Positions 1-64,000 of a DNA stretch of 64,000 nt are shown here, piece after piece (the stretch's first letter is position 1; every line of letters starts with the position of its first letter). The notes beneath the pieces were generated by a model. The model saw nothing but the letters and a program-made list of their open reading frames with translations. It ran no database searches and was not told where the DNA came from. This DNA is from an uncultured bacterium (GTDB taxonomy: Bacteria > Patescibacteriota > Minisyncoccia > Phycocordibacterales > GWA1-40-21), in NCBI GenBank assembly GCA_963840885.1, contig CAWJAN010000004.1, positions 47,984 to 111,983 of the forward strand, read 5' to 3'. A program made the translations under genes and the position numbers.

Positions 1-132
1 CTTTCCCGAGCCGGTTACGCCGAAAAGAGTCTGCTTGTCGAGACCTTTCTCCACTCCTTCCACTAGCTTCTTTATGGCTTCTGGCTGGTCGCCAGCCGGC
101 TTGTATTCTGCTTTGATTTTGAATTTTGACAT
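1..132 (-). CDS. uvrB: Excinuclease ABC subunit B, N-terminal fragment (gene continues beyond the window start)
   Basis: The minus-strand translation from the ATG at 130-132 reads [43 protein letters not shown]. This matches the canonical UvrB N-terminus (..PSGDQP.AI..L..G......Q.LLGVTGSGKT). Confidence 0.7.
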
Positions 133-210
133 TAACCCCGTGATTATGTAGCATTTCATATAGAAGTTCAAGCTTTTATAAAAATAAAATTCTCAGGAAA
201 GGAGGGAAAA

Positions 211-771
211 ATGGACATCTCCGAAGCGCGCAAAAAACTGGTTTTGACGCTGAAAACTATCGTCGGACCGATCAATGAATTCTTGGATAAAAGGATTAGG
301 CACTTTGAACGCCGTTTTGAAGATCTGAAAGAAACTGAATCAAGGCAAGACAGAATTGAAAATGACTGCGTAAAAAGGTTCGGTCTCACTAAGGAGGAAA
401 TGGGAAAACTCCATATGTTTTTCTCTCCTCTCATGGTTTTTGACAGGCTTTCTGAAAGCCAGGTGCGTTTTTGCATCATGCTTTATGATTTGATTTACGC
501 TCCGGAAACTCTTATACGGGACGGAAAACTGATCATCCTCTATGATGCGATGCGGTCAAAAGACGCCATGTCTTTGGGAGACGATTTTCCTAAAGTACTG
601 GAAAGTGTCTTCAAGGCAAAGCTTGGTGTGAAGGGAGAGATGCAAAAATCAAATAATCTTTGGAAAATGCAGCTCAAATCGATGACAAAAACCGAACGGG
701 AAGAATTTTTGCGCGAATTCGGAGCGCGTCTTCCCTTCCTGTTCGAATTGAACGATGAGCTGGATGACTGA
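211..771 (+). CDS. Hypothetical protein (186 aa)
   Basis: Long ORF with a strong RBS (AAGGAGGG) 8 nt upstream of the ATG. It has no recognisable motif. The overlapping minus-strand ORF 168..479 is judged spurious. Confidence 0.5.
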   Translation: MDISEARKKLVLTLKTIVGPINEFLDKRIRHFERRFEDLKETESRQDRIENDCVKRFGLTKEEMGKLHMFFSPLMVFDRLSESQVRFCIMLYDLIYAPETLIRDGKLIILYDAMRSKDAMSLGDDFPKVLESVFKAKLGVKGEMQKSNNLWKMQLKSMTKTEREEFLREFGARLPFLFELNDELDD

Positions 772-796
772 GCCGCGGCACACAACCGCGGCTTTT
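772..796 (+). terminator. Rho-independent terminator hairpin (GCCGCGG..CCGCGGC followed by a T-tract)
   Basis: Perfect 7-bp GC stem followed by TTTTT, immediately after the stop codon of the 211..771 gene. Confidence 0.5.
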
Positions 797-865
797 TATT
801 TGATTTGACTTTAGCCGTCCGAACGTGTAATTTTAATGAAGAATAAAAATCTAAAGGAGGATGGC

Positions 866-1096
866 ATGCCAATACAGAGTCGCGAAGCCATTCTTCATGG
901 CTATAAAAAAAGGTACCGGCTTAATAGGAAACAAGCCGAATGCCTTGATGGGTTCTTTCGGAAACGCAGGATAATGACCGGACTCAGCAAAGAAACCGTC
1001 ATTGTTATCGCGGAGATTTATGCGAAAACCGACCTCGCATTCGAAGAGGTCGATCTGCGTTTGAAGCAGGAGCATGACGAGCGCATGGCTTTCTGA
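866..1096 (+). CDS. Hypothetical small protein (76 aa)
   Basis: ORF 836..1096. The internal ATG at 866 is preceded by AAGGAGG, so it is the likely start. A bidirectional terminator hairpin at 1096-1128 follows. Confidence 0.4.
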   Translation: MPIQSREAILHGYKKRYRLNRKQAECLDGFFRKRRIMTGLSKETVIVIAEIYAKTDLAFEEVDLRLKQEHDERMAF

Positions 1097-1125
1097 TACC
1101 GGCTGCATTTATTGCAGCCGGTATT

Positions 1126-1767
1126 TTAATTTTTATCCGCCCAGCTTGAATACTCGGATTTCAAAGCGGAAATCTGATCTTGGCTAAGCGCAAAGTAGAC
1201 GGAAAGCCAGTCGTTCGCTATCTGCGCCTGGGCTGCGCGCAAATCTATCCTGCCGGCGCATACTTCCTGATGGAGATAATTTTCAACCAAGTCCTTTTCC
1301 TTGAAGCCAGGGTTTGGCGATGCAGCTTCCGGAAAAAGATTCGCTATATCGTTCGAGCCTCCGAGCTCGAGCGGCACTATATGGTCTGCTTCATAGCTAC
1401 CTGTCGGCTCTGGGTACTTTATTCCGTATTCCGCATAGACCTGTTTTTTAAGAGAAGCGGAAACACTCCTGACCGTTTTCGTATATCCGCTTACGCAGAT
1501 GGTGCTCGTTCCGGCATTTTCAAAAACGGCTCCAGGGCTGCATGCGTGATCCGGAAATGGCCCGTTTATGACGCAGCCGCCCGTCTTTGTCCTTTCATCA
1601 ATAGAAAAAATTTTGCTTGAAGAAGCGATTAGCTCGGCAACTTGAACGCTGGCCGTATTTTGAGAGAAAAAATCCTTGGGGCTCTCTAGATTGAAGACTT
1701 CTGAATAAACGGAAACGGTCAGGAGCAATAAAATTCCTATGACGGTGAATTTGAATTTTCCGCTCAT
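1126..1767 (-). CDS. Secreted or membrane-anchored HNH endonuclease-domain protein
   Basis: N-terminal signal/TM segment (KFKFTVIGILLLLTVSVYS). The C-terminal HNH motif reads EADHIVPLELGGSNDIANLFPE... Confidence 0.55.
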   Translation of the reverse strand: MSGKFKFTVIGILLLLTVSVYSEVFNLESPKDFFSQNTASVQVAELIASSSKIFSIDERTKTGGCVINGPFPDHACSPGAVFENAGTSTICVSGYTKTVRSVSASLKKQVYAEYGIKYPEPTGSYEADHIVPLELGGSNDIANLFPEAASPNPGFKEKDLVENYLHQEVCAGRIDLRAAQAQIANDWLSVYFALSQDQISALKSEYSSWADKN

Positions 1768-2285
1768 TATTTTAATAAAAATCTTAGCTTTTTCTTGGAC
1801 CAGACCGGGCCGGCATAATCCACGCCGATTCTCGGCGTCTTTTTTATTTTTACATTGGCGATTTTCATTCCCCTGTCTTCAAACCAGAGTCTGCTTGATT
1901 TTACAGCCGGCTTGCCATTCAGGCTTTTATTTATTTTTAAAAACTTAGTCAGCCTTCCGGGCCCGCTTGATGCGCCGACGCCTCTTATAAGAACCGCTGC
2001 CGGATATCCTTGTTCGCGCGTCACGACATTCAGCATAAAATGCATCCCGTACGTAAGATAAACATAAAAATTGCCAGGATGGCCGAACATTATCTTTGTC
2101 CTTTCCGTTTTTCCCTTAGAAGCGTGGCTTGCTAGATCATGCGGGCCTATATACGCTTCTGTTTCCGTAATCATTGAGGATATTTCTTTGCTGCCGGCTT
2201 TCCTTACCAGGAATTTTCCCAAAAGCCCGCGCGCCACTATTTCCGCATCCCTGCTGAAAAACTTTTTTCCAAGAATTTTTCTCAT
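1767..2285 (-). CDS. mpg: DNA-3-methyladenine glycosylase (Mpg/AAG family)
   Basis: Motifs ETEAYIGPHDLASHASKGKTERTKIMFGHPGNFYVYLTYGMHFMLNVV are typical of the MPG/AAG family. Length 172 aa. Confidence 0.7.
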   Translation of the reverse strand: MRKILGKKFFSRDAEIVARGLLGKFLVRKAGSKEISSMITETEAYIGPHDLASHASKGKTERTKIMFGHPGNFYVYLTYGMHFMLNVVTREQGYPAAVLIRGVGASSGPGRLTKFLKINKSLNGKPAVKSSRLWFEDRGMKIANVKIKKTPRIGVDYAGPVWSKKKLRFLLK

Positions 2286-2392
2286 TATTTAAATAGTATA
2301 ATATCCGGTGCCAATTCCAGCACCTTGACATTATTAAAATATAGATTTATAATTATAAAAGCTGTTCATCAAGGATTTTACGGAGGTTCAAA

Positions 2393-2680
2393 ATGAATCT
2401 TGATTTTCTAACGAATCTGGATTTTACGAATGGAATAACGGTCGGATGCATGATAACGTTTTCGTTATCGCTTGCGGCCTCCATGATCGTCGGGATGATG
2501 AAACGTCATCTTGAGGAATCCATCGAAAGGGCCGAAAGCATGCATACTGCACGTTTCGTCCCTATCGCCCGGGAAGAATACCAGAAACTTTCTTCCTTCA
2601 AGGGAATGCAGGGATTTCTCAAAATGCTGATGACGATGTCGTTCATAACGATGATAATCAGCGTTCTGATGAAACTCTAA
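2393..2680 (+). CDS. Hypothetical small membrane protein (95 aa)
   Basis: Two hydrophobic segments are present. It is followed by a terminator hairpin at 2695-2719. Confidence 0.3.
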   Translation: MNLDFLTNLDFTNGITVGCMITFSLSLAASMIVGMMKRHLEESIERAESMHTARFVPIAREEYQKLSSFKGMQGFLKMLMTMSFITMIISVLMKL

Positions 2681-2723
2681 ACAATACAAGCATGGCTCCG
2701 CGATACAGTATCGCGGAGCTTTT

Positions 2724-4403
2724 TTATTTTATTCCCTTTTTGACGAAAAGACGCACTATGCGCAGTTCTTCGTACGAAAAACCGTCGCCCAATATATTTT
2801 TTACCGGCGCCAAAAGGAAATCTCTGTTCTCCCCGTATAGTTCGCGGAAAGCGAGGTAGATTTTTTTGAATTTTGAAGCGGAAACTTCATCGCGCAGATT
2901 ATTGATATTGAAATCTGGATCCTTGTCCAAAATCTTTTCTATGTCCTCCAAAATCGTGCCGAGAGTCACTCCGCGGTGATTCAGAATTTCCTTGAGCTTC
3001 ATCCCCTGCTCAAGCATATTCTTGGTTTGATCGGAAGGAGAAATTCTGCGCATTTTGCCGCTTTTTCTTTTCTTGTCGCGCGCTTCTATGGGAGAGATTT
3101 TTTCCAAAAATTCTTCCTGCTTCTCTTTCACTTCATTGTCACCCATTGAATATAGCCAGGCTTTGTCGCTGTCCGAATCTTCCTTGAGCTCTTCGTCGAA
3201 TTCCATTATGTCGCCGCGCACTTCAAGCGCATTTTTATTGATGCCGATTATGCGCAAACCCTCAAGGGTGCGGACGCGAGAAAGCGCCACATAACCCATG
3301 CCTTTTTCGAAAGATTTTGAAAGGTCAACTTCAACTGTATCAAGGCTCATTCCCTGGCTTTTATGGACAGTGATTGCCCAAGCAAGGCGCAGAGGATATT
3401 GTATTATCATCGCTTTCGTCTTCCCCTCTTCTTCCACCACCCAGGAAACTTTTTCCGGAGAAATAAGCTTGCCGTTTGCAAGCATTATCTTCGGCCCGTC
3501 ATAAGAGCATTCCACGACCTTGCCTAGAGTGCCGTTTGCATACCCTTCGTCAAAATTGTTTTTTACGAACATGACTTTTGCGCCGACTTTAAGGCGGAGA
3601 GATTCCGGAGCGAGGCAGCTTTTCTTAAGCGCTTCAACGAGCGGCTTGCTTCCCTTGCTTTCCATCATAAAGACGAAAAGCTCTCCCGAAAGCGAATTGA
3701 GCTCTGTATCGTTTATGGAATCTACATTTATATTATGCGTATGGAGCTTAGTCGGCTCAACTTCGGAAACCACTTCCGCATTCTGGCGGGATTTCAGATG
3801 CCTGAGCGATTCATCGGTCAGATAATTTTTCCTTATTCCGTTCAGGATTTTCAGGAATTTTTCATCTTTGTGCCTATACTGCTCTTCCAGATAGCAGATT
3901 TTTAGATTTAATTTTTTCCACGTTTCGGATTTGAACGGAAAAAGGGATTCTAGATTTCCCGCTTTCTGAACCGGCGGAAGCTGGAAAAAATCTCCGCAAA
4001 GGATAACCTGCATCCCGCCGAATGGAAGCTGGTTTTTTTTCAGGTGCCTGACAATGCGCTCCACTAGATCGAGCCTGCGGTGGTCGAGCATCGATATTTC
4101 GTCAATTATAAGAACGCCGGTATTTTTCAGCCTGTCCCCAAGATATTTCTTGGTCTCAAGCTCTTCAAGGTCGTATTCTGTAAGATTATCTTTTATTCCG
4201 AGGCCGCTCCAGGAATGTATCGTCATTCCTCCCATATGCGTGGCGGCAATGCCTGTCGAAGCGGTGATGCCGACCTCGGCGCCGTTTTGCTTCAGGTATT
4301 TTATATAATCGTTCAGAAGATGTGTCTTGCCTGAGCCTGCGGCCCCTGTGATATAGCAATTGTATCCCATCTTCAGGATTTCCAGAGCGTCTTTTTGTAT
4401 CAT
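2724..4403 (-). CDS. Pif1/RecD-family ATP-dependent DNA helicase with a ~130-aa C-terminal extension
   Basis: Walker A motif GAAGSGKTHLL. Pif1-like helicase motifs are present (VLIIDEISML; ILCGDFFQLPPV; AITVHKSQGMSLD). Confidence 0.75.
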   Translation of the reverse strand: MIQKDALEILKMGYNCYITGAAGSGKTHLLNDYIKYLKQNGAEVGITASTGIAATHMGGMTIHSWSGLGIKDNLTEYDLEELETKKYLGDRLKNTGVLIIDEISMLDHRRLDLVERIVRHLKKNQLPFGGMQVILCGDFFQLPPVQKAGNLESLFPFKSETWKKLNLKICYLEEQYRHKDEKFLKILNGIRKNYLTDESLRHLKSRQNAEVVSEVEPTKLHTHNINVDSINDTELNSLSGELFVFMMESKGSKPLVEALKKSCLAPESLRLKVGAKVMFVKNNFDEGYANGTLGKVVECSYDGPKIMLANGKLISPEKVSWVVEEEGKTKAMIIQYPLRLAWAITVHKSQGMSLDTVEVDLSKSFEKGMGYVALSRVRTLEGLRIIGINKNALEVRGDIMEFDEELKEDSDSDKAWLYSMGDNEVKEKQEEFLEKISPIEARDKKRKSGKMRRISPSDQTKNMLEQGMKLKEILNHRGVTLGTILEDIEKILDKDPDFNINNLRDEVSASKFKKIYLAFRELYGENRDFLLAPVKNILGDGFSYEELRIVRLFVKKGIK

Positions 4404-4516
4404 GAAAATGATTCTATCATTTAAAAAATCGAAGTATAAAAAATAAAAGTTAATAAAATGTTAATTAAAAAAGCCCGCAGACGAACGCCTGCGGGCTGTG
4501 ATACTTGGCTTTTATT

Positions 4517-5008
4517 TTATTTTGAAAGATGCTTCCTCACGAGCAGATCGTCAAACTCGCGAGTCGTCATCATAAGCCCTTCCACCTCCTTGGAATCAAG
4601 GTCGAAAAATCCCACAATTCTCCTCTTTATCCTGGCGAAGTCTTCCTCATTTCTCGCGCAGGATTCGGCTTTAGAAATGGCTTCCTTCACCGTCTCTTTC
4701 TTGTAAGAGGTTTCCGCAACATACATGCAGTTTTCGAACGCATCTTCCTGAAGCATATTTATAACGGACAAGGAAATCTTAAGAAGTATCTCCTTGGTTC
4801 TCTGCTTTCTTTTTATCTCGCGGACGCTTTTTACCGAATACTTCGGTATATTGCATATGACGTCGAACTGGCATAGATAAAAATAAGCGGAAAAATCACT
4901 GAAATTCCAGAACTTCTTTCTCAGCCTGCTTTCTTCCGACAAACTAAACAGCATGGATTTGAAAAGATTGTAAATCTCCTTAAAAATTTCCGGAATGAAA
5001 AACATCAT
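4517..5008 (-). CDS. Hypothetical protein (163 aa)
   Basis: ORF only. A terminator hairpin (GCCCGCAG..CTGCGGGC, 4478-4501) lies downstream on the minus strand. Confidence 0.4.
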   Translation of the reverse strand: MMFFIPEIFKEIYNLFKSMLFSLSEESRLRKKFWNFSDFSAYFYLCQFDVICNIPKYSVKSVREIKRKQRTKEILLKISLSVINMLQEDAFENCMYVAETSYKKETVKEAISKAESCARNEEDFARIKRRIVGFFDLDSKEVEGLMMTTREFDDLLVRKHLSK

Positions 5009-5129
5009 GATATCCTCCTTCAGACAAAAGAAATGGCGAATCTATCCAAAAATTATTCTAGCATAAAAAACTATCTTGGAAACAGATATCTGATTTCGCA
5101 ATATGCTTTTTATAATTTTTGTATTATAA

Positions 5130-5552
5130 TTGCGGCATATGAAATACATGTTCGAATGGACGCCGGAAATATCCGTAAACGACGAAATAATAGACAATCA
5201 GCACAGAAAACTGCTGGGACAGATCAATACCCTGCTTGAAGACATAACCAAAGGCGTAAGCGATGAAAGACTCCTCGAAGCCGTTACATTCCTGGATAAA
5301 TATATTTATGGCCATCTTGCGTACGAAGAAAAATACATGAGAGAGCACAATTATCCGTATATAGACGAGCATAAAAAAATGCACGGCGATTTCATAGGAC
5401 ACTATAAGATATTCAAGGAAAAAATGGATAAAAGCGCTCAGCGAGAAGTGCTGGCTCTTGAAATAGAACAGTATATGGGAAACTGGTGGCTTGATCACAT
5501 AGGAAAAGAAGACAAGAAATACGCTGTTTACATAATGCAGCACGAAAAATAA
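5130..5552 (+). CDS. Hemerythrin-like (bacteriohemerythrin) metal-binding protein
   Basis: The His/Glu iron-ligand pattern of HHE-domain proteins is present (..DNQHRKL.., ..YGHLAYEEKYM.., ..EHKKMHGDF..). Length 140 aa. A terminator follows at ~5556-5582. Confidence 0.65.
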   Translation: MRHMKYMFEWTPEISVNDEIIDNQHRKLLGQINTLLEDITKGVSDERLLEAVTFLDKYIYGHLAYEEKYMREHNYPYIDEHKKMHGDFIGHYKIFKEKMDKSAQREVLALEIEQYMGNWWLDHIGKEDKKYAVYIMQHEK

Positions 5553-5689
5553 ATAAACCGCCTTACAGCGGTTTATTTATTTGATTTTAATCAAGCTAAT
5601 GCTAATCTAAATTCAGGCAGTATAGAGCGGAGACGCTCAATTATAAAGCCCTAGAGGGTTAACCCGGAGACGGGAGAAAAGAGGTTGTC

Positions 5690-6145
5690 ATGTTTGAGAG
5701 ACTGGCCAGAAAAAACAGATGGAAAAAAGTAAATGATTTAATTCGGGGGTCAAAAAATATAGATCGGATGAAATCAGAAATCGATCTATTTGTAAGGTTA
5801 GTCGCATATTTTTTGTCGGAACCTCGCAGTTTCAGCAACTGTAATAGTCCTTATATCTTTAAAGCTGACCCTTTCAGATGGACCTTGGATATTGAAGTAA
5901 AAGAATTCAAAGTCATAAAAGGAAAAATAAAATGCGAGAGGAGAACAGAAACGGAAGTCCAGAATTGGTTTCTCATATATGAATATGATGGGATAAAAAA
6001 TGTAACTAATAAACAACTCCCTGTCTACTACGTACGGGAAATATATGAAAGACTTCCAGTATTTGAAAAAAAGTTGAGTTGTTTATTGTATTATTGGAAC
6101 GACACGCTTCATCCTTTCATAGAAGCAAGTGAAATAAAGTTTTAG
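5690..6145 (+). CDS. Hypothetical protein (151 aa)
   Basis: RBS AAGAGG upstream. A bidirectional terminator hairpin (AAACCCCG..CGGGGTTTTTTT) lies at ~6158-6190. Confidence 0.4.
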   Translation: MFERLARKNRWKKVNDLIRGSKNIDRMKSEIDLFVRLVAYFLSEPRSFSNCNSPYIFKADPFRWTLDIEVKEFKVIKGKIKCERRTETEVQNWFLIYEYDGIKNVTNKQLPVYYVREIYERLPVFEKKLSCLLYYWNDTLHPFIEASEIKF

Positions 6146-6188
6146 TTTCTAGACTAACAAAAACCCCGTTTTTCTTTGCGGGGTTTTT

Positions 6189-6857
6189 TTATTTACTCTT
6201 CTTCCACTCGTTTATCTTTCCGTGATGGCCGGAAATAAGAACTTTCGGAACAATATATTTCTTGCCTTTCCATTTAAGAACTTCCGGCCTTGTATAAACT
6301 TCCGGGCTTGAAACACGCTCTTCCTCAAGCGATGAAAAATTTCCGAGAACTCCTTTAATCTGCCTGGAAATAGAGTCAATCATAATCATAGCCGGAAGCT
6401 CGCCTCCTGTAAGGACGAATGGGCCTATAGTTATCTTATCTGACTTGAATATCTTGTTTACCCGCTCATCTATCCCCTCATATCTTCCGGAAATTATTAT
6501 GATGTCTGAATATTTTTTTACCGCCTCCTTGGCGTATTTTGTATCAAATTGCTTGCCTTTTGGCGAAAGAAAAATTATCTTGGTTTTTCCACTTTTAGTT
6601 TTCTTCATCGCTTTTTCAATGGCTTTCAAAACAGGTTCCGCCTGCATCACCATTCCAGGGCCGCCGCCATACGGCTTGTCATCCACGCGCAGATACGGCT
6701 TTTTGTTTTTCTTCTGGGTTTCCGTCGGTTTGACGAAATCGCGCGGATTGTAAAAGAAAAAATTTATCTTTTTTTCTTTTTTGGCACGCGCCAGAATAGA
6801 CTCGCCGAGATATGAGCCGAACGATTCCGGGAAAAGCGTGATTATATGGAAATTCAT
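6189..6857 (-). CDS. trmD: tRNA (guanine37-N1)-methyltransferase TrmD
   Basis: MNFHIITLFPESFGSYLGESILARAKK.. matches the TrmD N-terminus. The SPOUT knot region (GGGPGMV.., IFLSPKGK) is present. The start was chosen at the internal Met (6857) that matches TrmD orthologs. Confidence 0.85.
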   Translation of the reverse strand: MNFHIITLFPESFGSYLGESILARAKKEKKINFFFYNPRDFVKPTETQKKNKKPYLRVDDKPYGGGPGMVMQAEPVLKAIEKAMKKTKSGKTKIIFLSPKGKQFDTKYAKEAVKKYSDIIIISGRYEGIDERVNKIFKSDKITIGPFVLTGGELPAMIMIDSISRQIKGVLGNFSSLEEERVSSPEVYTRPEVLKWKGKKYIVPKVLISGHHGKINEWKKSK

Positions 6858-6955
6858 GTATGTATGAAAAATACAACAAAAATGAAAAAATGACAATTAA
6901 AAAGCGGCGCCGTACGGCGCCGCTTCTTTTGTTTCAATAATTTAAGTTTGTGAAA

Positions 6956-7279
6956 TTACAGCTTTAAGTCGGCCATAGCTTCGTCAACTGTCTTTGATAC
7001 CGGTTCTCTCGATACGGCCGGTCTTCCCATGCCGCCTTCCGGTTCTTCAATCTTCAAATTTACTCTTGAATTGTTTTTCATTCCAACAACCCTGAGAAGG
7101 GTTCTTATGGCTTTTGCCGTTGCTCCGCTTCTTCCGATGACTTTGCCCATGTCGGCATTGTCGACCTTGAGGGTAAGCAATACTCCCATTTCATCAACCG
7201 TCCTCGTGATCTTCACTTTGTCCGGAGATTCAACAAGAGCTTTAACAACCATTTCCAAAAATTTTGCGTCGTTTTCCAT
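6956..7279 (-). CDS. khpA: KH-domain RNA-binding protein (KhpA/YlqC-like)
   Basis: KH GXXG loop GKVIGRSGATAKAIRTL. The gene lies between rpsP and trmD, the conserved operon position. The start could be the internal Met at 7252. Confidence 0.7.
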   Translation of the reverse strand: MENDAKFLEMVVKALVESPDKVKITRTVDEMGVLLTLKVDNADMGKVIGRSGATAKAIRTLLRVVGMKNNSRVNLKIEEPEGGMGRPAVSREPVSKTVDEAMADLKL

Positions 7280-7382
7280 TTCAGTAATTTTTTCTTATCT
7301 AGAATCTAGAAGCAGCTCGACCGGTATTATAAAATCTGCTTCCTTAAATATTAACACATTGAAAAATGTTGGCAATAAATTC

Positions 7383-7438
<56 letters not shown>

Positions 7439-7444
7439 ACGCTC

Positions 7445-7618
7445 TTACGAATTTGACTGTGCAGGAGCTTCTTCTTTTGATTTTTCTTCTGAAGCGGGCA
7501 TTGCTGCTTCAGGAGCTTTTTCTTCCGTCTGGGCCATAGCATCGCCTTCTTTCTTCTCTTCTTTCTGTGTTGAAGCGTCTGAAGGATTCGATACAGGCAT
7601 GGTTTTATCGTCTGTCAT
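7445..7618 (-). CDS. Possible small acidic low-complexity protein (57 aa)
   Basis: Reads MTDDKTMPVSNPSDASTQKEEKKEGDAMAQTEEKAPEAAMPASEEKSKEEAPAQSNS. There is no clear RBS. Its composition resembles the rpsP C-terminal tail. Confidence 0.2.
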   Translation of the reverse strand: MTDDKTMPVSNPSDASTQKEEKKEGDAMAQTEEKAPEAAMPASEEKSKEEAPAQSNS

Positions 7619-7749
7619 ATTTTTCGAAAATTAAACTTACAAAGTGCAGTGACACGACCAATGTATTACCACCACTATAAGAACGTACCACGATAAAATA
7701 TATAATGCAAAAAAAATTGCGCCATTTGGCGCAATTTTTATTTTTATTT

Positions 7750-8196
7750 TTATGCTTGAGCAGGAGTTTCAGCGACAGGAGCAGGAGATTCTTTGGCTGT
7801 CGGAGTTTCTTGTGCTGGCTCTGCTGTGGGTGTTGCTGGAGTCGCTGCTGGCGCAGGCTCTGCCTTAGGAACGTTCTTTGCCGCTTCTTCAGCTTCCTTT
7901 GCTTTCTTGGCGTCTATTATCTTATTCTTCGGAAGCACGTTTATCTTTTTTCCTGAAATTATTTTCTGGTCAACCAGGAGATTGTGTACGGTTTCGGAAA
8001 CTTGAGCGCCTTTTGAAATCCAGTATTTGGCCCTTTCTCCGTCTATATGATTCGTGCCCTTTCCTTCTCTTGGGTCATACGAGCCGAGTATTTCTATTTC
8101 TTTTCCGGATTTTGCCGAAAATTTTGATTCCATCAAAACAACACGGAACGTTGGTTCGTGCACTCTTCCGACTCTTTTAAGCCTTATTATTAACAT
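7750..8196 (-). CDS. rpsP: 30S ribosomal protein bS16 with an Ala/Pro/Glu/Thr-rich C-terminal extension
   Basis: MLIIRLKRVGRVHEPTFRVVLMESKFSAKSGKEIEILGSYDP is canonical bS16. The start is set at the internal Met 8196. The ~60-aa AP-rich tail is unusual. A terminator lies at ~7715-7740. Confidence 0.85.
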   Translation of the reverse strand: MLIIRLKRVGRVHEPTFRVVLMESKFSAKSGKEIEILGSYDPREGKGTNHIDGERAKYWISKGAQVSETVHNLLVDQKIISGKKINVLPKNKIIDAKKAKEAEEAAKNVPKAEPAPAATPATPTAEPAQETPTAKESPAPVAETPAQA

Positions 8197-8287
8197 AGAC
8201 AAAGATACTACCAAAAAATAGCTTTTTTGCAATAGCTGGTTTCAAAATATATGGGCAAATCTTATTTTTTCTGTTATAGTCATTGAA

Positions 8288-10249
8288 ATGAAAAAACATC
8301 ACGGAGGCGTAGGAGAAAAAGCGCATAAAACTGTTCTCGGAACGATAAGATCGGTAAGAGGAAATATGGCCTATTTTCTGGGCGAAAAAGAAAAGATAGA
8401 AGCGGAAATTTCCACAAGATTACTGAAAACGGCTATGTCAGGAGACAAAGTCGAGGTAAAGCTTTATAAAAAAGGAAAGTCAGGATTATACGAAGCGGAA
8501 GTCGATAAAGTCCTTGAAAGAGCCAAGAGCTATTTCGTCGGTCTCATCAAGATAGAAGGAGAAAATATCAGCTTCATTCCGGACGATAAAAAACTTAAAG
8601 CAAACGTAAAAATACCGAAAGAAAATCTTAGAAACGCCAAAAACGGAGATAAGGTCAAAGTTAAGATACTTCAATGGAATCTTTGGCCTAAAGATTTTAT
8701 TGGCGAAGTCGTAAACACTCTCGGAAAAGCCGGCGAAAATTCCACCGAGATGAATTCCATAGCCATAGACAAGGGCTTTGAAATAGAATTTCCGGAAAAA
8801 GTACTTGAGGAATCAACTAGGATTTTCAAAGAAAATAAAACTATTCCGGATTTGGAAATAGAAAAAAGGCGCGATTTCAGGAATACGCTCACGTTTACCA
8901 TAGATCCGAAAACTGCAAAAGATTTTGACGATGCCATATCTTTCGAAAAGCTGACCAACGGCCATTTTGAAATAGGTATCCATATTGCGGATGTTTCCTA
9001 TTACGTAACGGAAAACAGCGAGCTTGATAAGGAAGCTTACAAGCGCGGATGTTCGGTCTATCTTCCCGACAGGACCATACCCATGCTTCCGTTCGAACTT
9101 TCTGACGAGCTTTGCTCGCTCAATGAGCACCAGGAAAAACTCGCTTTCTCCGCCGTATTTGAAATAGATTCCGAAGCAAAGATCCATTCAAGATGGTTCG
9201 GCAGGACGGTCATAAAATCCGACAAAAGGTTTACTTACGAAAATGCGCAGGAAACTATAAACGCAGGAAGTGGCCAATATTTTGAGGAGCTCGATAAGCT
9301 AAATAAAATCTCAAAAATATTCAGGAAAGAAAAATGGCAGAAGGGCGCGATAGATTTCGAACAGGAAGAAATATATTTTGAGCTCGACGAGAATGGCAAG
9401 CCGATGAAAATATATAAGAAGGAACGCCTCGATACCCACAAGCTCGTGGAAGAATACATGCTTCTTGCAAACAGAGAAGTCGCCGAATACGTATATAAAT
9501 ACGAAAAGAAAACAGGAAAGATATTCCCTCTTCCGTACAGAATCCACGATTTTCCAGACAGGGAAAAAATCCGCGAACTCTCCATATTCGTAAAGGCTTT
9601 GGGACATGAGCTTGTCATAGGTAAAGATGGATCAGTCAGCGGGAAAGACATGCAGGCGCTATTCGCACAAGTTGAAGGAAAAGCCGAAGAAGCCATGGTG
9701 AAAACTGCAGCTATACGCTCAATGGCAAAAGCTATTTACTCCACGAAAAATATCGGCCATTTCGGGCTGGCATTCGAATATTATGCGCACTTCACATCGC
9801 CTATAAGAAGATATCCGGACCTTCTGGTGCACAGGATACTTCAGAAAGTCCTGTCCGGAGAAAAAGTAAGCGAAAAGAATTATTATTTCTATGAAAAGGC
9901 GGCTATAAATTCAACTAATCAGGAAATAAGGGCTGCGGAAGCTGAACGCGAGGGTAAGAAATACAAGCAGGTGGAATTCATGAAAGACAAAGTCGGAAAG
10001 ACTTTCGACGGCCTTATCACCGGAATCGCCGAATGGGGCATTTATGCGGAAGACACGGAAACTAAAGCAGAAGGAATGATAAAGCTTTCATCTCTTGGTG
10101 ACGATTACTATATCCTTGATATGAAAAATTATGCGATCGTAGGAGAAAAAACCAAAAAAAGATACCATCTTGGGCAAAAAGTGAAGCTGAAGCTGGTTGC
10201 CGCCGACCTTGAGCGAAGGACTATGGATTACGAGATAGTGGAACAATAA
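8288..10249 (+). CDS. rnr: Ribonuclease R / RNase II-family 3'-5' exoribonuclease
   Basis: RNB-domain motifs are present (RRDFRNTLTFTIDPKTAKDFDDAISFEKL; HIADVSYYV). An N-terminal cold-shock-like domain and a C-terminal S1-like region are also present. Confidence 0.85.
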   Translation: MKKHHGGVGEKAHKTVLGTIRSVRGNMAYFLGEKEKIEAEISTRLLKTAMSGDKVEVKLYKKGKSGLYEAEVDKVLERAKSYFVGLIKIEGENISFIPDDKKLKANVKIPKENLRNAKNGDKVKVKILQWNLWPKDFIGEVVNTLGKAGENSTEMNSIAIDKGFEIEFPEKVLEESTRIFKENKTIPDLEIEKRRDFRNTLTFTIDPKTAKDFDDAISFEKLTNGHFEIGIHIADVSYYVTENSELDKEAYKRGCSVYLPDRTIPMLPFELSDELCSLNEHQEKLAFSAVFEIDSEAKIHSRWFGRTVIKSDKRFTYENAQETINAGSGQYFEELDKLNKISKIFRKEKWQKGAIDFEQEEIYFELDENGKPMKIYKKERLDTHKLVEEYMLLANREVAEYVYKYEKKTGKIFPLPYRIHDFPDREKIRELSIFVKALGHELVIGKDGSVSGKDMQALFAQVEGKAEEAMVKTAAIRSMAKAIYSTKNIGHFGLAFEYYAHFTSPIRRYPDLLVHRILQKVLSGEKVSEKNYYFYEKAAINSTNQEIRAAEAEREGKKYKQVEFMKDKVGKTFDGLITGIAEWGIYAEDTETKAEGMIKLSSLGDDYYILDMKNYAIVGEKTKKRYHLGQKVKLKLVAADLERRTMDYEIVEQ

Positions 10250-10285
10250 AAAATCCCCATGCCACAGCATGGGGATTTTTTATTT
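10250..10285. terminator. Bidirectional terminator hairpin (AAAAATCCCCATGC..GCATGGGGATTTTTT)
   Basis: Long perfect stem flanked by A and T runs, between the convergent genes rnr and the pilin-like gene. Confidence 0.6.
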
Positions 10286-10293
10286 GTTAAGCC

Positions 10294-11121
10294 TTATTTT
10301 GCTGCCAGATTTTCATGTGCCGGAAGCTCGTCAGCATATATATTATCTAAATCCATAGCGGTAAGAGCGGAAGAATAAATTCTTACTTCATCTACACTTC
10401 CTCCCCAATATCTTCCATAAGCGGAATCTGCGCCTATCTGAAGCTGAGTTGAAGAAAAATCTTGTGTGGGAAATGTTCCTCCATAATTTGAAGCTGAATA
10501 GGTGTGGAATTGTCCGTTTTCATACAAAGTTATTTTTGTAGGCGTTACTGACATAGCAACAAAATTCCATGTATTATTCGAAAGATTGAGCCCGGAATCC
10601 TGAGCCCACATACCCATCGAAGCCCAAATGGCTCTCAGCTGATTGCTGTATACCACTATGCCTGTAGCCGCTATGCTTCCTCCTCTGTAAAATACTATTC
10701 CTGCGCCATCAGACGAACCCGTTCCTTTTACCCAAGCTGTAAAGGTAACATTATTTGTATTGCCCAAGCTTTTAGTATTTGCGGAAATGTACTGGCCTGA
10801 GCCATTTAAAATATAATCGCCTTTTCCGTCATATCCGTCTGTGGCAGACCATACCGGATTATTGTGAAGTGTTCCGTCTTCTCCATAACTTGATGTATCC
10901 TTTGCCGTACCGGCGCCTTCATCAAATTTCCATTCCCCGGCAAGCTGATCGCCCAAACCATGAAGTATGTTGGCATCAGATTGCTTTCCGGCAGCCATTC
11001 TTCCGCTTTCATTGGCTCCATTCAAAAAAGGAAGGACTATTGCAGTAAGTAGGGCAATAACCGCGATAACCACTAAAAGTTCTATAAGAGTAAATCCAGA
11101 TTCTTTGGAATATTTTTTCAT
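10294..11121 (-). CDS. Type IV pilin-like protein (prepilin N-terminal methylation motif) with a C-terminal LamG/concanavalin-like domain
   Basis: The N-terminus GFTLIELLVVIAVIALL is a class III signal (G|FTLIE). The C-terminal ~200 aa has laminin-G-like motifs (TFTAWVK.., WNFVAMSV.., LYENGQ.., IGAD.., GSVDEVRIYS). Confidence 0.7.
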   Translation of the reverse strand: MKKYSKESGFTLIELLVVIAVIALLTAIVLPFLNGANESGRMAAGKQSDANILHGLGDQLAGEWKFDEGAGTAKDTSSYGEDGTLHNNPVWSATDGYDGKGDYILNGSGQYISANTKSLGNTNNVTFTAWVKGTGSSDGAGIVFYRGGSIAATGIVVYSNQLRAIWASMGMWAQDSGLNLSNNTWNFVAMSVTPTKITLYENGQFHTYSASNYGGTFPTQDFSSTQLQIGADSAYGRYWGGSVDEVRIYSSALTAMDLDNIYADELPAHENLAAK

Positions 11122-11165
11122 ATCGATAAATTATAACTAAACTATATTTAAATACAATCCACAGT

Positions 11166-13439
11166 CTATTTTGCCACCTCCACTGCTTCTTCAAATTGGA
11201 TCGAAAGCAGCCTTGATAATCCGTCCGAACCCATCGTCACTCCGTAAATTATTCCTGCTCTCGACATCGTCTCCCTGTTGTGCGTAATCAGAATCAGCTG
11301 GGAATATTTTGAAAGATCCTTTATCATGTCCCCGTATTTTTTTGAATTTGCCTCGTCTAGCGCCGCATCGGTTTCATCGAGAATGATGAATGGAGGAGGA
11401 TTCACTGCTGAAATGGCAAAAAGAAGAGCTATGGAAGAAAGGGCTCTTTCTCCGCCGGAGAGCATCATCAGGCCCTTTATCTTTTTCTTCGGAAGGGAAA
11501 CTTCTATATCAAGCCCTTCTTCGGATTCTTCTTCCCCATCATGAATTTTTTCTCCTTCATCCGAAATATCCGGCAATTCCATATCAGACTTTTTCCTTTT
11601 CTTCTCTTTTATAATAGAGAGTGATGCCGAGCCGCCGCCGAACATAGTAATGAAAAATTCTCCGAATTTCGCGTTTATCTTTGAAAGCCCGGTCTTGAAC
11701 TCCGTCGCCAGCTTTTCATCGAGCTCTTTTATTAGATTCTTCAGTGATTCTGATGCTTTGAACAGGTCTTCAAGCTCCTTGGAAAGGAAAATGTCCCTTT
11801 CAGCTGTTTCCTTGTATTCCTTGACCACGTCGCCTTCGCCGGAAATTCCAGCATCCTCAAGGCGGATCTTTATCTTTTCAATCTGATGGCGTCTCTCCTC
11901 CTGTTTCGTCCTGTCTTCGCCGGCATCCATGGCTGCCGGAAAATTTTTGTAATGCAGAGCGGATACTCCTATAAGCAACGACGCTTCCTGGAGTTCTCGC
12001 TTGAATTCCGCTTCATCGTGATTTATCCTTTCTTCCCTTCCGTTAAGCGCCGATATTTTTCCGCGTATGTCATTTTGTTCGGCGACTATCCTGAACATCG
12101 CCTTTTCCGCATCTCTGTTGGAATCTTTCTCCTTCTCTATCTCCTTCCTGAGGAATTCGTATTCTTCCGAAAGCTTGGTTTCCTCATTTTCCGCTTCTTT
12201 CATTCTGCCTTCGATTTTGGATTTTTCTGATTCTAGATTTTTTATTTCCAATTCAAGGCCGCCTATATCAGCTTTATGCTCGCCTTCTCTGTGTTTTTCT
12301 ATGAATGAAGAAAGTGTGTTTTTTATCGATTTAAGGGAATCTTTCAGTTTGGAAAGATCCGGATATCCGAAAGCGGAATCTATTTCCAGATTTATTTCTT
12401 TTGCAAGATTTTCCACCTCGCGCAGAGCCACAGCTTTTTCCGCCGAAGTCATATGCTCTTCCTTCTGCTTTTTTATGAGCCTGAGAAGAGATGAGACTTC
12501 GCCTTCTATTCTTCCGAGATTTCTGGCTAGGGCATCTTTGGAGATTCTGGCATCTTTGAGCCTGGCTTCCGCATCCATGACCTCGCCTGTTTTCTTGTCT
12601 TTGGAAGACGATTTTTCCAGTGTTTCTTTCGCCGTTTTCAGCTCTTTTTCAAGGGCTTCGGATTTTTCGAGGAGGGGCTTCTTGGCGGAATCTATTTCTT
12701 TCTTTTCAGCATTTATATATGCTTCTTCTCTGAAAAAATATTCATGGTAAAGCTTAACCAGCTGATTTTTCATCTCCTCGGCTTTCTCTATCTTTTCCAC
12801 CTGCTTTTTAAGAAAGCGTATATGCGGAGCTATTTCCCTTCGCAGAGATTCAACCTGCTTTATATTCTCTTCCGTCCTGTCGAGCTTTCTCAGGCTCTCT
12901 TCTTTTTTGTACTGGAAAATCTTCAAGCCCAGGGCGTCCTCTATCATTTCTTTCCTCTCTTTTATATTTGCATTCAAAATCCTGTCGGCTTCGCCTTGGG
13001 AAATTATCTGATGGCCAGATGCGCCTATATGAGCGTTTGAAAGAAGCTCCACTATATCCTTGAGGCGGACTGCGCTTCCGTTTATAAGATATTCGCTCGA
13101 GGAATCGCGGTTTACCACGCGCTCTATGGAAACCTCGTCGAAATCTATATTGAAAATCCTCTGCGAGTTGTCAAAAATAAGCTTGACTGATGCCCTGTTT
13201 GATCTTGAAGCGTCTTTGCCCTGGCCGGTCAGGCCGCCGTTGAAAATAAGGTCCTCGGCTCTCTTACCTCGAAGCGATTTTATGGACTGCTCGCCCAAAA
13301 CGAAGCGGAAAGATTCGGCCACATTAGATTTTCCTGAGCCGTTCGGACCAACTATCGCCGATATGGGAGTAGTGAACTCAAGCGAGCTTTTTTTGCCGAA
13401 AGATTTGAAGCCTGAAAGTTCTATGGATTTTAGGTACAT
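11166..13439 (-). CDS. smc: SMC-family chromosome segregation ATPase, short hinge-less form (757 aa)
   Basis: The N-terminal Walker A region reads MYLKSIELSGFKSFG...IVGPNGSGKSNV. The C-terminal signature LSGGERALSSIALLFA is followed by Walker B FIILDETDAALD. The central region is coiled-coil only, with no Gly-rich hinge. Confidence 0.7.
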   Translation of the reverse strand: MYLKSIELSGFKSFGKKSSLEFTTPISAIVGPNGSGKSNVAESFRFVLGEQSIKSLRGKRAEDLIFNGGLTGQGKDASRSNRASVKLIFDNSQRIFNIDFDEVSIERVVNRDSSSEYLINGSAVRLKDIVELLSNAHIGASGHQIISQGEADRILNANIKERKEMIEDALGLKIFQYKKEESLRKLDRTEENIKQVESLRREIAPHIRFLKKQVEKIEKAEEMKNQLVKLYHEYFFREEAYINAEKKEIDSAKKPLLEKSEALEKELKTAKETLEKSSSKDKKTGEVMDAEARLKDARISKDALARNLGRIEGEVSSLLRLIKKQKEEHMTSAEKAVALREVENLAKEINLEIDSAFGYPDLSKLKDSLKSIKNTLSSFIEKHREGEHKADIGGLELEIKNLESEKSKIEGRMKEAENEETKLSEEYEFLRKEIEKEKDSNRDAEKAMFRIVAEQNDIRGKISALNGREERINHDEAEFKRELQEASLLIGVSALHYKNFPAAMDAGEDRTKQEERRHQIEKIKIRLEDAGISGEGDVVKEYKETAERDIFLSKELEDLFKASESLKNLIKELDEKLATEFKTGLSKINAKFGEFFITMFGGGSASLSIIKEKKRKKSDMELPDISDEGEKIHDGEEESEEGLDIEVSLPKKKIKGLMMLSGGERALSSIALLFAISAVNPPPFIILDETDAALDEANSKKYGDMIKDLSKYSQLILITHNRETMSRAGIIYGVTMGSDGLSRLLSIQFEEAVEVAK

Positions 13440-13453
13440 TTTTGAAAAAATTT

Positions 13454-13792
13454 TTATTCCTGATTCACTATATTTAATTTTTCAAGACCCAGTATGAATT
13501 TTTCTATGTCTCCGTTTTCGGTGTCGAATTTTTTATAATCTACTACGCTTTCAATCTCGCCTCTCAATATGAAAAGATTCCAAAGATAAAAATCGGATGG
13601 GCGCGAGCCGTCTTTCTCTAACAGCTTTATTATGGAACCCATGCCGTTCTTCATCTCTTCGGCGACATTGGAATCATTCGTGCGGTTAACGAATTTGAAT
13701 ATGCCTTCTATGGTCTTGGAAAGTTCCTGGGATTTTTCTATCTCCGCTTCGGAAAGGCTGTATTTTTGCTGTTCGAAACTTTCGGCTTTCAT
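13454..13792 (-). CDS. Hypothetical protein (112 aa) between rnc and smc
   Basis: ORF only. Confidence 0.3.
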   Translation of the reverse strand: MKAESFEQQKYSLSEAEIEKSQELSKTIEGIFKFVNRTNDSNVAEEMKNGMGSIIKLLEKDGSRPSDFYLWNLFILRGEIESVVDYKKFDTENGDIEKFILGLEKLNIVNQE

Positions 13793-13800
13793 ATGTATTT

Positions 13801-14508
13801 TTATTTTATTTCAGGCCAATTCTTCGTTTTAAGCCCTGCTGCTGCGGCACTCTGCTCGGCATCCTGCTTCGATCTGCCTTCTCCTTCGGCGACTTTCGTT
13901 TTTCCAAGATATACTGCGACAGTGAATTTCTTGTCATGATCCGGGCCTTCTTCTTTGACTGTCTTGTAAGAAGGAGTTATGCCTTCCTGATTTTGAGCCT
14001 GTTCCTGGAATTCGCTCTTCGCATCGATCCATTTCTTTTCTTCTATTATCTTGTCTATGAGAGTAAATACATTTTTGGAAATAAAATATCTTGCTGTGTC
14101 GTATCCCTGATCAAGATATATGGCGCCTATCAGAGCCTCCATCGTGTTGGCCAGGATTATCTGCCTTGCCCTTCCCGTATCTTTCGCTTCGCCTTTTGAA
14201 AGAAGAAGATAGTCGTTCATGCCGATTTTTGAAGCTGCATCGGAAAGGGTTATTGCGTTTACAAGAGCCGAACGGAAAGAGGTCATATCTCCCTCGTTGG
14301 AATCCGGATATTTTTCATACAGATATTCTGTAACGATGAGCTCAAGCACCGCATCGCCCAAAAACTCCAGGCGCTCATTATGCGCGAGTTCAAGATCCCT
14401 GTGCTCATTCAAATATGACCTGTGCGTAAAAGCCTGCTTCAAAAGCTCAATCTTCTTGAAGTTTATACCTATATCTTTCTCGAACTTTGAAAAATCTGGC
14501 TCGCGCAT
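13801..14508 (-). CDS. rnc: Ribonuclease III
   Basis: RNase III signature ERLEFLGDAVLELIVTEYLYEKYP. A C-terminal dsRBD is present. Confidence 0.85.
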   Translation of the reverse strand: MREPDFSKFEKDIGINFKKIELLKQAFTHRSYLNEHRDLELAHNERLEFLGDAVLELIVTEYLYEKYPDSNEGDMTSFRSALVNAITLSDAASKIGMNDYLLLSKGEAKDTGRARQIILANTMEALIGAIYLDQGYDTARYFISKNVFTLIDKIIEEKKWIDAKSEFQEQAQNQEGITPSYKTVKEEGPDHDKKFTVAVYLGKTKVAEGEGRSKQDAEQSAAAAGLKTKNWPEIK

Positions 14509-14526
14509 AAATTCTGTTTTATCTGT

Positions 14527-15423
14527 TTAATTCTTCGTTCCTATTATATTTATCGATTTGGTTATTATCGGAAGTATGTCGTTGTAAAAATTAAGGCTGT
14601 CGAGATCCTGGAGCTTGAACCATTTCGCATCATCAAGCCCGCCGCTTTCGCCAAGCTTCAGATCTTTAAGGTCGGCGCTGGCCAAAAAATATGTGACCTG
14701 TTTCCTTATCTTTCCAAGATCGGGATTATTGGCTACATATTCGTTCATCAGAAGCTCCTGTTCAGGATTTATGTCTATTCCTATCTCTTCTTTGACTTTC
14801 CTTTTCACTCCGGCATTAAGGTCTTCGCCTTCATTTATCTTTCCTTTGGAAAGAGTCCATCTGCCGAAAACATCGTGGACCAAAGCGAAATAAATGACAT
14901 CATCTTTTATGGAATAAACCACGGCTCCGGCCAATTTTTGTATCGGCATCTGATCGAACGGAATGTTCTTGTTGTTCTTTTTTGAAGTCTCATCCTTTCC
15001 CGGTTCTCCGAGTTCTTTGTAGACCGTGCCAAGCACTCCGTTTACGAAGCTTCCGCTTTTCTCTCCGCCATAGATCTTAGCGAGCTCAATCGCCTCGTTT
15101 ATCGCGACTTTTGCCGGAACTTCCTTCCTATCGGAAAATAAAAGCTCGTAAAGGCCTATACGCAATATATTCCTGTCCATTATAGAGATCTTTTCGAGAG
15201 GCCAGTCTGGAGCAGCTTTTGTGATTATGCTGTCGAGATCGGCTTTTTTGTCTATGATCCCCTTAAGAAGATTTTCCGAAAAAATCCTTTCGGAATCCCC
15301 GTCACCAAACTCTTTCCTGTCGCGCGAAAGGGCTTCCAAAGCTTCTTCCCTGGAAAGATTCCTAAAATCCCACTCAAAAGCGGATTGAAGCACTATTCCC
15401 CTTGCAAGGTGCCTTGAAGACAT
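14527..15423 (-). CDS. NusB-family domain fused to a C-terminal Nudix hydrolase
   Basis: Residues ~1-150 match NusB (ILRIGLYELLF.., VAINEAIELAKIYGGEKSGSFVNGVLG). Residues ~165-298 contain the Nudix box GRWTLSKGKINEGEDLNAGVKRKVKEEIGI (GX5EX7REUXEEXGU). Confidence 0.7.
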   Translation of the reverse strand: MSSRHLARGIVLQSAFEWDFRNLSREEALEALSRDRKEFGDGDSERIFSENLLKGIIDKKADLDSIITKAAPDWPLEKISIMDRNILRIGLYELLFSDRKEVPAKVAINEAIELAKIYGGEKSGSFVNGVLGTVYKELGEPGKDETSKKNNKNIPFDQMPIQKLAGAVVYSIKDDVIYFALVHDVFGRWTLSKGKINEGEDLNAGVKRKVKEEIGIDINPEQELLMNEYVANNPDLGKIRKQVTYFLASADLKDLKLGESGGLDDAKWFKLQDLDSLNFYNDILPIITKSINIIGTKN

Positions 15424-15487
15424 ATTGTTATCTTTGGATTTAATTTTTAACCATGATCATTTTATCAAAATTTCAGGCAAAAGAAAA

Positions 15488-15516
15488 GCCGGTTTTCATG
15501 AATGAAACCGGCTTTT
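15488..15516. terminator. Bidirectional terminator hairpin (AAGCCGGTTT..AAACCGGCTTTTT)
   Basis: Perfect inverted repeat with flanking T/A runs, between the NusB-Nudix start region and the rpmF end. Confidence 0.5.
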
Positions 15517-15521
15517 TGTTA

Positions 15522-15737
15522 TTATTTTGATTCGCTCTTTGAACTTTCTTTTTTGGGAGATTTCTTTTCGAGATTGATCACCGTTTTTCCCCTGTACTTT
15601 CCGCAATTCTGGCATGCTTGGTGCCTCATGACTGAAGCGCCGCAATCAGGACATTTTGTAAGAGAAAGGCCGGAAAGAGCATGATGTGATCTTGTGCTCC
15701 CTCTCTGCGACCTATTATGTCTCATTCGATTTACCAT
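15522..15737 (-). CDS. rpmF: 50S ribosomal protein bL32
   Basis: MVNRMRHNRSQRGSTRSHHAL...CPDCGASVMRHQACQNCGKYRGK shows the canonical bL32 N-terminus and the Cys4 zinc ribbon. Confidence 0.8.
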   Translation of the reverse strand: MVNRMRHNRSQRGSTRSHHALSGLSLTKCPDCGASVMRHQACQNCGKYRGKTVINLEKKSPKKESSKSESK

Positions 15738-15804
15738 AGTAGAAGGAGTATAGCTTACTTTCCGAAAAAATCAACTGCCGGGCAATAAAAAAGCCCGGTA
15801 ACTT

Positions 15805-16398
15805 CTACCGGGCTCTGAAGAACTTTTTAACTGCATTGATTATGTCGAAGAATTTTGGAAATTTCACCTCTTTCTTTATTCCATTAGCTTCCATGAAAAC
15901 ATTGTGGTAGCGTTCGATAAATTTCTTATCCTTGGACAGGATACTGGAAACAAGGATTTCAAAAGCCATCTTTTCGGAAAAGAGAATTTTTTTGCCAGCC
16001 TCCTTGTTTTCGAAAAACGAGCTTATCGGCACCCAATATGAATCAAGCCCGTTAAGCTTCCTGTTTTCCTTGAGATCTGGAAGGTTTGAAACTTCATCCG
16101 CAAGAAAGAAAAATTTATTCGGATCCTTTTTCGTATCCGTAAAAAAATTCCGTCCGGCATTCTTGATCTCTGCGCCGGTTTCCTCGCGGACTTTCCTTAT
16201 TACGGTATCTCTCGGGCTTTCTTCGGGATGAAAAGTATTCTTTCCTCCTGGCGCTTTATGGTGGCCTGGCATTTTGCTGTCCACCGCAAGCAAGCACAGG
16301 CCGATTCCGTCGAATTCCTTAAGAATAAAGGCGACGGAATTATGGGTCGCTAGTTGCCGTTCCATTTGATTTCCTCCAAAACAGCTTTGTGATGTCAA
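15805..16398 (-). CDS. Nudix hydrolase with a C-terminal domain of unknown function
   Basis: Nudix box GGKNTFHPEESPRDTVIRKVREETGAEI. Length 197 aa. Confidence 0.6.
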   Translation of the reverse strand: MTSQSCFGGNQMERQLATHNSVAFILKEFDGIGLCLLAVDSKMPGHHKAPGGKNTFHPEESPRDTVIRKVREETGAEIKNAGRNFFTDTKKDPNKFFFLADEVSNLPDLKENRKLNGLDSYWVPISSFFENKEAGKKILFSEKMAFEILVSSILSKDKKFIERYHNVFMEANGIKKEVKFPKFFDIINAVKKFFRAR

Positions 16399-16441
16399 AA
16401 ATCCAACTTCATAGGTCTGACAATAATATTACATGACAAAT

Positions 16442-17101
16442 CTAATTTGTCAAAGTCATTCCCTTCAATACGTTTTTACAGAAAGATTTTCGGTGTTCAC
16501 GGCAAAGCCCGTATTTTTGTATGGCTTCCCTGTGTTTTTTTGTGCCGTATCCCTTGTGGATTTCAAAGCCGTACTGCGGATATTTTTTGGCAAGCTTGCA
16601 CATGAGCTCGTCTCTTTTGACCTTTGCGATTATCGAAGCGAAAGCTATCGAACGCTCTTTCTTGTCGCCGTTTATTATTGTTTTCTGGTTTTTGAATTTT
16701 TTCGGCGCCTTTATTCCCCCGTCCAAAAGAATCATGCATTCCGAAGGCTTGGCTTTTATCTTCTCCAAAGTCGTTTTTATGCATATTCTGCCGGCCTCGG
16801 CTATATTTATATGGTCTATACGGCTTGCACTTTCAAAACAAACTGCGTAATCGACTTTTCTTCGCCTTTTCAGCTCACGGAGCATGCAGAATGCTTCTTC
16901 CCGCTTTTCGGCTGTCATCAGCTTTGAATCGCGTATCCGGATGCCGAATCCTTTTGCGGAAAAATCAACCGGCATTTTAAAGGAACAGAAAGCTATAGGG
17001 CCTGCAAGAGGGCCCCTTCCTACTTCGTCTATTCCTATAATGTATTTTATATTCTCCGGCAGAGTCTTTTTCACGATTACAATTATACAATATAAAATCA
17101 C
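16442..17101 (-). CDS. rnhB: Ribonuclease HII
   Basis: IIGIDEVGRGPLAGPI.. and DSKLMTAEKRE are RNase HII catalytic motifs. The true start may be the internal GTG (VKKTLPENIKYIIGIDE). Confidence 0.8.
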   Translation of the reverse strand: MILYCIIVIVKKTLPENIKYIIGIDEVGRGPLAGPIAFCSFKMPVDFSAKGFGIRIRDSKLMTAEKREEAFCMLRELKRRRKVDYAVCFESASRIDHINIAEAGRICIKTTLEKIKAKPSECMILLDGGIKAPKKFKNQKTIINGDKKERSIAFASIIAKVKRDELMCKLAKKYPQYGFEIHKGYGTKKHREAIQKYGLCREHRKSFCKNVLKGMTLTN

Positions 17102-17146
17102 TTTCTTATTTCAAACAAAAAAGGCGCAATCATACATAAATATGGA

Positions 17147-17422
17147 TTACGCCCCGTTTTCTCTGAATAATTTTGGCCTATGTTCTTTTAAGATTTTCCT
17201 TATCTCGGAAACTTTCATCTCGAACTGCCTTCCGGATGCAAAAAAATTGCTGACCAGAAGATCGTGGAATGCCGAATGTTCCTTGAACTCCTTTCTTGTC
17301 CTGAAATTCATCTTATCGAAAGTATCGAAAAAATTGTATCTCTCGGTAATGGCGACTATTATTCCGGCTTCTAATCGGCTTTCAAGAGTGATTTCTTCGT
17401 GTTCGCTAGAAGAACTTTGCAT
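17147..17422 (-). CDS. Hypothetical protein (91 aa)
   Basis: ORF only, divergent from dnaE. Confidence 0.3.
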   Translation of the reverse strand: MQSSSSEHEEITLESRLEAGIIVAITERYNFFDTFDKMNFRTRKEFKEHSAFHDLLVSNFFASGRQFEMKVSEIRKILKEHRPKLFRENGA

Positions 17423-17549
17423 GTCGTATCCTCCTTTCGGATAAGCGTGGTCAAACGAACGAGCCTTCTGAAACGATTATATGTAAAAAAAATTAGGGTG
17501 TCAACGGGACGCATATAAAAATATTTTGATATACTTAAGCATATATTTT

Positions 17550-20500
17550 ATGCCAGAAAAATTCATCCATCTCCATACCCATTCGCATTATTCCCTTCTG
17601 AATGCGCTGCCAAAAATAAAGGATCTGGTGAAAGCCGCGAAGGAAAACGGCATGCCTGCTCTCGCGCTTACGGACGCCGGAAACATGTACGGCGCCATAG
17701 AATTTTACCAGGCCTGCAAAAAAAATGAGATAAAGCCGATAATAGGCGTGGATTTTTATGTCGCATCGAGGAATCGCGCCGAAAAGCAGAGCGGCATAGA
17801 TTCAAGAAGATTCCGACTCGTCCTTCTGGCAAAAGATGAGGAAGGATATAAAAACCTGATAAAGCTCGTTACCTATTCGTACTTTGAGGGATTCTATTAT
17901 AAGCCTAGGATAGACCGAGAACTCATAGAAAAATATTCCGAAGGCCTTATATGCATAATACCGCACTTTTCCGGAGAAACTTCTATGGCGCTCAAAAACA
18001 ATGATTCCGAAAAAGCAGAAAATATAATTGGCTGGTATAAAAAAATATTCGGCAAGGAAAATTTATTTTTGGAAATAACTCATCATCCTGAAATCGATGG
18101 TCAGATAGAACTCAAGGAAAAAATAAAAAAACTGGCGCACGAAACCAGAACCGAACTTGTGGCAGCTCATGACGTATATTATCTTAAACCGGAAGACAAG
18201 CCGGCTAGGGATACTCTTGTGGAAGTGAATTCTCATGCCGATTTTTCGGAAAGAGCGGAACATGAAAGTAAGGATGATTTTTCTTTCATCGCCGCTGAAA
18301 AAGCGGAAGAATATTTCAAGAACGAGCCGGAGGCTATAAAAAACACGTTAAAAATCGCCGAAATGTGCAACCTTTCTCTTGTTCTTGGAAAAGATGCCTG
18401 GAAGTTCCCGAACTTCGTGGTAGAAAGCGGCCTATCGCACGACGAAGAGCTGAAGAAGATAGCTTTTGAAGGCATTACGAAAAGAGGCCTTCCTCATTCT
18501 CCGGACATAGTGACAAGGCTCGAATATGAGCTAGAAGTGATAAAGAACAAGGGATATTCAAAATACTTCCTTGTCGTTGCCGACTTGCTTAAATATTCTG
18601 ACGATCACGGCATCTATACCAATATCAGAGGGTCTGTTGCAGGATCGATGGTCACATATCTGACCGGCATTACAAAAGTAAATCCTCTCGAATATAAGCT
18701 GCCTTTCGAAAGATTCCTCAATCCGGAACGACCTTCAGCGCCGGATATAGATATGGACTTTGCCGACAACCGCCGCGACGAGGTCATAGATTATGTCAGA
18801 GAAAAATACGGCAAAGAAAATGTGGCGCAGATAGGTACTTTCGGAACAATGATGGCGCGCGGCGCCGTGCGCGATGTTGCGAGAGCTCTCAAATATCCGC
18901 TGACTCTTGCTGACAAAATTGCAAAGCTTATTCCTTTCGGCGCCCAGGGTTTCCCGATGACGATTGACCGCGCTCTTAAAGAAACTCCGGAGCTCAATGA
19001 CTGGTACGAAAAAGATGCGGACGTAAAGAATATCCTGGACATGGCGAAAAAAATCGAAGGATGTGCCAGACATATCAGCGTGCATGCCGCCGGCGTTGTC
19101 ATCTCGCCTGATGCGCTTGTAAATTATGTCCCTCTTCAATACGATACTAAGGAAGGAAATAAGATCATTACCCAGTACGACATGAATTCTGTCGGCGAAG
19201 ACGGCGTAGGGCTTTTGAAATTCGACTTCTTGGGAATCAGGAATCTCTCCATCCTCGCCGATGCCGTCGACCGCGTCAAAAAAATTGAAGGAAAGGATAT
19301 GGACATAGAAAAAATCCCGCTTGATGACAAAAAAACATATGAGATGCTTTCACGCGGCGACACCATCGGCGTCTTCCAGCTCAATGGACAAGGTATGACG
19401 AAAGCACTCAAAGAACTGAAGCCGACCGTCATCCACGACATAAATGTAATGGTCGCCCTATACAGGCCTGGACCTATGGACAATATATACGAATATATAG
19501 CGAGGAAGCATGGAGAAAAGCCTGTGAGTTACCTTCATCCAAGAATGAAAGATTATCTTGATACCACTTTCGGCGTGCTCGTTTACCAGGATGACCTTCT
19601 TATGACTGCCATTGAAGTCGCCGGATATACCTGGGGCGAAGCTGACAAGTTCAGAAAAGCCGTGGGAAAAAAGATTCCTGAAGAGATGGCCAAGCAGCAT
19701 ATAAAATTCGTCGAAGGCTGCGTGAAAAACGGCGACATGACGGAGAAAAAAGCCGAAGCCCTTTGGAAACTATTCGAGCCTTTTCAAGGCTACGGATTCA
19801 ACAAAGCCCATGCCGCAAGCTATGGCCGCGTCTCCTATCAGACTGCTTATATGAAAGCGAATTTTCCGGCCATATATATGTCTGCAGTGCTGAGCGCCGA
19901 ATCAGGGGACGTGGAAAAAATAGCTGAGACCGTTGCCGACTGCAAAAAAATCGGCATTCCAGTATTGCCTCCGTCGGTCAACGAATCCTTCAGCCAATTC
20001 ACGGTGGTAAAGACGCCAGGCATATCTCCGGAAGATACCGGGCCGAACCGCGACAAGATCCGCTTCGGCCTCATGACCATCAAGAATTTCGGCGAGGAGA
20101 TTTCCCACGCAATCATCCGGAACCGGAAAGAAAAAGGAAAGTTCAAATCACTCTCCGACTTTCTCGAGCGCATCATCGACAAGAATCTCAATAAGCGCTC
20201 GCTTGATGCCCTCATAAAATCCGGCGCCCTCGACGAATTCGCCGACCGCGGAATCATGCTCGCGAATATGGAAAAACTTCTGGAATACAACAAGGAAGCC
20301 GCCAAGAGCGACGGCTCGCAGGATTCTCTTTTCGGTATGTTTGACCTGTCCGGTCAGGAAGGAACAGAGGCCCATCATGAAAATCTGCGGCTTGAACCGG
20401 CATCCGATATCACTCCAAAACAAAAGCTTGAATGGGAAAAAGAGCTTCTCGGCCTCTATATTTCCGGCCACCCGCTCGACAAATACCGCGAGAAGCTGGA

Positions 20501-20810
20501 GAAACAGGAAATAAATATAAAGAAAATAAAAGAAGAAACGGATTCCGTAAGAAAAAAGATAGACGACGGCAAGCCTATAGGCGCAATGGTGGAAAGCGTC
20601 CGCTCATTCATAACAAAAAATAATGAGCAGATGGTGTTTTTGAAAATTACCGATCTTACAGGCTCCATAGAAGCCGTGGCTTTTCCGAGGACCTATTCGG
20701 TTTACAAGGATGCTTTGCAGGAGGACAAATGCATAGCCGCAATCTGCAAAGTTTCGGACCGAAACGGCGAGATCAGCTTGATAATAGAGCGGGTTAAGGT
20801 TTTGGAATAA
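17550..20810 (+). CDS. dnaE: DNA polymerase III alpha subunit
   Basis: MPEKFIHLHTHSHYSLLNALP is the PHP-domain N-terminus. DnaE palm, fingers and OB regions are present. Length ~1086 aa. The start is set at MPEKF (17550). Confidence 0.9.
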   Translation: MPEKFIHLHTHSHYSLLNALPKIKDLVKAAKENGMPALALTDAGNMYGAIEFYQACKKNEIKPIIGVDFYVASRNRAEKQSGIDSRRFRLVLLAKDEEGYKNLIKLVTYSYFEGFYYKPRIDRELIEKYSEGLICIIPHFSGETSMALKNNDSEKAENIIGWYKKIFGKENLFLEITHHPEIDGQIELKEKIKKLAHETRTELVAAHDVYYLKPEDKPARDTLVEVNSHADFSERAEHESKDDFSFIAAEKAEEYFKNEPEAIKNTLKIAEMCNLSLVLGKDAWKFPNFVVESGLSHDEELKKIAFEGITKRGLPHSPDIVTRLEYELEVIKNKGYSKYFLVVADLLKYSDDHGIYTNIRGSVAGSMVTYLTGITKVNPLEYKLPFERFLNPERPSAPDIDMDFADNRRDEVIDYVREKYGKENVAQIGTFGTMMARGAVRDVARALKYPLTLADKIAKLIPFGAQGFPMTIDRALKETPELNDWYEKDADVKNILDMAKKIEGCARHISVHAAGVVISPDALVNYVPLQYDTKEGNKIITQYDMNSVGEDGVGLLKFDFLGIRNLSILADAVDRVKKIEGKDMDIEKIPLDDKKTYEMLSRGDTIGVFQLNGQGMTKALKELKPTVIHDINVMVALYRPGPMDNIYEYIARKHGEKPVSYLHPRMKDYLDTTFGVLVYQDDLLMTAIEVAGYTWGEADKFRKAVGKKIPEEMAKQHIKFVEGCVKNGDMTEKKAEALWKLFEPFQGYGFNKAHAASYGRVSYQTAYMKANFPAIYMSAVLSAESGDVEKIAETVADCKKIGIPVLPPSVNESFSQFTVVKTPGISPEDTGPNRDKIRFGLMTIKNFGEEISHAIIRNRKEKGKFKSLSDFLERIIDKNLNKRSLDALIKSGALDEFADRGIMLANMEKLLEYNKEAAKSDGSQDSLFGMFDLSGQEGTEAHHENLRLEPASDITPKQKLEWEKELLGLYISGHPLDKYREKLEKQEINIKKIKEETDSVRKKIDDGKPIGAMVESVRSFITKNNEQMVFLKITDLTGSIEAVAFPRTYSVYKDALQEDKCIAAICKVSDRNGEISLIIERVKVLE

Positions 20811-20857
20811 AGGTTTGACACTAATGATATATTTGACTACTATATAAGAGAAAAAGA

Positions 20858-20975
20858 TTATCGCGACTACCAATCGCTTAAAAAGTAATCTTCTAATGAG
20901 AACAAATTCGGGTGGAACCGCGGTGAGAATCGCCCCGATAAAAAACGAATAATTCGTTTTTTATCGGGGCGATTT
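20858..20975 (+). promoter_or_regulatory. T-box-like leader upstream of thrS
   Basis: Consensus T-box sequence aaattcGGGTGGaACCGCGGtg at 20904-20924. A 21-bp perfect terminator hairpin with a U-tract follows at 20928-20972. A small upstream hairpin GCGA-CUACCAA-UCGC (20863-20877) has ACC (Thr) followed by A in the loop. Confidence 0.45.
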
Positions 20976-20994
20976 TATATAATAAACAAATACT

Positions 20995-22731
20995 ATGGAT
21001 GAAAACTTAAAGAAAATCAGGCATTCTCTCGCCCACCTTTTGGGTGCATCGGTTTTGGAACTTTGGCCAGACACGAAGCTCGCCATCGGACCGGCAATAG
21101 ACAACGGCTTTTACTACGACTTTGATTTTGAAAAACCAATTACTGACAAGGACCTCGGAAAAATCGAACAGAAAATGCGCGAGCTTTTGAAAAAGTGGAA
21201 GGGTTTTGAAAGGACGGAAGTCACGGAAAAGGAAGCCAAAAAAATCTTTGGAAAAAATCCATACAAGACTGAGCTTATTGAAGAACATGCCGAAGCCGGA
21301 GACAAGCTAACTACCTATAAATCCGGAGACTTTTTGGATTTCTGCGCAGGCGGGCACGTGGATGATATGAAAGAAATCAAAAGCGATGCATTCAAGCTCG
21401 ACCGCGTCGCTGGTGCCTATTGGCGCGGAGACGAAAAAAACAAAATGCTTACTCGCATTTACGGACTAGCTTTCGCTTCCAAAGCTGAGCTGGAAGCCTA
21501 CGAAAAGATTATCGAGGAAGCGGAAAAAAGGGATCACCGAAAACTCGGCAAAGACCTTGATCTTTTCACATTCTCTCCTCTTGTAGGTCCGGGCCTTCCG
21601 CTCTGGACGCCAAAAGGAACGATTCTCCGAAATGAACTGGATAATTTTATCTGGGAACTAAGAAAGGAAAAAGGATTCCAGAAAGTCACTATTCCACATC
21701 TGACAAAAAAAGATCTTTATGAAACTTCCGGACACTGGGAAAAGTTCGGTGACAGTTTGTTTAAGATAAAAACCCGAGAAGGAAAGGAATACGCGGTTAA
21801 GCCGATGAATTGCCCGCACCATACGCAAATATTTGCCAGAATGCCTCATACATACAAGCAAATGCCGGAGCGTTATTCTGAGACCACGATGGTCTACCGC
21901 GATGAGCAGTCCGGCGAGCTTGGCGGCCTTACCCGCGTGCTTTCCATCACCCAAGATGATGCTCATATTTTCTGCAGGCACGGCCAGATAAAAGACGAGT
22001 TTAATGGCATTTGGGATATCATAGAAACAGTGTACAAGACTTTCGGCTTCGAACTGCGGGTACGATTGTCATTTCATGATCCGGAACATATGGAAAAATA
22101 TCTTGGCACCAAAGAAATCTGGAAAAATGCCGAATCAACTCTTGAAGAACTTGCGAAAGCAAGAAAGGCAAAATATTTCATTGGTGTCGGGGAAGCCGCT
22201 TTATACGGACCAAAGCTCGATTTTATGGCGAAAGATTCCCTTGGCCGCGAGCATCAGGTCGCCACAATACAGCTCGATATGAACCTGCCGGAAAGATTCG
22301 ATCTTTATTGCATAAACGAAAAAAACGAGCATGAAAGGATAGTGATGCTCCACTGCGCCATCATGGGCTCAATCGAAAGATTCTCGGCAGTTCTCATAGA
22401 ACATCTTTCTGGCAACTTCCCTCTTTGGCTTTCGCCGGTCCAGATAAAAATCGTCCCGGTCAGGGAAAATCACAACGAATACGCGGAAAAAATTTCTGCG
22501 GAGCTCGCAAAAGAAGGCTTCCGTGTGGACTGCGATACAAGAGACGGCAATATGGGAGGAAAAGTCCGCGATGCAAAAAATAACAGAATTCCCTACACCA
22601 TAATAGTCGGCGACAAGGATATTGAAGCTAAAAAGATTTCCGTAGAGTCTCGAGACCGCGGACAGCTCGGGCAAAAAGATCTTGGCGATTTTATAAAAGA
22701 TATAAAATCGGAAATGGAGAAAAAATCTTAA
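20995..22731 (+). CDS. thrS: Threonyl-tRNA synthetase, lacking the N-terminal TGS (N1) domain
   Basis: The protein begins in the N2 editing domain (HSLAHLLG HxxxH). Class II motifs and the C-terminal anticodon-binding domain are present. Length 578 aa. Confidence 0.9.
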   Translation: MDENLKKIRHSLAHLLGASVLELWPDTKLAIGPAIDNGFYYDFDFEKPITDKDLGKIEQKMRELLKKWKGFERTEVTEKEAKKIFGKNPYKTELIEEHAEAGDKLTTYKSGDFLDFCAGGHVDDMKEIKSDAFKLDRVAGAYWRGDEKNKMLTRIYGLAFASKAELEAYEKIIEEAEKRDHRKLGKDLDLFTFSPLVGPGLPLWTPKGTILRNELDNFIWELRKEKGFQKVTIPHLTKKDLYETSGHWEKFGDSLFKIKTREGKEYAVKPMNCPHHTQIFARMPHTYKQMPERYSETTMVYRDEQSGELGGLTRVLSITQDDAHIFCRHGQIKDEFNGIWDIIETVYKTFGFELRVRLSFHDPEHMEKYLGTKEIWKNAESTLEELAKARKAKYFIGVGEAALYGPKLDFMAKDSLGREHQVATIQLDMNLPERFDLYCINEKNEHERIVMLHCAIMGSIERFSAVLIEHLSGNFPLWLSPVQIKIVPVRENHNEYAEKISAELAKEGFRVDCDTRDGNMGGKVRDAKNNRIPYTIIVGDKDIEAKKISVESRDRGQLGQKDLGDFIKDIKSEMEKKS

Positions 22732-22735
22732 ATTT

Positions 22736-22936
22736 ATGGAACCTTTGGGAAAAAATAAAGGGGTGATAGCGGACGGCATAGCTTTGCCTTTTTGGGCCAT
22801 ACTCCTTATGTATGCGTTCTGGAAAATAAATGGCGGAGACCAGACTGCCTGGATAATAGTACTTATCATAGGCGTCGCATCTGTAGTGGACTTCAGCCTT
22901 GTCTGGGAATTCTTTGCTAAAAGATTAAGAAAATAA
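22736..22936 (+). CDS. Hypothetical small membrane protein (66 aa)
   Basis: Two TM-like segments. A terminator hairpin follows at ~22944-22978. Confidence 0.3.
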   Translation: MEPLGKNKGVIADGIALPFWAILLMYAFWKINGGDQTAWIIVLIIGVASVVDFSLVWEFFAKRLRK

Positions 22937-23249
22937 GTCAAATAAAAAAGCAGAGGATTAATAATCCTCTGCTTCGTTTTGCAAACGATATTCATTTCTG
23001 AATTTTTCCTTTGCACGACGACACATGATTCTCTAGGCGGCCAAAACGGATGTTTTGGCCGCATTTTGGACATGGGTCGCAGCAAGGAAGTATACAAGAA
23101 CGATTCGGTTGCGGCGGTGAATTATGATGCGAACATTTGCATATGTCCTCACCAGTTGCAATAGCGGTGTTTTCAGGGTCTTTCATAACCACCTCCGGAT
23201 AAAAATGGCTTACAAAAAAATTTTACGCTTTTTTGCCTGCAAGTCAAAC

Positions 23250-23885
23250 TTAATTTATGGGATTTTCGCTTACAAACTCAGCCTGCACTATATACCTGTC
23301 TTCTTTTGCTGCAAAAGTATTGCAGGTAGTTAGGGTGAGCATTCTGTTTTTTACATCGAAAACAACTTCTATATTGCTCGCCTTATCCATGCGCACTGAT
23401 GTGACGCTGTAGACGTATTCGTTCTTGTCTGAAAATACAGAAATCTTATCGCCAGGCTTCAGGTCTTTGAGGCCCACGAAAGTCTTGTATGCCTGGTTAT
23501 GCACGACCGGAAGACTCGTGCTATGTCCGAAAATAAAAATATTCCCTATTCCGCCAAGAAGGCCTGAACCCGGATATCTCACTGCGCCTTTTTCAAGAAA
23601 ACTGTCGAGAACATCAGTGCTCGTGCTGTCTGGATTGTATACTTGCGTATCGATTCCCACTTCCGGTATTTTGACTTCTAGCGGGACTTCGCCGTTTTGG
23701 CTCAGAGTCGTATTTTCCGGATATCTTCCGACTATTGTATCGAATTCCGACGGGACCAGATTAAAAAGGTAAAGTATGGCAAAAGTCGCAGTAAGTATGA
23801 TCAAGAAATACAAAATGAACGAGAGTTTGTTCTCCCATACGAATCTGACAAGGCTTTTTGGTTTTTCTTGGCTGTTTTTCAGCAT
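23250..23885 (-). CDS. Sortase-family transpeptidase
   Basis: N-terminal TM anchor. The conserved His (IFGHSTS) and the TLxTC active-site motif (MLTLTTCNTF) are present. Confidence 0.75.
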   Translation of the reverse strand: MLKNSQEKPKSLVRFVWENKLSFILYFLIILTATFAILYLFNLVPSEFDTIVGRYPENTTLSQNGEVPLEVKIPEVGIDTQVYNPDSTSTDVLDSFLEKGAVRYPGSGLLGGIGNIFIFGHSTSLPVVHNQAYKTFVGLKDLKPGDKISVFSDKNEYVYSVTSVRMDKASNIEVVFDVKNRMLTLTTCNTFAAKEDRYIVQAEFVSENPIN

Positions 23886-23908
23886 GATTTTGGCTTAATT
23901 GTATCTAC

Positions 23909-23937
23909 TTGACAATGAAAGTCAAGTAATATATAAT
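23909..23937 (+). promoter_or_regulatory. Consensus sigma70-type promoter (TTGACA, 17 nt, TATAAT) with an overlapping inverted repeat CTTGAC-N7-GTCAAG
   Basis: The -35 element TTGACA is at 23909-23914, followed by a 17-nt spacer and the -10 TATAAT at 23932-23937, ~30 nt upstream of the 23969 ATG. The palindrome CTTGACaatgaaaGTCAAG (23908-23926) overlaps the -35. Confidence 0.45.
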
Positions 23938-23968
23938 ACTGATATTAATAAGATAAGAACATAATACC

Positions 23969-24967
23969 ATGCCTGAACAAAAAGTAGAAAAAAAGACATC
24001 AAAAGCAAGGGAATACGGGCTTATTGCGGCTATTGTAGCCGGAGTAATCTTCTTCCTCGCCATTTTCGTATACTTGCCTATAAAACTCATTCCGGCAGTA
24101 TTTTCAAACCTTCCGTCAAGTAATCAGACGGCTACCACCCTCTCGGGTGTCCCTGTTTCAGGAAATAGTTCGAACACAGCAACAAACTCAAACACCGCAA
24201 GCGGTTCTAATTCTTCAACAAATCAGAATTCAAATGTTTCCGCTTCAGCCGGAAACACATCTTATAAAGCTCCGGCTCAATACTACGGCCTTCCAGATCT
24301 TCAGGTTCAGCTTGAATCAACCGGCATTATAAATCCATATACTGGACAATATATCCAGACAGCTTATGCTGGATTCAATGACCAGATTGCGGTAAAATTC
24401 ATAGTAAGGAATGTCGGAACAAATGTTTCCGGACCATTCACGGTAAGGCTCAATATGCCGTCATCAAGAACTCCGTATTATGAATCGCCTTCCCAGCAGT
24501 CTATTCTTCCGGGAGATGCTATAGAATTCACCGGATCATTCGACAGCCCTACAGCAACAGGAATCATAACAGGATACATCACTGCCGATCCATATAATCA
24601 GATAAACGAGGTTTCAAAAGCAAACAATAATCTCGCGGTTCAATTCGATATTTCAGGAACAAACTGGCAGGGATCTATCCCTAGAGTTTCTCTTCCATAC
24701 GGCACATATTACTCTTGGGTAAATATGGACGTCGTATGTGCAGGATTCCCTTCCACGGCATATGTCGGCAACCAGGTTACCTGGACAGCCACAGCTTCTG
24801 GAGGAAACGGATACTTCGAGTATTCATGGGTTGGAACTGACGGACTCTCATCAACCGGAAATGCAACAGCCAAAACCTATTACACGACCGGCGTAAAAGT
24901 GGCCGATGTGACGGTAACGTCAAACGGCCAGTCAATCACAAAGGAGTGCCTCATAAACGTAATATAA
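23969..24967 (+). CDS. Membrane-anchored surface protein with an S/T/N-rich linker and a CARDB-like beta-sandwich domain
   Basis: N-terminal TM (LIAAIVAGVIFFLAIFVYL). A low-complexity SGNSSNTATNSNTASGSNSS linker follows. CARDB-like segment: LPDLQVQLES...IAVKFIVRNVGTNVSGPFTVRLNMP. Confidence 0.45.
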   Translation: MPEQKVEKKTSKAREYGLIAAIVAGVIFFLAIFVYLPIKLIPAVFSNLPSSNQTATTLSGVPVSGNSSNTATNSNTASGSNSSTNQNSNVSASAGNTSYKAPAQYYGLPDLQVQLESTGIINPYTGQYIQTAYAGFNDQIAVKFIVRNVGTNVSGPFTVRLNMPSSRTPYYESPSQQSILPGDAIEFTGSFDSPTATGIITGYITADPYNQINEVSKANNNLAVQFDISGTNWQGSIPRVSLPYGTYYSWVNMDVVCAGFPSTAYVGNQVTWTATASGGNGYFEYSWVGTDGLSSTGNATAKTYYTTGVKVADVTVTSNGQSITKECLINVI

Positions 24968-24975
24968 TAAACTAA

Positions 24976-25008
24976 TTAAAAAGCCGCGCCCTTCGGGCGC
25001 GGCTTTTT
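24976..25008. terminator. Bidirectional terminator hairpin (AAAAAGCCGCGCCCTTCGGGCGCGGCTTTTT)
   Basis: GC-rich perfect stem with flanking A and T runs, between the convergent genes. Confidence 0.6.
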
Positions 25009-25010
25009 GT

Positions 25011-27086
25011 TTATATATCAATATTCGCCATCTTTGCATTCGACTGGATAAATACCTTTCTAGCCGGAACATCGGTTCCCATAAGCATGTCGAAAATCTT
25101 GTCGGCTTCCTGAGCATCTTCTATGGTTACTCTTTTCATCTGCCTTCTTGCCGGATCCATTGTAGTTTCCCAAAGCTCTTCAGCATTCATTTCTCCGAGA
25201 CCCTTGTATCTCTGTACGGAAACTTTCGGGGTTTTTCCTGATTTCATTTCCTCTCCCATTTCAGCCTCGACTTTTTCTTCTATCAATTCTTCTTCGGAAA
25301 TCTGGGCGTCCGGTATTTTGGATTTTTTAAAATATGCCGTCTTTTCTTCTTCGGAATAAAAATAATGAATTTCCTTTCCGATCTTCACTTTGTAAAGAGG
25401 CGGCTGGGCAATACAGATAAATCCTCCATCGATAAGAGGTTTGAAATATCTGTAGAAAAGAGTGAGGAGAAGAGTCCGTATATGAGCTCCGTCAACGTCG
25501 GCATCGGTAGCTATGATTATTTTATGATACCTGAGTTTTGAAATATCGAACGTATCGCCTATTGCCGTGCCGAAAGCTACGACAAGATTCTTTATCTGCT
25601 CGGAATCAAGCATCCTGTCGAGGCGCGCCCTCTCAATATTTAAAATCTTTCCCCGGAGTGGAAGGATGGCCTGAGTCCTTCTGTCGCGGCCGGTCTTTGC
25701 GGTGCCTCCGGCAGAATCTCCCTCAACGATGAATATTTCGGATTCCGAAGCGTCTTTAGACTGACAGTCGGCAAGCTTGCCAGGCAGAGTCATTCCTTCA
25801 AGAGCTCCTTTTCTGAGTATTGAATCTTTGGCAGCCTTGGCTGCTTTTCTTGCCCTTAGTGCCAAGATAACTTTAGAAACTATGGCCCTTGCATCGTCAG
25901 GATTTTCCTCGAGAAATTCTCCGAAAGCTTCACCGAATACTTCTTCCACAGCTCCTCTTGCTTCTACAGAGCCAAGCTTGGCCTTTGTCTGTCCTTCAAA
26001 CTGTATTTCCCGTATCTTTACCGATACTACGGCGGTAAGGCCTTCGAGGACATCATCTCCGGTAAAATTATCTTCGCTTTCTTTGACTATTCCGTTTTTC
26101 CTGGCGTAATTATTCAAGCTTCTTGTAAGAGCTGTCTTGAAACCAGTCAAATGCGTTCCTCCTTCCGGAGTCTCGATATTGTTTGCAAACGCGATGATCC
26201 TAGAAGAGATATCGTCTACATACTGAAGAGACACTTCGACTGATTCAACAAGGCCTGATTTTTTTTCAACGTAAAAAATATTCTTGTGTATCGGCTTCTG
26301 GAACTGATTGTAAAACTTGACCAGGGAAAGAAGACCGCCTTCGAAATAGAAAGAGAAAGACGGCGCCTCAATTCCGAGCTCGGAGAAATAAAATACATCA
26401 TCATTGCTTATTTTTTCCGATACGTTCCTTGCGTCTATAACGGCGATTTTCAGCCCTTTGACCAGATATGCCTGCTGCCTCATATGGGAGACGACTTTTT
26501 TGAAATCAAAAATTAATCCTTCTTTGAAAATTTCCGCATCCGGTTCGAATGTGGTAATTGTTCCATGCTTATCTGTTTTTCCTATTTTCTTTACCGCGGC
26601 TTTTTTCTTTCCTCGGGAATATTCCTGAACATAAATTCCTTCATCTTTATGAACAACAACTTTCATATATACAGAAAGTGCATTTACAACTGAAGCTCCG
26701 ACTCCGTGAAGACCTCCGGAAACTTTGTATCCCGTTTCATCTCCGCCGAATTTTCCTCCGGCATGGAGCGTAGTCATTATAGTTTCAAGCGCGGAGACTT
26801 TGGTCTGCTTATGTATGTCTACTGGAATTCCTCGTCCGTTGTCGGTTACTCTCACTCTGTTTCCGGGAAGAAGCACGACTTCAATGTGGTTTGCAAAACC
26901 ACCCATCGCTTCGTCGCGAGAGTTGTCAAAGATTTCTGTAATGAGATGATGCAAACCGTCCGGACCAGTAGTGCCGATATACATTCCCGGCCTCTTTCTG
27001 ACCGGCTCCAGTCCTTCCAAAACCTGGATGGAACTTGCCGTATAGCCGCCTTCCTTTTTAATATCTTTTTCGTCTTTTTTAGCCAT
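25011..27086 (-). CDS. gyrB: DNA gyrase subunit B (type IIA topoisomerase ATPase subunit)
   Basis: GHKL ATPase motifs (LHHLITEIFDNSRDEAMGG; GLHGVGASVVNALS). The Toprim motifs (EGDSAGG, PLRGKILN) and a C-terminal tail are present. Length 691 aa. No adjacent gyrA. Confidence 0.85.
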   Translation of the reverse strand: MAKKDEKDIKKEGGYTASSIQVLEGLEPVRKRPGMYIGTTGPDGLHHLITEIFDNSRDEAMGGFANHIEVVLLPGNRVRVTDNGRGIPVDIHKQTKVSALETIMTTLHAGGKFGGDETGYKVSGGLHGVGASVVNALSVYMKVVVHKDEGIYVQEYSRGKKKAAVKKIGKTDKHGTITTFEPDAEIFKEGLIFDFKKVVSHMRQQAYLVKGLKIAVIDARNVSEKISNDDVFYFSELGIEAPSFSFYFEGGLLSLVKFYNQFQKPIHKNIFYVEKKSGLVESVEVSLQYVDDISSRIIAFANNIETPEGGTHLTGFKTALTRSLNNYARKNGIVKESEDNFTGDDVLEGLTAVVSVKIREIQFEGQTKAKLGSVEARGAVEEVFGEAFGEFLEENPDDARAIVSKVILALRARKAAKAAKDSILRKGALEGMTLPGKLADCQSKDASESEIFIVEGDSAGGTAKTGRDRRTQAILPLRGKILNIERARLDRMLDSEQIKNLVVAFGTAIGDTFDISKLRYHKIIIATDADVDGAHIRTLLLTLFYRYFKPLIDGGFICIAQPPLYKVKIGKEIHYFYSEEEKTAYFKKSKIPDAQISEEELIEEKVEAEMGEEMKSGKTPKVSVQRYKGLGEMNAEELWETTMDPARRQMKRVTIEDAQEADKIFDMLMGTDVPARKVFIQSNAKMANIDI

Positions 27087-27174
27087 AAAATAAAAACAGC
27101 TTAATTGCTTTTTATAGGCTAATTATACCATTTTCGGCATATAAAGAAAAGGCGATAATCGTCAAAATACTCTG

Positions 27175-27792
27175 TTAGCTTAAGGGTTTTTCCACAAATA
27201 TGGCGAATTTTTTCCAGCCCAGCCTAAATTTGTCCATTTCTACAAAAAGCTCCTTGCCTTCCATCCCCTTCGGTTCAGGGTCATTGTAAAAAAAGCCGAT
27301 GAATTCTCCTTTATCATTTTTTTCATATCCGACTATGACAACCATATGATGGCTGTCTTTTTCCGTAAAAGACTTCCTTATTGAAGCTATTACGGGCAGA
27401 TTATCCTCGATATTCTTTTCTATCTTTTTTATTCCTTCGTTAAAAAGTTTTTCGCTGTTTATTGAATTTTCCATTGCGCCGGACTCTAAATTTACGTCGA
27501 CAGACCTGAACTCCTGAGAATAGGCGGAAATTCCATGATTGCGCAAAAGCATGACGAGAACTCCATGGCCCCAGCCAGTCGACGGAGAATATCCTTCATG
27601 AGCTTTTTCTTTTTTTGCCAAATCACCGGAAACAAAAATTCCTTCTTTTATAAATTCCGTTATATCACCTTCAATATTGAATGAATCGAGAATCTCTTTA
27701 AGGCAAACTATGGCGCAACTTCTTCCCTGCCAATCTTTTTCTATGGCTTCAGAAAATTGGGAATAATGCGGTATGTCCAGGATTCTCTTCAT
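27175..27792 (-). CDS. Peptidase C39-like (papain-fold) cysteine peptidase domain protein
   Basis: ..HYSQFSEAIEKDWQGRSCAIVCLKEIL.. supplies the Gln/Cys. ..SHHMVVIVGYEKND.. supplies the His. This is typical of Peptidase_C39_2-like proteins. The start is set at MKRIL, immediately after the pheT stop. Confidence 0.45.
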   Translation of the reverse strand: MKRILDIPHYSQFSEAIEKDWQGRSCAIVCLKEILDSFNIEGDITEFIKEGIFVSGDLAKKEKAHEGYSPSTGWGHGVLVMLLRNHGISAYSQEFRSVDVNLESGAMENSINSEKLFNEGIKKIEKNIEDNLPVIASIRKSFTEKDSHHMVVIVGYEKNDKGEFIGFFYNDPEPKGMEGKELFVEMDKFRLGWKKFAIFVEKPLS

Positions 27793-27793
27793 A

Positions 27794-30154
27794 TTATCTG
27801 ACTTGCCAGCCGGCATTGGCATTTAAATCTTTTGTAATTTTTTCCATGATTTGGTTAACCTCTTCATCGGAAAGAGTCTTTTCGTAAGATTGGAAAACTA
27901 TCCTATATGCATATGATGTCTTTTTTAATCCGTCTATATCTTTTGTGAACACATCGAAAAGCCTTGTTTTTACTGCCAGATCTGTCATATCTTTATTTAT
28001 GATAATAAAAACATCTTCCGGCTTCGTGCCATCCGGAGTGAATACTGCGACATCGCGTATTATGAACGGATATTGAGAAATCTTTTTGAATCTGAGCCCA
28101 GAATCGTCGCGTTTTTCCAAATCGTAACTTTTAGGCGCCGGAGCATCTTTTATGGATTCTTCCAAAACAAATTCCGATATATTTTCATCCTTGTTTATCT
28201 TATTAAGCTTCAGCCCCAGCTCGACGGAAAGCTTCTTCACCGCCTCATTCAGCACATCCTTTTCCTTAGGCTTCTTTACTCCTGTAGGATTTTTAACTCC
28301 CAAGGCAAAATTCTTGCTTTCTCCGGATTTGGTGAAAACGTGCCCAAATTCGAAAATCCTTATCTCCGGCATATCTATAAGCTCGGAATACCTGGAATTC
28401 AATTCCAGTGAATTTTTTATTCCATCAGCAAGATTCGTTCTCAAGAATTTCCTTTCCGGAGACATGGGATTTGCAAGCTCTATTTCACCCTTGTCCGTAA
28501 AAGTATAATTCATCGCTTCGGAAAATCCTTCCTTATACAAAATATCCCTGATTTTCTCCTTGTAGTAAAATTCTTTGTCTATGGCTGCCGGTTTTTCAGA
28601 TTTCGGTATTTTTATGTCTTTTATCTTTTCATATCCGTAAATCCTGCCTATTTCCTCGGCTAAATCTTCCTTTATCCTTAAATCGAGCCTCTCGGCTGGC
28701 GCTGTCACCACGAATCTTTCCTGGTTGTCTGACATTCTCCTATAACCTGTAATTTTCCTGAATCTTCCGCTTTCCGAAAGATTTTCTATTGCGACTCCAT
28801 TTTTTAATTTCGAAGAGTGTATGACTTTTCCGCCGCCTAGATATATTCCGCAGTGATCCACTCCTTCTTTTACTTCCTTACCGGGCAAGAATTCGACTGT
28901 CTTGAAATATATCGTTCCTTCACCAGTATTGGAAAAGACGATGTCTCCTGGCTTTATGTCTTTTTCATTTACTTCCTGTCCAAAAACATACTGGTCAATT
29001 GATATGCGCGGTATCTGAACTCCGGCCTGCGCGAAAACATAACCCACATATGAAGAGCAATCGAAGACCTTGGGCGCATCGTAAGAAATGCTGGCTCCTT
29101 TTTTATGCTCAGCGCCGACAAGTTCTTCGGCCAATTTCAAAACCTCGTCCACCGGCTTAACTTTCTTCCATTCAAATCCGAATCTGTCGAAAATATTTTC
29201 TATCTCTTTATCTTTTATTTCCACTCCGATTATATCGCTCGCCTCTTTTGAAGATATGCCGAGCTTATAGGGATTGGAACGCCTCGGATAATTATCAATT
29301 GTCTCGCTGACTTTCGTATCTTTTGTTCCGGCAATTTCGACTATGAGTTTTGTGAGAATTTCCATGGCCTCGCCGCAAAGCTCCGGCGTCAGGTCATTTT
29401 CATATCTCTTTGAAGCATCTGTTTTTATCTTTATCTTTTGAGCGGTTTTTCTTATGAGCGCAGGATTGAAATTTGCCGATTCAAGGACGATATTCTTGGT
29501 ATTCACGTCAAGCTCTGCGTAAGTGCCGCCTTTTATACCTGCAATGGCAAGAGGATTTTTGCCATCCGTAATAAGAAGAATGCTTTCATCTAGCTCTGCT
29601 TCCTTTTTATCGAGAGTCGTTATCTTTTCTCCAGGTTTTGAATTTTTCACCACAATTTCATCTGATCCTAATTTATCCGCATCAAATGCGTGCATGGGCT
29701 GTCCTATCTCAAGCATTACGAAATTTGTAGCATCGACGACATTATTTATCGATTTTTGGCCGAATATCTCGATTTTTTCCTTAAGCCACTTAGGAGACGG
29801 GCCTATGTTCACATTTTCTATTACTCTTTCCATATAGCGCCTGCATAATTTAGGATCATCGATTTTAACGGAAATATTCTTTGAAGTCTTCGATATCTTA
29901 AAATCCTTGAACTCCCTGGAATACATTTTCGGTTTCAATGAAAAAATCGTCCCTATTTCTCGCGCAATGCCCCTGTGGCACAGGCAGCTGTGATTGAGGT
30001 TCGGAGTCGTTTTCATGTCCATCAATACATCTGAATCTTTTTTCTCTACGCCTTCAACTTCGAAAGAATGCATGGTAATTCCTTCCGACAGCTTGTCGGG
30101 CTCTGGAAGTTTTTTATCGAAAAAATCTTTAAGCCAATTGTATGAAGCGATCAT
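27794..30154 (-). CDS. pheT: Phenylalanyl-tRNA synthetase beta subunit carrying an inserted NlpC/P60-like domain
   Basis: B1, B3/B4 (INNVVDATNFVMLEIGQPMHAFD), B5 (ERLDLRIKEDLAEEIGRIYGYEKI), B6/7 and C-terminal FDX-ACB domains are present. Residues ~332-480 between the two halves of B5 read ..DCSSYVGYVFAQAGVQIPRISIDQY..GDIVF..HCGIYLGGGKVIHSS, an NlpC/P60 Cys/His signature. Confidence 0.9.
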   Translation of the reverse strand: MIASYNWLKDFFDKKLPEPDKLSEGITMHSFEVEGVEKKDSDVLMDMKTTPNLNHSCLCHRGIAREIGTIFSLKPKMYSREFKDFKISKTSKNISVKIDDPKLCRRYMERVIENVNIGPSPKWLKEKIEIFGQKSINNVVDATNFVMLEIGQPMHAFDADKLGSDEIVVKNSKPGEKITTLDKKEAELDESILLITDGKNPLAIAGIKGGTYAELDVNTKNIVLESANFNPALIRKTAQKIKIKTDASKRYENDLTPELCGEAMEILTKLIVEIAGTKDTKVSETIDNYPRRSNPYKLGISSKEASDIIGVEIKDKEIENIFDRFGFEWKKVKPVDEVLKLAEELVGAEHKKGASISYDAPKVFDCSSYVGYVFAQAGVQIPRISIDQYVFGQEVNEKDIKPGDIVFSNTGEGTIYFKTVEFLPGKEVKEGVDHCGIYLGGGKVIHSSKLKNGVAIENLSESGRFRKITGYRRMSDNQERFVVTAPAERLDLRIKEDLAEEIGRIYGYEKIKDIKIPKSEKPAAIDKEFYYKEKIRDILYKEGFSEAMNYTFTDKGEIELANPMSPERKFLRTNLADGIKNSLELNSRYSELIDMPEIRIFEFGHVFTKSGESKNFALGVKNPTGVKKPKEKDVLNEAVKKLSVELGLKLNKINKDENISEFVLEESIKDAPAPKSYDLEKRDDSGLRFKKISQYPFIIRDVAVFTPDGTKPEDVFIIINKDMTDLAVKTRLFDVFTKDIDGLKKTSYAYRIVFQSYEKTLSDEEVNQIMEKITKDLNANAGWQVR

Positions 30155-30158
30155 CGGA

Positions 30159-30935
30159 TTAGAATTGATTGACGAGGCGGAGGTCGCCGGAATTGAATAA
30201 CCTGTTGTCGTCTATGCCATATTTGAGCATCGCAAGGCGGCCGATTCCCGGCCCGAAAGCTATGCCTTTCCATTCATTCGGATTTATTCCGACATTATTC
30301 AAAACTTTGGGATGGACGACTCCGGCTCCAAGAACCTCCACCCAGCCTGTTCCCTTGCACACCGGACATCCCGGCTCTCCTTTACATCTGAAGCAGGAAA
30401 TGTCCACTTCCACGGCCGGCTCTACGAACGGAAAATAGCTCGGCCTGAATTTTATATCAAGCTTCTTGCCGAAAAATTCATAGAAAAATCTGTTCAATAT
30501 CGATTTTAAAGTCGCAAGAGAAGCTTCTTTGTCCACCATAAGTATTTCAAATTGCTGGAAATCTGTCTCGTGAGTCGCGTCAGTTGCTTCCTGTCTGAAA
30601 ACTCTTCCGGGACATAGGATGCGAAATGGCGGCTTGTTATTTTCCATAAAATGAATCTGCACCGGGCTTGTATGCGTCCTCATAAGCTTTCTGCTTCCTG
30701 CATCTTCATTCTTATCCTGCTTTATCCAAAAAGTATCCTGCATATCGCGGGCCGGATGATCTTTAGGAACATTGAGAGCGTCGAAATTATAGTATTCTGT
30801 CTCAAGCTCCGGGCCGTCTATAAGAGTAAAGTCCATTGCGGAAAAAATCCTGACTATGTCTTCTATGACCCTTGTTATGGGGTTTATATGCACGGCCTTT
30901 TTGCCTGAATCGTTCATTACTGCAATTATAAGCAA
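30159..30935 (-). CDS. pheS: Phenylalanyl-tRNA synthetase alpha subunit, catalytic core only (short form)
   Basis: Class II motifs are present: FDALNVPKDHPARDMQDTFWI (motif 1), RTHTSPVQ, GRVFRQEATDATHETDFQQFE (motif 2), GAGVVHP..GIAFGPGIGRLAML (motif 3). The N-terminal coiled coil is missing. Confidence 0.85.
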   Translation of the reverse strand: MLIIAVMNDSGKKAVHINPITRVIEDIVRIFSAMDFTLIDGPELETEYYNFDALNVPKDHPARDMQDTFWIKQDKNEDAGSRKLMRTHTSPVQIHFMENNKPPFRILCPGRVFRQEATDATHETDFQQFEILMVDKEASLATLKSILNRFFYEFFGKKLDIKFRPSYFPFVEPAVEVDISCFRCKGEPGCPVCKGTGWVEVLGAGVVHPKVLNNVGINPNEWKGIAFGPGIGRLAMLKYGIDDNRLFNSGDLRLVNQF

Positions 30936-30987
30936 AAACGGCTTAAAATCAATAAAATTAAGAGCGTTAAAAAATTCGTGCTTGCTT

Positions 30988-31860
30988 TTATTCGAGCATG
31001 ACTTCGGCCAAATATTTGCCGTCTTTTATGTAAATGGAGCCGTCGATTATCCTGAAATCCGGTTTAATGCCATGATAAAGGAATTGCGCTGCTTTTTCAT
31101 TATTGGCTTCAGCCTGCACAGCAAACACATCGCCTCCCCAAGCCGCAAGCACCACATCGTTCCTGTCTGGAAAAAAATCCATTCTCGATGGATCGGAATT
31201 AAGGATATAAACTGGTAGGCTTTCTTTGCAGTCTGTCTGATCGCAAAAATAATTAGGCTCGGAATCTTCGCTGCCGAACCAGCTTATCGATATGTGCCCG
31301 TTGTCGCTCCATATGCCTAGATTGCCATTCATAACTGGAGAATTTTTCGTGCCAAGATTGCTTTCAAAATCAATGGCGGTGGATGAAGATATTTTCTTTT
31401 GTACAGCCTGCGTGCTGCTAGCAAAAGCCGCCGTCAAATCCAAATATTCCTGATTTTTCTGCTTGCTCGTAGTGGAAACATAAACCGGTATTTCCTGCAG
31501 TTCTGGTTTTACCGGAAGTATGAATACATCGGCTTCGGAAACCAAGTTTGCCGAAACTTTTATCGTTCCCGTCCAGGAATTGTATCCGTCTTTTTCTACA
31601 TCGACCTTATAGCTGCCAGGTCTTAAATTTTTTACCAGAACATTTCTTTGGAAAAAACTTGTTTCATCTTTTGGTTTGGAATTCAGGAATACTTCCGATC
31701 CCGACGGCATTCCGCTTACGTAAATTCCTCCTGTGGGAAGCAAATTCCATCCGTCTATGAAAATGTCTCCATTTGCATATAGAACCGCAAATGCCGACAA
31801 TATTATGAAAGCTGCAGCGAATGTCAGAAATTTTATTTTTTTTCTTATGAAAACAATCAT
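30988..31860 (-). CDS. Membrane-anchored PEGA-domain protein
   Basis: N-terminal TM (FLTFAAAFIILSAFAVLY). PEGA-like segment VSGMPSGSEVFLNSKPKD..NLRPGSYKVDVEKDGYNSWTGTIKV. The start overlaps the upstream GT2 stop in an ATGA arrangement. Confidence 0.5.
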   Translation of the reverse strand: MIVFIRKKIKFLTFAAAFIILSAFAVLYANGDIFIDGWNLLPTGGIYVSGMPSGSEVFLNSKPKDETSFFQRNVLVKNLRPGSYKVDVEKDGYNSWTGTIKVSANLVSEADVFILPVKPELQEIPVYVSTTSKQKNQEYLDLTAAFASSTQAVQKKISSSTAIDFESNLGTKNSPVMNGNLGIWSDNGHISISWFGSEDSEPNYFCDQTDCKESLPVYILNSDPSRMDFFPDRNDVVLAAWGGDVFAVQAEANNEKAAQFLYHGIKPDFRIIDGSIYIKDGKYLAEVMLE

Positions 31861-33395
31861 ATTTTTTTCCTGTATTTTGGCGTAACCCAAAAGCCCATGT
31901 ATTTGCCAAGCATCAAGCGCGTCTGAGCGTCTATGGCCGGCAATGCGCCAAATATTATAATAGTTATCGGCGTAATAATCCATTGAACGAACATCATGGT
32001 TTTTCTCCATCCGCTGTATCCTTCCGGGGCTCTCGGTATAAAGCTTGCGGCAATCGCGGCGCATAGGAAGAGGCCGAGCATGGACAAAGTCATCATTGTT
32101 CTCGTCAGCATCGGCAAATTATACGACAAAATGCTGTAATTGAATTCCCTTCCGCCCAAAAGAACGGGCAGCCACCCCAGGAAAAATAATATTATTGGAT
32201 TTGTTGACAGGGACCAATATCCTTCAAGCAAGGTAAAAACGAATTTTATCTTGGTATATATCGATATTTTTTTATTTTTCAGAAAACCGAAAAACAGGAA
32301 CGGGCCGTTTTCCACTCCCCATGCCCATCTTCTCTGCTGCTTGTATATATTTTTTGCCGTTTTCCAGAAAGAATCCGACAGATTTGCATCCATGGAAACT
32401 GGATATGAGATCGGAATTACGCGGTAATTTCCGTCATATGCCAGCAATGAGCTCCAGAAAATCCTGGAATCTTCGGAAACGATATTCCTCTGCCAGTATC
32501 CGACATCGTAAAGAGTCTTGAAGCATACGGAATGCGAAGAAAAGGTAGAGAGTATATCCGGACGCTCCTGCTGTATCATCTGCCAGAATGTCGCTGAAAA
32601 AGCCACCACTCTTGAAAGCGACGGCGCTTCCCAGATATTGTTATTGAAAATCGGAATAGGCTGGAATGAAGCATGCATTGGATCTTCCGCGGTCAGAAAA
32701 TTCCACGTAACGCATTCGAAATATTGCGGATACGGTACGGTATCTATGTCAAAAGCCGAAACTATAACATCTTCATATGAGATGTTATTTTTATCCAATA
32801 TCTCTTTCCTAGCTTCTTCGGCTGAATACGAAATATTTGATCCCTTGCCCGGAACATCGCCAGGAATTCCGCTTGGATGGATGACGCATAACAAATGGCC
32901 GAATCTGCCGTCAAATTCCGACTTGACCTTGTTTATTGTATCGAGACAATGTTTCTTATTTCTTTCTTCTCCGGACAAAACTACGATTATTTTCTTATTG
33001 TCATATTCGCAAGACAGAAGAGAGGTGAGGCTCTTTTCCACTATTTCGTAAGATTCGTTATAAAAAGGCAAGAGCACCATATGGTATATCCTGCCGTACT
33101 TAAGATTGGAAAGCTTTTCTTTCCAGTCTGCAGATATATTATGCTTTGTCTTTTTCCAGTTTTGCCTTAGGTATATGGAAAGATAAACGGTCTTTAAAAG
33201 CCAGTATACGTCAAAAACTATTATAAAAATAGCACTGTAAAATGGCTTGTAAAAAGATAAAACAAAAATGCCAATTATCGTAATCCAAGCCATAATACCA
33301 GGAAACATTTCAAAAAATCGGTATATTATCCTGTCTTTTCCGGAAAGACCGGACGCATTTCCAACTCTATAATATATGCTGTTTTTAAAATCCAT
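31857..33395 (-). CDS. Processive family-2 glycosyltransferase (cellulose/chitin-synthase-like, QxxRW motif), integral membrane
   Basis: N-terminal TM helices. The GT-A core contains LLPFYNES. The QQRRWAWG (QxxRW) motif precedes the C-terminal TM helices. Confidence 0.7.
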   Translation of the reverse strand: MDFKNSIYYRVGNASGLSGKDRIIYRFFEMFPGIMAWITIIGIFVLSFYKPFYSAIFIIVFDVYWLLKTVYLSIYLRQNWKKTKHNISADWKEKLSNLKYGRIYHMVLLPFYNESYEIVEKSLTSLLSCEYDNKKIIVVLSGEERNKKHCLDTINKVKSEFDGRFGHLLCVIHPSGIPGDVPGKGSNISYSAEEARKEILDKNNISYEDVIVSAFDIDTVPYPQYFECVTWNFLTAEDPMHASFQPIPIFNNNIWEAPSLSRVVAFSATFWQMIQQERPDILSTFSSHSVCFKTLYDVGYWQRNIVSEDSRIFWSSLLAYDGNYRVIPISYPVSMDANLSDSFWKTAKNIYKQQRRWAWGVENGPFLFFGFLKNKKISIYTKIKFVFTLLEGYWSLSTNPIILFFLGWLPVLLGGREFNYSILSYNLPMLTRTMMTLSMLGLFLCAAIAASFIPRAPEGYSGWRKTMMFVQWIITPITIIIFGALPAIDAQTRLMLGKYMGFWVTPKYRKKI

Positions 33396-33469
33396 GACGA
33401 TTATTCATACTAGAGCAAAAATGAAATTTTGTCATTCTATTTTGCGGCAGAATAAAACTGTTTTTACTG

Positions 33470-33542
33470 AGCCACCTCCCGGGCTTGAACCGGGGACCTA
33501 TTGTTTACAAAACAATTGCTCTACCAACTGAGCTAAGGTGGC
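33470..33542 (-). tRNA. tRNA-Thr (anticodon UGU)
   Basis: The reverse complement folds as a cloverleaf: acceptor GCCACCT/AGGTGGC, D-arm GCTC-AGTTGGTA-GAGC, anticodon stem ATTGT/ACAAT with loop TTTGTAA, and T-arm CCCGG-TTCAAGC-CCGGG. CCA is not encoded. Confidence 0.8.
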
Positions 33543-33590
33543 TTTAATCCGTCTTCAATCTTTAAGGTAATCTATCAAAAAATAGGAAAA

Positions 33591-33968
33591 TTACAAATTC
33601 TTTTTCTTGGAAGAAGAATTGTGTTCCGATATATTTTTTAGGAAAAAAGAAACAGAATGCTTATTTTCATGTCCGGCAGGCTCGGTTTTAAGAAGAAACT
33701 TAGGCTGTTTGCTGTCGAATCTCCTTTTAAGGATGATTGACTCTTTCTTGATAAAGCCTATTGACCTGACAACAAGCTTTTGTAAATTTTCAAAGTGTAT
33801 TTTTGAAGCCAATTCCTTTCCAGTGCCGGCAAGCCTGTGTATATGCTTTTCGTTTTTAGATACGATTTCAGCAATAGCTTCGTGCTTAAAAACTTTTATG
33901 CCGTAATGCTTGAATGAAAGCATCAGGATTATAAGTATTAAAGAAACGTAAAAGATTATTATTGACAT
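33591..33968 (-). CDS. Hypothetical membrane protein (125 aa)
   Basis: N-terminal TM helix. It overlaps the tsf stop by ~10 nt. Confidence 0.3.
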   Translation of the reverse strand: MSIIIFYVSLILIILMLSFKHYGIKVFKHEAIAEIVSKNEKHIHRLAGTGKELASKIHFENLQKLVVRSIGFIKKESIILKRRFDSKQPKFLLKTEPAGHENKHSVSFFLKNISEHNSSSKKKNL

Positions 33969-34564
33969 ATATTTGCCGGATTATTCGTAGCGAATCTGAC
34001 AAATCTTGTTATTTCTATTTTTTCTCCGAATTTCTGAACCGCATTGGTAATGAGGGTATTCACCGTCAGCGAAGGATCTTTTATGAAATCCTGATCGCTC
34101 AAGACCTGTTCCTTGAAATATGAATCGAGCTTCCCGGAAAGAATCTTTTCCCTTACTGCTTCAGGCTTATTTTTTACTTCCACTTCGAAAGCTTCCAAAA
34201 CCTTGTTTCTTTCTTCAAGATCAACATCTTCTTTTTTTATATATTTTGGATTGGTGGCAGCAATCTGCATTGCTATGTCATAAGCCATTTTTCCGAAATC
34301 TTCATGGTTTGATACGAAATCCGACTCGCTTGAAAGCTCGACAAGCACGCCCACGGTTCCTGCTCCGTGTATATAAGAAACTATTCTTGAAGCTTTGAGC
34401 ATCCTATCTGCCTTCTTTTCCGCAGCTTCCGCTCCTTTCTTCCTGAGCAGTATTACAGCTTTATCCATATCTCCTTTTGCATCTTCAAGAGCCTTTCTGC
34501 ATTGCATTACTGAAATGCCGGTTTTTTCCCTGAGTTCTTTGATTTGTTCTGTTGTGATTTCCAT
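33959..34564 (-). CDS. tsf: Elongation factor Ts (short form)
   Basis: The N-terminal UBA-like motif MEITTEQIKELREKTGISVMQCRKALEDAKGDMDKAVILLRKKG is characteristic of EF-Ts. Length 201 aa. Confidence 0.85.
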   Translation of the reverse strand: MEITTEQIKELREKTGISVMQCRKALEDAKGDMDKAVILLRKKGAEAAEKKADRMLKASRIVSYIHGAGTVGVLVELSSESDFVSNHEDFGKMAYDIAMQIAATNPKYIKKEDVDLEERNKVLEAFEVEVKNKPEAVREKILSGKLDSYFKEQVLSDQDFIKDPSLTVNTLITNAVQKFGEKIEITRFVRFATNNPANICQ

Positions 34565-34637
34565 TATTGTTTAATTAAAAAAATAAAAATACGCACCTTA
34601 TATTTTAAAGCCAAAGTGCGAAAAAGTAAAATTGGCT

Positions 34638-35348
34638 TTATTTGGCTGCAGATTTGCCTTCTTTATAGGCATTCGCTATCTCATTCACAAAAAATGAAAC
34701 GCTTGATGCCGATGCGTCGTTTCCGACAATAGGATAATCTACGTCTTTTATGTCGCAATCCGTATTGAGAAGAGCGACTACAGGGACATTCATTTTCTTA
34801 GCCTCGGCAACGGCGATGAATTCCTTTTTAGGATCGATTACGAAAATGGCCTTCGGAAGATCTTTCATGGCAATAATTCCATAAAACATTTCGTTGAGCT
34901 TTTCTATTTGCCTGTCAATCAAAAGCCTTTCTTTCTTGGTATATTTAGTAAGCTCGCCTTTTTCTTTCTGCTTTTCCAAATCTTCAAATTTGGCGATTCT
35001 TTTCTTTATTTCTACGGCATTGGTAAGAGTTCCGCCTATCCATCTTGATGCCACATACGGCATATCTACTGATTCTGCGGCAGGCTTTATGAAACTTTTG
35101 GCTTCATTTTTTCCTCCTACAAAAAGTATCTGTTTTCCTTCCTTTGCGAGCTTAGAGATGAATTCTTTGGCGATATCTAGCTGCTTTTTTGTTTCTTCCA
35201 GGTCTATTATGTCTATCTTGTTTTTGGTTCCATATATGAAAGGCGAAATAGATGCGTCCCTTCTTGATTTCTGATAACCGAAATGAGCGCCTGCTTCAAA
35301 CATCGCTCCTATTATATCTGTCTGTTTATTTTTGTTTTCTGCTGTCAT
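34638..35348 (-). CDS. rpsB: 30S ribosomal protein uS2
   Basis: ..AGAHFGYQKSRRDASISPFIYGTKNKIDIIDLEET... is typical uS2. It lies immediately upstream of tsf, the conserved rpsB-tsf operon. Confidence 0.9.
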   Translation of the reverse strand: MTAENKNKQTDIIGAMFEAGAHFGYQKSRRDASISPFIYGTKNKIDIIDLEETKKQLDIAKEFISKLAKEGKQILFVGGKNEAKSFIKPAAESVDMPYVASRWIGGTLTNAVEIKKRIAKFEDLEKQKEKGELTKYTKKERLLIDRQIEKLNEMFYGIIAMKDLPKAIFVIDPKKEFIAVAEAKKMNVPVVALLNTDCDIKDVDYPIVGNDASASSVSFFVNEIANAYKEGKSAAK

Positions 35349-35420
35349 AAGCTAAAAGAGTCTAGCAAAAATAGGCTTTGTTTGCAAGGAAAATAGCCCT
35401 ATGCAGGCAGCCTGCTTTAA

Positions 35421-36407
35421 TTATTCATCATCATTGTCGCTGTCCTGCGGTTTGCCTTCGGTCTTTACCAGATAATCCACTAGATCGCCGAGACCGTCTC
35501 CTGCCAAAATATTTTCAATATTATACCAGGAATGCTTCACCCTGTGGTCGGTAACCCTGTCCTGCAGGATATTGTAAGTCCTGATTTTTTCAGAACGGTC
35601 GGCCGTTCCTATCTGATCTTTTCTTTCTTTGGCGAATTTTTTGAATTCTTCCTCTTCTTTCATAAGATCAAGCTTCGACTGGAGTATGGACATCGCCCTC
35701 TCCTTGTTTTTCAGCTGGCTTCTTTCCGCCGTGGAACGGACATCTATTCCTGTAGGAATATGGATTATCCTTACAGCCGTTTCCACCTTATTAACGTTCT
35801 GTCCGCCGGCTCCGCCTGATCTTGAAAATTCGATTTTCAGGTCTGATGGCTTTATTTCAAATTTGCTCTTTTTCCTAATAGGCAAAATAGCGACTGATGC
35901 CGTGGAGGTATGGACTCTACCGGATTTTTCCGTCTCAGGAACTCTCTGGACCCTGTGGACTCCGGTTTCAAATCTCAAGAATTTATACGCTTCTTTTCCT
36001 TTTATCTCAAATGAAGCTTCCTTATATCCTCCAAGCGACGACTTTGACTCATCAATAGGCGAGAAAGACCAGCCCCGCAGATCGCAGAATCTCCTATACA
36101 TCTTGGCAAGATCCTCGGCAAATATCGCGGCTTCTTCTCCGCCGACTCCGGCACGTATTTCCATTACGACTTCATTCGGATATTTCTCTTCATCTTCCGC
36201 AACGGAAACAATATCTTTCATCTGTTTCATCAGCTCTTCTTTCTGCGAAGCCAGGCTTTTTATCTCTTCTTCAGCCAAAGTAAACATAGCTGGATCCTTT
36301 TCCGCCATTTTTTTTATAGACTCCTCCTCATTATCAAGCCTGCTGTATTCGTCGGCCAGAAAAGAAGTCTTCTTATTTTTTCTGAATTCTTCTAAAATTT
36401 CATTCAT
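35421..36407 (-). CDS. prfA: Peptide chain release factor 1
   Basis: GGQ motif (SGGAGGQNVNKVETAVRIIHIPTG). The stop-codon recognition tripeptide PET (PxT type: RVPETEKSGRVHTSTASVAILP) indicates RF1 rather than RF2 (SPF). Confidence 0.8.
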   Translation of the reverse strand: MNEILEEFRKNKKTSFLADEYSRLDNEEESIKKMAEKDPAMFTLAEEEIKSLASQKEELMKQMKDIVSVAEDEEKYPNEVVMEIRAGVGGEEAAIFAEDLAKMYRRFCDLRGWSFSPIDESKSSLGGYKEASFEIKGKEAYKFLRFETGVHRVQRVPETEKSGRVHTSTASVAILPIRKKSKFEIKPSDLKIEFSRSGGAGGQNVNKVETAVRIIHIPTGIDVRSTAERSQLKNKERAMSILQSKLDLMKEEEEFKKFAKERKDQIGTADRSEKIRTYNILQDRVTDHRVKHSWYNIENILAGDGLGDLVDYLVKTEGKPQDSDNDDE

Positions 36408-36476
36408 ATGCTTTTTATGCCGCTATAAATTAAAAAATCCGCACAAAAAAGTTTGGCGGATTTTATAGGAATTTTG

Positions 36477-36719
36477 TTATTTTTCTGATTTAGCTTTCTT
36501 TGCCGGAGCCTTTATGGTGCTCTTTTCCTTCCTTGCCCTGAATTTCTCGACTCTGCCAGCGGTATCGAGAACCTTTTCCGCACCCGTATATACCGGATGG
36601 CAATTGGCGCATATTTCAACATGTATGTCTTCTTTGGTTGAACCGAAATCATAAACAGCCCCGCATGAACATACGGTCTTGCCTTTGTTGAAATAAACTG
36701 GATGTATACCCTTTTTCAT
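36477..36719 (-). CDS. rpmE: 50S ribosomal protein bL31
   Basis: [46 protein letters not shown] is canonical bL31 with CxxC...CxxH. Confidence 0.85.
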
Positions 36720-36764
36720 AAGTTGACATCATAACAAAAAAGCAGGAAAAATCAAGGGCATATT

Positions 36765-38177
36765 CTATAAGCTGAGCGTCTGGATATCGCTTGCAAACTG
36801 TGTCGCCCTCTGTGCAACCTGATACCCATAGCTGTAGGTAGGATACATAAAATTCGTAAGGCTTGTTCCCTTCAAGTTGAGTCCTCCGTAATATTTTGCC
36901 GCCGAACAAGCCCAGATATCCCATTGTTTCGTAAAGGCGGTCTTGCATCTGGCTTGAGCATCGGCAAGATACAATCCGGTAGCTACGAAAGCGTCTTTGT
37001 TGTTGAATGGCGAAGGCAAAATAGAATTTATTACTGATGCGACTCTGTCCTTATATCCGCTCTGAGTACCGACATTCCACCAAGTGGTCGGCATGAATTG
37101 CGCTGGTCCCATAGCGCCGCCGTAAGCGCCATCGGAATAAATAGGGCAAGATACCGGAGTAGTGTTTGGATTCATGCCGAGATCTGACATTATTGCCAGA
37201 AACGAAGGTATCTGCGAAGGGCTCATGACGGTGTCAGCGCTATTTTGAGCAGCCTGGTTGTAATAGCATTTGCCGAGATTTTTTCCTATCAGGCCGTCCA
37301 CAGAAGTTTCCTGGGTGAGAATGGCAAGTATGAGAGCCGAGCTTACGCCGATTGTGCTTTCATAAGGCTGTATTACCTGCAAGGCCTGGCCGAATGTAAG
37401 CTCTTCTCCGCCGACTGTCTTGAAAAGCCTGTTGCTTATCTGGGCCTTCAATTTTTGCTTGTTGGCAATCACTTGCTGTGCAGCAGCCGCGCTCAATTTT
37501 GCCGCAGCCAGAATTTGTGTCTTTTCATTCTTTAATCCTACAAGAGTATTTTTTGTCTGTACCTGCTCATACTCAAGCTTCTGGACCTGAGCTTGTTTTG
37601 CTTCAAGATCAGCCTTTTCGGATTCAGTCGTGGTTTCTATTCCGCTCAACTGGCCCATGAGATCATCCAGCTTGCCGTTTATCGTCGCATAATTGTCTGA
37701 ATTTTTAAGAAAATCCGAAAGATTTTCACTTGATAAAAGAATTTCCAGCGGATTATCGTTCTCGAGTGCAAAGCTTTGCCTTATTATTTGCGCTATTGAT
37801 TTTTTTATAGTATCCATCTGATCATTCAGCTGACCTATATATTGCTGTTTCTGCGTTATATTGGAACCAAGCTGCTTGATCTGCGCATTCTGGGCGTTTA
37901 TCTGCAGAGTCGATTTGTTTATGCTTGCCGTCAGGCTTGATATATCTCCATTCAAAGTGGTTTGCTGCTGCTGGTTGGCATCCAAAATAGCCTGCTGCTG
38001 GTTAATTTCCACATCACATTCGTTCAATATGGACTGAAGCTCGGCATCGGTTTTTCCATCCAAATTTCCGCTATCGCAAGTCACCGCCAAAGAATTATTA
38101 GGCAGCGCAAAAGCGGTAAAAATCACAAGCATTATGAATAAAACTGCTCCTGCCGTGTATTTGGACATTCTTATCAT
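36765..38177 (-). CDS. Secreted coiled-coil protein with a C-terminal lytic-transglycosylase (SLT)-like domain
   Basis: Signal/TM segment, then ~250 aa Q/N-rich coiled coil. The C-terminus has ..ILAILTQETS.. (catalytic Glu-Ser motif) and ..GPAQFMPTTW.. (G.MQ.MP.T). Confidence 0.5.
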   Translation of the reverse strand: MIRMSKYTAGAVLFIMLVIFTAFALPNNSLAVTCDSGNLDGKTDAELQSILNECDVEINQQQAILDANQQQQTTLNGDISSLTASINKSTLQINAQNAQIKQLGSNITQKQQYIGQLNDQMDTIKKSIAQIIRQSFALENDNPLEILLSSENLSDFLKNSDNYATINGKLDDLMGQLSGIETTTESEKADLEAKQAQVQKLEYEQVQTKNTLVGLKNEKTQILAAAKLSAAAAQQVIANKQKLKAQISNRLFKTVGGEELTFGQALQVIQPYESTIGVSSALILAILTQETSVDGLIGKNLGKCYYNQAAQNSADTVMSPSQIPSFLAIMSDLGMNPNTTPVSCPIYSDGAYGGAMGPAQFMPTTWWNVGTQSGYKDRVASVINSILPSPFNNKDAFVATGLYLADAQARCKTAFTKQWDIWACSAAKYYGGLNLKGTSLTNFMYPTYSYGYQVAQRATQFASDIQTLSL

Positions 38178-38206
38178 TCTACAACATAATTATACGAACT
38201 TAAAGA

Positions 38207-38237
38207 TAAAAAGACGCCGGTATTCGGCCGGCGTCTT
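38207..38237. terminator. Terminator hairpin (AAAAAGACGCCGG..CCGGCGTCTTTTT)
   Basis: Perfect GC-rich inverted repeat flanked by A and T runs, downstream of rplY. Confidence 0.55.
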
Positions 38238-38244
38238 TTTAAAA

Positions 38245-38916
38245 TTATTTCTTTTCTTCTTTCTTTGGAGCTTCAGCTGTTTCTGCTCCCGCTTCGCCTT
38301 CTTTGGCTTCTTTTCCTTTCTTGGCGACTTCTATAGCCGATAGATCAACCGTCTTTTCTTCGACGACTTCTTCTTTAGGCTCGTAAACGGAAGCGACTAT
38401 TTCAGAAGGTTTAACCATTAGCTCAACTCCTGCTGGAAGCTTTATATCACCTGCAGTTATAACGCTGTCAAAAGTAGCGAGCTTGGAAATATCTACGCTA
38501 AGATTATGGGGAAGATCCTTAGGCAAAGCTTCTATTTCAACTTCATGCATAACCTTTACAAGTATTCCTCCGAGATCCTTGACTGCGGGAGCGATTCCAA
38601 TGAATTCAAGAGAAACCTTTACTTCGATTTTTTTGTCTTTTTCCACAGCGTGGAAATCTGCATGCCTTGGATTGTCGGTAACCGGATCAAAATCGACATC
38701 GGCGATAAGAGCGTCGACATCTATGCCAGTGCCTTTCAAGTGGATTATTGTGGATTCTCCGGCTTCTTTCAAAGCTTTTTCAAAAACATTGTAAGGGAGC
38801 TGTATGGGAGTGGTTTTTTCTTTCTTGCCGTAAAAAACAGCGGGGATTTTTCCCTCTTTCCTGATTTTTGACACTTTTTCCTTCAAATCTCTTTTTTCTA
38901 CATCCAATGTAATCAT
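38245..38916 (-). CDS. rplY: 50S ribosomal protein bL25 / general stress protein Ctc
   Basis: MITLDVEKRDLKEKVSKIRKEGKIPAVFYGKKEK.. matches the bL25 N-terminus. The acidic K/E/A-rich C-terminal tail is typical of the Ctc form. Confidence 0.8.
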   Translation of the reverse strand: MITLDVEKRDLKEKVSKIRKEGKIPAVFYGKKEKTTPIQLPYNVFEKALKEAGESTIIHLKGTGIDVDALIADVDFDPVTDNPRHADFHAVEKDKKIEVKVSLEFIGIAPAVKDLGGILVKVMHEVEIEALPKDLPHNLSVDISKLATFDSVITAGDIKLPAGVELMVKPSEIVASVYEPKEEVVEEKTVDLSAIEVAKKGKEAKEGEAGAETAEAPKKEEKK

Positions 38917-38967
38917 GGATTGGTATTATACATAAATAAAACAATTAATCAATAAGAAAACGGCTCG

Positions 38968-39102
38968 CTATTTGCGAGCCGTTTTATTGAAGCGATTTTT
39001 TGATTCCATTATCCTTGATTTGTAGAAAAAAGGACGAACCAAATTCCACAAAAAACCGAAAGCTAAAAACAATGTTAGTACGATAACAGCAAATTCTTTC
39101 AT
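38968..39102 (-). CDS. Possible small membrane peptide (44 aa)
   Basis: MKEFAVIVLTLFLAFGFLWNLVRPFFYKSRIMESKNRFNKTARK. A G-rich SD (AGGGGG) lies 5 nt upstream. The stop lies within a terminator hairpin at 38950-38980. Confidence 0.25.
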   Translation of the reverse strand: MKEFAVIVLTLFLAFGFLWNLVRPFFYKSRIMESKNRFNKTARK

Positions 39103-39200
39103 TGTTCCCCCTTCTTTTAATCAAGTTAAGATCCTTATTTACCATATAATTATAAATCCAGAAAGTCAACCTTTGGCCAGATATTAAAAAACGGGCCTTC

Positions 39201-39398
39201 TTATGGCCCGTTTTTCTTATCTTTTTGTTTTTGCACGTAATCTGCGGCATAAGCTATCTCCTGCCGGATCGCATCGACAGCCCTGTTTATGGAATTATTG
39301 ATGACCATAAGGAAACAGAATACGCCGAGACCGAGGTACAAGCTTTTACCGTACGCGCCTATGCATACGGAACACAAAACCATGAAAATAAGTCGCAC
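39201..39398 (-). CDS. Hypothetical small membrane protein (65 aa)
   Basis: N-terminal hydrophobic helix. A terminator hairpin lies downstream at ~39185-39215. Confidence 0.3.
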   Translation of the reverse strand: MRLIFMVLCSVCIGAYGKSLYLGLGVFCFLMVINNSINRAVDAIRQEIAYAADYVQKQKDKKNGP

Positions 39399-39413
39399 GG
39401 TAAACCTCCTTTA

Positions 39414-39650
39414 TTATTTTTCTCTGACAAATTCAAATCTTGGTTTTTTCTGTCCTTCGACTTCAACTTCTTCCGTAAACATTGCTACAGGTCTTGCCCA
39501 AAATTTTGATTTTGGATTATCATACAAAGCTTCGTATAAAACTAAATCTTCCAGATTTTCGGAATTTTTTCCAACACCGATAACTCTGTACAAATTTCCT
39601 GTTTTAGAATGTTTGTAAATACCTGGTTTAATTTCCATTGAAATCTCCAT
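39414..39650 (-). CDS. DUF1653-family small protein
   Basis: ..GIYKHSKTGNLYRVIGVGKNSENLEDLVLYEALYDNPKSKFWARPVAMF.. shows the conserved Tyr/Trp pattern of DUF1653. Confidence 0.5.
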   Translation of the reverse strand: MEISMEIKPGIYKHSKTGNLYRVIGVGKNSENLEDLVLYEALYDNPKSKFWARPVAMFTEEVEVEGQKKPRFEFVREK

Positions 39651-39691
39651 TAGTTTATGGTAGATGCTTCTAACTTATATATTACACAAAA

Positions 39692-40408
39692 CTAGAAATT
39701 TTGCATTTTCTTTATAGCCGACTTTATATCGTCGCTTCCATAAATAGCTGAGCCGGATACCAGCTTATTGGCTCCCGCTTCAACTATATCCTCAGCATCT
39801 TCAAAACTTACTCCGCCGTCCACTCCAACTATGGCTTCAGGAAAATTTTCCTTGAAATCGCTTATCTTGTCTAGAACATCGCGGTCAAAAGGCTGGCCTT
39901 GGTATCCTATCTTTTTTATTCCCATGAACTGCACGAAATCAGCAAGTGTCCTGCCGGCAGCGTTTGGCCTGAAATATTCGGCGAGCGCCTCATTCGGCGT
40001 ATCGGGATTTATGGAAACTCCTATCTCTACGTCGTAAGAAGATTCTCCGAAATATCCGTATTTGTTTCTCAGATCTTTTATGAGCTGGAAAACTCCTTTG
40101 GAAGATTCTAGATGTATGATGATCCTTTTTGCTCCGGCTTTTATCCAGTTTTCTGCCACAAATTCCGGCGCCGCCACCATGAGGTCCGCTTCGAAATCCA
40201 AAGATTCCCAGAAAGGAAATCCTTCATCCTCATTGATTATTTTTTCGAATTCCCCGCCGTCGTTTATATATGGCCAGCACTTTGACGGCACGAACTTCCC
40301 GTCGCAGACATCAATCTGCACAACGGGAACTATGCCGTTAACTTGCGTCATCTTTTCTTTAAGATCGTCGAACGATTCGGCTATTATTGCTGGAACTACT
40401 TCTACCAT
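39692..40408 (-). CDS. rpe: Ribulose-phosphate 3-epimerase-family TIM-barrel protein
   Basis: ..VVPAIIAESFDDLKEKM.....VVQIDVCDGKFVPS.. resembles the Rpe N-terminus (metal-binding D/H positions). Adjacent to rpiB. The start is taken at the internal Met to avoid overlap. Confidence 0.5.
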   Translation of the reverse strand: MVEVVPAIIAESFDDLKEKMTQVNGIVPVVQIDVCDGKFVPSKCWPYINDGGEFEKIINEDEGFPFWESLDFEADLMVAAPEFVAENWIKAGAKRIIIHLESSKGVFQLIKDLRNKYGYFGESSYDVEIGVSINPDTPNEALAEYFRPNAAGRTLADFVQFMGIKKIGYQGQPFDRDVLDKISDFKENFPEAIVGVDGGVSFEDAEDIVEAGANKLVSGSAIYGSDDIKSAIKKMQNF

Positions 40409-40415
40409 TTTGTTT

Positions 40416-40940
40416 TTACTTGAATTCAAAATTATTTCTAATTTTCCTAGAAATGACTTCTATCTCCTTATTCCTTCTTTTATGCCTCTCTTCTCCAGAA
40501 AAAGGAGTGGAAAGCCATTCTTTGACGGCTTTTTTCGCCTGCTTGAGATTCATGAATCTTGCGCCTAAAGAAAGGATATTGGAATTATTGTGCTCTTTGC
40601 CGAGCTTTATGACATCGAGCTTTTTGAAAAATCCCGGCTCGCCGTAATAAACAATGGCGCGGACATTAGGATATCTGTTTGCGATAATGGCTTCGCCTTG
40701 GCCGGAGCCGCCTAAAATTATTCCTATATTGTTTTCGGGATTCTGCGCTACATGATTGGCGACTTTTGAGATATAGATCGGAAAATCATCAGTGGGAATA
40801 TATTTGTAATCGCCACAATCGACGACTTCGTATCCGAGTTTTTTTACAAATGGCACAAGGCCTTCTTTCATGGCAAATCCCGCATGGTCGGTGCCTATAT
40901 AAACTTTTGGCTTGTGGCTTCTGTATCCAAGGTGCTTCAT
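40416..40940 (-). CDS. rpiB: Ribose-5-phosphate isomerase B (RpiB/LacAB family)
   Basis: KVYIGTDHAGFAMKEGL...VVDCG...IILGGSGQGEAIIANRYPNVRA shows typical RpiB motifs, including the catalytic Cys. Confidence 0.8.
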   Translation of the reverse strand: MKHLGYRSHKPKVYIGTDHAGFAMKEGLVPFVKKLGYEVVDCGDYKYIPTDDFPIYISKVANHVAQNPENNIGIILGGSGQGEAIIANRYPNVRAIVYYGEPGFFKKLDVIKLGKEHNNSNILSLGARFMNLKQAKKAVKEWLSTPFSGEERHKRRNKEIEVISRKIRNNFEFK

Positions 40941-40956
40941 GAGAAGAATTATAACA

Positions 40957-42381
40957 CTAGCCGATAACTTCCAGTAGTACTTTTTTTATGGATTGTGGAT
41001 TAGCTGAACCTTTCGTTTCTTTCATCACTTGTCCGACTAAGAATTGCAGCGAAGCTTCCTTTCCTCCCTTATAATCGGCAGCGACCTTAGGATTTTCCGC
41101 AACAATTTTCTCAATAATAGATTTCAGAGCCCCTTCATCGCTATGCTGGATAAGTCCTTCTTTTTCTGCGACTTCTTCAGGATTGATATCTTTTTCTACA
41201 AGGCGCAGAACCATATCTTTTGCGGTTCTTGATGAAAGTTTTCCTTCCGATATCATCGTTATAATCTTGGCGAATTTCTTATCACTTGGGTATTTAAGTT
41301 CCGGATTTTTCGACATAAGCCCCACGAGATCGGAGGAGATATAGTTTGAAGCGAGCTTTACCAGATTCTTGTCATTCCCAAAATCAGCTATGACTTTTTC
41401 AAAAAAATTTCCGAGCTCTATGTTTCCGACGAAGCTTTCCGCGACGACTTCATTTATGCCGAATGTCTTTATGTATTTTTCCCTTCTCTGCCATGGCAGC
41501 TCCGGCAATTCCTCTTTCAATTTTTTCAAATCAAAAACTTCGGAAAACATCATCTTCGGCAGGTCAGGATCAGGAAAATACCTGTAATCATGCGAGCTTT
41601 CCTTTAGCCTCTGGGAAAAAGTTTTTTGTTTTGCATCGTCCCAGCCGCGCGTTTCCTGAACTATTTTCTCGCCATTCTCCAAAGCTTCAATATGCCTTTC
41701 AATCTCATATTCAATCGCTTTTTCCACCGCTTTGAAAGAATTTATGTTCTTTACCTCGACTTTTGTTCCGAGTTTTTCTTTTTCCTTGCTCACTGAGATA
41801 TTTGCTTCAACTCTCATTTCACCTTTTTCCATATTAGCGTCTCCCGCGCCTAGATATTGCAAAAGCAATTGGAGCTCTCTGGCAAAATCTCCGGCGGTCT
41901 TTGCATCATGAATGACCGGCTCGGTGACAAGCTCCATCAAGGGCAAGCCGGCGCGGTTGAAATCGACAAGAGAAAAATCTCCCTTATCATGGGACGACCT
42001 TCCCGTATCTTCTTCAAGATGGATTCTTGTCAGCTCCACTCCGTTTATGGATCCTCCGGAAACTATAGGATATTTGTACTGTGATATCTGATAGCCTTTC
42101 GGAATATCCGGGTAGAAATAATTCTTTCTGTCCCATTCGGTAAAGTCGGCTATTTTAGAACCGCAAGCAAGGCCGACTTGTATGACCTTTTTTATGGCAT
42201 CATGATTTAAAACCGGCAATGTTCCCGGCTGTGCCGTGCAGACTTCGCAGATATTGACGTTTGGACGCTTTTCATCCGGATCGTTCTTGCAGGAGCAGAA
42301 CATCTTAGTCCGAGTTTTCAGTTCGGCATGGATTTCAAGGCCTATTGTAGCTAGATATTTATTTTTCAGTTCTTCAGTCAT
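40957..42381 (-). CDS. gatB: Asp-tRNA(Asn)/Glu-tRNA(Gln) amidotransferase subunit B
   Basis: IGLEIHAELKTRTKMFCSC....NVNICEVCTAQPGTLPVLN is the canonical GatB N-terminus. Length 474 aa. No gatA or gatC is adjacent. Confidence 0.9.
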   Translation of the reverse strand: MTEELKNKYLATIGLEIHAELKTRTKMFCSCKNDPDEKRPNVNICEVCTAQPGTLPVLNHDAIKKVIQVGLACGSKIADFTEWDRKNYFYPDIPKGYQISQYKYPIVSGGSINGVELTRIHLEEDTGRSSHDKGDFSLVDFNRAGLPLMELVTEPVIHDAKTAGDFARELQLLLQYLGAGDANMEKGEMRVEANISVSKEKEKLGTKVEVKNINSFKAVEKAIEYEIERHIEALENGEKIVQETRGWDDAKQKTFSQRLKESSHDYRYFPDPDLPKMMFSEVFDLKKLKEELPELPWQRREKYIKTFGINEVVAESFVGNIELGNFFEKVIADFGNDKNLVKLASNYISSDLVGLMSKNPELKYPSDKKFAKIITMISEGKLSSRTAKDMVLRLVEKDINPEEVAEKEGLIQHSDEGALKSIIEKIVAENPKVAADYKGGKEASLQFLVGQVMKETKGSANPQSIKKVLLEVIG

Positions 42382-42489
42382 GAAACTTAAATATAGCTTA
42401 TTTTAAGGTGTTTTTATATACTTGACAATATAATAAATTTAATATAAAAAATAAGTAGAAGTAGCTCTATTATTAAAGGAGGGATTCTG

Positions 42490-42651
42490 TGAAGAAAAAA
42501 ATATATTATGTTGCTGTCTGGATTGGCGGCGTAGCTGTAATGGTATGTGTTCATTTGCATTATTACGAAGGAGTTACAGGATTTGCGGTCCTAACTCTTT
42601 TGAATTTATCTCGTTATACAGTCGAGACGCTAAAAGAAGAAGGTTTTTAAA
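42490..42651 (+). CDS. Possible small membrane protein (53 aa, GTG start)
   Basis: A strong RBS AAGGAGGG lies 7 nt upstream of the GTG. The peptide VKKKIYYVAVWIGGVAVMVCVHLHYYEGVTGFAVLTLL.. is hydrophobic. A terminator hairpin lies at 42652-42683. A possible TTGACA -35 is at 42422. Confidence 0.35.
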
Positions 42652-42679
42652 AAGGCGGGTCGCTTGCGGCCCGCCTATT

Positions 42680-43657
42680 TTATTTTTCTTCTTTCCTCAA
42701 AACTTTTATCAGATTGTCTTTCAGCTTCTTTATCGATTTATCGTCCAAAATGGTTGCTGTCAGAATATTCTTATTTAGCTTTGAAATCTTTTTTACGGCT
42801 TTATCTAACGTCTTCTCGTCCACCATATCGGTCTTGGTAAGGATAACCACTTCCTTCTTGTCTTCAAGCTCATCGGCGTAAAGCTTCAGCTCCTGCCTGA
42901 TAATTTTGTAATCTGAAACCAAGTCCGCGCTTTCAAGCGAAAGGCAGTGGAATAAAACTTTTGTCCTTTTTATATGCTTCAGAAATTTGTGGCCCAAACC
43001 TCTTCCTTCCGAAGCTCCCTCTATAAGCCCAGGAATGTCGGCTAAAATATATCCGTGCATATCGCCGAGATACGGCTCAAGAGTCGTAAACTGATACGCG
43101 CCAATTTTCGATTTTGCATTCGTCAAAGCATTGAGAAGCGAAGATTTTCCGGCATTCGGCAGGCCGATCAGTCCCGCATCCGCCACAAGCTCAACTTCGA
43201 TATCGAAACCGGCTTCTTCCCCTTCTTTTCCGTCCGTCTGCTGCATTGGCTTTTGATTTATAGCACTTTTGAAATACTCGTTTCCGAGTCCGCCTTTTCC
43301 GCCGTTTAATATTTTTACGATTTCATTGTCGTTTTCAAGATTGAATTTTTCCCTGGTGACAAGGTTTATCGCTATCGAGCCGACTGGAATATCTATTATG
43401 AGGTCTTTTCCTTTTGCGCCGCTTTTGGACTTGTTCATTCCGTCTTGTCCGTTTTCGGCGGAAAATTCTTTGGTATTTTTATACCGGAAAAGTATTCCTA
43501 TATCGCGAACGGTGCGCAAATATACGTCTCCGCCTTTTCCGCCGTTTCCTCCGGCGGGGCCGGAAAATTCCTTGCCTTTTTCATGAAGCCAGCGCACCAC
43601 GCCATTGCCGCCTCTTCCGGCTTTTATATTTATTTTTAATTCGTCGATGAATGCCAT
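42680..43657 (-). CDS. obg: GTPase Obg (N-terminal Obg fold plus G domain; no C-terminal OCT domain)
   Basis: MAFIDELKINIKAGRGGNGVVRWLHEKGKEFSGPAGGNGGKGGDVYL is the glycine-rich Obg fold. The G domain has GLPNAGKSSLLNA. Confidence 0.85.
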   Translation of the reverse strand: MAFIDELKINIKAGRGGNGVVRWLHEKGKEFSGPAGGNGGKGGDVYLRTVRDIGILFRYKNTKEFSAENGQDGMNKSKSGAKGKDLIIDIPVGSIAINLVTREKFNLENDNEIVKILNGGKGGLGNEYFKSAINQKPMQQTDGKEGEEAGFDIEVELVADAGLIGLPNAGKSSLLNALTNAKSKIGAYQFTTLEPYLGDMHGYILADIPGLIEGASEGRGLGHKFLKHIKRTKVLFHCLSLESADLVSDYKIIRQELKLYADELEDKKEVVILTKTDMVDEKTLDKAVKKISKLNKNILTATILDDKSIKKLKDNLIKVLRKEEK

Positions 43658-43671
43658 GATGAATCAGAAGT

Positions 43672-44571
43672 CTAATGTTTATTACCCTTTAAAGCAAGCT
43701 GTGCAAGCGCAAGTGCCCCTTCTTTTGATTTTGCACCAGCTACAAAAAGATTCCTGTGGCAAAATATCGCATCAGGAACACCGGTAATTTTTGCAAGATC
43801 CTTGCCAGTCTTTGCCGCCCAAGATTTAGGCATGTCCATCCTATTTTTGAATTTCGAACCAGGTTTTCTCAGAGCTTTTAAGCCCCACGCTCCGTTTGGC
43901 CTTGGGCTTACGACAAAAAGCGGCTCCTTATATTTGTCGAGAACATGCTTCCAGGAATAATCCTCATTGAACACTATTATTCTTTTGTCTTTTGTTTTTT
44001 TGTAAATTTCCACTACTTTCTTGTCGCTTGAAATGCTCCCTTTTATCCTTTCCACTTCCCTTTTGAGCATCTTTGCGCATTCTTTTGCGGCTTTCTTGAA
44101 AGCAGAAAGCGAACTGACATTCTTTTCTATCCTTGTGGGATTGAAAGCGTATATGTAGTCGAAAAAAGAAAACGGCTTTACATGCTGGATGACTTCTTTA
44201 TATATCTCTATTCCGTTGTCCTCGGCATCGAGCGGCTGGATTATTTTATAATCTATTATTTTCCAGACTTCTTCAGAACCGGCAATTTTCATTCCATAAT
44301 ATTTCCAAGCCAGTCCTGCGGAAGAATAAACCACTCCGTTCTTTCTCTTCAGCTTGAAGCTCGCCTGATGATGGTCAAACTTGTGTTTTTTAGGATTAAA
44401 TTCCCCTCCCACATCAAAAATATAATCTGCTTTCGCCCAGTCTTTCGGCTTTCTGGAACGGATTATGTGAATAGGCTTTTTCAAATACAGTGACATTATG
44501 GCTATAGCCATTACATCATCAGGATGGAATGCGTCGCTATGTGTCACAACTATCGGCTTATTTGGAGACAT
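43672..44571 (-). CDS. MYG1/UPF0160-family metal-dependent hydrolase
   Basis: N-terminus IVVTHSDAFHPDDVMAIAI.. followed by ..FDHHQ.. resembles the MYG1/GAMM1 His-rich motifs. Length ~300 aa fits the family. Confidence 0.55.
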   Translation of the reverse strand: MSPNKPIVVTHSDAFHPDDVMAIAIMSLYLKKPIHIIRSRKPKDWAKADYIFDVGGEFNPKKHKFDHHQASFKLKRKNGVVYSSAGLAWKYYGMKIAGSEEVWKIIDYKIIQPLDAEDNGIEIYKEVIQHVKPFSFFDYIYAFNPTRIEKNVSSLSAFKKAAKECAKMLKREVERIKGSISSDKKVVEIYKKTKDKRIIVFNEDYSWKHVLDKYKEPLFVVSPRPNGAWGLKALRKPGSKFKNRMDMPKSWAAKTGKDLAKITGVPDAIFCHRNLFVAGAKSKEGALALAQLALKGNKH

Positions 44572-44662
44572 CTTCGTTTGAATTATCGGCTAATTATACA
44601 CAAAATCCGGTTTTTATAAAGTTTTTAGACTTAATAAAAAACGGAATGGCATTCTATTATTT

Positions 44663-45700
44663 CTATTTCAAATATTCCTTAATATTCTGTTCATGTTCTG
44701 CATATGTATCGGCACAGTGGATCTGCCCGCTAGAGTCGTGCAGATAATACAGGCACGATGTCGTCGCTGGATTTAGGACTGCATCAATAGCATCAAGGCC
44801 TGGGTCGCAGATAGGGCTTGGTGGAAGACCTTTGTTCAAATAAGTGTTATATGGCGACGTTATGCTTGTATCTACAGCTTTTATAGGTGCCCACCAGCTT
44901 CCATCGCTCGAATAATTCGGCAACTGAGTTCCAGTCGGTGCTTCGCCGTAATGAGTTATATCGTCATCTATATATTGAATGGTCGAATCGATATCGAGCT
45001 CCATTCCGGCAGATAGTCTATTCCATATTATGCCGGCAATGAGCGGCATATCGCCGGTTCCCGCCGCTTCGCGCTGCACGATCGAAGCAATTTTTAGCGC
45101 CGTCGTCCACTTTATGTTTGCTGAAGCGAATTTTTCGGTATATAGCTGGAATTTTCCATTGAACTCATTTATGAATATCTGCGCCACCTGAGCCGGAGTA
45201 TCATTCACCGGAATAAGATAAGAATCCGGAAAATAAACTCCTTCCATATAATCACTCTCTGTATCTGTATCTTTCGTAATCCATTCGGTTTTTTCCGCAT
45301 CGCTCCAGCCAAGATTTTCCGCAAGAATTTCAGCGATCTGCTCCTTGCGCAATCCCTCAGGAATAACGATCCATTTCATATACGGGCTTTTGAGCGCATC
45401 CGCAACTTGCCAAGCAGTCATGCTCTTTGAAATTTTATAGGAACCCGGCGCTACCGAAGATTTTTTCAGCGCATACTCGAAGCCCCATTCGCTTTTTATA
45501 AATCCTTGATCATGCAGGCTTTGTATCGCATCTTGCTCGGATTCGTTCAGCCCGACGACGAAATTTTCAGCTGCCGCATTTTTCGCCGGAGCCCCGAAAA
45601 CGGCTTCATAGCCGAAAAAACAGCCGGAAACGAAAAAAATAAAAATTGCTGCGGCAACCGCAATTATTTTATGCGATATTCCTGTTCTTATTTGTTCCAT
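44663..45700 (-). CDS. mltG: Endolytic murein transglycosylase MltG (YceG-like)
   Basis: N-terminal TM. The YceG motif MEGVYFPDSYLIPVN (EG.L.PDTY) and ..NRLSAGMELDIDSTIQY.. are present. Confidence 0.75.
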   Translation of the reverse strand: MEQIRTGISHKIIAVAAAIFIFFVSGCFFGYEAVFGAPAKNAAAENFVVGLNESEQDAIQSLHDQGFIKSEWGFEYALKKSSVAPGSYKISKSMTAWQVADALKSPYMKWIVIPEGLRKEQIAEILAENLGWSDAEKTEWITKDTDTESDYMEGVYFPDSYLIPVNDTPAQVAQIFINEFNGKFQLYTEKFASANIKWTTALKIASIVQREAAGTGDMPLIAGIIWNRLSAGMELDIDSTIQYIDDDITHYGEAPTGTQLPNYSSDGSWWAPIKAVDTSITSPYNTYLNKGLPPSPICDPGLDAIDAVLNPATTSCLYYLHDSSGQIHCADTYAEHEQNIKEYLK

Positions 45701-45710
45701 ATTATATTGG

Positions 45711-46133
45711 TTAGCCGTTTATTTTTAAGGAATTTTTCAACGAGGTATGTATTGCGGCACCGATTATTCCAAAAATCGCCGCCATAGCAAATAATGTTAC
45801 CAATGAATTCAATCTTATTAAATCAGAAATCCTGTTTGTTATATCGAATTTGGTCCAAGTCAAAAAACCGAATAGGTGGCCAAACGTTAAGGAATACAGC
45901 CATATGAGCGAAAACTGCCTCAAAAATGCGCGGTATAAAGAAATGGCTACAGAAACTGCGACAAAATACCAAAGAAATGGCAGAAGCCATCCAAAATTGC
46001 CGAGGACATTCCATAGCCAAACGACGATCTTATTGCCCTCAGCTCCGCCCAAAGCGATGCCAGCTGCGGTCACGTATGAATCGGCAGACAGAAAAACCGC
46101 GAATAATGCCGACGGTATGATAAGCTCCCGCAT
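45711..46133 (-). CDS. Hypothetical polytopic membrane protein
   Basis: About four hydrophobic helices. The start is uncertain, since the longest ORF overlaps the secA 3' end. Confidence 0.35.
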   Translation of the reverse strand: MRELIIPSALFAVFLSADSYVTAAGIALGGAEGNKIVVWLWNVLGNFGWLLPFLWYFVAVSVAISLYRAFLRQFSLIWLYSLTFGHLFGFLTWTKFDITNRISDLIRLNSLVTLFAMAAIFGIIGAAIHTSLKNSLKING

Positions 46134-46137
46134 TCTA

Positions 46138-48621
46138 TTATTTTCCATGGCAATTCTTGTATTTCTTACCAGATCCGCAAGGGCATGGGTCATTTCTTCC
46201 TACCTTGTCCTTTTTCTTTTCTGGAACTGATGAATTGTCGGATTTTCCTTCTCCGCCGGCTTCTTTCATTCCCTTTTGCGTCTGCTTAAGTTTATCCTCT
46301 TCTTTCTGAAAAGCTCCTGCGCCTATATGCGGCAAAAGCCTTAATATTTCTCCGTTTATAGCTTCCTGCATATCCTTGAAAAGCCTTAAGCCTTCTTTCT
46401 TGTATTCCACAAGCGGATCGCGTTGTCCGTAAGCGCGGAGATTTACGCTGCCGCGCAGATAATCCATCATCTCAAGATGATCGACCCAGAACATATCTAT
46501 TGCCTGAAGCATGAGTATCCTTGCGACCCTGTAAAATTCCGCTTCACCAAAAGCCGCCGTTTTATCAGCCACTATTTTCTGAGATTCCTCATCAAATGTG
46601 ATTTCCGCCAGTTTTTCTTTTATTTCTTCAGTGGAGCCGGAAAGTATTTTCCTTCTTCTTTCATAAATAGTTTTTCTCTGGAAATTCAGGACGTCGTCAT
46701 ACTCAAGCACCTGCTTTCTGGCATCGAAATTAAATCCCTCGATTTTCGTCTGTGCACTTTCAAGCGACCTGGTTATCATCGAGTTTTCTATCGGCTCGTC
46801 TTCCGGAATATTGAATCTCGTCATTATTTTCTTAACTGTATCTCCGGCAAAAACACGCATAAGAGTATCATCGAGCGAAACAAAAAATCTGGTCTCTCCA
46901 GGATCTCCCTGTCTTCCGGACCTTCCTCGGAGCTGGTTGTCTATCCTTCTTGCATCGTGCCTTTCGGTGCCATATACGCAAAGGCCGCCGAGAGATTTTA
47001 CTTTCTCGTATTCTTCCTTATCAAAAATCATTCCGCCGAGCTTGATATCCACGCCTCTGCCGGCCATATTGGTGGCAACGGTTACCGCGCCGAATTTTCC
47101 CGCGCCGGCGATTATTTCCCCTTCCTTCTCATGATTTTTTGCATTCAATACCTGGTGAGCAATTCCTTCCTTGTTCAGGTATTCCGAAAGCATCTCGTTT
47201 TTTTCTATGGAAACGGTTCCTATGAGCACCGGCTGTCCGGATTTATTTTTTTCTTTGACCATTCTTGCAAGGTCTTTGAACTTTCCTTTCTCCGTCTGGA
47301 AAATAAGGTCGTTCAAATCCTTTCTCATTGTCGGCTTATTGGTAGGCACAGGAGTGGTTTCCATATGATATACCTTGAAAAATTCTTCGCTTGAAGTCAT
47401 CGCGGTTCCCGTCATTCCGGCAAGCTTCTTGTATAATCTGAAATAATTCTGGTATGTGATGGAAGCATAAGTCCTAGATTCCTTCTGTATCTTGACCCCT
47501 TCTTTGGATTCTATCGCCTGATGCAATCCTTCAGACCATCTTCTCCCTGGCTGCAATCTTCCGGTAAATTCATCGACAATGACGACTTCCCCGTCTTTGA
47601 CCACATAATCTTTGTTCAGATGGAAAAGGGCTTTTGCACGGACAGCGGTTTCCAAATGATGCACGTATCTTATTCCGCCTTCCGTATATATGTTTTCGAC
47701 TCCCAAGGATTTTTCGGCCTTGTTTATTCCTTCGTCGGTGAGCTGCACGGCTTTGTGCTTTTCATCAACAGTATAATCAGTATTTTCCGCAAAATTCCTT
47801 ACTATCTTTGTGAATATTTCATAAAGCTGGCCGGAATCCGTGCTTGGCGCAGAAATAATAAGAGGAGTCCTGGCTTCGTCTATCAAAATGGAATCGACTT
47901 CGTCGACTACGGCAAAATTATATTCCCTCTGCCTGAGATTATTGATATTGTATTCTATATTGTCTCGCAGATAATCAAAACCGAATTCGTTGTTAGTTCC
48001 GTAAGTGATATCGGCTGCGTATGCTTCGTGCCTTGTGCAAGGCCTTAAAAATTCATGGACCACCTTAAAAGAACCGAGTGCGTCTCTTTCTTTGTCGAGC
48101 TCCGGCTCCTCTTTTGGAGGAATATGCGCCGGATCATACATATATGAAGCTTCATGATTTATGATTCCGACAGACAGACCTAAAAACTGATAAATCTGTC
48201 CCATCCAAACCGCATCTCTTCTCGAAAGATAATCGTTAACTGTGACCACATGAACTCCTTTTCCTTCTATCGCATTCAGATATGCCGGCAAAGTCGCCAC
48301 GAGAGTTTTTCCTTCTCCGGTTTTCATTTCAGAAATCCCTCCTTTGTGCATCAAGATTCCGCCGATAAGCTGCACATCGAAATGCCTTTGGCCCAGAGTC
48401 CTTTTCGATGCTTCCCGGACTGCGGCATATGCTTCCGGCAAAATATCATCAAGATTTTCTCCGTCAGCCATCCTTTTTCTGAATTCAACGGTTTTATTCT
48501 TCAGTTCGTCATTGGAAAGCCTGGAAATTTCAGCTTCAAAAGAGCCGATTTTCGATACTATCGGCTGCATCTCTTTTATGATTTTGGCGCTGCTGTCGCC
48601 GAAAATTTTGCTTAAAAACAT
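46138..48621 (-). CDS. secA: Preprotein translocase ATPase SecA
   Basis: DEAD-like motor (HFDVQLIGGILMHKGGISEMKTGEGKTLVATLPAYLNA; MAGRGVDIKLGG). The C-terminal zinc finger is CPCGSGKKYKNCHG. The start is set at MFLSKIFG. Confidence 0.9.
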   Translation of the reverse strand: MFLSKIFGDSSAKIIKEMQPIVSKIGSFEAEISRLSNDELKNKTVEFRKRMADGENLDDILPEAYAAVREASKRTLGQRHFDVQLIGGILMHKGGISEMKTGEGKTLVATLPAYLNAIEGKGVHVVTVNDYLSRRDAVWMGQIYQFLGLSVGIINHEASYMYDPAHIPPKEEPELDKERDALGSFKVVHEFLRPCTRHEAYAADITYGTNNEFGFDYLRDNIEYNINNLRQREYNFAVVDEVDSILIDEARTPLIISAPSTDSGQLYEIFTKIVRNFAENTDYTVDEKHKAVQLTDEGINKAEKSLGVENIYTEGGIRYVHHLETAVRAKALFHLNKDYVVKDGEVVIVDEFTGRLQPGRRWSEGLHQAIESKEGVKIQKESRTYASITYQNYFRLYKKLAGMTGTAMTSSEEFFKVYHMETTPVPTNKPTMRKDLNDLIFQTEKGKFKDLARMVKEKNKSGQPVLIGTVSIEKNEMLSEYLNKEGIAHQVLNAKNHEKEGEIIAGAGKFGAVTVATNMAGRGVDIKLGGMIFDKEEYEKVKSLGGLCVYGTERHDARRIDNQLRGRSGRQGDPGETRFFVSLDDTLMRVFAGDTVKKIMTRFNIPEDEPIENSMITRSLESAQTKIEGFNFDARKQVLEYDDVLNFQRKTIYERRRKILSGSTEEIKEKLAEITFDEESQKIVADKTAAFGEAEFYRVARILMLQAIDMFWVDHLEMMDYLRGSVNLRAYGQRDPLVEYKKEGLRLFKDMQEAINGEILRLLPHIGAGAFQKEEDKLKQTQKGMKEAGGEGKSDNSSVPEKKKDKVGRNDPCPCGSGKKYKNCHGK

Positions 48622-48704
48622 GAAATGTATAATAGCATAAAAAACCGGCTTTTCCATATAAAAAACGGCGCTTTTACCGCGCCGTTTTTCAAAAGAGATA
48701 AGGC

Positions 48705-48797
48705 CTATCTTCTGGATTTTTTTGCTTTCTTTGCTTTGGATTTAGTTTTCTTTGCCTTCTTCATTTTTTTCATTTTCTTCATTTTCTTTTTAGCCAT
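48705..48797 (-). CDS. Possible 30-aa lysine-rich peptide (MAKKKMKKMKKMKKAKKTKSKAKKAKKSRR)
   Basis: ORF upstream of secA on the same strand. A hairpin terminator follows at 48661-48690. No SD is visible. Confidence 0.2.
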   Translation of the reverse strand: MAKKKMKKMKKMKKAKKTKSKAKKAKKSRR

Positions 48798-49275
48798 TTT
48801 TGCTGTTCCGGACTGCAAGGAGTAAACGGCATATCCGGAAAAAATTATTTTTATTAAATGAGTAGCTTATCGACCAAGTTTGAAAACTTAAACCTACTGC
48901 TGTAAATAATTTTATCCCTAAGAAAAAATATTACAATGATTTTTTAATAAAAATGTTGATAACTTTTTTAAAAATAAAATAATTTTTCCGGCATTTTTTG
49001 TTTTTTAAAAAATAAAAACCGCCGCTATGCGGCGATTTTGGTTCCTTCCATTTAAGGCCGGCGAGGACTAACTCCATAAACAATATCTTTTTATGAGCGC
49101 AATCGCCGGCCATAAATAGAAATAACCTCCGTATAATTGTAAAACAACGATTAAAATTTGACAACATAAAACCCCGCGAAGCGGGGTGATATGCAAGACA
49201 TTGTTTTGAGTGAGTCAACTTGTTAACTCACGCTCACGCAAAAAGTATATCATATTACTAGGTAAAAAGCAAGTT

Positions 49276-51420
49276 TTATTTGAGTGTGCCGTTCAAAATG
49301 CCGGTTATTATCTGCTGGCCTTGGTCTTTGAATCCTGAATTCGCTTGTATTGCGCTGTTTATTTCTGCAATAGCTGACGACTTATCGCCTTTTTGTATGT
49401 CAGCTTCCGCCATTATAAGATACACTCTTACGAATATGTCATTCGACATACCTTCGCCTGCCATAAGTTCTTTAGCTGCATTTATCTGGCCGTTCAATAT
49501 CATCATTGCTGCATAATACTGCTTGGCATCATCAAAGCTATTTTCTTCATCGTATGCCTGCTTGGCCGTTGCAAGAGCTTTATCGTTTTGCCCGGCATAT
49601 GCATAATTTTTCGCAAGCTCCAAAAGCATGGTCTGTTTTGTCGGGGAATATTCCACAGCCTTTTCAAGAAATGGTGTAGCCTGGCTGAACTGATTTATAT
49701 TATCCAGGAATACTCCCGCAAAAAACTGGTATCTTGCATCAAGCGGAGTCTGGCTGATCTGATTTTGGATTTCATCGTATGCCAAGTTTGCAAAATCCTG
49801 CTTTACTTGGGTGTCGGCCTGGGACTGAACCACTTGCGGAGCTATGTTCAGTATCTGCTCCCTTATTTCCGCATTGCCGAAAGTATTGTAGGAAAGAGCC
49901 TGATTGAAATAATCCAGATTTTTGGAAGGGCCTTCAGGATAGCTCTGCAGAGCCTGTATGAGGGTCGTATTTGCTTCTATCGGCTTTATGTTTACAAAAT
50001 ATAATGCAGTAAATAAAATAACCAGAAGTATCGGCGCTATTATGTAGTTTGCGACTTCGCTATTTGTAATCTTCGGATTTTCTTTAGGTTTGCCCGATTG
50101 CGCTGGCATGCCCGCTTCCCTGCTTTCCGCGTCTTTTGCGTAAATATAAGCGAGTATCATGAAGAAATAGAAGTAGCTGGTAAGATTGTCGAAAACGAAA
50201 AGATTCTGGGCGAAATACGCGGCAAGCAAGCCGAGAATTATAGCTGCATCAATAACGCCGAACTTACCTCTCTTTTTCCAAAGTATCAAAACTGCAGCTA
50301 AGAAAATTAAAAGATAAGCCAGGAGCCCCAGAATTCCTCCTGCAACGAGAATATCGAGCGGCGTATCATGAGCCCTGTCAAACCATTGTTCCTGGTCATA
50401 CATTCTTGGATCGTAGTATTTGTTGAATACGTAATTGAATCCTTCCTGTCCCCAGCCTAAAATAGGTTTTTCTTCGGCTCCTTTTATGGCCATCGGCCAT
50501 ACGTATTGCCTTGCCTGTCCTTGTCCGGCAACATCGTTCCAGGAAATTTCAGCCAGCCTTTGCAGCGTATCGCTTTTTTGCACTAGGCTTGTATTTTTAA
50601 TGGCAAAGAATCCTCCTATAATCAGTGCTATGAAAACGAGAACGGCGACAGATGATTTTTTCATAAACCCGTCTCTTTTTTCGAAAATAGCCACGGCAAT
50701 GCAAGTTATCACAAGTCCGCCCAAAAGACCGAGGATAACGCCTCTAGTGCCTGTTCTCCATATATCGAAAAAGAAAAGTACCGATAAGATTATATAAGCA
50801 TAAAAAAGCCAATTTTTGAAAATTTTTATTCCTCTTTTTGTCTCGCCCATGCTTTTTACTATGACATCCTTATAAAGAAGCAGGAGCGCCAGAAAGAAAT
50901 TGAAAAGGAAATATACTGCTACGTATATTGCATTTCCCAGATTCACATCGACTCTTGCTGCACCAGTGGTAAGCCATTGGTTTATGACATAAAAGCTCAT
51001 TATGAGAGCGGCAAAAACTGAGCTTCTGAAAAACCAGAGCCAAAGCTTTTCAGTATTCATGACGGAAGCAAAAACGAGAAGGTACATAAGAAGATGTATC
51101 TGGGTCACCCAGCCGTCCATCCTTTCAAAATTGCTCCAAAGAGCTTTCATAGGGTTTACAGCGTGTATGTCGGCAATGAGCATTATACCTACAAATGCAG
51201 CAACAGAAACAAGTATCCAGGAAAATTTCGGCCTGTATTTGGGATTTACATAAGCAAGATACACCCACAGGGTAAAAATTATTTCAACTATTATCCTGAA
51301 AGCGAAATTCTTTCCGGTAATAAACGGGAAGAACATCGTATTGGCCACAAAAAATGGGATGATGAGTATCGACCAGAGACCTGTAAGAATCGTGTATTTG
51401 ATTATTTTGTTTTCTTTCAT
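49276..51420 (-). CDS. O-antigen ligase/polymerase-like (Wzy_C) membrane protein with a C-terminal TPR domain
   Basis: ~11 TM helices. The Wzy_C-type motif is RAHDTPLDILVAGGILGLLAY. The C-terminal ~250 aa are TPR-like repeats (YNTFGNAEIREQ..; AYAGQNDKALATAKQAYDEE..). Confidence 0.6.
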   Translation of the reverse strand: MKENKIIKYTILTGLWSILIIPFFVANTMFFPFITGKNFAFRIIVEIIFTLWVYLAYVNPKYRPKFSWILVSVAAFVGIMLIADIHAVNPMKALWSNFERMDGWVTQIHLLMYLLVFASVMNTEKLWLWFFRSSVFAALIMSFYVINQWLTTGAARVDVNLGNAIYVAVYFLFNFFLALLLLYKDVIVKSMGETKRGIKIFKNWLFYAYIILSVLFFFDIWRTGTRGVILGLLGGLVITCIAVAIFEKRDGFMKKSSVAVLVFIALIIGGFFAIKNTSLVQKSDTLQRLAEISWNDVAGQGQARQYVWPMAIKGAEEKPILGWGQEGFNYVFNKYYDPRMYDQEQWFDRAHDTPLDILVAGGILGLLAYLLIFLAAVLILWKKRGKFGVIDAAIILGLLAAYFAQNLFVFDNLTSYFYFFMILAYIYAKDAESREAGMPAQSGKPKENPKITNSEVANYIIAPILLVILFTALYFVNIKPIEANTTLIQALQSYPEGPSKNLDYFNQALSYNTFGNAEIREQILNIAPQVVQSQADTQVKQDFANLAYDEIQNQISQTPLDARYQFFAGVFLDNINQFSQATPFLEKAVEYSPTKQTMLLELAKNYAYAGQNDKALATAKQAYDEENSFDDAKQYYAAMMILNGQINAAKELMAGEGMSNDIFVRVYLIMAEADIQKGDKSSAIAEINSAIQANSGFKDQGQQIITGILNGTLK

Positions 51421-51529
51421 AAAAATTATTATTTAAAATTAAGCTTTTCGATTATAACATAAAGATAGTTTCGCGCTAACCGAAAAAATGCTAATATTCA
51501 GGCTGAAAAATATAGATTATTTACCAACC

Positions 51530-52540
51530 ATGGCCATCAACCCAAAAGACATCAGCGTCATCATCCGCGGACTAATCGTAGGCAGCAATGATACTGATAA
51601 AAATAAGCAGTTCACGAAGCGGAGCTTGGCAAGCGTGAGAAAATACTTGCCTGGCGCGCAGATCATTGTATCTACATGGAAAGGACAGGAAACTTCCGGG
51701 TTGGACTGCGATGTTTTGATCGAGAGTGAAGAACCTGGCGTAATAGACATGATATCCAGGACTAATACTCTTTTTAAAGTTTCAACAAACAACCAGATTG
51801 TTTCCACACAAAAAGGCCTGGAAAAAGCCGATCGGAAATATTGCATCATTATGCGCACCGATATCGTGCTCTCTGGTGCAGGATTTATGAAATACTTTGA
51901 GAAATTCAATCGTGCGCCATCGTGCGGATTTGTCGAAAAAAAAGTTGTTGTATTGCCGACATTTAATGGACGTAAAAGACGGGATGTGCTTTTTGGCCCA
52001 GCCGACTGGTTCTTCTTTGGCCTGACAAAAGATATAAAGAATATCTTCGATATCCCACTTATGGATACGGCGAAGCTGGCAGGACCGAAAATAAACGATC
52101 ATTATGTCATCGGAAACAATTTCAACTGCGAATCTTATATCTGGACGAATTTCTTGAAAAAATACCAGGATTTTTATTTTCCTAACAGGAATTATTTTTC
52201 GGAAGAGGCGCTCGCGTTATCCGAAAAATCATACGCACAAAATCTGATTATGCTGCCGGCAAAAAAAGCGACGATTGGCTGCCTCAAGTTTCCACATATA
52301 GAATACGCTGCAGAACCATGGTCAAGTCAAGATCTGTATACTTTCAATGAATATAAGAAAATGTATAACAAATACAATATGGACAAGATTTTCATTATTC
52401 CAAATATTCTAGATGGTCTGGGCTCCAGGCTTATTATATGGGGGCGAAAAGTAATTCAAAAAATATTGCCGATCACATATAAAAAGATTGTGAACAGTAT
52501 CCGGACCAAACGGAAAAATTCATTCAATATAACAAAATAA
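51530..52540 (+). CDS. Tandem paralog 1 of 2: uncharacterised polysaccharide-locus protein (possibly a WavE-like glycan biosynthesis protein, unverified)
   Basis: INPKDISVIIRGLIVGSNDTDKNKQFTKRSLASVRKYLPGAQIIVSTWKGQETSGLDCDVLIESEEP... The first ~62 codons are nucleotide-identical to the downstream gene. The start is at the ATG at 51530. Confidence 0.5.
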   Translation: MAINPKDISVIIRGLIVGSNDTDKNKQFTKRSLASVRKYLPGAQIIVSTWKGQETSGLDCDVLIESEEPGVIDMISRTNTLFKVSTNNQIVSTQKGLEKADRKYCIIMRTDIVLSGAGFMKYFEKFNRAPSCGFVEKKVVVLPTFNGRKRRDVLFGPADWFFFGLTKDIKNIFDIPLMDTAKLAGPKINDHYVIGNNFNCESYIWTNFLKKYQDFYFPNRNYFSEEALALSEKSYAQNLIMLPAKKATIGCLKFPHIEYAAEPWSSQDLYTFNEYKKMYNKYNMDKIFIIPNILDGLGSRLIIWGRKVIQKILPITYKKIVNSIRTKRKNSFNITK

Positions 52541-52543
52541 AAA

Positions 52544-53566
52544 ATGAATATATTTCAATCATCCATCAACCCAAAAGACATCAGCGTCATCATCCGCGGA
52601 CTAATCGTAGGCAGCAATGATACTGATAAAAATAAGCAGTTCACGAAGCGGAGCTTGGCAAGCGTGAGAAAATACTTGCCTGGCGCGCAGATCATTGTAT
52701 CTACATGGAAAGGACAGGAAACTTCCGGGTTGGACTGCGATGTTTTGATCGTAAACGAGGAGCCACCAAGAATTGATATGGTAGGTTCTAGTGGTTTGCT
52801 TGACCGCGTGACGGCCGATAACCAGATCCTTTCGACTCAAAAAGCTCTCGAAAAAATTGATAGGAAATATTGCATAGTCATGCGAACAGATATCCTATTT
52901 TCTGGCACCGGATTCATCAAGTATTTTGAATGGTTCAACCGTGGGACATCTTGTGGATTTGTTAAGAAAAAGATAGTCGTTTTACCTACATATAATCCAA
53001 GGAAAACCACAAAAATATTGTTTGATCCTGCTGACTGGTTCTTCTTTGGCCTTGATGAAGACATACGTAATATTTTTAATATCCCCTTGATGCATACCAT
53101 GCCTCTGGCAGGCCCAAAAATAGATGGGCACTATCTTTTTAAGAACAATTTTGGCTGCGAATCGTATCTTTGGACGAATTTCTTGAAAAAATACCAGGAT
53201 TTTTATTTTCCGAATTGGACATATTTTTCGGAAGAAGCGTTTACTTTGTCCGAAAAATCATATGCTCAGAATTTAATTATGGTTCCGGCAAACCGAGCCA
53301 ATATCACCTGTTTGAAAATGCCTAGCGCCGGATACGGTGCCCGTCCATGGCTCAGTCAGGGATTATATACGTTCCATGATTACAAAAAAATGTACAACAA
53401 ATACAATACGGACAAAGTATTAGCCATTCCCAACCCTCTGGAATCTATCGCCTATTGGTTCGCACTGAATATTCGTTTCCTGATAAAAAAATATACTCCC
53501 GTCATTTATAAAAGTATCGTTAATAAGATCCGCAAAATGCATGGGAGCTTTAATTTGCTGAAATAG
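52544..53566 (+). CDS. Tandem paralog 2 of 2: uncharacterised polysaccharide-locus protein
   Basis: Same family as 51530..52540. It is identical over 52564-52750 and ~55-60% identical in protein thereafter. Confidence 0.5.
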   Translation: MNIFQSSINPKDISVIIRGLIVGSNDTDKNKQFTKRSLASVRKYLPGAQIIVSTWKGQETSGLDCDVLIVNEEPPRIDMVGSSGLLDRVTADNQILSTQKALEKIDRKYCIVMRTDILFSGTGFIKYFEWFNRGTSCGFVKKKIVVLPTYNPRKTTKILFDPADWFFFGLDEDIRNIFNIPLMHTMPLAGPKIDGHYLFKNNFGCESYLWTNFLKKYQDFYFPNWTYFSEEAFTLSEKSYAQNLIMVPANRANITCLKMPSAGYGARPWLSQGLYTFHDYKKMYNKYNTDKVLAIPNPLESIAYWFALNIRFLIKKYTPVIYKSIVNKIRKMHGSFNLLK

Positions 53567-53676
53567 CCAGATAAAAATAAAAAATAATTATGTATCAAGC
53601 ATGTATTGCTGATTTCTGAATCACTTCCTGTTAAAGCACAAAAATGCTAATCTACTTATTAACATAATAATTTTTT

Positions 53677-54960
53677 ATGGAGCTATCGATACCATATCTT
53701 AAATCAAAATGGCGCGATTCCGGATTTCAAAAGTATTTTCGCAATACCAGCTGGATGCTCTTTGGGCAGGCATCAATGGTCATTTCCCTGATTGTCAATA
53801 TATGGCTCGCCAGATATCTCGGTCCGACCAATTACGGAACTTTAAGCTATGTCCTCGCGTTTGGCGGCATATTCGGCTTTATCGCCGGACTTGGCATGAA
53901 TGATGTACTGGTGCGCGAACTGGTCCGCTATCCGGAAAAACGTGACAAGCTTTTAGGCAGTGCTTTTGGTCTTTTGAGTGTAACTGGTGTAATCGCCTTT
54001 CTCTGTGTCATCGGTTCTGCTTTTTTATTCGAACCGACAGGGCTCGTACGAACCCTTATCATACTCTATGGAACCGTCTTTCTTTTTTCACCGACGAGCG
54101 CCATTCTGGCATATTTCCAAGCTACCGTACAAGGACGCAGAAACGCCATTGTACAGATCTCAAGCGTCCTGGCTGTCGCCTGTGTAAAAGTCGCGCTTAT
54201 ACTGCTTCATAAAGGCATCGTATGGCTCATATTCGCTTTCATACTTGATATCGTAGTCGGCTCGATTATGTATATTGTAAATTACCGAGCAAGCGGCCTC
54301 AGCATGTACCAATGGACATTCGATAGGAATATAGCGAAAGCGCTCTTTATTGGATCTATATTTCTTATGCTATCCGCTGTCACATCATATTTCTTTTTGC
54401 GTATAGACCAGATCATGATCAGATTCTATCTTGGCGATACCGCCGTAGGTTTTTATGCCGCAGCCGTCAAGCTTTCTGAAATATGGTACTTCATTCCCGG
54501 AATCATATGCGCCTCAATCTTCCCTGCCATCATCAATGCTAAAAAGGTTAGTGAGGAACTCTATAAAAAACGCCTGTGGAAATTGTATGCATTCCTGGGC
54601 GGCAGCGCGCTTTTGATCGCCGTGCCAATAACATTTTTAGCTCCATGGCTCATCAGTATTCTATTCGGGAGTACATATGCGACCGCCGCGCCAATTCTAG
54701 CGATCTATATCTGGTCTGGGATCGGTCTCTTTCTCGATACCGGGCTTGATAGATATTTTACGACTGAAAACCGCCTCTTACTAGTATTCCTATACAATCT
54801 GCTTGCCGCAACAACAAATGTTATTCTTAACATCATACTCATTCCGCGAATCGGCATTACTGGCGCAGCTTGGGCGACGTTGATATCTTATTCGCTATAT
54901 CCGATTTTCGCCTTTACTATCCATTTGCGAGGATTGTATACGAACGCATATGTTGAATAA
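53677..54960 (+). CDS. wzx: Polysaccharide/oligosaccharide flippase (Wzx, MOP superfamily)
   Basis: 12-14 TM helices. The N-terminus ..FRNTSWMLFGQASMVISLIVNIWLARYLGPTNYGTLSYVLAFG.. is typical of Wzx/PST-family transporters. Confidence 0.7.
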   Translation: MELSIPYLKSKWRDSGFQKYFRNTSWMLFGQASMVISLIVNIWLARYLGPTNYGTLSYVLAFGGIFGFIAGLGMNDVLVRELVRYPEKRDKLLGSAFGLLSVTGVIAFLCVIGSAFLFEPTGLVRTLIILYGTVFLFSPTSAILAYFQATVQGRRNAIVQISSVLAVACVKVALILLHKGIVWLIFAFILDIVVGSIMYIVNYRASGLSMYQWTFDRNIAKALFIGSIFLMLSAVTSYFFLRIDQIMIRFYLGDTAVGFYAAAVKLSEIWYFIPGIICASIFPAIINAKKVSEELYKKRLWKLYAFLGGSALLIAVPITFLAPWLISILFGSTYATAAPILAIYIWSGIGLFLDTGLDRYFTTENRLLLVFLYNLLAATTNVILNIILIPRIGITGAAWATLISYSLYPIFAFTIHLRGLYTNAYVE

Positions 54961-55018
54961 AAGCTGTCTTGATATTGCCGAATAACGATGTTATCAATAC
55001 ATATACTATAAAATAGGA

Positions 55019-55642
55019 ATGATGAAAGAAAATAAAAAATATAAGGCAATAATTTTCGATCTCGACGGTGTTCTGGTAAATATGCCAAATGGCCATTATG
55101 AGGCATTGAATAATGCTTTAGCCTTATTCGGCGCAAAAATAAATGAAGACGAGCATTTTGATTTTTTTAACGGCCTTCCGACAAAGAAGAAGCTTGAAGA
55201 ATTGGAAAGGCAAAAAAGACTCCCTTCAGGACTTATAGAATTCATAAACGAGATCAAGCAGGATTATACAAAAGAAATCATACCGAAATACTGCAAACCG
55301 GATTATTCAAAAATAATCTTACTTAAGCAATTAAAGTCTAATGATTTTAAATTAGGGTGCTGTTCTAATTCTATAAAAGAAACTCTGCATTTGATGTTAA
55401 AATCCGCGAATATATTTGATTATTTCGACATAATAATCGGCAATGATGAAGTAAAAAATCCTAAACCACATCCCGAGATATATATAAAGTCATTTGAAGC
55501 CCTAGGGGTACAACCTGAGGAATGTATAATAGTTGAAGATTCCCAGCATGGTATTGTAAGCGCAAAAGCAAGCGGAGCGACAGTATACGAAGTAAAGGGT
55601 GTTGATGATGTTAATCTTTCGTTATTCACAAAAATATTGTAA
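55019..55642 (+). CDS. HAD-IA family hydrolase (beta-phosphoglucomutase/phosphatase-like)
   Basis: Motif I AIIFDLDGVLV. A cap domain and the C-terminal motifs (..GCCSNS.., ..IVEDSQHG..) are present. Confidence 0.7.
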   Translation: MMKENKKYKAIIFDLDGVLVNMPNGHYEALNNALALFGAKINEDEHFDFFNGLPTKKKLEELERQKRLPSGLIEFINEIKQDYTKEIIPKYCKPDYSKIILLKQLKSNDFKLGCCSNSIKETLHLMLKSANIFDYFDIIIGNDEVKNPKPHPEIYIKSFEALGVQPEECIIVEDSQHGIVSAKASGATVYEVKGVDDVNLSLFTKIL

Positions 55643-55645
55643 AAA

Positions 55646-55966
55646 ATGAAAAAATATAATTTAAATCAATTTACTCGGGGGTGGATTATTGGCGATTTTA
55701 CGCCCAGCATCATTCGTACAAAAGATTTCGAGTTTATGGTCAGGCATTACAAAAAAGGAGAAAAAGAGAAAAAGCATGTCCATAATAAAGCAGATGAAAT
55801 TACAGTCATTGTGGATGGTACTTTTCTAATGAATAATGAGAAATTGACTGACGGTGATATAATTCATCTGTCTCCAGGAGAACCGACAGATTTTGAATGC
55901 TTGGAAGACGGGACTACAGCAGTTATAAAAACACCTTCAGTAATCGGAGATAAATATGTTTTATAA
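55646..55966 (+). CDS. Small cupin-fold protein
   Basis: 106 aa with a cupin-like His/Glu beta-barrel pattern (HVHNKADEITVIVDG...GDIIHLSPGEP). The assignment is tentative. Confidence 0.35.
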   Translation: MKKYNLNQFTRGWIIGDFTPSIIRTKDFEFMVRHYKKGEKEKKHVHNKADEITVIVDGTFLMNNEKLTDGDIIHLSPGEPTDFECLEDGTTAVIKTPSVIGDKYVL

Positions 55967-55984
55967 ATTAATAATATAAAAAAT

Positions 55985-56731
55985 ATGTTGAATATAGTAA
56001 TACCAATGGCCGGGCGCGGATCAAGGTTCCAAGAAGCTGGGTATGCTTTCCCTAAGCCTCTTATCGATATAAACGGCAAAACAATGATAGAAGTTGTTAT
56101 AAACAACCTTAAGCCAAAAACCGATCACAAATTCATATTCATATGCCAAAAAGATCATTATGAAAAATATGATTTACACAACATATTAAAAAATGCCACA
56201 AATAATAATTTTGAAGTGGTTCAGATAAACGGCATAACGCAAGGCGCGGCTTGTACGGTCTTATGCGCAAAAGAATATATAAATAATGGTGATGATCTTT
56301 TGATAGCAAATTCAGATCAGTTTATAGAAAATGATATAAATAGTTTTATAAACACATCAAGAAAAGACGATAAGGACGGCGTTATTATGACTTTTACATC
56401 CAGCCATCCGAAATGGAGCTATGCCCGAGTGGATGATACCGGCAAAGTATTGGAAACGGCGGAAAAAAAAGTCATTTCCGATAAGGCAACTGTTGGGATC
56501 TATTATTTCAAAAAAGGAAGTGACTTCGTAAAAGGAGCAGAGGCTATGATTAAAAAAGGTATACGACATAATAATGAATTTTATGTATGCCCCGTTTACA
56601 ACGAATTGATACTTGATGGCGAAAACATATATATAGATGAAATAAACTCCGATAAAATACACGGCTTGGGAACTCCTGAAGATTTGGATAAATTCCTTAC
56701 AGAACTGAAGGAAGGAAATATAAAAATATAA
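55985..56731 (+). CDS. Sugar-phosphate/phospho-alcohol nucleotidyltransferase (NTP_transferase family, LicC/cytidylyltransferase-like)
   Basis: G-loop IVIPMAGRGSRF followed by PKPLIDINGKTMIE. Length 248 aa. Confidence 0.65.
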   Translation: MLNIVIPMAGRGSRFQEAGYAFPKPLIDINGKTMIEVVINNLKPKTDHKFIFICQKDHYEKYDLHNILKNATNNNFEVVQINGITQGAACTVLCAKEYINNGDDLLIANSDQFIENDINSFINTSRKDDKDGVIMTFTSSHPKWSYARVDDTGKVLETAEKKVISDKATVGIYYFKKGSDFVKGAEAMIKKGIRHNNEFYVCPVYNELILDGENIYIDEINSDKIHGLGTPEDLDKFLTELKEGNIKI

Positions 56732-57592
56732 ATGAAAGTAGTTACCCATAGAGGATTAAATGCGTCAAAAGAAAACTATTTTGAAGAAAGTTCTATCGAA
56801 GCATTTTCCGATCAATTGAATAATGGCTATGGGTTGGAATTTGATCTTCAGATTACAAAAGATCAAAAAATTATAGTGGCTCACGACCACAGCCTTAAGA
56901 GAATGAGCCGCGGCGTTGATACACGTAAAATTTGTGATGTTAATTCAGATGAAGTATTAGGTATGGATTTTAACGGGTGCCATTTAGCATCTTTAGATGC
57001 GCTAATTGAGCTTATAAATAAAAAACAGGCTAGCGGTGCAATTTCAGCTATTCATGTTAAACACGGCATACAAAACAAAAAAGATCTTGATATTTTGCTT
57101 GGATATCTTAAAAAAGACGGAAATAAAAAATTCATGCTGTTTGATATAAAAATAGAAACTGCAAAATATCTGAAAGAAAAAAATCCGAATCTGAATCTGG
57201 CGCCTTCTATAGCCCATTCTTACGATATAAAACGATATAATGATGTGGTCGGTGGTACGCTTATGAATATTGATGAGGCTTTGGCACATACCGAGCTTTT
57301 TAATTGGGTTTGGCTTGACGAATGGGACAGAAACAGCGATGACGGAACAAAAAAATTTTATACTGGCGAATTGTTCAGAGAAATCCGCAAGGCCGGCCTA
57401 AAAATAAGTCTTGTAACACCAGAACTTCATTCTTCCTCCCCTGGCCTGCTTGGATCAGAAAAACATCAGGATGCGATTAATAAAAAAATTCTTTTTGAAA
57501 GGATAAAAGAAATAATAAAGCTCAGGCCGGATATTGTCTGTACGGACTATCCCGATGAAGTAAGAAAACTCATAAAAACGACGATAAAATAA
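56732..57592 (+). CDS. Glycerophosphodiester phosphodiesterase (GDPD)-family protein
   Basis: VVTHRGLNASKENYFEESSIEAFSDQLNNGYGLEFDLQITKDQKIIVAHDHSL matches the GDPD HRG...E...AF...G...E.D...TKD...VV.HD pattern. Confidence 0.6.
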   Translation: MKVVTHRGLNASKENYFEESSIEAFSDQLNNGYGLEFDLQITKDQKIIVAHDHSLKRMSRGVDTRKICDVNSDEVLGMDFNGCHLASLDALIELINKKQASGAISAIHVKHGIQNKKDLDILLGYLKKDGNKKFMLFDIKIETAKYLKEKNPNLNLAPSIAHSYDIKRYNDVVGGTLMNIDEALAHTELFNWVWLDEWDRNSDDGTKKFYTGELFREIRKAGLKISLVTPELHSSSPGLLGSEKHQDAINKKILFERIKEIIKLRPDIVCTDYPDEVRKLIKTTIK

Positions 57593-57597
57593 TTTAT

Positions 57598-58488
57598 ATG
57601 AAGCGCCCAAATAAAATAAAACATATACTGTATAAAATATTGCCTAATGGCTTATTCGAGATTATCCGCCGGATATGGCAAATGTCATTTGTAAAATTAA
57701 GAAATTTTAATCGATTAAAACAAAAAACTTTTACCGAAGAAAAAATTGCCGAGCTTTCTTATGGCGATATTTCTTTCAAGATGAGATTGGTTCCCGGGGA
57801 TCATAGCGTCGGTGAAGAGATTTTTTTTCACAATTCATACGAGCCTGAAATCGTTGAATTATTCAAAAAATATGTGACCAAAAATATGGTATGTTTGGAT
57901 ATAGGGGCCAATATCGGGCATCACTCGCTTGTGCTTTCAAGGCTTGCCAAAAAAGTCATTTCTTTTGAACCGAATCCTCATATTTACAGACAATTTAAAG
58001 AATCGATAGAGCTTAATGGCATAACTAACATTGAAGCTAATAATTTTGCTCTGGGAAATTCGAACGTGTCCACATACCTTTCTTTTAGTCCTGGTAACTC
58101 GGGCGGCGCTTCGTTCACTAAAATTGATGATAAGATGACTGATCAAATTACAGCAGAAATAAAAAAAATGGATAATCTGAACCTTGAAAAAGTTGATTTT
58201 GTAAAGATGGATGCTGAGGGATTTGAATGGGAAATTATAAAGGGCGGAATGAAAACTTTTGAGAAAAATCGCCCTATAATCGTGATAGAATATAGCCCTT
58301 TATTTCTTGAAAAAACGGAGAAAGATGCTTCAATAAATATACTCTCATGGTTTCATTCGAATGAATATGATTTATATGACAGCGATTACTACATGAAAAA
58401 AATAAGCGATTTGAAAGAATTTCGTATAAAATTAAACTCATCTATACGCCAACAGGTCAATTTATTTTGTTTACCAAAGAAAAAATAA
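57598..58488 (+). CDS. FkbM-family SAM-dependent methyltransferase
   Basis: CLDIGANIGHHSL (SAM-binding) and VDFVKMDAEGFEWEIIKG are FkbM-domain motifs. Confidence 0.7.
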   Translation: MKRPNKIKHILYKILPNGLFEIIRRIWQMSFVKLRNFNRLKQKTFTEEKIAELSYGDISFKMRLVPGDHSVGEEIFFHNSYEPEIVELFKKYVTKNMVCLDIGANIGHHSLVLSRLAKKVISFEPNPHIYRQFKESIELNGITNIEANNFALGNSNVSTYLSFSPGNSGGASFTKIDDKMTDQITAEIKKMDNLNLEKVDFVKMDAEGFEWEIIKGGMKTFEKNRPIIVIEYSPLFLEKTEKDASINILSWFHSNEYDLYDSDYYMKKISDLKEFRIKLNSSIRQQVNLFCLPKKK

Positions 58489-58496
58489 ACTGTCTT

Positions 58497-59441
58497 ATGG
58501 ACATAAAAAAAGAAATAAAAAATAATTCAAAGAGATTCAACAAAATCGTTATTTGGGGGCTTAAAAACCGGTGGCACACTCATAGATTCGTTTTTGCCGG
58601 TTATTATAGGGCTCTGAAGAAATCCGGAGTACGCGTAGTCTGGGTTGAAGACGAAAAAAAAAACCGAGAGTTCATAGAACCGAATGACCTTATAATAATG
58701 GCGAGTGGCGCTTACGGAAAAATGGTTCCTCAGAAAAAAAGCCTGGCGGATTATAATGTCCCTATACGTGACGATGTTTACTATTGCCTTCACGCTGAAA
58801 ATGATTACTTCATTCAAAAAATAAGGCCGGAACGAAGGCTTATCCTGAATGTCTATTCCGATGAAATCGGTGCCGGACAGCAGCCTAAAATTTATGAGGC
58901 TGTGCATTTCAATAAAGAAACGAGAACTTTGTACGAACCTTGGGGTACCGACCTTTTGCCGGATGAATTTAAAAGGCCTACATATAATAATCATAAGTTT
59001 GTATTCTGGGTTGGAAGCATCTGGAACGATAAGAATAATCACGGTAATCTGGAAGAAATAGCCAGGCTCAAAAAATCGCTCGAAAAAAGAAGATTGAAAT
59101 TCTTGCCAGTCAGGTTCGTGCCGAATTTCATGAATGTCTTATTGGTCCGGCTTTCAAGAATCGCTCCGGCCATAGGCGGACGCTTCCAGGTGGAAATCAA
59201 TTACCTGCCAGACCGTATGTTCAAAAATATCTCATACGGACAGCTCGGCTTTTCCAATATCAAGAAATTCAACGATATATTCAAAGATTGCAACATCTAT
59301 GATGAAGATATGGATGCCATGATTGAAAAAGTTCTTTCTCTGACGAAGGAACAATATATCGAGCTTGTAAAAAAACAGCAGGAAATCTGCAAGCGGTATA
59401 CGCTCGCAGACAATCTTAATAATGTCTTAAAGTTTATTTAA
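58497..59441 (+). CDS. Hypothetical protein in the glycan locus (possibly glycosyltransferase-like)
   Basis: ORF. The start is taken at MDIKKE to avoid overlap with the FkbM gene. No firm motif. Confidence 0.35.
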   Translation: MDIKKEIKNNSKRFNKIVIWGLKNRWHTHRFVFAGYYRALKKSGVRVVWVEDEKKNREFIEPNDLIIMASGAYGKMVPQKKSLADYNVPIRDDVYYCLHAENDYFIQKIRPERRLILNVYSDEIGAGQQPKIYEAVHFNKETRTLYEPWGTDLLPDEFKRPTYNNHKFVFWVGSIWNDKNNHGNLEEIARLKKSLEKRRLKFLPVRFVPNFMNVLLVRLSRIAPAIGGRFQVEINYLPDRMFKNISYGQLGFSNIKKFNDIFKDCNIYDEDMDAMIEKVLSLTKEQYIELVKKQQEICKRYTLADNLNNVLKFI

Positions 59442-61531
59442 GATTGAAAGTTTTTCAGCGTTTTAATCTGCAGTACCGCTTTTTCGAATTCCTCGTTCGT
59501 AACCTCCCTTGCGCAAGCAAAATATTCTACGCTCTGGCAATAATGGAAATTGTGCTCCTTGCATTTGCAATTCTTGAGATTTATAAGATTGATGAAATCG
59601 TCGCGCACTATATCGAAATAGACGCTGCCATACACCGAAAATATAATTCCTGGAGTATGCTGGCGGAACGCCATATGCGAAAGACCAGACTGTAAGCCTA
59701 CAAATAGTTTCGCGTGAGTAATTACCGAGCACAAATCATCAAATTGATAAGCTCCTATACGATCAATAAAAAAATCTTTCCTTGTATCTTCATCGAACAA
59801 ATCTCTGATTTTTTCATAATACGGCACAACGCTTTTGGAACCCAAAAACACTAAAGAACTGTCCGGGAAATATTTTATTAATGTACGGATGCTTTCCGCC
59901 CATTGTTCCGGCGTTCGGCTTTTTCCAGCAATCGAAGCAAAAACTGTAAGGATGATATAGGACTTCGGCTTGAACTCCGTGCCTTTGTTCGGCTCATGAA
60001 GCGGTATCGGATTGGCTTCCGCTTTCAGTTTCGAAACGTCGATATGATAGCAGTTTTCTAGAAGATCTTTATGAAAAATGTCGTAATTCTTCTGCATCAA
60101 TACACCCTTATGGATAGAATTTACAGAAAAAATCTCTGTAGAATAATTGAATGCGGACAAGCGGATGCGCGAACAATAGGCTATGAAATTCGCAAATGCC
60201 CTGAGTTTGGCGGTCGGATTATCGTCCACGATTATGTGCATGAAGCACTTTACAAAGAATGATTTAAAATAAAACCGAATAAACTGAAGCAATCCTTTGG
60301 GCTCGGAAAGGACGATAAGCGAGATGAAATCATAGCTGCGCGCCATCTCTTCGCAAAAGCCGAATACGCCGCCTTTTTTTATAGTAAAGAAAACGACCGG
60401 CGTATTCGTCGCGCTGTGGAATTTTTCGGCCAAATCGGTATTTGTTATGAAATCCCCTATCGTTCCGGTGCCAGTATAGATGAACAAGCGGGCTCGCCGC
60501 ATATACTCGTCTCGTGTAAAGCCGCCCTGGCTTATATTCATGGAAATCACATCTTTGACCCGGCTCAAAATCTCGATATCGGCATCTTTATCGTAGCTCA
60601 TGTCGAATTGCTTAAGCCAGAGATGACAGAAAACTTTCATCTTCTTATGCAGTCCTGCAGCGATATGGGTCGGCCCCGTATGAACCATAAAAAGCTTTTC
60701 AGCGAAAAAGAAGATATTCACGAGGTCCTGCGCCGGGGCGCCGATCACCTTCATGAAAGAATCTTTCGGCAAAAATGCCGCAAGGCTATCTATATATTCC
60801 TCGTCTTTTTTCACTCCGGTAAAAACGATTTGGCGTTTTTCTTTCTGCGCTTCGGCAAAGACTTCTTTCCATGTATCGTTGCTGATACGACGGTCGTCAT
60901 GCGACGGTGTCGGATGGACAACAATATAGCCGTCCCGGAGGGTATAGCGTTTTTTGACGCTTTCATCTTTTATAAAACGAAAATGTGGTGATTCTAAAAC
61001 CGGCTTGAATCCTATTTTTTCCAATATCTCATTGCTTTGCTCGTAAAAAAATTTATCGTTTATATCGGCTTTTATATGAATACCCTTTGGCACATAATGC
61101 TCCATGCCAGGATACACGAGCGAGATGACATCTGTTCTCGTTAAATAATGAAATGCATCGCCAGCAAGCCGAAGATATCTCTTGAGCGGAATCGGAAGAA
61201 AATAGACAAGATATGTCTTGCGTATCATAGACTGGAAAAATTCGCCGATAAAACGCAGCTTTCCAGATATCGAACTGAAATCAACGCACTCGATAAACGG
61301 ATAACCCTTGGACAAATCGCGCAAAAAAGCAAAATTATGCTTTATGAACATCGTCGTCGGAATACCAGCTGACAGGTAAAAACGATCAGCCAAATCCAAA
61401 AGAAGGACATGGTCCCCTATCGGAGAAGCATTGAGTAATATGAGCCTGGCAGAATTTTTCTTGTTATCTTTCACGCTAATGATATTATGGTCAATTTTTA
61501 TAAAAGGCAATCGCCAAACATAATCGCACAA
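59438..61531 (-). CDS. Large GT9-like (heptosyltransferase-fold) glycosyltransferase-family protein, 697 aa
   Basis: The N-terminal ARLILLNASPIGDHVLLLDLADRF resembles the GT9 lipid-A-core heptosyltransferase start (RLSAIGDVVLTTP). The start is uncertain; an alternative GTG at 61474 avoids overlap with the GT2 gene. Confidence 0.4.
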   Translation of the reverse strand: MCDYVWRLPFIKIDHNIISVKDNKKNSARLILLNASPIGDHVLLLDLADRFYLSAGIPTTMFIKHNFAFLRDLSKGYPFIECVDFSSISGKLRFIGEFFQSMIRKTYLVYFLPIPLKRYLRLAGDAFHYLTRTDVISLVYPGMEHYVPKGIHIKADINDKFFYEQSNEILEKIGFKPVLESPHFRFIKDESVKKRYTLRDGYIVVHPTPSHDDRRISNDTWKEVFAEAQKEKRQIVFTGVKKDEEYIDSLAAFLPKDSFMKVIGAPAQDLVNIFFFAEKLFMVHTGPTHIAAGLHKKMKVFCHLWLKQFDMSYDKDADIEILSRVKDVISMNISQGGFTRDEYMRRARLFIYTGTGTIGDFITNTDLAEKFHSATNTPVVFFTIKKGGVFGFCEEMARSYDFISLIVLSEPKGLLQFIRFYFKSFFVKCFMHIIVDDNPTAKLRAFANFIAYCSRIRLSAFNYSTEIFSVNSIHKGVLMQKNYDIFHKDLLENCYHIDVSKLKAEANPIPLHEPNKGTEFKPKSYIILTVFASIAGKSRTPEQWAESIRTLIKYFPDSSLVFLGSKSVVPYYEKIRDLFDEDTRKDFFIDRIGAYQFDDLCSVITHAKLFVGLQSGLSHMAFRQHTPGIIFSVYGSVYFDIVRDDFINLINLKNCKCKEHNFHYCQSVEYFACAREVTNEEFEKAVLQIKTLKNFQS

Positions 61532-62222
61532 GCGAAAGCATCCTTATCAAAAATCCGCGTAGCCTCATTTCCAAACCATTATGTTTTGTCACCTGAGCCT
61601 GATGAATCCTATACTTGAGTAGAGGTTCGGGAATATTCGCCGAAGTATACCTATATATGATCCTGGTCCATAATTCGTAATCTTCAGCGTGCCTGAAAAA
61701 CTTATTGTATGTTCCGACTTCATCGATAATTTTTTTCCTTACCATAACGGATGAATGTATGAACGGATTATGCAACAGTGAATATCGTTTTATCTGCTTC
61801 CATGTTTCCGGAGGATAAGATAATGTTCCTGTGGTTTCTCCAAAATTATCTATGACATCTGCCCATGAGCCGACTATGGCGCATTCGGGATGTTCAGTAA
61901 AATAGTCTAGCTGTTCTTCAAATCTCGTAACGGCGCAAACGTCATCGGCATCGAAACGGGCGATAAATTCTCCGCGCACTTTACTAATTCCAAAATTAAG
62001 CGAATCGATAAGGCCGAAATGCTGGCGGTCAAAAAATTGTATCCGGCCGTCTTTAAAACTTCTTACTATATCTGCCGATGCATCGGTTGAACCGTCGTTT
62101 ACGATGATTAGCTCAAAATCTTTTTCAGTCTGATCAAGCACCGAGATGATGGCCTCCTTAAGGAAATTCTGGGCATTGTAAACTGGCATGATAACGCTGA
62201 TTTTCGGAATATCTTTTTCCAT
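61491..62222 (-). CDS. Family-2 glycosyltransferase (GT-A)
   Basis: ISVIMPVYNAQNFLKEAIISVLDQTEKDFELIIVNDGSTDAS is the canonical GT2 N-terminus with a DxD-type region. Confidence 0.8.
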   Translation of the reverse strand: MEKDIPKISVIMPVYNAQNFLKEAIISVLDQTEKDFELIIVNDGSTDASADIVRSFKDGRIQFFDRQHFGLIDSLNFGISKVRGEFIARFDADDVCAVTRFEEQLDYFTEHPECAIVGSWADVIDNFGETTGTLSYPPETWKQIKRYSLLHNPFIHSSVMVRKKIIDEVGTYNKFFRHAEDYELWTRIIYRYTSANIPEPLLKYRIHQAQVTKHNGLEMRLRGFLIRMLSLVRLCLAIAFYKN

Positions 62223-62401
62223 GGGATTATTCTAACAGAAACTCATGCCAAATACATCATTCTGAAATATCTATGATTTCAAAATCATAAGCGGAAGGAA
62301 TTTTTTCTTCTTGTTTCCCTGAATTTTCTCTTTGCTTTATGCGTGTAAAAACGGCAATGGCGGATGCCGCAATCATAAGCATGATTGCCGATAAAAAATA
62401 G

Positions 62402-64000
62402 CTACTCATCTATTCCAAGAATTTTTTTTAAATCGTTTTCCGGGATTTCTTTCGGCCCCCTGTCCTGAGGCTTTTCCTCTTGTTTTTTCTCCTCTTTTTT
62501 CTTTTCCGGTTCCTGTTTCCTTTCTTCTTTCTTTATTTCCGGTTCTGCCTCTTTTTCCTTTTTTTCTACCGCCTGCGCGGGCAGGTCTTTAGGCTGATTC
62601 TGGACCTTTGACATAACAGAAGCAAGGGCTGATTTTAATCCGGCAATATTTTCCTTGCTCATAATCTTTGGCCTTTCGCCAGGATTAGCTTTCTTCTCTG
62701 CCGGTTTTTCTTCCTCGTAAAGCTTTTTCGGCAGATCTTTTAGAGAGATGAAATCATCTCCCGGCTCATTTTCTATAGGAGGGAGTTCCGGTTTGGAAAA
62801 CTTTGTTTTTTCTTTCGGTTTTATTTCTTCCTGTTTCTGTTCCGAAGAAGGCGAGGAAAATTTTTGTACCAGATTTTCAAAAATCTTTTTATTTTCTTTC
62901 GGCTCTTCTTGTATAGCTTCCTTTGAGGCTTCCCTGGGAGCTTGCACGGCTTTGATTATATCCTTCAGCATTGGTGCCGGTCTTGCCGGTTCCTCCTGCT
63001 TATTTTGTGGCTTAAATGGCTGCCTATCGCTTGTTTTTGGCGCAGGCTTGCCTTCCGTATGCCATTTGTCTATGTTGCTCTCGACTTCCGTTCTGGGCTT
63101 GGCAAATTGCTTCCTGGAACTTTCTATTATCTCCGGTACATAGTTCAATGTCGGCTCCTTGAACATAAGGATAGAAGATGCTGAAAAAGGCACCGAGCTG
63201 ACGCCGTCTATCATAAGCTTAAGATACATCTGGTATTGCCCGAGATTCACCAGGTCTTCTGCCGTAAATTGCGGAGCAAATTCCTTTTCCAAAACCTCAG
63301 CATCGTATGCGCCGACGCGGAAAGCTATCATTGTGCCTACGTTGCCAAAAACTGCAGCCCTGACTTCTTCGGACATCTGCTCTATATATTGGTGGGCAAT
63401 AGTAAGGTTAAGCTTATATTTCCTGGCTTCGGATAAGATATCAGCAAAAGATTCGTTCGCAAAAGACTGGAATTCATCGACATAAAGATAAAAATTGGGC
63501 AGTTTTTTGAGCTCTCGTTCAGGAATATCGGCGCGGGACATGGCGGCAAGATAAATCTTGGTTATGAGCATAGAGCCCAGAAGATTCGCATTGACTTCGC
63601 CGACCTTTCCTTTTGAAAGGTTTATTATGAGAATTTTCCTGTCATCCATAAGCTTCCTTATGTCGAAAGACGATTTCGGCTGGCCGACTATGTTTCTTAT
63701 CAGTGGGTTGGCGGTGAATTGCCCGATTTTGTTCTGAATAGCCGGAACGGCTTCAGCAGCCTGCCTCTCCGTATATTTTGCAAACTCATCAACCCAGAAA
63801 GATTTTACCGCTGAGTCTTTTACATTGTCCACCACTTTTTTCCTGTAGTCCTTGTCGGAAAGCATCCTGTTGACTCCGAGAAGCGTCGCTCCGGGATATT
63901 CGAGAAGCGCAAGAAGCGTATTTGAAAGGATATATTCCATTCTTGCGGACCACGCATCAACCCATATTTTCTTGAATGTGCTCATGAGTCCTGAAACCAC
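62402..64000 (-). CDS. VirD4/TraG/TraD-like type IV coupling-protein ATPase, C-terminal part (N-terminus beyond the window), with a K/E/P-rich tail
   Basis: Walker B-like FYLYVDEFQSF. NLTIAHQYIEQMSEEVRAAVFGNVGTMIAFRVG is typical of the TrwB/VirD4 C-terminal motor region. The last ~200 aa are charged low-complexity. Confidence 0.5.
   Translation of the reverse strand: MVSGLMSTFKKIWVDAWSARMEYILSNTLLALLEYPGATLLGVNRMLSDKDYRKKVVDNVKDSAVKSFWVDEFAKYTERQAAEAVPAIQNKIGQFTANPLIRNIVGQPKSSFDIRKLMDDRKILIINLSKGKVGEVNANLLGSMLITKIYLAAMSRADIPERELKKLPNFYLYVDEFQSFANESFADILSEARKYKLNLTIAHQYIEQMSEEVRAAVFGNVGTMIAFRVGAYDAEVLEKEFAPQFTAEDLVNLGQYQMYLKLMIDGVSSVPFSASSILMFKEPTLNYVPEIIESSRKQFAKPRTEVESNIDKWHTEGKPAPKTSDRQPFKPQNKQEEPARPAPMLKDIIKAVQAPREASKEAIQEEPKENKKIFENLVQKFSSPSSEQKQEEIKPKEKTKFSKPELPPIENEPGDDFISLKDLPKKLYEEEKPAEKKANPGERPKIMSKENIAGLKSALASVMSKVQNQPKDLPAQAVEKKEKEAEPEIKKEERKQEPEKKKEEKKQEEKPQDRGPKEIPENDLKKILGIDE

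Follow-up and report, generated by a model that had tools for sequence, protein, structure and literature searches.

The spacer between dnaE and thrS in the stretch of DNA analysed here (64,000 nt, referred to below as the 64-kb window) very probably carries a T-box riboswitch of thrS which, judging from sequence, would sense tRNA-Thr and attenuate transcription with a minimal set of parts. The element is the most reduced form of a T-box family that is widespread upstream of thrS in Patescibacteria. With clearly less assurance, we also lean towards regarding it as the smallest natural T-box architecture described: the sensing core, from the outer helix of Stem I (P1) to the end of the antiterminator, spans 84 nt, and its decoding module would be a mimic of an anticodon loop carried on a two-helix stem, with no elbow platform, Stem II, Stem IIA/B pseudoknot, or Stem III. 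A loop-loop contact, perhaps latched by an A-rich loop, would take the place of all of these.

T-box riboswitches are textbook examples of RNA-RNA recognition and are antibiotic targets. A natural family reduced to a specifier loop, a purine string, and an antiterminator would show what the minimal core of the mechanism really is and would provide structural and kinetic studies, as well as the engineering of tRNA-responsive switches, with a very small system. It would also extend T-boxes to the Candidate Phyla Radiation (CPR). A search for literature on T-boxes in CPR, Patescibacteria, Parcubacteria, or Saccharibacteria found none, and the thrS element is undescribed as far as the literature examined shows.

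The leader between dnaE and thrS

The spacer has the length and the coordinates that had been predicted for it, and both flanking genes were confirmed by Pfam (Table 1). Homologs of the thrS product are named threonine--tRNA ligase and come from Patescibacteria/Paceibacterota. When folded, the 184 nt of the spacer are far more stable than their own shuffles (z = -7.0). A sigma-70-type promoter is found by a consensus scan shortly after dnaE; it matches the consensus at 10 of 12 positions and stands as a prediction only. Both thrS synteny and the promoter are kept in close relatives: most of the leaders L081-L089 display a TTGACA-type -35 and a TAxxAT-type -10 element in the equivalent position, the -35 match being weaker in L082 and L083. 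We infer from this promoter that transcription starts near 20850. As the promoter ends at 20843, the leader begins only a few nt before P1, and a canonical Stem I would not fit; the available space accommodates only P1 and the specifier hairpin (P2), i.e., 39 nt in total.

Table 1. Features of the thrS leader, its neighbouring genes, and the tRNA-Thr gene of the window (all positions are those of the window).
Feature	Position	Strand	Description
dnaE	17526-20810		Confirmed by Pfam
dnaE-thrS spacer	20811-20994		184 nt; holds the whole T-box-like leader
Predicted sigma-70-type promoter	20815-20843	+	TTGACA at 20815-20820, 17-nt spacer, TACTAT at 20838-20843
Leader as a whole (putative compact thrS T-box)	20854-20976
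Stem I outer helix P1, 5' strand	20854-20861	+	AAGAUUAU; paired to 20885-20892 when the nascent leader is folded (MFE)
Specifier hairpin P2	20863-20877	+	Stem GCGA/UCGC, 20863-20866 with 20874-20877; loop CUACCAA, 20867-20873
A-rich 3' internal loop of Stem I	20878-20884	+	UUAAAAA; place of a second hairpin, P3, in larger relatives
Stem I outer helix P1, 3' strand	20885-20892	+	GUAAUCUU; MFE fold, strand permutation, covariation
Single-stranded linker (discriminator purine string)	20893-20908	+	16 nt, purine-rich
T-box antiterminator (predicted)	20909-20937	+	A1, 7-nt bulge, A2, loop GAGA; Rfam alignment, RNAeval, RNAalifold
Intrinsic terminator (predicted)	20929-20976	+	Perfect 21-bp hairpin, 20929-20949 with 20953-20973, loop UAA; U tract 20973-20976
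thrS (threonyl-tRNA synthetase, regulated gene)	20995-22731	+	578 aa; Pfam tRNA-synt_2b, HGTP_anticodon, tRNA_SAD
tRNA-Thr(UGU) gene	33469-33542	-	Discriminator base U73, CCA not encoded; Rfam search of the window

The first part of the leader is predicted to form a two-helix Stem I, in which the 8-bp P1 encloses the 4-bp P2 hairpin. The loop of P2 is 7 nt long and laid out like an anticodon loop (Y-U-NNN-R-A), with the Thr codon ACC at 20869-20871 and a purine, A20872, immediately after it; this specifier codon agrees with the identity of the downstream gene, whose ATG lies 120 nt further on. The hairpin and the codon in its loop were part of the original prediction and are both found as described, on a stem that undergoes compensatory changes in relatives. 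That prediction had also likened the hairpin to the ultrashort Stem I of actinobacterial T-boxes: the position of the codon in a terminal loop stands, whereas Stem I is not limited to the 4-bp hairpin, since P1 encloses it. The internal loop on the 3' side of Stem I is A-rich, and so is the segment found at this site in all window-type relatives (AACAAG, AUGAAAA, or GGCAAAAG, for instance); it may stabilise the codon-anticodon helix.

Folding of the nascent RNA from 20850 to 20950, i.e., before the 3' arm of the terminator is made, gives a minimum free energy (MFE) structure that consists of exactly P1, P2, and the bulged antiterminator. The weak points of this fold are the P2 stem, which in the window has just 4 bp, and the energy of Stem I overall, -6.6 kcal/mol. 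In the MFE fold of the full-length leader, CUACC of the specifier loop is instead paired with GGUGG of the T-box, a pairing that could be an off-state or a by-product of having two conserved sequences in the same RNA.

Downstream of Stem I, the linker reads AUGAG at 20896-20900, then AAC at the place where Stem III would be expected, then AAA at 20904-20906; its GAG and AAA are invariant in the MAFFT alignment A2. The T-box sequence, AAATTCGGGTGGAACCGCGGTG (in RNA, AAAUUCGGGUGGAACCGCGGUG), occupies 20904-20925, one base more than the 20904-20924 first assigned to it, and its presence is thus confirmed with a slightly different extent. The conserved, AGGGUGGNACCGCG-like T-box sequence is represented by UCGGGUGGAACCGCG at 20908-20922, which is invariant in relatives, and the exact core GGTGGNACCNCG has a single occurrence in the 64-kb window. 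Within the antiterminator, helix A1 (CGGG/CCCG) pairs 20909-20912 with 20934-20937 and helix A2 (GCGGU/AUCGC) pairs 20920-20924 with 20929-20933; they are separated by the 7-nt bulge UGGAACC (20913-20919). RNAeval assigns -9.0 kcal/mol to this structure, which is far weaker than the terminator (-35.9 kcal/mol). The perfect 21-bp terminator hairpin had likewise been correctly recognised, but at 20928-20972 instead of 20929-20973, with TTTT extending to 20976. As the 3' strands of the antiterminator (20929-20937) are the first 9 nt of the terminator, the two structures are mutually exclusive, and with its canonical A1/bulge/A2 organisation the leader has the layout of the antiterminator/terminator switch that had been proposed.

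The same features speak to the level at which this switch would operate. The terminal-loop (ultrashort) T-boxes described before are all translational, and the U tract of the window terminator is short, with four U's only, so that a working T-box with translation or the stability of the RNA as its target, in place of or besides termination, deserves mention; it is nonetheless very improbable, as the alternative helix is a G+C-containing hairpin of 21 bp followed by U's, the hallmark of an intrinsic terminator, which ends 18 nt before the thrS ATG and leaves the ribosome-binding site uncovered, and as terminators with a U-run recur throughout the family. Such a terminator is present in 55 of the 62 family leaders, 45 of which additionally show an overlap of at least 4 nt with the antiterminator, and this prevalence indicates that the family is transcriptional.

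Rfam outcome and conservation in relatives

At gathering thresholds, an Rfam search of the whole window returned tRNA only and no T-box. A permissive local search of the spacer with RF00230 gave 33.5 bits (E = 3.9e-6), well below the gathering score of 93, and the anticipated hit above threshold formally failed to appear. The model nevertheless aligns to 20885-20940 with high posterior probability and covers the T-box, A1, the bulge, and A2, whereas its 5' half is unaligned and Stem I and Stem II are essentially skipped; the skipped Stem I stretch amounts to 82 positions of the model, versus 12 nt in the window. Members of the family score 30-36 bits, and a canonical thrS T-box used as a control reached 111 bits in the same scan. 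The sub-threshold score thus reflects the canonical Stem I of the model and not the absence of a T-box. With family scores so far below the gathering value, standard annotation misses this class and thereby leaves the regulation of aminoacyl-tRNA synthetases under-annotated in these reduced genomes. The T-box database TBDB was itself built from Rfam-type models and a class II model made of Actinobacteria only. The Stem III assignment proposed by Rfam for the window leader was rejected: the strand concerned is the 3' strand of P1 by covariation, and two non-canonical pairs were flagged in the assignment.

Several domains of T-box riboswitches are absent from the window leader. These are the long Stem I, with its K-turn, internal Specifier Loop with S-turn, AG bulge, and distal loop/tRNA-elbow platform, and Stem II with its S-turn together with the Stem IIA/B pseudoknot; only the 7-nt internal loop, the 3' strand of P1, and the 16-nt linker lie between P2 and the T-box. 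The Stem III hairpin is absent as well: its flanking purines are kept, with merely AAC between them. Stem III is normally flanked by 5'-RRRxG ... AA-3' purines, and in two relatives, L087 and L089, a Stem III hairpin is inserted exactly between GAG and AA. As for Stem II, glycine T-boxes are the only ones that do without it.

Structural studies have assigned essential tasks to three parts: the distal Stem I platform lets transcriptional switches capture the tRNA quickly, Stem II together with the pseudoknot stabilises the codon-anticodon helix where Stem I is short, and Stem III helps to bind the tRNA 3' end and to sense its charge. A review accordingly presents the platform as required in transcriptional T-boxes, Stem II as required if Stem I is truncated, and Stem III as indispensable for binding of the tRNA 3' end (PMC7583486). 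As the window leader is devoid of these three elements, its function is not simply transferable from the T-boxes studied so far.

Because the Rfam outcome was ambiguous, comparative evidence was sought. It was drawn from 80 fetched species-representative loci, from nine close and mostly syntenic dnaE-thrS loci, and from 97 metagenome stretches that match GAGNNNAAANNNGGGTGGAACCGCG, a pattern describing only the linker and the T-box core and leaving Stem I unconstrained. Among the first 80 of these 97 matches, many leaders carry a hairpin with the same loop, though the hairpin is absent from the search pattern. In all, about 60 distinct Patescibacteria thrS leaders share the specifier loop. Starting from the 99 distinct thrS leaders with GGUGGAACC, the loop motif YYACYRA is found upstream in 60, and it is flanked by at least 4 contiguous pairs in 49 of the 60, versus 3% in the background; no stem condition entered this selection. 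A stem filter of at least 4 pairs was applied for the tally of loop sequences in 54 leaders, which yields CUACCAA (40), CCACCAA (8), CUACUAA (2), UUACCAA (2), CUACCGA (1), and UCACCAA (1). The codon displayed is thus ACC in 52 of the 54 and ACU in the other two, both of which encode Thr, and the next base is always A or G. In the exceptions inside the thrS-leader family, this hairpin either has a single closing pair that is mismatched or carries a variant loop.

The stems that carry this loop vary. The close relatives all have the loop CUAC(C/U)AA, on stems such as GCGA/UCGC, GUGG/CCAC, GCGG/CCGC, or AUGG/CCAU that differ by compensatory changes. In a set of 50 distinct P2 hairpins, which includes the cases with a mismatched closing pair, 91.7% of cells are paired, against 66% after shuffling, all six pairs have changed on both sides, and the covariation is 0.80, compared with 0.30 for shuffled sequences (0 of 500 reach the observed value) and 0.08-0.26 for slid partners. 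The comparison of leaders for covariation, suggested at the outset as a check, thus supports P2, and it does so for the complete core as well: across 13 window-type leaders, 97.7% of the cells in all four helices are paired, with a covariation of 0.50 versus 0.21 (shuffled) and 0.05-0.11 (slid). The slid-partner control is the fairer comparison here, since the underlying covariance-model alignment is fitted to the structure. With this four-helix model, the 13 leaders score 35-102 bits, and the ten used for building it 75-102.

Some of the helices are also recovered by an approach that starts from sequence alignment. RNAalifold, applied to the unedited MAFFT alignment of ten window-type leaders, predicts P2 and also the antiterminator, whose helices A1 and A2 are 97-100% paired in relatives. 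P1 is missed by RNAalifold because the outer helix is out of register in the two MAFFT alignments (A1 and A2). When the strands of P1 are permuted among the 13 window-type leaders, cognate strands form 7.8 bp on average, a mean that none of 5000 permutations reaches, as opposed to 5.6 bp for non-cognate ones; all eight P1 pairs have changed on both sides and 96% of the cells are paired.

This pattern of conservation weighs on a reading in which the region would be a decayed relic, i.e., a constitutive dnaE terminator combined with remnants of a canonical T-box, thrS being expressed through read-through or from a weak promoter with no tRNA sensing. The Rfam score below the gathering value is in line with decay, as is the loss of Stem II, Stem III, and the distal part of Stem I, all called essential in the literature; the terminator is moreover located directly after dnaE, where it would end dnaE transcripts too, and one close relative, L001, is differently arranged. 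However, the ACC/ACU loop is invariant on stems that change in a compensatory manner, across leaders whose ThrS proteins are 43-89% identical to that of the window, and conservation extends to the T-box core, to the purine string, and to the overlap with the terminator. L001 in fact retains the full element, upstream of an inserted gene. Decay of the element is, in our opinion, highly unlikely.

Recognition of tRNA-Thr and proposed mechanism

The discriminator of the element can be matched to tRNA-Thr. UGGA of the antiterminator bulge is complementary to UCCA, the 3' end of a tRNA whose discriminator base is U73, and the tRNA-Thr(UGU) encoded in the window fits this description, which bears out the suggestion that UGGA could pair with the tRNA's NCCA end. 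Two further Patescibacteria tRNA-Thr(UGU) genes, found in the fetched loci, also have U73, and the bulge reads UGGAACC in every leader. At the other end of the tRNA, a GGU anticodon would pair exactly with ACC and would read ACU via a G-U wobble, while the UGU isoacceptor on ACC would leave a U34-C mismatch. The tRNA-Thr(GGU) gene, the exact reader of ACC, was not found in the window or in the fetched loci, where only UGU isoacceptors are present. Taken with the ACC/ACU loops and the position of thrS downstream, the U73 match argues for the regulatory logic originally put forward, namely control of thrS by tRNA-Thr.

A protein could in principle read the same hairpin. E. coli ThrRS binds anticodon-arm mimics in its own leader, and the CUACCAA hairpin is itself shaped like an anticodon arm, with a 7-nt loop of the Y-U-NNN-R-A type; it might thus be a protein-binding operator, used for ThrRS autoregulation for instance, or an element of RNA stability or processing, next to a T-box discriminator that has no specifier. 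Yet the loop contains a codon, ACC or ACU, and not the anticodon NGU that ThrRS recognises. The third codon position varies from C to U only, a change that is synonymous and compatible with wobble at G34, as expected for pairing with GGU. In addition, a T-box core that has a UGGA bulge accompanies the hairpin in every case, and a specifier in a terminal loop is already in use in a known T-box class. A role as an operator or as a stability element consequently has very little probability compared with that of a tRNA-Thr specifier in a T-box.

For the T-box, tRNA binding, sensing of its charge, and readthrough at the thrS leader are what we infer from these features, and they would proceed as follows. 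Transcription would start near 20850, from the promoter just upstream, and the nascent RNA would fold into the two-helix Stem I, whose apical loop CUACCAA would display the Thr codon ACC. The anticodon of tRNA-Thr, most likely that of the GGU isoacceptor, would pair with ACC as a loop-loop contact. With an uncharged tRNA, the 3' UCCA would pair with UGGA of the bulge, thereby stabilising the antiterminator and allowing readthrough into thrS. When the tRNA is charged or absent, the more stable 21-bp terminator would take the shared 9 nt, and transcription would stop before thrS.

How such a leader could manage with no platform, Stem II, or Stem III can be envisaged in several ways. Complementary anticodon loops form unusually stable complexes, and one possibility is that the kissing contact of the window leader, being anticodon-loop-like, is intrinsically stable. 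Minor-groove contacts may additionally come from the conserved A-rich internal loop and from the purine string that has been retained, and the long 5' arm of the terminator may give extra time for tRNA capture. If this minimal architecture works, three accepted rules would lose their generality, namely the need for the platform in transcriptional T-boxes, for Stem II when Stem I is truncated, and for Stem III in the discriminator.

Relation to known leaders

With the thrS operator of E. coli, the window leader would have in common that thrS is under feedback control by a leader hairpin whose shape is that of an anticodon arm. This operator mimics the anticodon of tRNA-Thr and binds ThrRS at the ribosome-binding site. 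In contrast, the loop of the window hairpin holds the complementary codon ACC, not NGU, and it is tied to a T-box discriminator and a terminator, so that the expected ligand is the tRNA.

The canonical transcriptional T-boxes of RF00230, such as those of Bacillus subtilis thrS, tyrS, and glyQS, share with the window leader the T-box sequence, the A1/UGGNACC bulge/A2 antiterminator, and the mutually exclusive terminator, as well as a specifier codon that matches the synthetase and precedes a purine, a bulge N in agreement with the discriminator base, and the purine string. The window leader differs from them in displaying its codon in a terminal 7-nt loop and in being devoid of a long Stem I, of Stem II, and of Stem III, the latter being replaced by 3 nt.

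A terminal-loop specifier is characteristic of the ultrashort-Stem-I (US) T-boxes of ileS in Actinobacteria such as Mycobacterium and Nocardia (class II in TBDB), which also have no elbow platform and possess the same discriminator core as the window leader (bioRxiv 10.1101/2023.02.28.530422; PMC7583486). The preprint presents the US class as translational, with a sequestrator/antisequestrator switch, and all its members as regulators of ileS (bioRxiv 10.1101/2023.02.28.530422). US T-boxes moreover keep Stem II with its S-turn, which is described as essential in them, as well as the IIA/B pseudoknot and Stem III (PMC7583486; bioRxiv 10.1101/2023.02.28.530422). The codon in a terminal loop is found in the window leader too, where neither ileS/tRNA-Ile nor a sequestrator is involved. 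Instead, the window element has an intrinsic terminator, a thrS target, and a Patescibacteria origin, and it has no Stem II, IIA/B pseudoknot, or Stem III. The sizes differ, with 166 nt for the M. tuberculosis ileS construct versus 84 nt for the sensing core of the window.

Larger leaders of Patescibacteria thrS genes (L139, L114, and L031, for example) are organised around a three-way junction and are clearly homologous to the window leader. In common with it, they have a CUACCAA-type hairpin, a linker with GAG at its end, the core GGGUGGAACCGCG, a long terminator, and a thrS gene downstream. Unlike the window leader, these leaders, of which there are many among the relatives, contain P3, an additional hairpin that follows the specifier hairpin and precedes the P1 3' strand, and some of them have a Stem III; their junction strands GAUUG and CUAA are invariant, and P1 adopts the register NNAGA/UCUNN. 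In window-type leaders, P3 has been lost and the A-rich internal loop is found instead, while in the window itself what used to be junction sequence is paired in a plain helix.

Distribution and gene neighbourhood of the thrS leaders

A GGUGGAACC T-box core is present upstream of thrS in at least 25 of the 80 Patescibacteria loci taken as species representatives (L001-L080). The type with a 7-nt specifier loop accounts for 18 of these core-bearing loci, and the antiterminator bulge sequence UGGAACC was found in all the GGUGGAACC-bearing leaders seen in this set. When five leaders (L004, L031, L081, L087, and L089) were scanned with the Rfam T-box model RF00230, none reached the gathering score of 93.

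Among the close relatives L081-L089, gene order is conserved as dnaE, thrS, sortase, and a gene for a CARDB/PKD-domain protein, with the sortase gene on the opposite strand. From this order, we infer that a sortase gene also follows thrS in the window, where a CARDB/PKD ORF is found further downstream (see table). The tRNA-Thr(UGU) gene is the sole tRNA gene of the 64-kb window.

Coordinates of features in the window and in the loci of its relatives
Feature	Location	Strand	Remarks
Specifier loop CUACC and flank	window 20861-20871		alternative pairing, first strand
T-box GGUGG and flank	window 20911-20925		alternative pairing, second strand
CARDB/PKD ORF	window 23969-24967		region downstream of thrS: 22736-24967
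tRNA-Thr(UGU) gene	window 33469-33542	-	discriminator U73, CCA end not encoded
Compact T-box region	L001:1927-2500		about 500 nt upstream of thrS
Leader on metagenome contig	L132:972-1100
Stem III hairpin	L089:1745-1775		CCCTGCTTCGCCGAGGCTTCGCAGGG
Extra sequence between terminator and thrS	L089:1840-2000		about 150 nt

Alternative pairing and variant leaders

In full-length minimum-energy folds of the window leader, the CUACC of the specifier loop and the GGUGG of the T-box sequence pair with each other, and this pairing extends into the flanks, where UAUCGCG pairs with CGCGGUGA. Such a predicted interaction might lend stability to the off state, or it might arise incidentally because both sequences are conserved. 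The ACCA of the same loop resembles the 3' end of a tRNA.

In the relative L001, whose ThrS is 85% identical, a small ORF separates the compact T-box from thrS, and the putative riboswitch would thus control a two-gene unit. The leader of L132 is nearly identical to that of the window as far as the antiterminator and then diverges, with no terminator following the antiterminator; it may reflect a chimeric assembly or a rearrangement. The extra sequence of L089 contains a long inverted repeat (GTCATTCCTGCGGAGGCAGGAATC ... GGATCCCTGCCTTCGCAGTGATGAC). The L089 leader also has a similar core, CCTGC/GCAGG, in its Stem III hairpin, and this similarity hints at small palindromic insertion elements.

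Other types of thrS leader

ACC also lies in a terminal loop, here of 9 nt (NNUCACCAA), in four Saccharimonadia-type and other thrS leaders (L042, L070, L074, and L097), which likewise end in terminators. Their pre-T-box region, possibly the counterpart of Stem II and IIA/B, is different and longer (GAGCUNCG ... ACGAUAAC).

Larger thrS leaders related to that of the window (L139, L114, L113, L152, L031, and about 30 other loci) form a three-way junction of the outer helix P1, the specifier hairpin, and a second, variable hairpin, P3, often AAUCC...GGACC, joined by the near-invariant strands GAUUG and CUAA. The NNAGA/UCUNN register of P1 covaries in these leaders (0.85, versus 0.20 after shuffling); an alternative AGAUUG/UAAUCU pairing shows no covariation (0.09). 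The P3 hairpin of this group might be an analogue of Stem II.
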